Positions 1 through 64,000 of a stretch of DNA of 64,000 nt are shown here, piece after piece. A program made the translations under genes and the position numbers. Every line of letters begins with the position of its first letter. Position 1 is the first letter of the stretch. The DNA lies in assembly GCA_964252035.1 (NCBI GenBank), contig CAXUOO010000116.1; one strand, written 5' to 3'. The DNA is from Podarcis erhardii (lineage: Eukaryota). The notes beneath the pieces were generated by a model. It had not been told where the DNA came from, ran no database searches, and saw only the letters and a list, made by a program, of their open reading frames with translations.

Positions 1-8
1 CGTTATAA

Positions 9-46
<38 letters not shown>

Positions 47-525
47 TTGTATACAAAAAACAATTGTAAATATATATATATATATATGTATGTTGTACAA
101 ACCTAGCTACTCGAAGTCTTTTTCTCTTTCTCTCCCTCTCCCGCTTACGCTCTATATATGCTTGTACATCCATTAGTAAAACATACAAATATAGGTACAT
201 ATATATATGTATATTTATATATTTGAAGGTACATATAAGCTGCTTAAATGTATGTGTGTGTGTGCGATAGTATTTTGCCCTAAGTTTCGCATCAGCCCTC
301 TCTCACTAGTTTTAAATACGCCCCCAAAATATGGAAAAACCCTACTGGAATATTATATAAACTCCTTTACAAGAAGAATGAGGTAGAAACATGGATATAC
401 TCTGAGGTAGACATATTTGAATATTTTCTAGATTTCATATGAGGTAGTCTCTTAAGCTGAGCCGTTGCATCCGAGTGAGAAACTTGTGCTTTTATGTTGA
501 CAGACAGTGATAGAACATAGTAGAC

Positions 526-610
526 TAGACACACATACAATCAGTCGAATTCAGAGTAGACACACATACAATCAGTCGAATGCAGAGTAGACACACATAC
601 AATCGTCGAA
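526..610. repeat. 31-bp tandem repeat, about 2.8 copies
   Basis: Unit TAGACACACATACAATCAGTCGAAT(T/G)CAGAG starting at 526, 557 and 588 (third copy truncated). Confidence 0.9.
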
Positions 611-1378
611 AAATGCAAGTAAGAGTTTACTTTCGTGATGCTGCAGCATATTTCATTTTATGGAACTACAAGAGACAGCGCCAATTTTGGAGAAAAGAAA
701 TTTCTGCAGGGATTGTGCAAATAGATAAGAAGATCTAAGCATGCAGGCGTACATACGCATACACATATTTTCAAGCCATGAGCGCGAGTGATATGAATAA
801 AAAAGACTTGAGATACACACACAGCAGAAGAAAGCATATATAAAGTCAGACCCGCTTTCCTCACCTGTGCGCTCGACCCTTTATTTGGGGAAGCTGCAGT
901 TTATTCTCCAAACAAAACAATTGATTGTGACAGAAATGCATCTACTTCTCTAGACAGGCACAGAATGGACAACAGTCACTGTGCAAAAGATGAAGAACGG
1001 GAACAAATAGGCTTATACATATATATATATATATATGCGTATATGGAAACTGCAGCTTTGTGCTGGTGGAGCTTGGACTGAGAATATGCGTTAATATTTT
1101 CAAGTGAAAATGTATTATTAGCCATCAAGTGGTTTTTTCACATCCTCGTCAAGTAGTACATTCCTCGTGGTAAAATCGTTTGATTTCCAAAGAATGTGTA
1201 AATATACATGACATACAGATACATATATATATATGTTTATATATCTTCAAAACCTCTTTTGAAACAAGTTGAGGTTAGGCGACTTTGAAGACTTGACTGA
1301 CGCGCATACTACATGAAACACAGTTGTAGGCAAGAGTGGAAAAAACATGTGGTAGTTCAGAAGTAAATTTGGACGTAC

Positions 1379-1509
1379 TTGGCAGGAATATATACATTTA
1401 GTGCAAACATATTCGAGTAGATGCTGTCGTATCGAACTCCCGGAACTGAGTAGCTAGCTACGAGAATCTTCGGTAGACCGTTCGGGAGCAGCCACAAGTC
1501 AGCGAAGTT
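1379..1509 (-). CDS. Ferlin exon 21 (last traced)
   Basis: ttctcag|NFADLWLLPNGLPKILVASYSVPGVRYDSIYSNMFALNVYIPA|GTACGT, phase 0 to 2; no convincing phase-2 exon found in 1-1378. Confidence 0.72.
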
Positions 1510-3484
1510 CTGAGAAAAAAAGCGCCAACTCAGAGAATGTAAATCACATATGTATGTGCACGCTTTTGTTTGTCAAAGCTCTTTTTCGGCAAAAAAATGG
1601 AAACAGTGTCATGCAACGCGCACTTTTCTCAGCAGTTGAAACCGTCAAATATAGCTAAATATATATACATATGTATGTAGCACGCCACATATATCGACAT
1701 CAGGCTATATGTAGTGCGTTCTTAAAAGGCGTATACTCGCATCTAAATTGTTTATGTATATATATAGTTTGTGTGTGTGCATGAGTATATTACTACGACG
1801 GTCACGTGTAATACTTTCATTCTAATATGTGGAACCAACACACACTGAAAAGCTTATATTTGCACACATGTGCATGTAACTCGTAGGACAAATGTTCACG
1901 TTTACTCAACACATAGTAACATAGAGTTGAAATTGCCATCTGCTTGGTTGTACACCTACACACATATATGGAAAGATTCATCTGCGTAGACAAACAAATG
2001 TCTGTCTGCGTAAGCTTGAGCAAAGAAATCTGTTTTCTGCCGCACAGAAAAATGTAGAGCTCTGCGTTGTTTGACTGAGAGTCAAGACACATACAGCGAT
2101 GAAAAAAGGACTATCACTGGCACTCAATAAGTTCGTTTTTTTGCGGCTTTCTTTGCAGTCAAACTCAACACAGCAGGTGGCGAATCCGCCTTGATATAGA
2201 CGAAAATCATATATGAGAAAAAAGTTCGCTTTTGCTCAACCGAAGCGAACAGCAAGCAGTCGACTGCAAAAAACGGATGAAAAAGAGGCCACGGTCTCTG
2301 CTAGTCAAACGACTGTCTTTGTGTAACTTTTTTTTAATACAAATCTCACAGTATCGTCTGAATCTGCAACGCCAACTTTTCGTTGCTCAACTTCAACTTT
2401 CGAGAGAGCATCTGCAGTTTCTCGATCCGCTGCACTCAGTGCTTGCAGTCCCACTTGCATGCGTTTGTTCAAATAATTTTCTTTTCCATGAAACCCTTTC
2501 AGCAGCCCGCCTAATGCGCATTTTCAATCAACGCATACTTAATTTTCCACGTGCATGCATCCGGCTGCTTCAGTCTCTTCTCTCTGTCTCTCTACGCTGG
2601 AGTCTGTGTGTTTTTTCGTCTCAATTTTTGCTCTCTCGTCTTATTCGTTGAGTTGTAAATTTGAACAAAACTGTTACAAATGTACAGTGTGGGTCTAGGT
2701 GAAAAAAGCGGAGCTTTCATTTTCGTCCAAACTTTTTCGAAAAATCTGCATCACCCTTGTGTGCATGCGTTCCAATGTGGCTTTCACAAATTCATTCACA
2801 CTACGCGAAAACATCCTCTCGCGTTTTCCAAGTATATGAAGTCGTCACTCTACATTCACAAGCTTGCTTGAGAGAAGATGTTTAATATGTAAAACGGTGA
2901 GAAAAACACGCCAACTTGATCGTGAAAAATGCATCAGAGTGTGTAGCGTCTCACGATAATAAAATCCCAGAGAAATCCTTTTCTCCACGGTAAACAGATA
3001 AAGGCATGTGTCCATAATCGATTTTTACCCCCATCCTCTCTACTTAGCCGTATATATACATACATATGTATATATTATATATATATATATATAGTCGTAT
3101 GTCTGAATACTTATGTACATACAAATTGTGCAGGTCGAGAATTGATATAGTTCAGCTGGCAAGAAAAACACAAAGTGCGTAAGTAGAAATTCATACTTGA
3201 TACAGATATATATATATACAGAGACAAAGAAAGACGTGTATGTGTACACATTTGTCTATATTTTTTCGTGGAATTGAGAATATACGCACATGACAGACAA
3301 ATGTGTTAGTAGACGCAAGTTCGTTTCCGTGTTCGTGTGGCAATTGTGAAGCACATGGATCTGCCAAATACTGCAACATTCATACATACACACAGAGAAC
3401 GACACTAAAAAGCACATATATATATATACATGTATTTGTATGCACATTCTTCAATCAATGAACTGCTGTTAGTTGCTTCTGTTG

Positions 3485-3534
<50 letters not shown>

Positions 3535-4073
3535 GCACATTCTTTAGGCATGAACTGCTGATCGTTGCTTCTGTTGACACATATATATATATATACATGT
3601 ATTTATATGCACATTTGTTTAACAATGAACTGCTGTGCGTTGCTTCTGCTTCTGTTGACAAACACCGGCATCACAGCAACTCACGCCAAAGTGCTGCTGT
3701 TGCTATTCTTTTTACACAAAGCAATGGAGACAAGCAGTTCAGAGACTGAAATCATCTCTATCTGAAAAACTGGTTTATGCTCAGTTTTCTTTGGTAGGAA
3801 ATATTTGCGAAATTGCACGTTGCATGCGACGATATTCACCGCGCGCCCCACTGCCTCTCCCCTCTACACATGAGAGACAAATTAGACAGCTACACACAGA
3901 TGCGATAAATATAAGACATGCACCCCTATATAGAAAACGAAAGGCTCTGCACATATGGACTCGCATTCGTAACAAAGCATACACTGGCACATGCGTTTGA
4001 TAAAAAATAAAAAAATTCACGCAGATGAGCATTTTCGCGATAAATACCTTCACATACATATATATATATATAC

Positions 4074-4104
<31 letters not shown>

Positions 4105-6533
4105 TATTTCAAGGTATGTGGGTCAGGCTCATTGGTTTATACATGTGTTGATCTCCTTTTTCGCTCCATTTTCATATTGCGAGACACTCAGTCAACTGTT
4201 GTTGTGGTCGACTGAATTATAGAGTTAAATACATATTTTAGGCACATATTTACGATTTTTTTTTGCGGAAACGTGCAACTCAAAACAAGTGTAGTAAATC
4301 AGTTCTGCAGCATGTGATCGAGAGGATTAAGAAACTTTTTGGAATCACGAGTTATTTATTTTAGGGCGAACCTAGTTGTTTCAAATCCAGTGAGTCAGCG
4401 AAGTCATTGGTGGGCAAAATTGCGGCTAAAGCAGCTTGCTGGTCGAGGACCCAAGGCATCAGTGGAACTAGCGACATTGAATACTCCCCTATAAAATACT
4501 TGGGTTTCTTCTTTCGATCATAAACCTGCAAGAGCAAGTCTAGACAAAAACAGCCACTGATTTTGGTGTGCTGGTGAGTGAGTTGACAGCACTCACAGCA
4601 ATACTCGAAAAGACGTGATCAAAGTGATATAAAAAGCGCGTGTAGTTTATACTTATAAACTAGCAATAGACACACCACTTTCCACACTCTTCACAATCAG
4701 TCTCCACATATACATATATACACAATATATACATGTAAACTCATACACATACATATATACACATCTATATACATATATGTCTTGTATATTTATCTGTATA
4801 TGGTTTCTAAGACACACAAGAGAACCTGCACCCATATAAACATATTTTTGTTGGTTTTAATATATATATATGTAAATACGTGAAATACGCAGAAGCGCAG
4901 GCATATATATATGTATAAATATAGACGTAAATACGCGACTGCTATGCCACGTTCTGAGAATGGCCTTGATGAAAGATTTAATTCAAATGGGAGATGCCGG
5001 CACTAAATCAGAGCAATGCATCCCTTCTTTACGTATATAACATTCGCATACATATAAATACATATTTAGATATGTTTTGAGACATCTCAGACAATCATCC
5101 CAACACAGCTGTGTACATAAATATAGACATCAAAACACATAGATATATATATATATATACATTTATATGGTACACATATGCGACTGTTCTGTGTACACAT
5201 AGTTTGGAAACTTGGAGAATCGACCTCCACACGCCTGTGATTTGCATACACAGAAACCCATTTTTTCGATATTTTCTTGGAATTTGAAAAGGTCTCCGTT
5301 TTCTCTTTTAGATGAAGTTGATTTGCGCAATCTCTCAGAAATTGAGTCTATCTTTGTCCAGACACTCAAAGCACTTGTGAGATATATGAAGACAAAAAAA
5401 GCCAAAATTTCAAGCGCCGTATGATTTACCGCGGTACATAGTAGCAGCACTCCACCACATGCCCATATACATACTCAAAATTAATCACTCGCTCACTCTA
5501 GTTGAGAATCATTCTTACACAAATTCCAGATTTTTCGGAAAAAATCAAAGTTGAAATTGATATCCAAACAACGAAATGGTGTAGCTTGTGTGTCGAAGTA
5601 ACTTAATCTGAAAGATAGAACAGATACTGTACTTGTTCTGTCGATTCCCCAAATGCTCACACACTTACTCAATGTACTAAACATTATTCAACAATATACA
5701 TATATATATATATATATACAGATTCATTGGGTTAGACATTACCTGGACTATGAGGCGAGGATCCAGCACGGGGTCTATGGGTACGTCGATTTCTATGGAA
5801 AGAACTTTCATGATATCAACATTATCACTAAGAGAAGCTGTTCGCCACTGTTTATTTACAACCTAAAAGGGTCAAAAGCACAGTGAAGCACAGAACAATA
5901 CATATGCATATATGCACTTACACCGTCTACAAAGACATACAGCCATATAGCTGTTTTGAACCGAAATTTCACCTACTCAGAAAGCTTCTTTTGGTTCAAA
6001 GAGAAAAAATCAGGGACTTTTCGGTCACGAAAACATAAGCAAAAAATCACTGCACTTCTCTCTCTCTATGTAAATTTACATGTGTATGCATATGTATGTT
6101 TTTACGCAAAATCAGTAGGATATAGAATACACACACACACATATATATGTAACAAGCTCGCGTTCTATTGTTTGCATCGAGTATATGTGTCGCAACCCTC
6201 TTTTCATGAAGACAGTTCAATGCTAACTTGAGCTACAAAATTCAAGATTTATAAGTATATGTGTCGACTCCAATTTGTAGAAGCTTTTTTCAGGTGTTTG
6301 TGGTGGTTTCGTTGGAAATTGCTTGAGAGAAAGCATATCGTAAAATTGTGAGAAAAAGAGTAATTCGACCGAAAATAAACGTGCAGAACGACTTTGAGGA
6401 AAAGTGGATGTCTTTTTTGTGAAATACGAAAATCTTCAGCTTTCACTCACACTCTGTAAAAGTGGGGCACCACAAAGCTGAAGGAGGCAGACCGCGAGAT
6501 TTCTGCGCTCCCAGAAATGCTAAACATACACTA

Positions 6534-6585
<52 letters not shown>

Positions 6586-7636
6586 TATACTATTGTGCTT
6601 GAACAAGTAGGGAATCTGTCTTTGAACTTAGCTATACAATCACATATCAAAATTTAACAGAGAAGTCGAGAAACAAGGAGACATACACACACGCAGAGCT
6701 CCTTGCAGTACTTTTTTCGCCTTATACACGAGTGCAAAGATAAATCGACATCTAACTGATGAATAAAATTCACGTGCAGTATAAAATATATATATGTATA
6801 ATATGTATTTATATATACTGAATCATGTGTGAGTCGTTTGCTAAGATATGCATGTGAGAAATATTGAAATCTCGAGAAAGAGCAGCAAAACTGCAAGTGA
6901 AATTCGTTTACTAGTCTGAAAAAGGAAATTCAGTCGGTAGATAGATAACTGAAGAAAACGAAAGGCAATAAAAGAAAAGAGGAACTTGCTTTTTTTGTTT
7001 GCGGATTTGATAAAGAAGCAACGTAGGCAATTCTTTGCACAGGCAGATAACAAGCAAAACGACGATAAGCAGACTTCACATATACAATATATATATTTTT
7101 GGCGAAATTCTCAACGCCTTTCTATGCATTGTCGACTCCGTCAAAAGAAGATAGGTTGAAAAGAGGCAATTCTTCGGACTCTGATTGCTCAGTATTCAAC
7201 AACAAATCGCTAGACACATATAATACGTTGAAAACTTGGAGTCAACAAAAAGAGGAGAAAAAAAGAAGATGTTTACAGTGGGATCTTCAGGCAAATGCCT
7301 TTCGTAACGAAATGACGTTTCTACTCTATCTCTGCCAGAAGAGGCAAAAGAAGAAGCACTAATGACAACTAGCGGAGCTCTGATGCGACGCAGATTCTTC
7401 TTATATTCTTCAGTAGTACTATAAAGCGCCGAGTAATCCAGTCCCTTTCCTAAAAATTAGAAAAACACAAAGAACACAGACACTTGATTTAAGAGCAAAA
7501 CTGCATAAGTGTGCGTGCATCTGTACGTTTCAACCACAAATATGCATAATATGGACACACTTACATAGATCGATGAAACGAATTGCCGATTTGAATCAGT
7601 CACTCATACATATATATATGCATATAAACGTATATA

Positions 7637-7683
<47 letters not shown>

Positions 7684-9641
7684 CACGCATATTTATGGAT
7701 AAACGAATTGGCTTTTAAATCAGTCACTTGATAAGTTTAATCCGCATGCACAAGAAGGTTCAAGCAAGAGCTGAAACACAAGACTCATAGAAAAGGTTTC
7801 ATCGTCTACATATGCAGCTTTACGCGCGTTTGCGAACGCAAAGTTTTCGTTATAAAAAGAAAGAAAGCTCCGCAGTGGTTGAGAGTGTGCATGCGTTTAT
7901 TATGGATGAACGTGCCGACTCATCCGTCGATCCACTGATAGTTGAAGGACAACGTAGAGTTGCTGTTTGATAAATGAGAACATAGAGAGAAAACAGAGGG
8001 GAAGCAGAAAACCATAACTAGTCGATCACTTTCAAATGCTACAAATGCATGAACTTATTCCCGTGACCCGTAAATGCTCATTTTTAAAAAAGTTTAGGTC
8101 TTAGAAAACAATCGGTCACTCCAAAATTCCAAAGAAATCGAAATTTCAGTGTCGAATCAGCAGTGTCTGTAACGATCTCGACAAGGAAATCCATATAACT
8201 ACATGCATACCTTATATATCTATATATATAATGTGAGTTAAGTCGTAACGTTTTTTGACAACACTGTAGAAGTGTTTGGCTCCTACAGTTTGGTGCTCGA
8301 CATTTCTTAACGAAAAATCGGTATGATTGCATTTGTTTACATTTGGATATATTGTGTATATATTTACAAATATGCATTAGACAGTTGTTGTGAAAAACTG
8401 CAGCGGATCAGTTCCTCACTTTTACAATAACACTAATGCGCATGGCAAAACACTTAACCACGCTGAGTGACATAATCTCACTATGATTTATATGCTCTTC
8501 ATATATATATAATATATATCCACATATGTAGCCGTAAACTTGGAGCAAAATTCGTTTGTCAGCATACAGAATCTGCGACTTTGGTGATTAGAGGTACACA
8601 CATAGTAGCTTTCAAATAACATATGCTACGAGACAATACACGTCTCCAATCATGTGGCGCAATACACACTTATCTATACAATATATATATATATATATAT
8701 GTACATGTATGCAAGTGAATTCTTAGTTTTGTGAAAGTGTGCAAAAGGGAGCAAAGAGAGGGAGTGGTGAGTGGGCACAACTTTTCGTCGAGTAATCGCA
8801 TCTATAGGCACACTTTATATGTTCAATATGTGTATGTGATTTGTTTGTATCTCTCTCTTTCACAAGTGTTCCTTTCAATATGTAAAATGGTCTTTTCAGT
8901 GAACAATGGTCTTTTTAAAATGCAAGCAAACTTGAGCGCTTCAAATGAATCATTGTCCCTTCTACCCGCAGCACATTCAAGCTGCAAAACATCATAAATG
9001 CATGCACGAGTGTGCGCTATATACAAAAACACTTAGACACCCATGTAAACGAAACTAAACACTAATACTCCTCTGTTCACTGTTGAATCAAATCTATTCA
9101 CATACATATATACATGTATATGTATGTATGAATATATGGATTATATATGTATGTGTATATATATGTATGTGTATATATATATATATTTATATGTGTAGAT
9201 TTGTAGTGAAGATGATTTTTTTAGGATCTGACTCACCTCTACGAGTCATGTAGAGATTTCTGAGACCCAAACAAGAGAAAGTAAGGGTGCACATATTGAC
9301 GGGTGGATGCATAGGATAGCAAGGCACTGCAAGAGCATCTCGTTTCCGCACTAGTTCAATCAGTAAAAGAATATCTCCAATATGTTTATTGGCATATTTG
9401 CCTCCTCTTAGTTTGATCCAACGCGGAACTGCTATTGTTGGTGGCTCTCCAGGCTGCCAGAACAAGTGCATGCGTTCGTACAAGCGATTACAAAAATGCT
9501 CATACAGCCTGCTAAGTACGAAAGCTTCACATATCTAGACACATATACATGTCAAAGTACGAAATTTCAAAAGACAAAAGAAAGAAAAGCCAAACCAGAG
9601 CACACATATACACGTAGTACGTATATTTATTTTTATCTATA

Positions 9642-9678
<37 letters not shown>

Positions 9679-11133
9679 CAAATGTACGTGCATATGCCAA
9701 AAACACTCGAAACACATGAGGATTTCTAGTTGTCTCAGATGCATATCAGACAAACTTACTTACGTATGTAGAGGAAGATTTCTTGTTTATGCGCAAGTGC
9801 CATATATATACGTCGTCATACATGCAAAACTTCTTGTATTTAGCTACATAATCACAGATGTACTTTTACGTGTGTAAAACATACATATATATATATATAT
9901 ATTTATTTAGTCGGCCAAATATGCAGACCCAAGTCGTGAAGCAAAGGGCATTAAGGCAAGTTTTAATAGGGTGAGTACATACATTATGTATCTTTACGAA
10001 AGGATGTATAAGAGAGCAAAAAAGTAGAGATTTGCGCTTAACTAGCGCATGAGAGTCCTTGCGGAAACACGCACTTGTGAAATTCACGAGCATAAAAATG
10101 ATTATTGTTCATAGTCTACCATCACGTAAGCACATATCCGTTATCTACAGATTTCCCTCTAAACCATCATTTTATAATGTAGAGATTCAGACTTACGTAC
10201 ATAAATTCGTGTATACGGAGAAAATTTGTGCATCATTATGCGTATGTGCACATATACAAGCATACACAGGATATGCTTATGTACGGAGAAATGGAGTCTG
10301 AACAAAAAATAAAGAAGGATAGACACATAAATTTTGAAAATCTATACAAAGTACTAGTTCATAAATATATATACGAGTCGACGCGTATGCAGATATAAGT
10401 GCATGCAGACATGGCCTCAGAGAGCCTGCAACATCATCATATATATGCAGAGACATATACATGATGGTACTATACTGGAATTCACGTAGTAAACAAACAA
10501 ATGCATATGTGTGAGTATGCAAAAATATATGTCTACACTTTCAGAGTGATTAAAGAGAGTCTAGTGAAGCATACAAACTGCAAACAAGTGTGTCTCAAGT
10601 TGTGTAGATATGTGTGAGCTAGCGATTTTGAGCTAGTGATTGAGCGATTCTAATTCTGCCCTTGTGTTGCGTACGACTCGAATCGAAGAGTTAACTACTA
10701 AAAACGATGCGTTCAAGTTGTTCCCCACTGTTTTATCTTATTTTTGAAAACATTGATAGCTAGTGCGTTCATTTGCTCATCTGCCTTGTCTTCAAGATAT
10801 ATAAATTCACGTGAGTAGAGCAACCAACGTCTATCAATCAAAGAATAGCGGTATTAGTGCTGATCGTTTTCAATTGAAATTTCACTAGTAAGCGATGATT
10901 CGATCCTAGCCTCAATGTTATAAGACGCATCGACATATATATGTAGGAGCGCAGCGAGTCGCTACACATCTGCCTATGTGGAGAAGTAGACATTCACTGA
11001 AACTCCTACATGTATATTCATACATATCGAAATGGTGTAAACCTGAATTGATATTGCTAAGATTGACTCGCTGCAAATAAGACACAATATTGCTAATTTA
11101 CTGAGAAAGGAGTATGTATGTGCATACGTAGAC

Positions 11134-11206
<73 letters not shown>

Positions 11207-11504
11207 AGACAGCGTGTGTTGCTAGTTCAGCAAGTGGCTTTGGCTGCTGCTTGCCGTCACATTTGCAAAGGTTTTACGATAATCAAACTCTTCATTTCAA
11301 GCACTGAAGCCGCATGCTCAACTAAGGTACTTGTAAGCATACAATCGTAGCTACACATACGCATGTGGAATGCATTGAGGCTAAAAAAAACTCCATGTTT
11401 TACGTCTACACCTAAAAAGAATAAAAATTCATACATACACACATATATATAGATATATATAGTGACTCTGTGTTTCAGTGGGAGTGACACACATACACTT
11501 GGTA

Positions 11505-11571
<67 letters not shown>

Positions 11572-11999
11572 TATATGTATATATATGAATATATAATCAA
11601 CTATACATAGAAACATATGCAAAATGGCCTACAAACACGTGTCTCGATTATTCAGATATAAATGTAAATATAACTACATATACATATATATATATATATT
11701 TTGTGGCACTCATGTAATTGAGGCGAAAAAAACTTACTCGCGGCTTGCCTCTCAAACGATCGTAATGACAAGTTGCTCGTCCAAGGAACTGAATGCCCCA
11801 AGAACGTCTTTCATAAACTGTCACTACAACAGGCGCTGCTGTAGGCAGTTTTGTAATTGGATCTGTCTGTATTGAATCAGCAGTCAAAAATGAAACAGAC
11901 GTTTGCTACGAGAAAGATATATCTGGCTGCTATCGATCGATCGATATACATATTTACTAACGCGTAGCACTACACAGCGACAAAAAAAATAAACTTATA

Positions 12000-12056
<57 letters not shown>

Positions 12057-13387
12057 GTATATGTGTATGTATGTGTTTGCTCGGAACTTGTACACTTCTA
12101 TTCAATTAGTAATCAACATATATATATGTATATATATATAAATATATGTATATATGTGTATGTGTGTGTTTGCCCGGAACTTGTACACTTCTGTTAAATA
12201 AGTAATCAACATATATATATATATATAATATATGTATATAGGTGTATGTATGAGTTTGCCCGGAACTTGTACACTTGTATTAAATAAGTAATCAACATGG
12301 ACTTTAGTCCCACTGACATCAATGCATCAACAATAATTTTACAAACCATGTGCAATTGGATTGCTTCTTTTTGCTGCTAGATTTCTCTCAGCCCACAAAA
12401 CCCACCCTCCAATGAAACACATAAAGACAGGAGCATACAAATATTTACATATATATATATGTATAGATATGAAAAATGAAACACTTATGTAGATGTATAC
12501 TGATGCATGCATACATGCTAGAGATAGGTAAGGTGAAGATCAAACTGGTGCAGTCATTTGTCTATACTGTATAAACCAGCTTTTAGAGGAGGAAAACGAA
12601 TACACAAATGTACACTTGAATACAGAGCATTTCTGGCTGCATGCTTTCTTCAACTTGTGCACAAAAAGCTTGTTTGCAAGAAGCCGAAGAACGACTCACT
12701 ACCTGCAGCCAAACATCTAAAACACTATTTCGAGATACATACCTACCCCTAATTATATATATATATATGGTATAGATAGATAGATAGATAGATAAATAGG
12801 TAGATAGATACATTTATATTGGGGGTATGTATACTCCTATTTAGATTGTGGTTCGCTGCAATCTGTCGCTGCAATGTTGCAGTCAATAAAGGTGTTTCGT
12901 AATGTTTTTGTCAAAGCGTCGTACAAAAAAAGCACATAGTGAGTCTGAACAAACTAGAGTTCACAGCTGAAAAAAAAACTTACTATTAAAGGCATTTCCA
13001 TGCTTAAACAATCCACGAACACAGGGTTCGAAGACTGTTCACAAACAATCGTTTCTCGAGCAATTCCAGCGCAAGCTACCTGCGAACCGACAATCACGAA
13101 ACAAACTTCATATATATATATGTATACAAATAAATATATATTTTTATACGTGTGTGTATGTGTATAGTAAAAACTCAGCACTTTTACTGGAATTAACGTG
13201 TCTTAACCTTGATGCTGTTATATGTATTTTTTTCCACAAATAGCTGTCTTTTTACTGACTCGTAGAAGTGGGCCAAGGCGGCAAATGGAGTGCAGAAAGC
13301 CATAAAAACAGTGTAAATACCTACACAAAATCGTTTGATAAAAAAAGTTTAGAGTCTTCTACAAACTCACATATGCACATGTATATT

Positions 13388-13422
<35 letters not shown>

Positions 13423-13877
13423 AACCACATCCGTGGTGATGGATGTAATACACCATTATATATATATGTTTCGTGATAAATTGTAAACATACACGTATCT
13501 GAAGAGTTTTTGTGTTACTTCATTTGATGAAGACGACAGCTGATTGTTGTGTGACACGTTGTGCAAATTTGCCAGTATAACCCTGCAATGATAGTATGTA
13601 AAAGAAGGCGCTGAAAAACATATGTCTAAAAAAAAATACTCGGAAACCGATTTTTAAAACGCCAATGATAGAATGTAAAAGAAGGCGCTGAAAAACATAT
13701 GTCTAAAAAAAATGCTCGAAAACCGAAGCCAAAACGCCACTAATAGACTTGCTAAAGGCTATGTACTGACATACAGATGAAGTTCTATACTTGTGCATAG
13801 ACATAAATATACAAATACAGATGTAATTTTCTCCATACTTCTATATACCAGTATCTATCCTTAATAGGCACACTTAC

Positions 13878-13927
<50 letters not shown>

Positions 13928-14980
13928 ACGGAGTGGCACCTACATGCATATATAGTCCCCAAAAAATCAGATTTCATTGATACTCTACAATTCCCACATA
14001 ACCAAACAAACAAAACAGAATTCCAACGAGTAGAAGAAACTGCACCACTTAACCACGCACATACTTCTGCGCTGTTTTCTGTCTTTCCACTACATATACA
14101 TTTCCAATCAAACACACTCTCATAAAGAACACAACAAACCCGCACATACGCGCAATTGTTTTGACAAAGAAGTGGTATGTCATCAGTGTCAAAAACTTTG
14201 CAACTACTGAAAAAAACGGAAAAAAAGAGTAAGGCGGCATTTGTAGCTCGATATTACAGTGTATATAGACACTGAAAGTGACCAACCATTCGTACAGCGA
14301 CGAACAGGAAGAACACAACGCAATACAAACGGAGTTTCCCATAGACGGACACTCTTCTAGAAACACACATGTACAATAACCATACATATATATATATATG
14401 TATATATATGTCTATTATGTATATATGAAATGATGATGCGTGCAGATACACATAGAAGTGCAGTCAAGTGTGTGTGTGTGTGGGTGTGTGTCTATTTTTG
14501 GTGCTCACACAGAAGACATTAGATCACAGTCTACATATGCAGATTACGAGAAATGAACGTTGATTGAACCATCGACCCGCGTTTTAAAGTAGCCTACCCA
14601 AACCGAAAAGCCCTCTATTTTCTTCTACGTAAAATCGATATTTCAGTGGCACTCCACTGAATCCATACATATATGTTTACATACAGATACGCACAAGTAG
14701 ACGAACAGAAAAAGCCGCATTTCTTCCGACTTTCTGCAGTGAAAACGTGTACACGCGTATACCCTCTTGTACGAAGTCTGAGTCTCTACAATTGGGTTCA
14801 AAGCACCCGTCTACTCTTGAGTAATTACCTGCACAAAAGGATTCGGTAGGGCCCCGCTTGGAGACAAAAGATTTCGTGCAGCATAAACGTAAGCGCGTAA
14901 CTGATGGTCAACTGCTCGTACGTATCGTCTCCTACAAAGAAAAGAACGAAAATGCATGCCAAACCTATCTATCTATCTAT

Positions 14981-15026
<46 letters not shown>

Positions 15027-15865
15027 GTGCTCAAGGCGCTTTATGCTCTCTGTGTGTCGAAGTTCAGCTTCATTACAAGTCGCTTCCACGAAACTCAGGC
15101 ACAGTTTGGAGGATCGAACTGGACGTCTACAGAGCAAAAGCATTGTCTCCATTTTGGCAGTTTCCACCTCTAATTCGTATCATTCTACGCAGACCCACCT
15201 CCGTCGTTCACTGCTGTTTTCTGCTTTTTTTAATCTTTTTCACTCGCCTGCCCCTTTTTTCCGTACAAAGTCTGATTTCTGGCTATGTTTTGTTTTTTCA
15301 AACCGCTATTTCGATGTGCTTCCATCGTTCGTGAATTTGCAGTTTTTTTCGGCTCAACAGCTTCCACTATCAAATCAAGCAACACCCGCTATCAGCGGAC
15401 ACCCATCAAAACAGTTACCATATATACATCTATATATATAGACATATAAATATATATATATATATATGTATTCGTTCGTATATACATGTGCTTCGTTGTT
15501 CATCAACGCATGAGATCCTCAACGGGCTTTCTCCAGCGTGGTTGAAAAAGTTGTCCACTTTTTCTTGAACAACAGAGTTTCGGAGATTTCCCTTTCTCTC
15601 ACAACTAAACTCAGTATTTAACACACATATATGTATATATATGTATCGTTGAAACGCAGGATTTCGAGATGTACATACACATACAAGTGTGTCTCTGTAA
15701 ATTTGAGAGTAGCTACGCAATAGAGGGCACATGCAGTTCAGGCTCAGGCTCGTGTGGTTGGTGTGATTTCTTTTTTGCTGGTGTTGCAGACCTGTGCTAA
15801 GCAAAAATTTCGTTTTTAGTCAGTCAAAAAGACTCATAAAATTGTGAAACAACAGTTGCATATTT

Positions 15866-15920
<55 letters not shown>

Positions 15921-16618
15921 AAGCACAGTCACAGACAAACATACATATAACTGAAAGACGAGTTTTAATTGTAAAAGCAACTGTTCGGTGGAAATAAACA
16001 ACAACCAAAAGCTTTTTAATGCTGCTGGCAAACGTGTGAACAGCACAGAATAGCAGGCGCTGCTTCTTCAGGACAGCTTTTTGTACTAAATTTGACAGGA
16101 GAAGACACGTGTTTGTTTGCTTGACTGCACCAACAAAGCTCCAATAAAGAGCCATAGCTTCAATACTGACTAAGCAGAATGAATCTCTGCTGCTAAAAGA
16201 GCACTGAAACTACTGCCTCTTGCTTTTGCTGCCGCTGCTGCCTCGTTTGTATGTGGGCTGGTAAAAAATCAGCACCAAAAGTCTTTTCTTGACTTCAGTG
16301 AGAAAAAAAAAAGTCCGTTTAGTGTCGAAGTTTCCATACATCTTAAATCTCTTTGCGACTCCTCTTCACTTACCTCAAAAATCAGCACGTATCTTTTTCT
16401 TCAAGGCAGAACGTTTTTGGTGAAATTTCGAGAAGCATCTCAGTCAAAATATAGATCACATAGGTGTGCAACAAGTATATCCATACAAACTATACGTACA
16501 TACATATATATATTTATATATGACGTGGTTGAGCGTCGTAGTCTAAACTCAGCATGTCTTTCTTTGGTTATATCATTCAGTTTACCTAGAAGAGCAACAT
16601 GTATGCATACAGAGTATA

Positions 16619-16669
<51 letters not shown>

Positions 16670-19308
16670 GTTGATTGACCGTAATAACTCTGCGATTCTA
16701 TTACAGTATGTGTAAAGCACATCTTTTTCTATTGTCATGCACAAGAAGACGCTTATTCAAAGACATTTGTTCCTGTATCAAGAACTTATGTGCGAGCATA
16801 CAATGTTCTATATGTATAAACCACATACATATATACGAATATACCAATATANNNNNNNNNNNNNNNNNNNNNNNNNNNNNNNNNNNNNNNNNNNNNNNNN
16901 NNNNNNNNNNNNNNNNNNNNNNNNNNNNNNNNNNNNNNNNNNNNNNNNNNNNNNNNNNNNNNNNNNNNNNNNNNNNNNNNNNNNNNNNNNNNNNNAGTAT
17001 TTGGATATTCGCAGAATTCTGAGAACGGGAGAAAGTCTTTGTTTGGCGCAAAAAGAAGAAGGAAACATACTTGGACCTTGCAGTTGCAGCGATTTTGGAC
17101 TTTTCTAGAGATATTAGCACAGCAGGGGGCGGCTTTGTGCTTTCGAAAGGAGGCGTGGAATATAAAGGAATCCAAAAAGGCGCCCGTGGATTGTTTTGGT
17201 GGTGCAAGGGGATTTTTTCATTCTACAGAAATCCAAGAAAGGGGGAAAAAGACAGGCAAGGAAAAAGCAAACAACTGCAGCCGAAGATGTACACACGACA
17301 GCTCGCAGAAAAAGTGAAAGAAGAAGAAAGGCAGTGAAAGTGAGAGCACAAGCAAGCTATCTAGACACAGTCGAAGCGAGGGCAGACTGGATAAGAAAGA
17401 AGAATGAAAGACAACAAAAGGTGTTTGAGAGAGGTAGGAGGAGAGCTACCTCACATATGCGCAAGCGATTTTTAAATTGAATTGTTTGCGCAGGTCAGCC
17501 CTGTCTGAAATTTTTGGAAAAAACGTGAGTGTCAGTGTGGGTTGAGAAGCGAGGGAAACACAGAAAGAGCGAAAAAAGAATTTACTAAACAGTTCGCTGA
17601 AAGACGTACTTGATTCGCTGGAAAGCAATGCGAGTTTCGCCTGAAAGTTGCTTTGAAGTGCCTTTTGCGTACAAGCTGATAATGATGTCCCATTGTTGTT
17701 TTTCATCTGCAGGCACCTGAAAAGAAAGGAAATGTGTGTGTTGCGAAAGCTGTATGAAGCCGTATTCAGAGACACTGCGAAACACACACTACACACACAG
17801 TCACAACTTGGAGTTGCAAATGACTGTACAGAAGAAGCAACACTGCTGTTTGGTCATGTATTATTGCATGCGTGACACGATAAAAGAGGCGAAAACAAGA
17901 GTTTCTCACGAAACTACTGCCCAAAGTGTGCTTCAAGAGCAAGAACCTTCTCTTCTACTGCACAGAAAAAAACGCCATTTGCGACATTATGAAGCCAAAC
18001 CAGCAGCAGCAACAGCAGCAGCAAGCAAAACATGCCCACCACTAATGGAAGTTCTTTTACTCGTCCCTCAGTTGGTCCAAAAACAAAGCGATCTTCTTTT
18101 CCTTCGTCCACATCATCACCTGCTAGATATTGAGCTACGCCCAACGCATCTTCCACTGCTTTGCTCAGTGCCCCAGGCGCTGCTCCCATTTGTCGCTGCC
18201 GAGCAAGGACTGACTGGCCTGAAGTGAGTCCACCAACCACATTCTACTTTAAAAATTTTTATATCTATGTATATTTCATGTGTTTGGTCGTTGTTTGGGT
18301 GACTACTACCAACCACCCTTTTTTAAATTAAGAAAATAGCGCATGCACGCATTTGAAAAATACCAAAAGTTTGCCTTGCTTTGATTCACCAGCCACCCAC
18401 TGCTGTCTGTTTGTCACAGCCGAACGCTACTGCCGGTTTTATACATACATATATATATGAGAATACAAATTTAGACATGTACCTATACAAATCATACAAG
18501 ACTTACAAAATAAGTGCGAGTCAGCAACAATCAAAGCGCGGTTTGTCCTAAGCTCCCGTTTATCACAGCTTCATAATTTCGCTCAAGAAAGTGAAACTCT
18601 CTGAAACGCTTTGTACATTTTTAAATATATATATGTGTGAATTCGTACGTACATAACTGCCTTCTACGAGATAAGTGAGAAACAGCATATTATTCATTTA
18701 GGTGAAAAAAAAATTTTACAGTTGCAGAAAGTGTACGCAGTGCTGCGCACTGCCGTATACGTGGGAACCGCCAGACTGTGAAATGTTTGATTTTCTACAA
18801 ACAAAAACTGCAGCTTCCTGTCGTGAAAATTCACTATAAGCACGTCTACATATATATACGCAGTGTTGTGAGCGCCATTGGACTTCTGTTTATGGCGATC
18901 CTTGAACAGATGTCTGCTCTTTTTCTTTTTTCATGAACATACGTGTATAAAATTCACAGAACAAACATTTAAAACATATGAGTAAAGTTCCAAAGCCACC
19001 ATACAGGTGCGGCGTTGTTGTTACAGAAGGTGCAATTTCATCTCTCTCTGAATGTTAGTTGCGATTTCTGCAAAAGTCTAACTGCAGCTAAATTACATAA
19101 TGAACTCGAGCAGTTGTATATAATATGCATGCGTAAATCGAAGAAAAACTGGTACGGGTACGCACGTAATTTCTATGGTCATGCGAACACACAGTAGAGA
19201 GAGCATAATATGAAAATTGAAAAAAAGGAAGCGTGATTCACTGTTCATTAAAACCCCAAATGCTTTCATATAAAGAGCGCCAACTCAAACCCCTATACGT
19301 GTGTAAAA

Positions 19309-19349
<41 letters not shown>

Positions 19350-19528
19350 TGTTATATATATAATATGTGTAGATGCAAGGAGTGTGTATGTAGTTATATA
19401 TGTATAGAAAACGGATACAAAATCGTTGAAGGAACTCGCGCCTGTATACATGCATACAAATAGAGGTAGTAGCTTCCTCCCGCCCCTCTTTATCTCTGTA
19501 TATACAAATAAATATATAGATTTACATC

Positions 19529-19578
<50 letters not shown>

Positions 19579-21697
19579 AGTATACGGCCGAAGCCCAAGA
19601 AGGCTCAAGGAGAGCGAAAGATGATGAACAAATATAGGAGTCGACGCAGAAAAAGACGTAAAAGCGCAAAAAATGGAATTTAAACTTTGTTTTGAAGTAG
19701 AAAAAGAGATGATCTTTATAAACTTGAGACAGCTAGAAAGGCAGCCGCAACTGCGTAGTTCCACTAAGAAAAAAGGCTCAAAAAGAAGAAGCGAAAGTCA
19801 AGATATAAAAGGCGTAAGCGAGTGAGATTGAAACGAGTTCACGTACGTATGTGTGTATATCTGTACATACACAAGTTCCACCGCGAAGCATTTGAAGCAG
19901 TTTACAAAGCTAGACATAAAATAAATGATTTTTTATAGCGGCTAACTGAAAGGCACAACACAGAACAGAAGCTACTGAGGAGATGGCATTCACCATATTG
20001 TTGTATGTAGTGCACGATACAACATTTACAAGCAAAGCTGAAGTGGATAAACTGCGTAGCAAAACGCTGACTCATAGACCCATAGAAGTGGGGAAAAATT
20101 GAGGGCAAAACCGCAACTTCTTTCAACCAAAGCAGCGTAAAGGGGCTAATGGTGGTGGATTCAAACTTCTCTGCATTATTCATCTTGACTTGAAAAAAGG
20201 CGATATACAGTTGTCCGTTGTTGTTGTTACACATTTTGTGCAAGTTTGTATGCCGTTAACTGAAGCCTCTTTGAGACTAAAAACGAAAATTACTATTTAG
20301 TTCAAACCCCCCAGAGAAAACCAGTGCACATGCCTAATCTGAAATCTTCAATAAAGTGATCAACGAGCCACTTGAAACCTTGCACCAGGCGTTATGCAGT
20401 CGATTCGTGTACACACAGTGTATACACAAATACAGAATTTAGTTTTCACATGTAAATTTGTGTATCTAGTTACACAAAGATAGATCCGTCTGCAAATCTG
20501 TGTGTAAGTGTAAAAATAAGCATCGACAAAAAGGGAAATTTGTGAAGTCAGCTCCAAAGAAGAATCGTGCAGACGCGCACACGTACACAGCAGCTTACTC
20601 ACGAGATTACATAATTCTACAAATATGTACATATATATATATTTGTGTAGTAGATGAGTTTAACTCGTAGAAGGATGAAGAACTGTCATATATTACCTGT
20701 TACCCATTTGGTTCGTTCCCTTAAAGGTCCGGCCCAAATTTCAACGGAAATTTTCGAGCCTAAAGCGCCTTGCACCTGCAACGCAGATAACCGAGACTAT
20801 AAGATACTGGACATATATTTGAGATAGAAAATAAACTGTGCCGATCTACGAAAAAAAACATGAAGGTGTACAAATATATAGACAACTTGTAGGCTGCTGA
20901 TCTGAAACCATTTATTTGCAGAACAGTTACAAGCGAGCAGATTCAGAAAGAAGATTTACAGCTGCATTTTTGCATATGTCTGGTTGATATGAGTGTGCAC
21001 ATGCAGAAAGTCCTACATACAAAAAGATATAAAAAAAAAAGAAGATATTAATGTGAAAGAAAGACTCCAGAGGGGATAACGAAGTGCACAGGTATATAGA
21101 TACATATAATCACGTAAATAATTACATACTTATATATATATGTGTGTACGTATCTACTTGTTTGGAAGTTTGCTGAAATTTAACACAAATAACGCACCTC
21201 GTAGACATCAGCAAGTATCACAAGAGGCTGTATAAAGGGATCTTCATGTGGTCTAGCAGCCACTGTATGAGCTGGCATTAAGTCTTCATCTCGTGCTAGT
21301 TTCTCTGCACGAGCGCTGAGTAATACGCGCCCTAAATACGAATTTGCTACTAAACGCCCTCCTTGGCCAGCTACTTTCGTTGCTTGAGAAACTTCTTTGT
21401 CATCAAAGCCGTAAAAATTGAACCATCTGCACAACCCAAACTCCAATATACATATAAATATATATATATATATATATGTTTGTGTATATGTATGTTCAGT
21501 GTGTTTGTATATGGAAGAAAAAACGACGTTTATTGAACCCCGCAAGTCACCGCAGCGTCGACTCCACACAAGCAATACCACTCGTATTTGAACTGCTTGG
21601 AAAAAGTTTCCTTACATAAAAACTGAAGCCGTGTTCGTATAAGTGGACACATATAAAAAAAAAGACGAAAACCAGTTATATATAAGACACTCCACAA

Positions 21698-21749
<52 letters not shown>

Positions 21750-21786
21750 TTATCAAAGCATATATGTGCAACATTAAAGTCGGACC

Positions 21787-21829
<43 letters not shown>

Positions 21830-24800
21830 GCACATGGATAGTTGTACACAAATGGATACTACGTGAACTCCAGAGTTTACATTGAGTTCATTGAACATCG
21901 GCTTACTACTTTTCAGCCCTGAAAGATTTAAGGTACAATACACATACATATATAGTACGTAAAGATATTTACATACGATGTCGTAAAAGTAGGTTATACA
22001 CATAGATTTACGTATACATATGAATTTATAGTCTGCGAAACGGCGCTCACTCACCTCGGCAACATTTGACGTCTTCGCAGTTCTGAAAAAGACAGTCGGC
22101 CCTGTAAATAAATTAAATTTTTTATTTGTAGTTTCACAAAGTTGGATGTATTTAAGGGTACGATATGAAGAACAGTCATATCTCCTAAAAACATATTTGA
22201 AAAAAAAGCCGCTTAAGCAACTGAAAGTAGGCAAAAACACTCCGTACTTGACTCACAACTCCTTGATGATAGTTACTTTCTTCGTATGTATATTAAGTGC
22301 TCAGCAGCATGCTAGAAAAGGTGCAGCTGATGTAATCATAAAATATATCACTGATGTTTAGCTAGAAAAACCATTCTATTTCAGTCAATGCAGTTGCTCA
22401 GGCTAACAAAACTCTCAATGTGCAAACTTATTCACAGCCGTAAAAACTCAGTATCAACATATCGACAACTCTTCTTTCTTGGAAAAAACACGGAAGTTGA
22501 ATTTAGACGCTACGTTATTGCAAAAACAGGAGAGCAAGTTTCTCCAATGTACACAGACTTCACAACTAGGCCTAGAGTCGTATATGCGTACGCATAAAAC
22601 CACATAAAATAGATATATATATATATATGTATAGTTGCATACTTGAAAGTTGGGTGAACAAGACCGTATTACATATATATATATATATATAAACGTAAGG
22701 TATGTTTTGCGGTTGCGTGCCAATGTGAAAAAGTCATTGAACACAACAGAGAAAATGAAAAGAAAACACAAGTAAAAATGCTTAGATATATATATACCAC
22801 TGCAATGAGTTCGTCAGGGCGCATAAAGTTCCAGTCCCAAACTTTTACTAAAATGGCATCTTCTGGAAGCGGAGTTATGACTGGTATTCGAAAACATTCA
22901 TTGAATGAATGTGAAGAACAAGCCCGTGCTTGCGTCTGCAGCAAAGACACAGAACGCCCAAATAGGATAGTATTGAGTACACACAAGCAAAATTTCTGGT
23001 CAAATAGATTTATGTACATGCATACATATATGTTAATATCACAAGTACAGAGTACACACAAGCATAATATTCAATCAATTAGACATATGTATATGCATAT
23101 AAGCTTATAATCATATTTCCGTAAATATATATACATATATATATACACTCTGCAGCGGGAATCGATCGAATACATTCAAAAAGCATATTTGCTTGGAATA
23201 CGCAGACACACACGAAGAATTAAAGAGTCAATAAGGAGGGTTGGAGAAAGAACAGGTAATACATTAAAAGGGGGGGACGTCAGGTTGATTTCATACAGAC
23301 GTGTGTCACCCATTTGGTTGAACGTTTCAGCTATGCATATGCTTTTAGCGCTCAAAGTTGACTACTTAAACGGAGAATTTTCTATGAGCTGTACAAGTAA
23401 AGCTAGCATCACGTACAACAGCAATTTATCTTCTGTCTAACACGTACTCAAAAACATTTGCAAGCCACACTTGAATTCTCAGATGACTGAAATGGATGTT
23501 TAACAACATATACAGACCTTACATATATATACATATATATACGAATATACATATATATATATATATGTAGATGTATACATGGCCATTAAAGCAGGTACAT
23601 GTACATGCACAGGCGAATACAATCGCACATATATGCGCAGTCAAGCACAACGTGAACTATGAAATGCATACAGGCTATTTAGAAACTTTTTGAAGAACCA
23701 TGTATAAGCATACACATATGAAGAGATAGACATTTTCGAATGAGCAATCAATATATTATTACATAGGCACTGACGCACTGCTTAAGGGATACTTTGATGA
23801 TTGCACAAGGCCAACAATTTCAAAGTGTGTTGTGCACGCAGACATATCATATCACAAAGACTGATGGTCAAAATGTGCTCATAAGCATTTAAAGAGCACT
23901 AAAATCAACCCAAAACACTGCCGGTGATGTGCATATATATATATATGTATACATATACATATGTACAGATAAAAAGTTGACACAATTTTGTATACATATT
24001 GTTCTGTGTTAGTCTCCTGAATCTATTCTTTAGAGTTTTGTTCGAAAACGAGCGTAGACGCGCTTGCACATTCGAACATACTGACGCAAATATGCGACGC
24101 AATTTGAAGGAAATCTTTATGAGGCTACAAGCTGGAAAAGCCCCCAACAAAATCAGAGGCGAATAAAGGACATAATAATATATCGTTACAACACTCCAGT
24201 AAATAGTTAAAGTCATTTATTTAGTGACTGGCTTGTCTGCAAAACTCCCTGTGCTATGCACACTTCGATGCTATGTCGAGGCGTGCAAAGAGAGAACAAA
24301 AAGAAGGAAAAAAAAGCTGCTCACTTATAAACAAACTTAGTATGGAAACATTTGTCATGTTTAAGCACTGCGACTTCGAATAGACTGCTTCTGAATCTGC
24401 TCAATTGCAAGATGTGCTTGACTGTGAAAATTACTACATAATGCACCAGTACTTCGTCTACTACGTAAACGAAGAAAAAGTACTTCATACTTGTATGGAT
24501 GCAAACATACACGGTATATTTTCTACAGAAGTATGTATATTCGTACGTGTACATGTATTCTCACTTATAAGGTAGAGACGACGACAAAGTATACTTTATC
24601 ACCTAAAGAAAACTGGAGCATATTAAAAAGTTCTAGGTTACAATTCAAAGCGCTGTGCTCTACGCAGGCTGCAGCATAAGTCACTGTATGCAGAGCGTTG
24701 AAAAAAATTGTTTGTTAACTTCACTTACCGACTTCAATTTACACCCTGCGAATTCGCACGTGACGAAAGGATCGCGATTTCCTGCCAAAAAGTGTTGAAA

Positions 24801-26505
24801 AAAATATTAAAAACACCTTAATCAGGTACGCTGCTCTAGTCTAGACCGACACAAACATCTCAGAACCACTTACATATTTATATACGTATGATTAGATATG
24901 GAGATTGACATGTATACGCGCTTATGTGCTGAAACAGAAAAAAAATAGGGTCGTCAAGGGGATGAGTAAAATTAATGATTTACCTCCCTTAAAGGGTTTG
25001 CGCTTACACTACATATTCATATATATACACGTGAGTTCATGCCTACATAATATATACATGTACAGAATGTATATGAAAGGAAGATTAGACAAATGATCCA
25101 TTTGTGCAAATCTGTAGATTCAGCAGAAACAGTAGTGGAGAAAGATCACAGTGTACAGAAATCTTCTGTGTTGACAAGCCAAGCACTCATAACACGCTTT
25201 TTTTCACTTTTTATCGCGAAAAACGTCCGTGAACTTGCGCGCAGTCGTAAATACATGTCGCGACTACGATATGCATATAATTCACTTTACATAGTGTATA
25301 TGAAATTTTTATATATATACATATATATATTTACACATCGATCGGAATGAAGATTGGATGGTGCCAAATCGTGACTGCAACAGGGCAAAAAATCACCTTG
25401 AATCCTCGAAAGCCTACGACTTTCTGTAGACGAATATGCTTCTTGATATACTGAGTTACGTTGATAAAAAAAATTAAATGCGTAGACGAATTCATACTAA
25501 CGCCTCTTGAGGTCGATTGAGTCAGTCTCACGAAAGCGAAGTTTGGAAGAATAACTTTTTCGTGCAGATTTGCGTGATATTTGAAGAAAATACCACACAC
25601 GTATACAAGTATCGAAGTGTAGGGATGAAGACAAGGTAGTCCACAAAAAGCTATTGATATTATATACGCAATCTCAAACAGATACATAATGACGTATACA
25701 AGCTTCGATTGCAGACTAACAGCGACCAATTATTACAAGCCCACACGCCAAAGCGANNNNNNNNNNNNNNNNNNNNNNNNNNNNNNNNNNNNNNNNNNNN
25801 NNNNNNNNNNNNNNNNNNNNNNNNNNNNNNNNNNNNNNNNNNNNNNNNNNNNNNNNNNNNNNNNNNNNNNNNNNNNNNNNNNNNNNNNNNNNNNNNNNNN
25901 NNNNNNNTTGCCAGAAATGAGACGTTTTGAGATGAATGTCTGCGTGTCGTGGTACTCACATCATTTAAGCTACACTGACATATATATATATGTATATGCG
26001 TTCTATATAAGCCCCATTCACGCTATTTGATTAGAAGCAGAGTCAGAGACATATCTGCCGTTTCACTGCAAGCGGAGATTGCTGTACAGTATCGATTTCT
26101 GAATACAGGTAGATGCAGAAATCCGATTTTACAGGTATGCAAGTAATCCTATATAGAAAAGAAGTACGTCTCGCTAATGCTTGTACACATGGAGTAGCGA
26201 TATATACATATACAGACACGTACACACTACGTATGGTAGTAAAAACTTCAACAATGTACACTGCACAGACAGGCAGTTTTCCTAAAAAGACTCAAAAACT
26301 CACCTTTGGAAGTTCGTGAAAGATCCTCGACACGATGAACAGTCACGTAAATGTGGTAGAGTCGAGCGCCTGGCTCGCGTGCCTGTCCCTCTGCAACATT
26401 CAAACAAAAGCCCCTCTTTTAAATTATGAGCATATATATATATATATATATACATATATTTACACAAATATACAGTGCAAACATATGTGCGCATGTATAC
26501 AATGC

Positions 26506-26542
<37 letters not shown>

Positions 26543-28307
26543 ATGTGAAAGAATTATCTTTGGTTGACACATACAGACATATATCAATTACAATTATAAA
26601 TCAAGTCGAAGCTTGTACAATATGTGAGTAACATATGATCACGATATCGGTAGTTCACTGTTATTTTCGACTGACTGTGTAACAACAGCGCCCAGTGCAC
26701 AAGTCGTAAGTACTTCTTTGAATCCCCTTTGTTACGCAAACATGTAATAAATAAGAATGTGGACTATGCAAGAATGAATAGGAATGTATGCGGAAATGTA
26801 TACACGCATTTCATCACCGCCCCTTGCATTAAACGTGGAAAAGCATACTGGCTATTGTAGAAAATGCGTAGAAAGATGAAGAAATGCTAGAGAGACTGAT
26901 ATTTGCATAGCATTCGAAAGACGACGCTGCTGTGCGAGGAATTGCCGTTTCACGGTCTATTACAAACGGTCGCTCAAACAACAACATAAAGCCGTTTATA
27001 AACGAGCCATACACGCGTTCTTTGATGTTCATCTGTCTCGCAGCCGTTATTGGAAACAATTTGATTTATGCCTTGATAATATGTGTCGCATAAGCACATA
27101 AAAATATATATATATATATGTAGATATATATGTATCTACTGGAAATTACCGTTTGTTCTTCTTGATCTTCGGCTGCGTACATATGACTACTACTATTATT
27201 TAAATGAGCCCACCAAGTGAAAGTGGTTCGCGCATTTATGAAGCAGTTGCTTTTTGATAGTCATTCATCAACTACAGAATCAAGACCAGCGAAACTATGG
27301 ACACCTTGAAGGTGTCTATATAATCAGTTTCTCCGAACATAAACTCAAGGTGTATCAGTCAGCTTTGCAGAATTATCTGTCTGAACCAATTATAGAATAG
27401 TTGGCTCTTGCTGGTGTCTTTAAACCCAAATTTATAGGGGATTTGCTCAACAAAGTGGTTAGCGGCTATTGATGCTAACATGCGTAAATCATACATAAAA
27501 CTGCTCACATATTGCGTTATTTTCAATCAACTCGCATATATACATGCATCAATGATATTGATCCTCCATTTAGATGATTGAGGGTTGCCGCTGCTAATTG
27601 AACTTATCACGCAATTGCAGGATATAAAATGACATTTGTTGCCATTGATGTCGCGCGAATTCGAATTGTATAACGTATTTCTGACGTGGCTACACAGATA
27701 ATCAATAAATAATATATATATCTTGGAGGAGTAATAGTTTACATATACATATACCACAAGTGCAAATGATACCAGGAACTAGTTGATCGGTATGTGTTTA
27801 CAGAGTGATACGAAAAATTTTACGTAAAAGCAAAGCAAACTGATACAATTTCCAACAACAAACAAGCCATCCGCTTTCAAATTTTCTACACCGTGAAGCC
27901 TCGGCCGCTTTTACATTTTGGAGTAAATTAACAACATACGCATTTAAGACATGGCAAACTATATATATGATACATTTTATATGAGCACATAATAAAATCC
28001 TGTTTCTGTCTCTTCGTGCACACTCAAATACATGAGATACACTTTCAATCATGTGCGCAAGCCTTTAGGCACACTGCGTGACAAATGTGTATGTGTACAT
28101 TCGACTTTCTAAAAAATTACGTCGTTTTTTCTTTTAATTCCAAAGGACTTCAACTCATTGTTGTTGTTTTGACACACACAGTTCTTACAGCTCACAAGCT
28201 ACAGATATTGAGACACAAAAATATAGGGTTCATACTGTGTGTTCGTGACAATATGCATGTCTTATGAAAACGCGTTCAATGCACTATCTACACCCACATA
28301 CCCATCT

Positions 28308-28353
<46 letters not shown>

Positions 28354-30527
28354 CTGTGTTTGTATATATGTATACACTTGACTGCAGATATATTTAATAT
28401 ATATATATATATATATATTTTTGAGTTGTAGTATGGTATGTGTCGGTGCCATCTCTTAAGAATTGATCGTATAAGGCTTACCGGAATGAGAGGAGACCAC
28501 CACGCTGACAGAGTTAGATGGAAGTGTTGCGTATACGACACTTTAGCAAATAAAAGAAGCAAAGTGGTGTGGGCAAATATATTCGTAAGTATCTGAACTA
28601 GTCTTTTGACTATTATTGCTGCTGCTAGGAACCAGCACTTTCGCTGCTCAATGCTGCGTCTGCTCAGAGCTTCAGCTGCTCAAACTTTCAATCTATGGTT
28701 GCTGTTGAATGCTTTTTCTTGCCCTATCTGTCACGACCCATACTGAAACTTCTCGTTGCCGAATCTAATTGCTGCTGAAACTGACTGTGTGAGTGGTGCT
28801 GTCGGTTACATTCCACTGCTCAAAGTTGCTACTTTGGCTGCTGAAGCGTTGCAGACGTTTTTGAAACATCCTTGTTTTGCTCCTTCTGACACTACTACTG
28901 CTGCTAGCGGCTTATAATTCGCAGTGATTTGCAATTGAATCTGTCTATTGCTGCTGCTGTGGTGGTGGTGTGGTAATGGTTGCTGTTGTTGATGCTGTCT
29001 TTTTTTTCCCTATTTGTCAGTCTGCTATTGTTGTAGTGGAACTTTCTGCTTCAGACGCTATCGGGCAGTAAAGGCAATTCGAGCATCACAGGCAAGTAGT
29101 CACATACTTTCGACTGCTTCTGCAACTGCTGTTGTGGGTGCTGCCGTTGCTTCGGCTTACTCGAAAATTAACAATTGCCTTTCACAAATAAGTTGCTGCA
29201 GTTGCTCCTTACATGTGTCTCGTCGTACAGATAACGTTACATACACCTGTACATACATATATATATATATATATATATACTTATCTGAATTGTTTGCGCT
29301 GCTGATGAACGAACTGCGTAAACAACGTAGCTAGAGGCTGTTTCTCCCGGTTTTGGTTCAGATACCAAGTGTTGTATGACCAAGCATCAACGTGTACTAC
29401 ACACTGTAGCAATTATTTATGTATAGATGTTGCTTTCTGAGTTTCCTTCTACTCACGTTGAGTATCAATGACAGCTCTTCGTAAATCTGCAACATCACTC
29501 TTTTCATCATCTTCCTCAGCAACTTCCTCGCCGGGACTTGGCGGCGCTTCTCCAGGTGCACAAGCAAATATGGTCACTCGCAAAGAACCCTAAAACACAC
29601 AAAAAATTGGTGCAATATAAAATGTATATACATATTTACATACACGTATAGAACATAAATTGGTTTTGCTGTATACTGCCTTGCGTATATACATACACAG
29701 ATATATATATCGTATACGTATTTGTAGAAGAACGAGTTTATACGTATTTGTAGAAGAACGAGTACTTCGGTGGAATTGACTACATACATTTCTAGTGAAA
29801 AAAAGAATAAGAGAGAGATAGACGGAGTCGACAACTCGACAAAGCAAAGACGCTTTCTGATGATAAAGACTATATACATACTGTAGGAAGTGGAAGAGTA
29901 AGAGAGAAAAAGAAGGGAACGAAAAAAGTCTTTTTGACATAACGCATCAATCCCCCGCCTCTCACGAAACGTGGCCGTGTAGATGAAGTTTGCCCATTCT
30001 TATTTCTCTTGCAAAAAAAATGAAAAAAGAAAGAGACGCTCAAAGGCAAACAGAGTGCGAGTGAGTCAGAGAGGGCGAAGGAAAGAAGTGCAGAACAGCA
30101 AAATCTACTAATATGCAAAGAAATCGCGCCTACAAACATACATACAGGTATGAACCAAGATTTATTGTACTGGAAAAAACAAGTTGAAAAGGCCTCTAAA
30201 ACAGATCGATGGAGAATTTTATGATTCGAGGAACTCGTAAAACCTACAAGTAGGTGGTATACATAAAGAGATAATCATATGTGCATACATATGTATATAT
30301 ATATATATATATATTCATGTATACGTCAATTTGAATATATATATATATATTATATACATACATACCTACCGGTTTATAAATATACATTAGAAATCTACCT
30401 ATCTTCTGTATGGAGATCGACAACGCACGACAAGGTGTAACACAGAAACGCTTACGTTTTTCAGTTCAAACTGCAAACGCACGCCTCACCACAAAATCCG
30501 TACAAGCCTTCTCGTCTGCCAACCTCC

Positions 30528-30587
<60 letters not shown>

Positions 30588-40185: not shown

Positions 40186-43100
40186 CTGTATCTGTGTAAG
40201 GAAGCCTTTCCTTCATGCCTTCACACAATCGTCACTACCCAGATATAAACTTTGTTCAGTGCGGTGTAGAACTATCGGGTCTGCTAATTAAATAGATTTA
40301 CAAGTTATACAACAATAAGTAGCTTCCTTTCCGTATGCTGTATACTGATGTGCTAGACTAATTTTCCAGAATATATCTCAGTGGGTCTCACATGCCAATG
40401 TTTGTCCGTGAATTTACCGATGAACCACATAAATGTATCTATTTTTCGCACTATACACAGACCAAACCATAACTACATACATATATATTTGCTTGCGTAT
40501 TCCGGTAATGCACCAGGTCTGTAGGTTGGCAGGCATGCACAAATAGGTTTTTCACAGTGCATCACTTGCTGCGTTAAAGCAGTAGCAGCGTGTTGCGTGA
40601 ATCTGGAAAGAATATTTCTGAAATCAGTTTCGACAAAAAATATCATAATTCTTCCACTTCGCACACATATGCGTAAAGACCTGAGATACCCTACGTTGGC
40701 TCTCCCATCAGAGTGCTTAAAAAAGCAGGCCACTACTCCGCTCTCGCGGGAGATTATTTAAACCTAGTTTGTATTCGCTTGCATAGTTTGCAACAAAGCA
40801 AGATGATACGCTTCAGGTGCCTCTGTTCTTGAAGCTTCAAAGCGATGAGCTGAATGATGTTAGCGGTCGTTGAGTATATTGTCCGTGTGATGTGCAATGT
40901 GCCATGCATGCATGCGTTTTACTTCAGAATGCATTCGAGCTTTTCGTTCCTACGCAGCCCTTAACTTTCCAGCAACACGCTGGACCTGCATCCAGTCTTT
41001 CTCATGTGTCTTGGTTCGCACAGTTTTCTTTTTCTGTGAATGTTCACATCTTTACTCACAAAGGCTTTCTTTGCATTTCTCTCGTCCTCATTGCGTAGCA
41101 TTGGAGGAAGCAGACCCCATTTTATTATAGTTTTGCAGCGTTCGTACGCTACAAAATGAAAATAAAGAGCCTATGTGGGTATGTGTTATCAGTATTGAGT
41201 CTTTATTTTTGTGTTTTCTGTTAGGTCGCAACGCTTTCTCGATACGCGTCGGAACACACATACATTGCAATGTACGTGTACAGGCATGTCCACAATAGTG
41301 CAATTTGTGTGTGACTTTATGCTATCTGTTGATAAGAGAACGTATAGGCATCCTGAGAATGTTGAAGTGAAAATTTGGTAATTTTGCTTCAGCATATGCC
41401 CTTGACCAGCAGAGTCTACGAACTGCTGCTGATAGAGTACAGTGTTACTTACCAGTCCCTTGCCGTTCACCCGCAATATTTGACTCGCTAGGTTCTCTTT
41501 TGAAACTTTTGTATGATAACGTCACATCCCTCAAGCAATCGCTGCAGCCTGAAAAACTTTCTGAATCTACTTATCCGTGGATAGTCACGCAGCTTTTTGT
41601 TTCAGACTCTCTTTTTTCGAAAATTCTGCTCGATATAATCACTGCTTCTCTTGACTCTTTCCTAAGCCAATAAAATGTGCAGGTGTTTTTAATAAATTAG
41701 TCCCTGAAAATGCGTTTTCCCCAAAATATTCGGGTGGCCAATCGTAAGCTGCTGCAGAGAAACTAAGACACGAGCTGAGCTGCTGCTGCTGTTGCCCCAA
41801 CAGGAAACCGTTGACTTTTCCAGAAACTGTACTACTGCTGTAAAAGGAGCTCTACCACAAATGCACAAGTAACTGACATTGCAGTGTTTCCCAGAAGCGC
41901 TAGAGACCAGTGGTTTCTTTCGCGGTAAGTTTTTGATTTTTCGACTCACACCCTCCGTTAACGCGCATTCCACACATTGTCAGATCGAGATCGTTTTTTC
42001 TATGCGGCTGAGTGGTTCTTTCGTGTTGCTCCTTTCTTCACACTCTGGCTTTCAAAGGTCCCTTCACACCGGGATTTCAGTGTCCGCTTCTCTCACTAAA
42101 ATGCTGCTGACAAGGGCTTTTCTGCATTCTTTTCACGCCTTGCGGCATGCAGCAACTTCTTCATAGCACCACACTCCGTGCACCAGCAGCAGCAGCAGAG
42201 AAATCGTCAACAACAGCTGGAGCTTCACGAGGAAGAGAAGGCGACGCAGCAGCCCCCTCAGCTGGAGCAGCATCAGCAGCAGAGCCAACTTTGAGTGTAG
42301 CCTCAAAAAAGCAGAAAGTTCGAGCAACTTCGGTAGCACCCAGCGCAGAATCGCCGCGTCTGCCAGTCTGCGACGCGACTGCCCCAGCTTCTCAACGAAA
42401 CAGCTTTCTCTGTGTTTTTCCTTCCGCAACGCAGCTCTCAGTGTTTACAGCGGACTGCAAAGCAGCCCCTTTTCCTTGTGTTGTTGTTGCTGCTGTTGCC
42501 AGTGGTTGTTGTGCAAGAGGGGCGTTCGAGTGCAAGCCCCAACTCCTGCTTTGCTTCGTTCAAGCTCCAGCAGATCCAGCAGCAGCCACAGCAGAGCCGT
42601 TGTTGTTTGCTCTCGAAAAACTGGCAGCACAACAAGTCATCATTGCCTCACCACGCATTATTACCACTGTCGCCAGCAGTAGCAGCAGTAGTAGTAGGAG
42701 CAACTGCCACAGACGCCTTCTCACTCGCAACACTGAAAAACGCTGCTGCAACTGACAGCAGCAGCAACAACAAAAGCAGCAGATCCTTTTTCTGCAGACA
42801 AAGTCTGCCACCGGCAACTGCTTCTTCTTCTTCTTCTTCTTCTTCTGCTTCTGCTTCTTCTTCTTCTTCTTCTTCTTCGTGGGTGCTGCTGTTTAGTGGA
42901 GCCCTTTTTCTTGTTCGGCCCAACTTCCAAAGGAAAGTGTCCTGCGTCTGTTCCGCGCCTGTTTTCACTGCTGCGAGTGCCTCTTCTGGTTTGCCTGAGC
43001 CTGCCCGCAATTCGCCTCCTCAAACTTGCAGCAGCAGCAGCTCGAGTAAAAGCAGTTCTCCTAGAAAGTGGAGAAACCCAAGTCGAACTCGAAACCAACG

Positions 43101-43856
43101 TGAAGAACGAGCGACACCACCAACAAGAGTAGTAGCTCGCTTTCCGCTTTCTTGCCTAGTCGCTTTTCTGCTGTCACCACCACCACCAGCACAGCAGGAA
43201 AAGGAGGAAGAGGAGCATTCGCAGCAGCAGCAGCAGCTTCAGCAGTGCAAAAAGAGCCAGCAACTCCTCGTTCTGCTAAAGTAAGTCCTTTTCCTCCTTT
43301 CGTTTCTGCTTCATCTTCTTTCGTCACTACTCCTCCTTTTCCTCCTCCGAGCAGTCCCCTCCTCCACGCTTGCGCTTGGGCGCCCAAATTTGCAGAGAAA
43401 GCGTCTTCACCGCCACTCCAATATCCTCCACCACCCCCACTCCTCCGACGACCGCGATGTGCAGGTGTACGTACACTGGAAGCGAAGCAGAAGAAGACGA
43501 CCACCGCGACTCCTCTGTTTGCCGCGGCCTTCAAAGAAAGAGGAGGAAAAGCAGATTTTCGCAGACACCCCCACTTAGACTGCTTTTTTCACAACAACTA
43601 CAACAACGCCCACCACCACCAGCAGCAGCTGCTGCTACAGTGCAGGAGAGTGTCTACTTTGCAGACACGCAGTGAAGGAGGAGGAGGAAGAATAATCGAC
43701 TCACTGCAGGAGGCCTGTCCCCAGCAGTAGCGGGCTCTTTGGTGGTGGTAAAAGCAGCAGCGTTTTTTTGTGCACTACTACTAGTAGTAGTAGTAGTAGC
43801 GAGAGGCGCAGACTTGAAAATGACCAGTTTTGCAACGCGCGCAGGCCCGACGATGA

Positions 43857-46800
43857 AGGGGCAGAAAAACCACTGGAGCGAAACTTCCCTCAAAGACACG
43901 AGGGGGCGCTTCGACTACTACTGCTGGAAGACGAAGCAGCGTCGACGAAAACAACTCCAGCAAAGAAATCCCAAGTAAACAACACAGCCACTACCACCAC
44001 CACCACCACCACAACAACAGCGACGACGATGAACGCCTGCCTTTTTCTGAAAGTGCAGCCACTGCTTCAGAAGAAGAAGAGGAAGCAGCTGACGTGGCGT
44101 ACTTGCTTCGACGCAGTGAAGAACTGCCACGAGCGGAATTGGAGGCGCTGCTGCAGGACTTTCGAGTCAATCTTCCACACGTCTTTCGCTTCGTGGAAAA
44201 CGACTTCATAGCGGAGCAGCAGCGACGACTGCTTGCAGGTTCAGCAGAGCGCTGTCAAAAGCGAGAAAAGAGCGGGGCGGAAACAACGCCACCAAAAGAA
44301 GAAGAAGAGGGAGAAGGAGATATAACGAGTGGGTTTGAGTTGTTGGAGCCGCATGCGTTTTCCCACGGAAACGGAGAGAGGGGAGACGCTTCTGCAGCTG
44401 TCAGACCCTCGAATGCAAGGGTCTGCTTCTTCTTCTCTGCGAAGAGAGGAAAATCAGAGAGGGGCGCCAGCAGCAACCACACAACGCAGAAGGAGACTGA
44501 GGGAGGGGAGCAGCAGCCGAAGACAGCCGAAAAAGAAGTGGTGCTGTCTCCTACTACTACTACTGCTACTGCTACTATTGCTACTAGTAGTGGAGATCCT
44601 GCTGTGGCTGCGCTTGTTGGAGAAGAAGAAGCGGAGTCTGCGCTGCTGCCAGAAACGAGCATCACTTCTTCGCTCTTCGAAGACCTTTCGCCCTACTCTC
44701 TCAGAGATCTCCGCTTGGTGCTGCGCCTCGTTCTTTTGCATGCTGACCGAATAGACCGAACCACAACCGCACCAGCAGCCACCGCGGAAACTCCCAAAGA
44801 CACCACTGTCTCCTCTCTCACTACTACTACTACTATTTCTACTCCTGCGAATAGCGCTAGTGACTCTGCTGTTGTTCCTGCTAGCACCTCTGTTGCTGAG
44901 TCTGAGTCTTCCGTGTCGATCTCTGCTGGAAAAACAACCAACTCCACGCAGAAGCAGGGAGCAGACACACAGAGGCCAGCCCAACAGCACAAACACTACC
45001 AACAAGAAGAAGAAACAGGAAAAAATTCACTGCTCGAAGAAGTAGCACCATCACCACCACCACCACCACCACTACCATCACCAGTAGGAGTGACTGAGCA
45101 TGCAGCAAAGAAGGAGAAGAGAGAGGAGGCAACAACAACAGCAGCAGCAGGGGAGGGGGGGCCTGTTTGTGTTTCGTCGGTGCGACTCGAAGAGGTGCTG
45201 CAGCAACGCAAGCCAATAGACAAGTCGCTTTTAGAGGCCTTGCCTCGCTACGAACTGCAGGAGTTGCTGCAGCGCTTGGGCAGTTTCCTAGTGCACTTGC
45301 CTTTCGACGACTTCCTCAACACGCCTTCTCTGTTTTCAACCACGACTGAGCAACTCAGAGATCTCGTGGGCTTGGCTCTCGCGCGCATGCTGCAGCGCAC
45401 CTACTCGCCCTCAAACTTGGTCCTCAAACGCCGCCTCACTCGCTGGACTGCTGCGCGTCTTGCGTATTACAATTTCACCTCTGCACAAAAACGAAAACAA
45501 CCAACACAAACACAAGAACGAGAACCACCACAAAAAGGAGAACCACCACCACCACAAAAAGGAGAATCACCACCACCACAAAAAGGAGAATCACCACCAC
45601 CACAAAAAGGAGAATCACCACCACCACAAAAAGGAGAATCACCACCACCACAAAAAGGAGAATCACCACCACCACAAAAAGGAGAACAGTCACTACAAGC
45701 ACACTTCCCACACAGCCACAGAGAGCAGCGGACTTGTTCTGTTGTGTGGAGAGCTGAAGCAGCAGAAAAGGAAGACGGCGTGCAAACTGCCGCTGAACTG
45801 CTGCCAGCGAGTCGAGGAAAGGAGGGAGCCAACAACTCACTCACTTTTTCAGAAAGAAGCTGCTCCCCAACAACCACCACCACCACCACCACCACAGAGG
45901 CAGCAGCAGTAGCGGTAGGAGGAGGAGTAGTAGTAGACAGCGCAGCAGCAGCAGTTGAAGGGCCTTCTTTGCTGGAAGGAAAGGCCACTGCAAAAGAAGC
46001 GAGAGAGAGAGTGGGAAGAAAGAGGGCAGACTCGTCGACAGCAGCCGCCAATGAGGAGAGGAAAGAAGGAAGAAAAAGAAGCGACGAAGAAGCAGAAGAA
46101 GAAGAAAAGGAAGACGTTGGAGGAGGAGGAGAGAGGGAGCCGAGGATTGGTGCTGGGGGAGTGGGAGGAGGGCGACTGGATGCAGCTTCGCTTGCCAAGT
46201 ATGCGAGAGCAATGACTCGCGGAATTTACGGCGTGAAGACTCGTTTTCGTCAGCTCAAGAGCAGCCCCCAAAAAACAAAGGAAGAAAGCAGCGCCAGCAA
46301 CAGCAGCAGCAGTTCGTTTGGTGGTGGTGGTGGTGAGGGAGCAGCAGCAGCGAAGACGACAGAAACTGCAACGCAGACAGACAGCAGAGATTCCAAAGCA
46401 GCCGAAACGAAGGAAGACTCTGCGAAAAATAGTGGTGGTGCGAAAGAAGAGAAAAAAGGAGAAGAAGAGGAAGAAGAAGAGGAAGAGGAAGTGGATGTGG
46501 CAGACCTTGAAGACGAGGAGAGACTGTTGAGTGTGGATGCTGCGACGACTGTGGAAGAAAGCGAAGCAGCAACTGGTGATATGGGATTTGCAGATCGCCT
46601 GGAACTGGAAGGCATTCCACTAGAAGACATGCAGTTGCTGCTGGCGGATCCGTGCGAAATGGGCATGCACAGTCTGCGCGCTGTGCTGAGAAACAGAGAA
46701 AACGCAGCCTTGTTGCCAACAACTTGCAAACTGCTCCAAACAAACAACGCGCTCGACTCCTCGCTTTCCTGGCGACAACTGCGAGACCTTTACTCGCTGC

Positions 46801-49800
46801 TCCTCAGTCGGCTGCGCCACCCCCTCAGCGCCGCCGACAGCTCACTTGGCGAAAAAGAAGAAAAAGAAGAAGAAAAAGAAGAAGAAGAAGAAGAAGAAGA
46901 AGAAGAAAAGCGGGCGAGCTCGCAAGGCGACGTTGAGCAGCCAGTGGGAGTGGAGACAGAAAAGGCGAGTGCTGAGCGAAGTTTGCAGCATCGACTGCTG
47001 AACGTAGCTGAAGCAGAAGCAGAAGCAGCAGTGTTTCACTCTTTTCCTTCTTTCCAGGAAAGTAAGTTGCAGCTTTTCAGTGGAGCTACGCCAGGCAGTG
47101 CGGCTTTTTTGCAGACTTCTGAGCAAGCCAAGCAAAACTCCAGTTGCAACAAAAAGAAGCAGCGAAGAAGAAGGAGAAAGGAGACAGTGAGCGCAGCAGT
47201 TGCAACTGCGCAGCACTTGGGGGGGGGCGCTTGTTTTGCGTTTGGGGAGAAAAGCTGTCTAGAATTCGTGGCTGCGCGCATGCAAGTGCAAAACAAGGCA
47301 CTCGCCACCACCACCACGCAGCAAAAGCGAAGAGAAAAAAAAAACGCTGAACTGCACCAAACAGCAACAGCAGTAACAGCCTCGAAAGTTGTGGAACAAA
47401 CAAACCACGTTGCAGACAAAGGGGGTAACGCAACTGCTGCTTCTGCAACTCAAGTGCACGAAAGAGGAGAGAGTTCGAGAGTTGATGACGCAATAATAGC
47501 AGCAGCAGAAGAAGGAGAAGGAGTGTCGAGAAATAGTCGCAGTAGTTGTTTCGGGCTCTGTTCTGAGAGGCGTGGGTCAGAAGTTGCAGCAGAAAGCACG
47601 AAAAACGACGCAGCAGTTTCAGCAGTAGTAAACGAGTCAGCTTTTCTTCGAGAAAACGGCGCTGAACTGCCACGCAGCCCCCACGAAGCTGAAGCAAAAG
47701 GAGCAGAAACTCCGTTTTCTGCAGTGTTGTGCAGCGAAAGAAGAGAGAAGTCTCGTTGTGGGCAAAAAGAAGAAGATCGAAGGAACAACCGCAAACAGCA
47801 GCAGCCGCTGCCGACGACGACGAGAGCGCCAGTCAACCAGTCGGCAGCACTAGCAACACAACAAGAAGAAGAGAAAGAAGAGAAAGAAGAGAAAAAAGAG
47901 AAAGAAGAGAAAGAAGAGAAAGAAGAGAAAGAAGGAGAAGGAGAAGGAGATGGAGAGGCGTTTTTTTTTGCGGAGGATGAGGGGAGACTGGGAAAAATTT
48001 CACCAACGAGCTCGAACAGCAGGCAGCAACTTGGAGAGGTTTTGAGCGAGGAAAGCGGGAAAAAAGGCGAAAACTCAGACGCTGTGGAGAAAGGGGAGGA
48101 GTGCACCGAAGTCGACGAGGGGAGAGACGCTGCTGGCTCTGGTTGTTTCGTCGCTGAAAAAGCGGAGAAAAAAAGCAACCGCGTTTTCCCTGCTGCTTCC
48201 ACAACCACAAGTGCTTCGCCTGCAGCGTTCGCAACAACAGCCACCACGGTGCGCGCACAAGAGAGAAACGCGGCTTTTTTCGCATCGACGAGTGAAAACG
48301 AAGAAAAAGGAGAAAAAGAAGAAAAACCAGTTGGAGCTTGTTTTGAAGCTGGTGAGAGCGGCTCTTCGGCCTACGTGGGTTTCTTGAGTTTGGGACTTTC
48401 ACCAGCTGTGGCAGCCGCTGCTGTGCGTTTTTTGGGCAGCAAAAACGCAGGGCCCTCGCCTCTGCAGCGAAGGGCGGTTCCTCAACTGCTGCGTTTTCTG
48501 CAGCAACGCCACCACCACCAGCAGCAGCAGCAAAATCAACGCACTCTACACTATTTCACTCACCAACAAGAAGAAGAACAGGAGGAGGAGGTTATGAGAG
48601 CGTCGTCAGCGATTCGAAGAGAAAGAGGAGGTGCAGGGGGTGCTGCGCTGTTGCTGGCTGGGCAAACAGGCAGTGGAAAGACGCTTGCGTATTTGCTGCC
48701 TCTGCTGCAGCTGCTGAAAGCGCAGGAGAAACTCTCGCAGCGTGCACACGCAGCAGCAAAGTGCGCGTCTAGCAGCACGAGAAGAAGAGGCAAAGACGCA
48801 CAAGCAGAAATGCAATCACCACCACCTTTTTCTTCTCTTTCTGCTCTTTCTTTTTGCTCTCCCCAAGAGGAAGAAGAAGCGCAGCTTCGACTGGAGCGCT
48901 TTCGAAGAAGAGCCGCAGCCGCGCCTCGAGCGCTGATTCTCACTCCGACTTGGGAACTGAGTGAACAAGTGGCTAACGTGTTGCAGCGTTTGTGTCAGCC
49001 TCTCTTCTCCACACACAAGAACTCTCTGCTGCACTCCACTGCCCCTGCCTACTCCTCGTGGAAAACAACTGCTGAAACTGCGACTACACAACCACCACCA
49101 CCACCACCTTCACTACCTCAAAAGAACACCACCACCACTATTAGTGCTGTTTCTGCTGCTTTTAACGCGTGTGGGGTTCCTGGTGGTGGGTGCTGGTGGC
49201 AGCGTGGAGTTTACTTGGAAGATTGTCGCTTGTCAGTGTTGAGTCTTTCAGGCGCGAAAGGCCTGGGCCAGCAGCGCAGAGAGTTGCGAGAAAGAGCCGC
49301 CTTTTTGGACGTAGTTGTGGGCACTCCTCCACGCGTAGTTAAGCTGCTCGAGTGGGGTTTGTTGCAGCTGCAGCAACTGCACTTGTTGGTGCTGGACGAA
49401 GCAGACTTGCTGCTCAGTTCGAATGCGGCTGGCTTTTTCAGAGAAATCCAAACTATTCTGCAGCACCACCATTACTATCATCACCAGCAGCAGAAACAGG
49501 CGCGCCGAGTGGCACCAGCAGCACCAGCAGAAGCAGCTCTTTTCGCTGCACCAAGTGCACCCCCTAACGAGGTTGTTTCTACTCGAGCAGAGTCGGCTCC
49601 CCCCTTCTTTTTGCAAAGTTTCCGTTTCTCTGAATCGCCAGCTGCTGCTGTTGTCGCTGTGGCAGCTACTGCTCCGCAGCGACTGCAAGTGGCTCTCGAG
49701 CAGCTGCTGCTGCAGCAGCGGAAACAGAGCTCGCCTGTGCATGCAAACAAAGTCAGTTACTTTTCTCCAGTTACTCAAACAAGTGCAGAAAACAACTCGA

Positions 49801-50270
49801 GTAAGTCAGAGGGCAAATCAGAGCAACTCGCGCCAGCTGCTGCGCTGCTTTCACGAAAGGGGGCTGCTGCAGGCGCACTGCGCAAAACCAGTGCAAAAAA
49901 AACAGCAAAAGTAGAAACAGTAGAAGAAGCAGAAGAAGCAGAAGAAGAAGAAGAAGAAGAAAGAGAAAGGAGACTGCAGCAGCAGAGGCAGTTGGGGGTG
50001 GTTGAAGTGGTGGAAACGGAGGGCCTGCACTTGACTCCGCTCGCTATGAAACACGAAATGGTCGATTTGCAGGGCCGAGACAAGTTGGCGGTGCTGCGGC
50101 AGTTGCTCGCCACGCATCCTCGACTCAAAACAGCGCGAAAAACCCTCATTTTCACCAACTCAGTGGCTGCATGCAGAGTTTGTGAACACACTTTGAAAGA
50201 AGCGCTCGCCACTGCAGCTCCGACAGCCGCTGCGCAGCTAGCATTAGTGCACCAGCAGCAAACTGTGGCT
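43857..50270 (+). CDS. DEAD-box helicase giant exon (N-terminal extension, RecA1 and start of RecA2)
   Basis: Uninterrupted frame from the TGA at 43854-43856 to the donor GCT|GTAAGT at 50271; carries motifs Q to IV and poly-E/A/T/P/Q/S runs. Confidence 0.9.
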
Positions 50271-52512
50271 GTAAGTGTGTCTTGTGCGTGCTAAAAAACT
50301 GAGTTGAATGTGGTCTTTTTCTCTTTGTGGTGTGCGGACAAACATTTCCACTCCAATGAAGAGGTCTCGAGTGTGTCTCCTTGCTGCGACGAAATCTCTA
50401 TATATATAAGTGGCGAAAATGTGTGATTGTGTGTGTGTGTGTGTGGTTGCATACAAGTGACTTCTGCTTTGAGATATTATATGTTGATATGTGTATGTGT
50501 GGTTGTGACTACGCTACTTCATGTATCACTTAGCAGCAACAACTTAGACCCAACCAGGAAAAACGCTTCTGTTTACTCAGCGAAACGGATATTTAATCAT
50601 CCTCACTATGCACTGCGCTACACGTACTACGCTGCTAATTATATGTGTGTATGTGTGTGTGCAATGATGTGTGCGATCATTCAATGTAGAAACATACTTC
50701 CATGCTTATGTCAAAAATATATATATATATATCGTTTGAGAGGAGGGTTGGATGTTTCTGTGCGTACGTGCATTTTTTATACAGACGCGGTTTTTGGGTT
50801 TTTAGGCGAAAGTCGAGCGAGCTATTTGAGTGTGTGTATTAGGGAGATTGAAAGGCATGTATGTGTGTACTTGAAATGGAAGGTCTCAAACACATACGTA
50901 TGTGTATATTTCATATGATGTACAAGTGTGTCTATACAAATCTACGAATCTACAAGTTTGAAAATAGTGAGTAGATTCATTCGCTTCTGTGACTCTAGGA
51001 GATTTGAAGCAGAATCTTGTGCAAGTGTCAGCAGGCAGACACTACTTGCATCGATTTAGATGTGTAAATATATATAGATATGTAAATATATGCTTGCACC
51101 CAACCAGATCAATCTTTCTACATATAGTCCTCTTGTTCTTTGGTGAGTTATGGTGGATGTACCTCACAGAACTACGTGAGAGTCTTTGTGCGCACAAATA
51201 TTCACAGTGCTTGAATTTACATGTGTGTAAATATGTCAGTTGAATCGAAGTATTATATATACCTGCATACGAACGAAGATACACGTTTATCTCTGTACAC
51301 CATTTATACATATAGAAACACGCATGGATACCTATCTTGCTTAAGCACACATAAAATGTGTATATTTCTGTACACCACTTATACATGTAGAAACACGCAT
51401 GGATCCCTATCTTTCTTAAGCACACATAATATGTGTATATTTGTATATTGCTTTTTCATACTTTTGCTGCATTGAATTTCTGCGCAGCTGTGTGTGGACA
51501 AGCCTGATGTTCACTTGACGCGCTGCTCGTTTGTCGAGATCTCTGTTTCGTCTTTTATCGCATTTAGTGTATATGTGAAAAATTTTGGTTTTTTTTTCGT
51601 ATACCTTTTACGTGCAGAGCTGCCACGGCTTGATGCCTCGACAAACGCGTCGCATGCACTTCGATCGCTTTGTGAAGAGCAGCAAGTGCCGCTTTTTGTT
51701 TGTACTGATCTACTCAGTAGAGGACTGGATTTCCCTTGTGTAGATGTCGTTATTTTGTTCGACTTCCCACTTTCTGCTGTAGACTACATTCACCGGTAAA
51801 GTCTTCTTTTTCGCTCTTCATATGTCATTTCGCCCTCTCTATCCCGCTGTCTATAAATATATATATATATATAGATAGATATATATATAGATATAGGTTT
51901 ATATGTGTCTTGATGTGGCAGCTTCTTTGTATAGGTAGTGGCGCAATTGTTACAACTTCTTCGCAAGAATAGTTCGAAAGACATGAGTCTCTTCCATTCT
52001 TGTAGCTGGTCATCCATCTCTCTTCAGTATTATATACATATGCATATATGTATGCAGAAAGTAATCGGCTTTTTCTTTCACAATTTTTATATGTTTGGTC
52101 GTCGTCTCTTCGCTGTAGATAAAGTTCACATTCATTTCCGTGGAAGATTCTCTTTTACTCCTTTATCATCTCGAGTCCGCTTGAGTCGTTTTCTCGCCTT
52201 TTTGGTCTCTTTCTATATTTGTATATGTATAGCGTACATATAGACATACATATACATATATAGATATACATATACATACATATCGTATAGCTTCAAGTTA
52301 CGCTAAATGTAGGTTTTTCACCCGCGCTAATGTTGGTTCCGGCATTGCTCGCTAGACGTACACAGACAAAGTTTCAACAAACTATCTACTGTAGCTGCTC
52401 TTAGTAAGAGGCTGCGATTTTAAAAAAAGTTTATAAAATCTCTTTACATATCTAGGTAGATATAATACCACCAGCAAATAGAGCGTGTACTTTTATTTAT
52501 CACTGCCCCCTT

Positions 52513-52560
<48 letters not shown>

Positions 52561-54687
52561 GGGTGTATCTCCACGTACATGAGAATATAAATATATATAT
52601 ATATATATATGTATATGTATATAGTAGAGTGTATCTCCACGTACATGAAAATATAAATATCTGTATATATATATATGTATATGTATATAGTAGAGTGTAT
52701 TTCCACGTACATGAAAATATAAATATCTGTATATATATATGTATATGTATATAGTAGAGTGTATCTCCACGTACATGAGAAAATGAATATCTGTATATAT
52801 ATATGTATATTTGCATTGAAATGTGTGATTTATCTTTGTTTTTGTAGGGCGGGACGAACTTGTCGTTTGAGAGGAGGCAGTAGCGAGGAGAATTTGAGGG
52901 ATGGTGAAGCAGCAAGAGGAGGACTAGTAATATCGCTGCTACAAAAGAGAGATCTTGTGCTTGCTACAGCAATTCAACGAGTTTTGGAGAAACAAAAGGA
53001 AACAGCTGCTGCTGCTTCTACTCGGTCTTTGACTGTGAATGCTGCTTCTTTTTTTCGGCCGCTGACTCTCACCGATCTCTCTGCAGACAAAGCGCAGTAT
53101 CGAAAAGGCAGGCCTCTTCACTGTTTGTCCCAGGAAGGTAGGCAAAGATTCTCTGCATTTTCAGGGTGTGTATATTCGTATATAGTCCGTCTCAATTATG
53201 CACGAAGGGGTCCTCAATTCAAAGATCAACGTTTGATAGAAAAAACTTCGAAAAACGTGGGTTCTTACACCCGTGGAAATGGATTTACGGTCACCTCTCT
53301 CTCCACACATGCACTTACACAAAGATGCGTGTGTGAATTGTTCCTCTCCTTTTTGTGGATGATTTATCATTCGAAATGCTACTTTGTCGCTTATTTGCTT
53401 TAACGCCTTTTTCCTTATGTACATGTGTGTATTCCATGAACACACAACTGTGGAGATCACTTGCCTCATATGTATGCACTGACACTGCAGTTCCACGACT
53501 AACCGCATATCTTTAAATAGCAACTCATAACTGTATAAACATACATATATATATGTGTTTACATTCACTTTATTACGCTCCCCGAAAACGTATGTTCTGT
53601 CGATCCTTCCAGGCCTGGAACTCTTTACTTTTCGTGTCATTTTTCGGCCTCACTTTCTCTCACTCTCTGTTTTTGCGTATTTGTCTGATGAAAAAAATTC
53701 ATATATATATGTATTTCTATATATCTCCACTATATTATTGCTGTCTTCACCTTTGTTTTCACCCTCGTTCTGGCGTGTCTCGAGCATACGTCCTTACTTT
53801 TCTATGAAGGTCACTTGTCATACTGCAAATTCTAGCAGTAATGAGTTGCTAGTATACATATACTTGTTTACAACGATAGTGTCATAAAGTGTATATATAT
53901 ATATATTTATTTATATAAAATCAATTTACATACTTGTGTGAATTCCTTTTGGAGTGTGGTAATACATTATAATATTGCCGTACTAGGAAGTTAGTTGCGA
54001 GTCTTCGTCTGTGTGTATCTGTATGCAAAAAAGGCTGTACATAATATAAGTACATATGTCAGTGTATGTCAAATAAAATCAGTAACTTATAATCTTTTGT
54101 TTCCTTAAATCAACCGTTCACTTGTCATATGATCTTTATAATCTTTGTAACAATGTTATTAGCTGTGAATGAACATATGTAACAAATTTGTATCAATGAA
54201 GAGCTCAAGAACTGCACGAGTTGATCAGTTATAGTATCGAACTACTCTGATGATGATTTTTCCAGAAATGTCAATACAAATTACATAGAGTATTTTCATT
54301 CGAAGTCAAATCCCTCTTAATCGGTATTATAGGTTGATTGCCTCTAGACACCAAAGCGTAAAATTGGAATATACAGGAAAACTAAATTGAACTTGAAACA
54401 GTTACTTCAGTTTGATTTATGCATGAATAGCTCGATATCATTCCATACAGATAAAGTATGAGTAGTAACGAAGTTCATTACTTCTTAACACTTGCTTATA
54501 GAATAATTGGATTTAAACCACGCAGAGAGAGAGAGTTCAGCTGAAATTAGTTGCTACAAGAAGCTTGACTCGCTACAAACCCGTGTGTGTAAATTACCTG
54601 TCTATCACACAAAGTCTCTTGAGACCCTTAAAAACCTATTTGCTTACGCATCTCTTCCAAAAGCCGCTCTTTTCATATATGTATATG

Positions 54688-54733
<46 letters not shown>

Positions 54734-56351
54734 GTTTGCATATGTTTGCTGCATATGTATTATTTATTTATATATAAATATGTATATATATATATATATA
54801 TATAATCATTATTATGTGTGGTTTCGATGTGTCACTGCTGCATCTGGTGGTGCTGTCTTTTTTCTGCTGCTGATGCGCTTTTTTATGGAAAAACGCTTCG
54901 TGATGGTTTTTGCCGCTGATGCTGTAAGAAAACTTGCTGTTGTCAAAATAAAACGTAGTCCACGAATTTCTACTGAATTTCACTCGCTCTACAACTGCTC
55001 TAAACGTTTCACTGCTGTTGCAGTTGATTTTGGTGGTGCTGACTCTTTCTGTTGTTTCAACTACAACTTCTCTGCTTCCTATTGCTTTCGTTGCTGAGAA
55101 ACCTGCAGCTTTGTAGATGAGCAGAGTGGCTGCGGTGTATGTACAGGAGGGTACTCGCAAAAAAAGAAAGAAAACTCATTTTCACGAACGCGCAAGAAAG
55201 AGCGAGAAGTTACGAGCAAAGCGAGAAGGGCGAACTGGAAGCCTCCAAAGTAATCAGCACATCTTCCATGAGCAGCAGCATTGTAATCAATCACCTTCAC
55301 CGCAATCACTAAAAAAACTATTCAAACACATCCACACATATATATATATATATGAAGCCGTAGTATACATAAGATTTCTTGCTTTTTTCAAATTTCCCAG
55401 TGTACGTGTGAGCTTGTAGAGCTGCTGTGGATAGAGCAACGAAATACACAAATCCTGTAGAAAATGTGATCCCATGGAGCGTAGTCATGCTTATATTACT
55501 CCGCACATAGCAGCACCAAACTAAGTAGGACTTCGGTTCATTCTTCTAATGCTGGCAGCGTGTGTTATTTAATCATGGAAAATTATTAACAGAGCTTCAA
55601 CGCATCAAGTGAATCTTGATATAGCGTTTGATGCGTCTACACACAACAGCTGGAAACTCTCGCTGCTTGTGCCAAAAACACTGCTGTTGCCGTCTATAAT
55701 ACTGCACGTGTGTATGCGTACTAGAACAAAGACTACAACTCTAAGACAAGGAGATGACTAATCCACTGCTATTGGCACCTTTAGTCGACGAATAGCCTTC
55801 ACCCTCATATTGCTTTCACCTACTGGTTCCAGTGCTTCTAAACATCCTCCACCACTACTGGTATTATAGATTACAATTGATAGCAGTGTCATAACGCTAC
55901 CACTGTTACCCCGTTCTACCACTTGAATCTTCTACACTGTATCGCCAAAAAATCCAATTCCGCTGCTTTTCTACATCTCAACTTGGTGTTTCCGTGGCTT
56001 TGTCTTTCACTTCCTTGCTCCACATATGTGCATATATGTAAAAAACTCTCCTATAAATGCCTCTCTGCTTCATATATATATATATATGTAGATTGTAATG
56101 CTATCACTGTATTTTTCCATGTGCGCATAAATCATTCCCACAATGCTTCTCTGGCTTCCCTTCGTCTCTTCCTTACTCTTTCTGAATTTTCATATATATA
56201 TAGTCATCTATACGTATGTTCAAAAGTGACGCTGCTGCAGCTGCTATTTTTGACCATCAAATACACATGACGCATATCTCTGTTGCGGAAGCCATCTAGC
56301 TGATATGACAATAGACTCTTTTCTTTCGTATCGACACATATACTAGTCTAA

Positions 56352-56418
<67 letters not shown>

Positions 56419-56727
56419 TAGAAGTAGACGTATGTATGTAGGGAACTGCTATGGAGCTGCTGTGGTTGCAGACCGCCGGAGTGGCATCGCATGCGTAGAG
56501 AAATGGCGCAGCAGCAATTAGGTAATAAGCCAAAGCAGCTCCACCGTCAAAAGCAGCAACAACATAAACGAAAACTGCGTGTGGAAAAAAAGCAGAAACA
56601 GGCGGAGGAAATGGGGAAAAAACGGCAGCGACAAATCACGCGCATGCAGCGCACTAGAGATGGCTCTATGTATGCAGCCGCACGCAAGTCTCCTCTCTCA
56701 TTTCACCGCCAAAAAAGCCGGGAATAA
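43857..56727 (+). CDS. DEAD-box RNA helicase, RH39-like organellar type, with very long low-complexity N-terminus (start unresolved)
   Basis: Giant exon (frame open from 43857) to about 50270, then 51618-51795, 52848-53137, 55147-55249 and 56472-56727. Motifs: Q ([18 protein letters not shown]), I GQTGSGKT (48660), Ia PTWEL, Ib TPPR, II DEAD (49395), [35 protein letters not shown] split across an intron. Confidence 0.9.
45522..45686 (+). repeat. Coding 24-bp minisatellite, 7 copies, (S/P)PPPQKGE
   Basis: CAAAAAGGAGAA recurs with a 24-bp period from about 45531 to 45675, in frame in the helicase. Confidence 0.95.
51292..51443. repeat. 75-bp tandem duplication in helicase intron
   Basis: TCTGTACACCA.TTATACAT.TAGAAACACGCATGGAT.CCTATCTT.CTTAAGCACACATAA.ATGTGTATATT at 51292 and 51367. 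Confidence 0.9.
51618..51795 (+). CDS. DEAD-box helicase exon (motif V to VI)
   Basis: gtgcag|[59 protein letters not shown](R)|GTAAAG; exact 5' boundary uncertain. Confidence 0.88.
52555..52810. repeat. 64-66-bp minisatellite, 4 copies, with internal (TA)n
   Basis: Core GTGTAT(C/T)TCCACGTACATGA at 52563, 52629, 52695 and 52759, abutting a (TA)n run at 52516-52557. Confidence 0.93.
52848..53137 (+). CDS. DEAD-box helicase exon (motif VI and C-terminal helix)
   Basis: ttgtag|(R)[46 protein letters not shown]|GTAGGC, phase 2 to 1. Confidence 0.88.
55147..55249 (+). CDS. Probable helicase penultimate exon (basic tail)
   Basis: gtacag|[34 protein letters not shown](K)|GTAATC, phase 1 to 2; an in-frame alternative acceptor lies at 55117. 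Confidence 0.6.
56472..56727 (+). CDS. Probable helicase terminal exon (basic tail)
   Basis: ttgcag|[84 protein letters not shown]; the phase-2 start matches the preceding donor. Confidence 0.65.
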
Positions 56728-58035
56728 TGCAGCACTGATCGTTGCTGCTTGGCTGTATTGCTGCTTTCAGTGCGTAGCTGATGCTGCACTTGCAGAATTA
56801 GAAAAATCCAGTATATATGCAGAACAAACGCCTGCCTACAATCGTCATCTCTCTCGACATAGTGTGACTCCCGCAATACATATATATATATTATGTATAT
56901 GTTTGTATATTTGATACCACCAGCAACAGCCGCACCCACGCACCAACTACGATGCGTAGAACTGTGCTTGCTGCTGGGCTGTATGTTCCGCAAAAATGTT
57001 GATTGCTTCAAATTTTCTACCCATAGTCCTACTCGGAGCATGCTTGTACGATGCGTAAAGTCAACCAGTATACACTTTCATATATATATATATATCAAAT
57101 GCTCAGGTATGTAAGGCTTATACTCGAACGTCTAAAATGTAATTTATATGGTGTGCAAATGTTGCACTCATACACTCATATATATATATATATATAACAG
57201 ATACATTGCGTTTGATTGAATATCTGATACATAGTCTACCGCTAATCTGTACTTTATTGAACGGTATGCTCATGTTCTTGATCATATATATTTTTATTAT
57301 CAAAAATGCGTTTGGATGTTAATCCGTAGTTTCCGTACTGCCCACTGTACAGTCTCGTCACGTGAAGCTGACGCAAAAAAAGCGACAGGTGCTATATATA
57401 TTTGAAAATTTATGAACTTTTGACCGCAAACTGCGCGACAGCGACTGCTGGCAGCAGTTTTTCTGTTCAGTAAACGTTTACCATCTTCCCCGCGACTACT
57501 TTAGAAAAGTAGTATATACCGCACCAGACAAAACTTGTCTACTCACATATATAAAAATAAAAATTATAAAAAATAAGTTCCCTGCCTGAAAAAACGCTGA
57601 TTAGCTTTGCGCTTCAGACAACCCCACTCACTATACAAACAAACTACTGCTGCTGGTGTCTTACACCCTATCAAAAAGCTAAGGTATATGCACTGCAACA
57701 AACTCGATTTTGATTATGTTTTTCGCAAACCACCTGTAACACCAGCCGCAGCAGCAGCAAATAACTAACAAAGACTCGGAAGCAGCCACAAGACAACATA
57801 GAGCAAAGATGTCAGTCAATACATGGGTCATTTATGAGCGCATGCACATAAACTGAAGTAGTAGAGGGCAAAACGCGGCAGATGCTGTAAAGGAGACCTA
57901 GAAGCAAACCCGGTAGCAGTAGCATCGCGGACGAAAACTAGTTATGCGTAGAAAAGAAACACTGATCGATGACCACAGCACTGCAGCAGAAAAACTATAA
58001 GCAAAAGATAGAAGCAGCATCTTTTAAACAGCTGC

Positions 58036-58277
58036 TTATGCTTTCAGCGCGCAGAAGCCGTTGGACACATCAAACGTATTTGCATGGCTCTTGAGAAATT
58101 GAGCCATCTTTTCAGACACTCCCGCTGGTTTCTTTACTTTCTGCCCAAGGGTGGCAAGTGGAGTTTTTCCGTTTTTTTTCAAAAAATCGATCAACGAATT
58201 CTTGTATGTATTTGCATCGCCTCCCGTGCTGCCCTGCTGCTGCTTCTGCTTCTGCTGCGGACCCCCTGCAGTCTTCG
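58036..58277 (-). CDS. NF3 terminal exon 8
   Basis: gcgcag|PKTAGGPQQKQKQQQGSTGGDANTYKNSLIDFLKKNGKTPLATLGQKVKKPAGVSEKMAQFLKSHANTFDVSNGFCALKA*. Confidence 0.9.
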
Positions 58278-58674
58278 CTGCGCACATAGCAAATACACAA
58301 AGTAATCATCAGTGATTTCGTATAAACGTTCTATGGAACATCACATCATTAAAAGGAAGAAAAGGCTTCCACATGTTTGATACACAAAAAGTCGTGCAAA
58401 TTAGTCGAAGGGCTTCGAATGTGCATCGTAGTATGTTAGCGATACTTGATGTCTTCGCATACACACCAATCAAATTGTAGTATTGTTCCGGAACCTGAAT
58501 ACGTGTATTGTTCGTCTTTGCTAATGGATGCATACACCAACTACACTTTTTCCCTTCGCGAGCACATATATAAATTGGTGTAAAACCATGCATATATATA
58601 TGTTTGAATTGTCTTGTGCTTTCTGAAAAAACTGCATTTGAACATTACAGACCGTATCAATATAAATGTATGTA

Positions 58675-58714
<40 letters not shown>

Positions 58715-59193
58715 ACAATGTGTTGCCTCGTCTACTTACGCTTTTTATTGGCAGCAGCGCCTTTTCCTCCTGCTGCTTGGGTATTGACACTGCTCTCTTG
58801 TGCCTTCCGCTTTTTATCGCCTTTTGCCTGTTGTTGATGCTGTTCTTCTTCTTCGTCCTCTTCCTCGTCGTCTTCAGAACCGCTCTCTATGCCGTTCACA
58901 TCCGCCTAAAAAGGGAGAACAATATAAACAAGTATACCCATATATTGCTAGTAGCCAACACATGAACATACAAAGCAAAGTCATCATGCGAGATTATATA
59001 GCAATGCATGAATATATATTATATATATATATATAAACACACCTCTTCATCGTCATCGTCGTCTTCTTCATCTTCATCGTCATCTTCTTCTCCACTGTCT
59101 TCAGCAAGTGGCTTTGCGTTCGAGCTCTCTGTAAGAAAAGTGAACCATAAAGGAAAAAAGAGAAATTGAACTTATATATTCATACCCCACGAG

Positions 59194-59226
<33 letters not shown>

Positions 59227-59784
59227 CTGTGAGTAAAGCTTTATATATTCTGCTTATGCGAATTCCAGATGTATAATGATCGATCAGATACCTTCTCTGC
59301 CCGCTCATGATATGTAAACATGAAAAACTCATATACGCATTTGTATGTATGTATATATATATATATATATTTATATATAGAGTTATGATTATGAAGTGTA
59401 AACAGCTGTCCGTTCACATCAGCATGCAGAATAAACCTCTGCGCAAGCGCTGAAATTCGAATTGGTGCTGTTCTGAACTACTTTTGGCTGCGTGAAATGG
59501 AGCAAGACGCTTATACTCATGCCGCCAACCCCTTAGAATCAGCCGTGAACATTCCGATGCAAACTTTTTTTTTTCTTTCTCTATATATAGTAATATATAT
59601 ACATATATCTATAGATACTGATAAAAGATTGATGATACTGCCGCATCACTAACACATTGGATTGAATAAAACTAAACAAGCACAAGGTAAAAGAATCACA
59701 GATGGTTAGACACAATCATCTAATCCCCTTATTTCACACGCCTACACAGCCGGACACCTCTATACACATACGTATATAAAAACA

Positions 59785-59831
<47 letters not shown>

Positions 59832-60258
59832 GTAGTGATGAATTTCTAACCTTACCATCCTCATCATCATCATCATCATCGTCATCATCCTCTTCATCTT
59901 CTTCATCATTTACTTTGTCAAGATCTTCTATTTTGCCTCCCTTCTACACAAACAAATGCAAACAAACACCAACACTAGACTATACGTATACAACCCTACA
60001 TAAAAACCGCATCTTATTACATATAAACATGTTTTTACGATACTGACAATAAAGTAATCTACATAGATATATATATACACAGTAGTACTCAAAGAGACAA
60101 CACCATTGCTGCAACACTATAGGTGCATACCCGACTTCCACTACCTTAATTCAGCAATCTCGTAGTGATACATGTATATACAAATCTTAAATACATACGT
60201 GCATTATTAACCATATAATATATATGTAGATAACAAACAAAACAGCATATATACACAG

Positions 60259-60289
<31 letters not shown>

Positions 60290-61153
60290 ATTTGAGTCCG
60301 CCGCGTTGACGACTCGGAGCACAGTAGCAGGCCACATGAAGAAGAAATGACGGAGAAAACATATTTTGCTCGTAATTATGTGCGGGAAATATTACACATA
60401 CTGTTAAACAGTTTTACAATAATTATTGATAACACTGGGCGCAAAAAGAATTATCACTCCCACAGTCTCGACGTATCCATTTGCGTAGTCATTTATACAG
60501 ATCCCGTGAAATATTCCATACAATTCTAGCTCAGTGCGGACACTTGCAAAAAAATGCATTTACATTGTATAGAAAAACTGCAGAGTAGCAGCCACTGACG
60601 CAGCAAACGCAAGATGAATTATAATCGTACAAAATTAACAGCAATAAAGGCATAAAGATAAAACAGCATACAGCAAACATACTTTGGGAACAACACGTTT
60701 GGCCTCCATCATCTCATCAGCCATTTCATCTTCATCGCTTTCTTCGTCACTGCTTTCCCCTATATCGGCACTTGGCTCGAAATAACCAGTTACATGTACC
60801 TGCATAGTGTATAACAACCCCAAAAACAAACAGCATCAATTGTTGTGGCTCTTTTTTCAATTGTAGGTTAGCGTTTCTCTATTTTTTACATAAATGTAAC
60901 ATCCGTATATAACCAAATGTATACATAAGTAACTGCATGCCACAATGAATACTCTCTGCTTGAGCTCGTGTTGCTTACGAGATGTACGGATCACACAGAT
61001 GCCTCCACCGTACTAACGCGGCTACCCATTGTTAGCAAAAAAAAAAATACACATCCAAAGTTCATGTATATACGTTAGTCGAGCGCGTACAGCTATGATG
61101 ATATGCGGAAGATATAAGCATAGTCTATCAGCCAAGATATATACACAAATGAG

Positions 61154-61201
<48 letters not shown>

Positions 61202-63644
61202 CATTATTAAAGCTCTCACTTCATTTTTCGCTCCTTCAACTTTGAGAGAGAGGCCCTGGCGCGTCGAAAGAAATAAGTCCAGCTGAGCGCTTTCTTGACC
61301 ATCTTTTTGTAACATGCAGATAGAGAAAGTTTTTCCTTCTTGGGTCACTTGCACGTAGGTTTTTCCGTTATCTTTTGCGTGAGGCATGCATACCTGAGAA
61401 GACAAACAGAAAAAATAAAACAAAACTGTTTATCCACCAGATTTCCTTCCACAAAAACTTCGAAAGCTACTCAAACACAGCTCGGTATATCAATATTCGC
61501 GAAGCATTTGTGTACATATACTACCCTGACGATATAAATACTGAGAATAGGATTAAACCACTCCTCTAAAATGTGTGATCGAAAACGAAGGAGACAGCTA
61601 CGACTTTTCATTTAAATATAGTAAAATCACTCCTCATCTACTGGATGAACAGAACGACTAAGCAACAACAGCAACAGCTGCTGAATACGAAAAATGACGA
61701 CTACTGGGCTTTTAGTACCACATACGGAAATACACCGCTTAATATATGTGAAGCAAACGAAAAAGAACAAAAACTTTTTAACCAATGCTGCCTTTGCGCT
61801 GTTGCCTAACTAAATTCTGCAAATTCTGCTACACTGCTCGTGGCGCAGTGCACGTAAGCTGCAGCAGCGCCGGCCAGACTAATGCTCTATGCTTTGTTCT
61901 CTTGTTGCTAGTGCTTGAACAACGCAAAGCCGCTCTTGCAAAAGGACGTTGTCGCTATACTGCTGTCATTTACGGATCGCTTTTAAAAATCTTAGGTAAA
62001 AAAAGCAACAGTTGGACTATGGTGGTGCTGCTGTGGGACTGATACGCGAACGGAATGCGCCATTACTGCGGATGCTGGAGAAAACATACACTGCCTCTGC
62101 ATTTGCTACTACTATCCTTCTCTTTCGTTGCGCCATTGCTACAACCAAGGATTTCTTTTCTCACGCACGAGAAGTCACAAACTACAACTGCTCTTCTTTT
62201 TTCTTTTGTGTTGCTTATATGGGGAAACATTGCCTCTCACTACTCCCCTTCTACTGCTGCAGATGCAGCGGAACTCGATGCTGGTAACGAAAGTGTCTCG
62301 ACAAATTTCCAGAACAAACACATTAGCCTGACGCTGCTGCAGCTCCTCCTCTTATATTTTTGCTGCGACAGGCTTGAACGAAAGTTGCGCAGAAGACACT
62401 ACCCCTGCAGTTGCTTCTGCCGTTATTGTCGTTGCGGTGCTGCTACTCCTGCTGTTGCAGAAGCGCTACAGCATTTGCAGCAGTTTCCCTCTCAAAACGC
62501 TGCAACTGCCGCTGATGCTGCTGCTATTGCATTTTTCATCATATTTTTGCCGGTGTTGCTGCTGCTAGGACACTAGTCATCAATATATTCGATCAGACTA
62601 CTCCATCAGCTCTTAAAACTGCTGCTGTCATTGGTGCTACTTGCCTGAGATAAGTGGAGAACCTCTCCGCCGTCCTGCGGTGAGACAGTGACTGTCTGAC
62701 CAGGTTTCAATGCAACTCCTGCAACAGCAGCAGCACAAAGACGACACCAATGTTGACTAAAGCAGAATAGCAGCAGGAGCGATGTAAGAAACTTTGAAGG
62801 CGGCGACGGAAGTAGCACAAAGACAGCAGCAATGACGGCATAAGTGAGGAAACAGAAACAGAAATAGCGGGCCCGCAGACCGATGCACTATTGGACAAAT
62901 AGCTGAAAGATGATACCAGTCATAATCACCAAAACAGCGGAGTACCTACATCTAACAGACCAAAGCAGATGCTGGAACAGCAAACTATCACCAAGAGAAG
63001 AAGGAAGTCGTGTTTAACGGCGACAAAAGCAATTAGCATACGAAGGAAAAAGCTCCAATGTAAAGAAAACCAAGCAACCAGCCAAAACAGAAGACACGCC
63101 GAAGCAGCGGCTGCAGTTTCAAACGACAAAAACATCAAGGGTAATGGACTACGAGCCATAGCGGTAGAATTCAGCTCATCAACATATTAGTCGAAGAGGT
63201 AGATTCTTACACTTATCTATGTCTACAAGACTTCGTGAAACAAGTGATTTAGCAAAATAGTGAAGCACCACAGCAGCAGCGGCGTATTTTGAAAACTTGA
63301 GTCAGTACTCCACAAAATTCGAAAGCAGCAGAACTAAAAAATATTCGAATAAAAGCCAGACAGCAGCATAGAAAACGCAGCATCGAACTATGAAAGTCCC
63401 CACGCTTTCGATAAAAGATGCATGCGCCCACAGAGGACTGAACAGTTTTCGACAGACAGATTTCACAAACCTCATGTAGTTTTTGCTTCACGTTTCCACA
63501 GAAAATATACAAGAAAAATAGCGTTGAACGCAACGAGTACATTCGAAGGCGGCAACAACGGAACACTAAACCACAGCAGCGGCTAATGAAATACCAAAAC
63601 TACCACGCTGCAGCATCGGCGAGAATTTACTTACCGTAAAACAT
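58036..63644 (-). CDS. NF3: Nucleoplasmin-like (NPL/FKBP-N) domain nuclear factor NF3 homologue, 318 aa
   Basis: Exons 63635-63644, 62645-62718, 61220-61393, 60683-60799, 59856-59943, 59043-59128, 58740-58905, 58036-58277 total 957 nt with all phases consistent. The N-terminus MFYGVALKPGQTVTVSPQDGGEVLHLSQVCM..SAQLDLFL..KNEVHVTGYFEP fits the NPL fold of HD-tuins and fungal Fpr3/Fpr4, followed by long Asp/Glu tracts and a KKRK NLS-like motif. The NF3 name is from recollection of the Toxoplasma protein. Confidence 0.88.
58740..58905 (-). CDS. NF3 exon 7
   Basis: ttttag|ADVNGIESGSEDDEEEDEEEEQHQQQAKGDKKRKAQESSVNTQAAGGKGAAANKK|GTAAGT, phase 0 to 1. Confidence 0.9.
59043..59128 (-). CDS. NF3 exon 6 (acidic tract)
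   Basis: ttacag|ESSNAKPLAEDSGEEDDDEDEEDDDDDEE|GTGTGT, phase 1 to 0. Confidence 0.9.
59856..59943 (-). CDS. NF3 exon 5 (acidic tract)
   Basis: gtgtag|KGGKIEDLDKVNDEEDEEDDDDDDDDED|GTAAGG, phase 0 to 1. Confidence 0.9.
60683..60799 (-). CDS. NF3 exon 4
   Basis: atgcag|VHVTGYFEPSADIGESSDEESDEDEMADEMMEAKRVVPK|GTATGT. Confidence 0.92.
61220..61393 (-). CDS. NF3 exon 3
   Basis: tctcag|VCMPHAKDNGKTYVQVTQEGKTFSICMLQKDGQESAQLDLFLSTRQGLSLKVEGAKNE|GTGAGA. Confidence 0.92.
62645..62718 (-). CDS. NF3 exon 2
   Basis: ttgcag|GVALKPGQTVTVSPQDGGEVLHLSQ|GCAAGT (GC donor). Confidence 0.85.
63635..63644 (-). CDS. NF3 exon 1 coding part (10 nt, MFY+G)
   Basis: gtcaagATGTTTTACG|GTAAGT; phase 1 completes Gly with the next exon to give MFYGVALKPG. 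Confidence 0.8.
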
Positions 63645-64000
63645 CTTGACAAGGAGAATAGAAGGTATATGATTTAAAAGATGACGGGGGAAAAACGAAA
63701 GTGAAAAATACCAGAGAGACGCTGTGATCGCTGCCGGAGACGAATCGTAGACGGAACTATAGAAAAAGAAGAAGTGATAAGTGAAGCCAGACGGTGAATT
63801 CCCGATCCCTGGGATGCAGCTGCTGCCCACTTGCTGCTTTTTCGACATCACCTCCTGCAGCCCCGCAGCAGCTAGACGAAAACCCCACAACAATCTGCCA
63901 CCACAACCCCCCAAAGCATTATAAACACCAGTACGAGCAGTCCTGTAACACCATCGACACAGTACCCTACGCGTCGTAGATCTGGTTGTGTAACAGTAGC

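Follow-up and report, generated by a model that had tools for sequence, protein, structure and literature searches.

The window analysed in this study (64,000 nucleotides of contig CAXUOO010000116.1, assembled under the name Podarcis erhardii) carries a real and very long gene of a Toxoplasma-like coccidian parasite, which has at least five exons, separated by four introns, and encodes a DEAD-box RNA helicase. The gene is a further member of a known helicase family and not a new system, and what is unusual about it is an N-terminal extension specific to its lineage. On balance, we lean towards the view that the locus is the sarcocystid orthologue of Toxoplasma TGME49_260450, in the red-alga-derived-plastid branch of the RH39 family, and that its product serves the large ribosomal subunit (LSU) of the apicoplast.

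The gene lies on the + strand. The main frame opens at 43857 and runs through the large exon for 2138 codons without a stop; the stop codon TAA stands at 56725-56727, and the predicted protein has at least 2,300 residues. The features are as follows.

42147..43856, + strand: 5' region, possibly the first exon(s) and the targeting leader; start not fixed
43857..50270, + strand: large exon with the N-terminal extension, RecA1 domain and motif IV (open frame, tblastn)
44091..46793, + strand: five conserved blocks of the N-terminal extension (alignment with Toxoplasma, Neospora and Besnoitia)
44106-44153, 44670-44711, 45240-45389, 46215-46241 and 46653-46793, + strand: example blocks
45524..45686, + strand: 24-nt tandem repeat, in frame, 6.8 copies (PPPQKGES units)
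48357..50270, + strand: helicase core, first part (Pfam, motif positions)
48390-48482, + strand: Q region
48657-48683, + strand: motif I, a ten-residue motif in the large exon
48933-48971, + strand: motif Ia
49311-49337, + strand: motif Ib, GTPPR
49389-49412, + strand: motif II, DEAD
49656-49679, + strand: motif III, AAT
50142-50165, + strand: motif IV, LIFTNS
50271..51617, + strand: intron 1, GT..AG, AT-rich, with a 75-nt repeat at 51288-51442 inside
51618..51795, + strand: exon 2 with the motif IV-V interval, motif V and the start of motif VI (..YIH + CG) (translation, Helicase_C)
51693..51697, + strand: frame break, a T5 run between two in-frame pieces of exon 2, just before VCTD
51796..52847, + strand: intron 2, GT..AG, with a 66-nt tandem repeat at 52519-52804 inside
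52848..53137, + strand: exon 3 with the remainder of motif VI (R-AGRTCR), an insert of ~15 residues and the family signature (LSADKAQY)
53138..55146, + strand: intron 3, donor G followed by GTAGGC, acceptor ..tgtacag
55147..55249, + strand: exon 4, a basic linker ending ..RRANWKPP
55250..56471, + strand: intron 4
56472..56727, + strand: last exon with the lysine/arginine-rich C-terminal tail and the stop TAA

The tblastn blocks to Toxoplasma, Neospora and Besnoitia all fell in the frame of the large exon, which ends in phase 0 at a donor GT (50271-50272, read as GCT followed by GTAAGT). Exon 2 starts at 51618, in a frame whose 25-residue translation matches Toxoplasma SCHGSMPPATRKIHFSRF, and exon 3 ends in phase 1 at the donor GT of 53138-53139. 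The end of exon 4 matches ..RRAGWKPPK of Toxoplasma and ..RRGGWTAPK of Cardiosporidium, and the last exon aligns with the Toxoplasma tail (..AWHQERAE.. to ..AAAKRKP). The sequence-only reading had placed the helicase at 48378-53137; this interval does contain the core, and its end is the exact last base of exon 3, but most of the gene was missed, namely the frame from 43857 and the exons at 55147-55249 and 56472-56727. The helicase stretches that it quoted are present on the + strand: a 29-residue stretch at 50022-50108, TLIFTNSV at 50142-50165, the stretch ending DYIH at 51698-51793, and AGRT... with a 19-residue stretch within 52849-53136. Upstream of the large exon, the ORF pieces 42111-42752 and 43104-43727 share its frame, with stops between them and few acidic residues. 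This 5' region has an ATG at 42147, and a hydrophobic stretch at ~42450-42520 bears a loose likeness to the signal peptides of the orthologues, while a similarity search of the region against the orthologue N-termini gave nothing significant.

The motifs Q, I, Ia, Ib, II, III, IV, V and VI are present, ordered and canonical on two RecA domains, so that the product is a DEAD-box RNA helicase of SF2, with its frame broken once in the assembly, in the motif IV-V interval. Pfam recovered DEAD (E 2.1e-20) and Helicase_C (E 1.1e-09), and long low-complexity inserts stand between the core motifs. The core is preceded by the extension of ~1,400 residues, whose blocks are common to Sarcocystidae only: HMMs of the blocks found no match in the N-termini of Chromera, Cardiosporidium and Eimeria, and a Pfam search of the extension matched no family.

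The protein matched Neospora, Hammondia, Toxoplasma and Besnoitia at E 1e-45 to 1e-50, which as a sequence match is far above chance, and Chromera Cvel_10000 also matched. An exhaustive HMMER search returned only three matches below 1e-30, all of them sarcocystids. Outside the coccidia, the top nameable matches were algal and protist proteins named RH39 or clustering with it, and the closest non-coccidian relatives carry the source name "DEAD-box RNA helicase 39". One protein, P0042, was the best compact match of the Toxoplasma, Chromera and Eimeria proteins, and it in turn matched RH39-named plant and algal proteins at E ~1e-101 to 1e-117 with 41-48% identity.

A careful, bootstrapped IQ-TREE run on 55 rows (50 of the family and 5 of the outgroup) joined the coccidia at 100/94, the coccidia with Chromera and Cardiosporidium at 97/98, and, around these, a red-plastid-lineage clade of 28 rows, including diatoms and ochrophytes, at 100/97; this set was obtained by dropping 15 long rows post hoc, and the strong support came only afterwards. 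The unpruned 70-row tree gave the placement an SH-aLRT of 83, and holding the coccidia with Chromera in that set was slightly better than the free tree. Neither green-plant RH39 nor a DDX28-type clade of non-photosynthetic eukaryotes falls within the red-lineage clade. The RH39/DDX28/RH50 superfamily was split from the outgroup at 99/99, where four of the five outgroup rows are without protein names and the rows exclude curated cytosolic DDX sequences. A phylogeny of the RecA core had been proposed earlier as a check, and it places the coccidia inside the family relative to other DEAD-box rows. Together with the position of P0042 among RH39-named proteins, it bears out the suggestion that the core is of the RH39/RH50/DDX28 type and not of the cytosolic type.

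The C-terminal side agreed with this placement. A signature after motif VI (..KRD.VLA.AIQ.. and then LS..K.DY), whose pattern was defined post hoc after inspection of the data, was found in 81 of 92 red-lineage rows, in 0 of 43 green rows and in five of six sarcocystid rows; exon 3 carries a 12-residue stretch of the signature and LSADKAQY, which is one residue off. Arabidopsis RH39 (NARA12) and its green orthologues belong to the same DEAD-box subfamily, are likewise plastid proteins and share the post-motif-VI segment ..K(K/R)D..LA..I(Q/E).. with the coccidian protein. However, they lack the LS..K.DY motif, form their own clade (97/97) apart from the red-lineage clade, and have ~620-680 residues against the far longer parasite protein. 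Plant and algal RH50 falls in the same superfamily, but its long branch lies near heterotroph rows and away from the coccidian protein; the motif-VI pattern had no match in any RH50-like row, hence the signature was unscored there.

The Toxoplasma orthologue has the same architecture, in which conserved N-terminal blocks precede a core interrupted by inserts, the signature and a basic tail, with identity up to ~52% in the kept core columns, whereas its inserts and low-complexity stretches differ and it has no frame break. The sister rows, Chromera velia Cvel_10000 and Cardiosporidium cionae KAF8819993.1, share the C-terminal signature, and the ..RRGGW..PK tail recurs in Cardiosporidium. In each of them the N-terminal extension is long but has no detectable homology to the sarcocystid one, and motif II of Chromera reads DEVD.

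In the orthologues of Toxoplasma, Neospora, Hammondia, Besnoitia, Eimeria and Chromera a hydrophobic signal-like peptide stands first, and a basic stretch poor in acidic residues comes after it. In Chromera the residue after the leader is F, a feature also of proteins targeted to red-type complex plastids. The hyperLOPIT data list TGME49_260450 (1841 aa, 199.866 kDa) with a TAGM-MAP apicoplast probability of 1 and a SignalP5 call of 'SP' (PMC7670262). Our Toxoplasma sequence, P0014, fits this entry in length and mass, and the two were equated by name, length and mass, not by sequence. These published spatial proteomics data agree with the earlier proposal of an organellar helicase; it had left open the apicoplast or the mitoribosome, and the former is upheld, while the latter is disfavoured. 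The orthologue is assigned to the apicoplast, not to the mitochondrion, a location known for the Toxoplasma protein only. The CRISPR score of TGME49_260450 is -1.29, and two other apicoplast DEAD-box helicases score -2.52 and -5.27. The former value is a mild one if the protein is essential to apicoplast translation, and counts against such a role. These two other helicases are unclassified, which formally leaves room for a closer coccidian counterpart of RH39 among them. A literature search found no published function for TGME49_260450.

By analogy with its relatives, the protein probably takes part in LSU rRNA maturation or ribosome building in the apicoplast. DDX28 acts on large-subunit rRNA. 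In chloroplast 23S rRNA, RH39 binds H62, and the hidden break in H63 depends on it (PMC5694952; PMC5442247), a role that has been shown only in plants. In the parasite species, the protein would be imported into the apicoplast by a signal-plus-transit leader and would do there what its relatives do in chloroplasts and mitochondria. It may be anchored on the large-subunit rRNA precursor by the basic C-terminal tail and perhaps by the long N-terminal extension as well, and the two RecA domains could spend ATP on opening or clamping a short RNA helix locally. Such action may permit folding, cutting or protein loading late in the making of the apicoplast 50S subunit.

It is also conceivable, though unlikely in our judgement, that an RH39-family helicase of the apicoplast has a main substrate other than the ribosome, such as the long polycistronic transcripts of the organelle, where it could process mRNA or tRNA, take part in RNA decay or remove R-loops, and that the extension brings in a new partner. 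A DEAD-box subfamily predicts chemistry better than substrate, the extension with its five Sarcocystidae-only blocks holds no known domain, and the mild CRISPR score would also fit; the factors of apicoplast RNA metabolism are largely unknown, and another DEAD-box helicase, of Plasmodium, co-purifies with nucleoid proteins (PMC11634067). On the other hand, the relatives with a stated function that this analysis encountered, plant RH39 and DDX28, act on large-subunit rRNA, and the coccidian protein shares with them a conserved core and C-terminal signature.

A narrower version of the ribosomal role seems to us a long shot: the giant RH39-type helicase might have been kept for an RH39-dependent step of apicoplast LSU rRNA, such as trimming of its ends or a hidden break that has gone unnoticed, with the extension as a parasite-specific adaptor. 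We know of no hidden break in apicoplast LSU rRNA.

The tblastn match of the orthologues over exon 2 splits across two frames at the T5 run. The sequence-only reading overlooked this break, and the text it gave before VCTD (ORF 51494-51799) is in the wrong frame because the true frame of exon 2 breaks there. If the loss of one base were real, the locus would be a pseudogene whose protein is truncated before motif V. The assembly does show T5 where the frame requires a multiple of three, and run X1, from the same sample, had no contig over 51600-51799, so that the base count is confirmed neither way. Nevertheless, the downstream part is open and conserved over three further exons, with motifs V and VI and the splice sites intact. 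A contig over 51540-51768 from run X2 (another study, other host label), which represents a close relative ~95% alike, carries the extra T, giving six, at a depth of ~2. Parasite coverage was very low, with contig depths of 2-4. We consider a pseudogene improbable; the one-base break is most likely an assembly error at low coverage.

The protein could, alternatively, be the coccidian counterpart of DDX28, acting in the mitochondrion on the fragmented mitoribosome. The kinship itself, which had been claimed earlier, holds: human and mouse DDX28, an assembly factor of the mitoribosome large subunit, belongs to the same superfamily and aligns from motif Q to the post-motif-VI segment. Among solved structures, DDX28 was the best match both of the RecA1 piece (PDB, E 2.4e-11) and of the Toxoplasma orthologue, followed by the kinetoplastid mitoribosome factor mt-LAF2. 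The unpruned set also did not reject a grouping of the coccidia with DDX28-type rows (p-AU 0.18). However, the lead of DDX28 over Prp28 was small (109 bits vs 102 bits). P0092, a member of the heterotroph clade, which holds no coccidia, had DDX28 as its clear best PDB match. The DDX28-type rows of non-photosynthetic eukaryotes form this other clade, and in the pruned set forcing the coccidia with DDX28-type/RH50 rows was 25.7 lnL worse (p-AU 0.037). DDX28 is mitochondrial, not plastid, and has no giant extension, while the coccidian protein has the red-lineage signature and an orthologue with a predicted signal peptide and an apicoplast assignment. A mitochondrial role is thus very improbable, and DDX28 and the coccidian protein probably do a similar job on organellar LSU rRNA. 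A nuclear or cytosolic helicase (DDX5/DDX3/Prp28-like) resembling RH39 by chance is hardly credible: the scores of Prp28, DDX21, DDX6 and DDX17 were not far below DDX28, but the closest relatives, tree, signature motif, signal peptides and hyperLOPIT location all speak to the contrary.

The frame break would give automatic annotation a truncated or mis-spliced model of this gene. Our results link the generically annotated TGME49_260450 and its parasite copy to the RH39 family, whose rRNA role is defined in chloroplasts, and add a further nuclear gene to those that reflect the red-algal origin of the apicoplast. Translation in this organelle has been validated as a drug target, and to our knowledge the factors that mature and assemble the apicoplast ribosome are almost unknown. 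The protein is a definite candidate, open to experiment, for a factor of 50S biogenesis in the apicoplast and, if the RH39-dependent processing step with its parasite-specific adaptor is real, the helicase would give a selective handle on how the apicoplast ribosome is made.

The + strand of the window has a single very long frame at 43857-50270, which runs for 2138 codons without a stop (the ORF listing starts at 44094), and the first half of a DEAD-box helicase makes up the final 640 codons of this large exon, where a Pfam DEAD match was obtained with E 2.1e-20. The catalytic motifs are canonical throughout and the helicase motifs are separated by long low-complexity inserts. Because no RNA run covers the locus, the splice sites of the gene model were placed only from consensus signals and the alignment of orthologues; the exons were searched and translated singly.

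Features of the helicase gene
48390-48482, + strand, Q region, from translation
48657-48683, + strand, helicase motif between the Q region and motif Ia, from translation
48933-48971, + strand, motif Ia, from translation
49311-49337, + strand, GTPPR, from translation
49389-49412, + strand, DEAD, from translation
49656-49679, + strand, AAT, from translation
50142-50165, + strand, LIFTNS, from translation
50270, + strand, end of the large exon, donor GCT/GTAAGT in phase 0, from the consensus splice signal
51618-51795, + strand, exon 2, from splice signals and orthologue alignment
52848-53137, + strand, exon 3, from splice signals and orthologue alignment
55147-55249, + strand, exon 4, from splice signals and orthologue alignment
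56472-56727, + strand, exon 5 with TAA at 56725-56727, from splice signals and orthologue alignment

The G+C content is about 53% in the exons and 30-40% in the intervening stretches, which are rich in TA repeats, and the last two exons code for a strongly basic tail. The sequence-only reading had placed the helicase at 48378-53137. The three protein stretches quoted there are all present and its end coincides with the final base of exon 3, but the gene is at least 4.5 kb longer upstream and 3.6 kb longer downstream. The helicase observation is real, yet the gene exceeds the reported interval and has one break in the assembly.

This break lies in exon 2, which was matched in two frames by the Toxoplasma protein in tblastn. 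The frame from 51618 parallels Toxoplasma SCHGSMPPATRKIHFSRF and is followed by a five-T run at 51693-51697, after which the next frame yields the VCTD..DYIH piece. The stretch that had earlier been read ahead of VCTD (ORF 51494-51799) is therefore wrong-frame text, the break at the T run having been missed. Logan contigs of four sequencing runs were compared with the locus, and the parasite contig depths were only 2-4. Run X1, the best match to the window, had no contig over 51600-51799, and one contig of run X2, which belongs to another study with another host label and is about 95% alike in sequence, crosses the T run with one extra T. The frame break is very probably an assembly error. A minority alternative is that the one-base break is real and the gene a pseudogene in the parasite, but the additional T in the X2 contig speaks against it, as do the motifs and splice sites downstream of the break and the three remaining exons, all of which are intact.

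Several other features were observed in the window. Intron 1 holds a 75-nt direct repeat (51288-51442, 2.1 copies, 92% matches) and intron 2 a 66-nt tandem repeat of 4.4 copies at 52519-52804. The Logan contig depth was about 40-200 at the latter and at 51000-51199 and 56000-56199, compared with 2-4 elsewhere, and many contigs join about 52810 to about 56072. These spots look like a dispersed TA-rich repeat family of many copies, possibly present in the host genome too. The upstream neighbour of the helicase gene is a minus-strand ORF at 36101-37738 (545 codons, ATG start) with a GxxxGxG-type nucleotide-binding motif, whose product looks like a membrane-anchored short-chain dehydrogenase. N runs at 16852-16995 (144 bases) and 25757-25907 (151 bases) lie outside the helicase gene.

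The word search took its length reference from the whole exon; the core alone gave weak matches only (low-complexity words, length filter). Proteins of about 1,800 aa were found in Neospora, Hammondia, Toxoplasma and Besnoitia (E 1e-45 to 1e-50), together with Chromera Cvel_10000 of 2,503 aa. Only three representatives in the exhaustive HMMER search had E values under 1e-30, from Neospora, Besnoitia and, as a partial protein, Cystoisospora suis, and the next scores dropped to about 1e-17. With the best matches all sarcocystid and the scores then falling steeply, the gene is, as judged from its sequence, that of a sarcocystid but of none of the species matched. Eimeria members of 1,121 and 1,142 aa are more distant, as is a 1,017-aa member from Cardiosporidium.

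Among the compact relatives, P0042 matches the Toxoplasma, Chromera and Eimeria proteins best. The relatives of this protein row are stramenopile algal proteins and, at E 1e-101 to 1e-117, also proteins of plants and green algae that bear the name "DEAD-box ATP-dependent RNA helicase 39". Members from the non-photosynthetic eukaryotes Andalucia, Planoprotostelium and Synchytrium form a separate, heterotroph group, in which P0092 has DDX28 as its clear best solved-structure match (197.7 vs 179.6 bits). DDX28 is also the best solved-structure match for the gene studied, and the PDB score ranking fails to separate RH39 from cytosolic DDX families; the ESM Atlas search returned generic DEAD-box clusters only. 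In motif II, DEVD replaces DEAD in many red-lineage members of the RH39 family, including Chromera, and in the mouse-like DDX28 chain in the PDB, while the coccidian proteins retain DEAD.

In the trees the window was represented by the exon-1 piece only. In the FastTree analysis of 246 rows, the coccidia formed a long branch close to the base and apart from Chromera, a position read as long-branch attraction because a site-heterogeneous model shifted them into the red-lineage clade. In the 70-row tree made with this model (IQ-TREE, LG+C20 PMSF), the coccidia fell with the red-plastid lineage (SH-aLRT 83), separate from green RH39 (97) and from the heterotroph and RH50 group (91). Holding the coccidia with Chromera, Cardiosporidium and the GHVT transcriptome row gave a likelihood slightly above the free tree (p-AU 0.54), and holding them with the heterotroph/RH50 rows was 12 lnL worse, which was not rejected in this 70-row set (p 0.18). 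The row P0100 joined the coccidian clade (95) in this tree, probably by long-branch attraction. P0100, P0075 and P0156 are long DEAD-box proteins of 1,100-1,553 aa that have in common an N-terminal ..ALSHFVG.. region and, at the C-terminus, a conserved domain ending ..KRICSL(I/L/V).

After the first tree had been seen, 15 long or redundant rows were dropped (P0100, P0102, P0169, P0130, P0168, P0116, P0080, P0001, P0187, P0066, P0114, P0081, P0044, P0043 and P0083). The search with the 55 rows left was bootstrapped and supported (UFBoot/SH-aLRT) the coccidia (100/94), the coccidia with Chromera, Cardiosporidium and GHVT (97/98), a 28-row red-lineage clade (100/97), green RH39 (97/97) and the family against the outgroup (99/99). 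In this set, reduced in the light of the first tree, a forced grouping of coccidia with heterotrophs was 25.7 lnL worse (p-AU 0.037).

After motif VI, ..KRD.VLA.AIQ.. and then LS..K.DY are common to the coccidian, Chromera, Cardiosporidium and stramenopile proteins. The LS..K.DY pattern was picked after viewing the alignment, and its counts are descriptive: 81 of 92 red-lineage rows, none of the 43 green RH39 rows, 3 of 25 heterotroph rows and 5 of 6 sarcocystid rows, with LSADKAQY in the window one residue away from it. As an independent character, this motif agrees with the tree.

A hydrophobic signal-like peptide followed by a basic, acid-poor stretch is found at the start of the Toxoplasma, Neospora, Hammondia, Besnoitia and Eimeria orthologues and of P0144, an Eimeria-related representative. 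In the Chromera orthologue, F comes after the leader, a feature that marks proteins imported into red-type complex plastids. When hydrophobicity was measured crudely, signal-like leaders were counted in 27 of 73 rows of the red lineage, in 1 of 29 green rows and in none of 14 heterotroph rows. The Toxoplasma ME49 orthologue P0014 (XP_002365218.2; 1841 aa, average mass 199.99 kDa) corresponds to TGME49_260450 by name, length and mass. In the hyperLOPIT data of Barylyuk et al. (PMC7670262), TGME49_260450 is listed with 1841 aa, 199.866 kDa, SignalP5 "SP", a CRISPR score of -1.29 and 13-24 peptides per experiment, and TAGM-MAP assigned it to the apicoplast with probability 1. The sequence-only reading had proposed an RH39-like organellar helicase acting in either the apicoplast or the fragmented mitoribosome. 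This RH39-like organellar proposal is supported and narrowed, since the leaders and the placement of the Toxoplasma orthologue favour the apicoplast and disfavour the mitoribosome. In the supplement text searched of a study on apicoplast-less Toxoplasma, the gene was not found. The hyperLOPIT data place three Toxoplasma DEAD-box helicases in the apicoplast, namely TGME49_260450, TGME49_291670 (682 aa, CRISPR -2.52) and TGME49_222140 (908 aa, CRISPR -5.27), and the "ethylene-responsive RNA helicase" TGME49_313240 in the soluble mitochondrial class.

Compared with plant RH39, the protein is three to four times as large. Five blocks of its roughly 1,400-residue N-terminal extension are conserved among Sarcocystidae, and the extension has no Pfam match. 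A visual impression of repeated helical modules shared among N-terminal extensions was unsupported by BLAST and block HMMs, which detected no homology of the sarcocystid extension to the equally long ones of Chromera, Cardiosporidium and Eimeria. When the best conserved block was modelled with AlphaFold together with four orthologues, the result was all-helical (pLDDT 57) and too poor for a fold search. The extension also contains an in-frame 24-nt tandem repeat (45524-45686, 6.8 copies, 99% matches) encoding PPPQKGES units, absent at the corresponding alignment place in the Toxoplasma, Neospora and Besnoitia orthologues.

With regard to function, DDX28 acts in mitochondrial large-subunit assembly, and strongly basic tails serve in other DEAD-box proteins as tethers to structured RNA. 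None of the papers in the collection searched names TGME49_260450. Arabidopsis RH39 was reported to bind H62 of the chloroplast 23S rRNA and to be required for the H63 hidden break, a step late in 50S maturation (PMC5694952; PMC5442247). On the basis of these RH39 and DDX28 roles, the canonical motifs and the basic tail, we lean towards the proposal that the helicase would use ATP to remodel the large-subunit rRNA of the apicoplast locally while the 50S subunit is assembled. The main rival, that it does another RNA task within the apicoplast, seems rather unlikely. A role in rRNA maturation may reasonably be inferred from the family, and the gene adds a new member, so far annotated generically, to this known helicase family.
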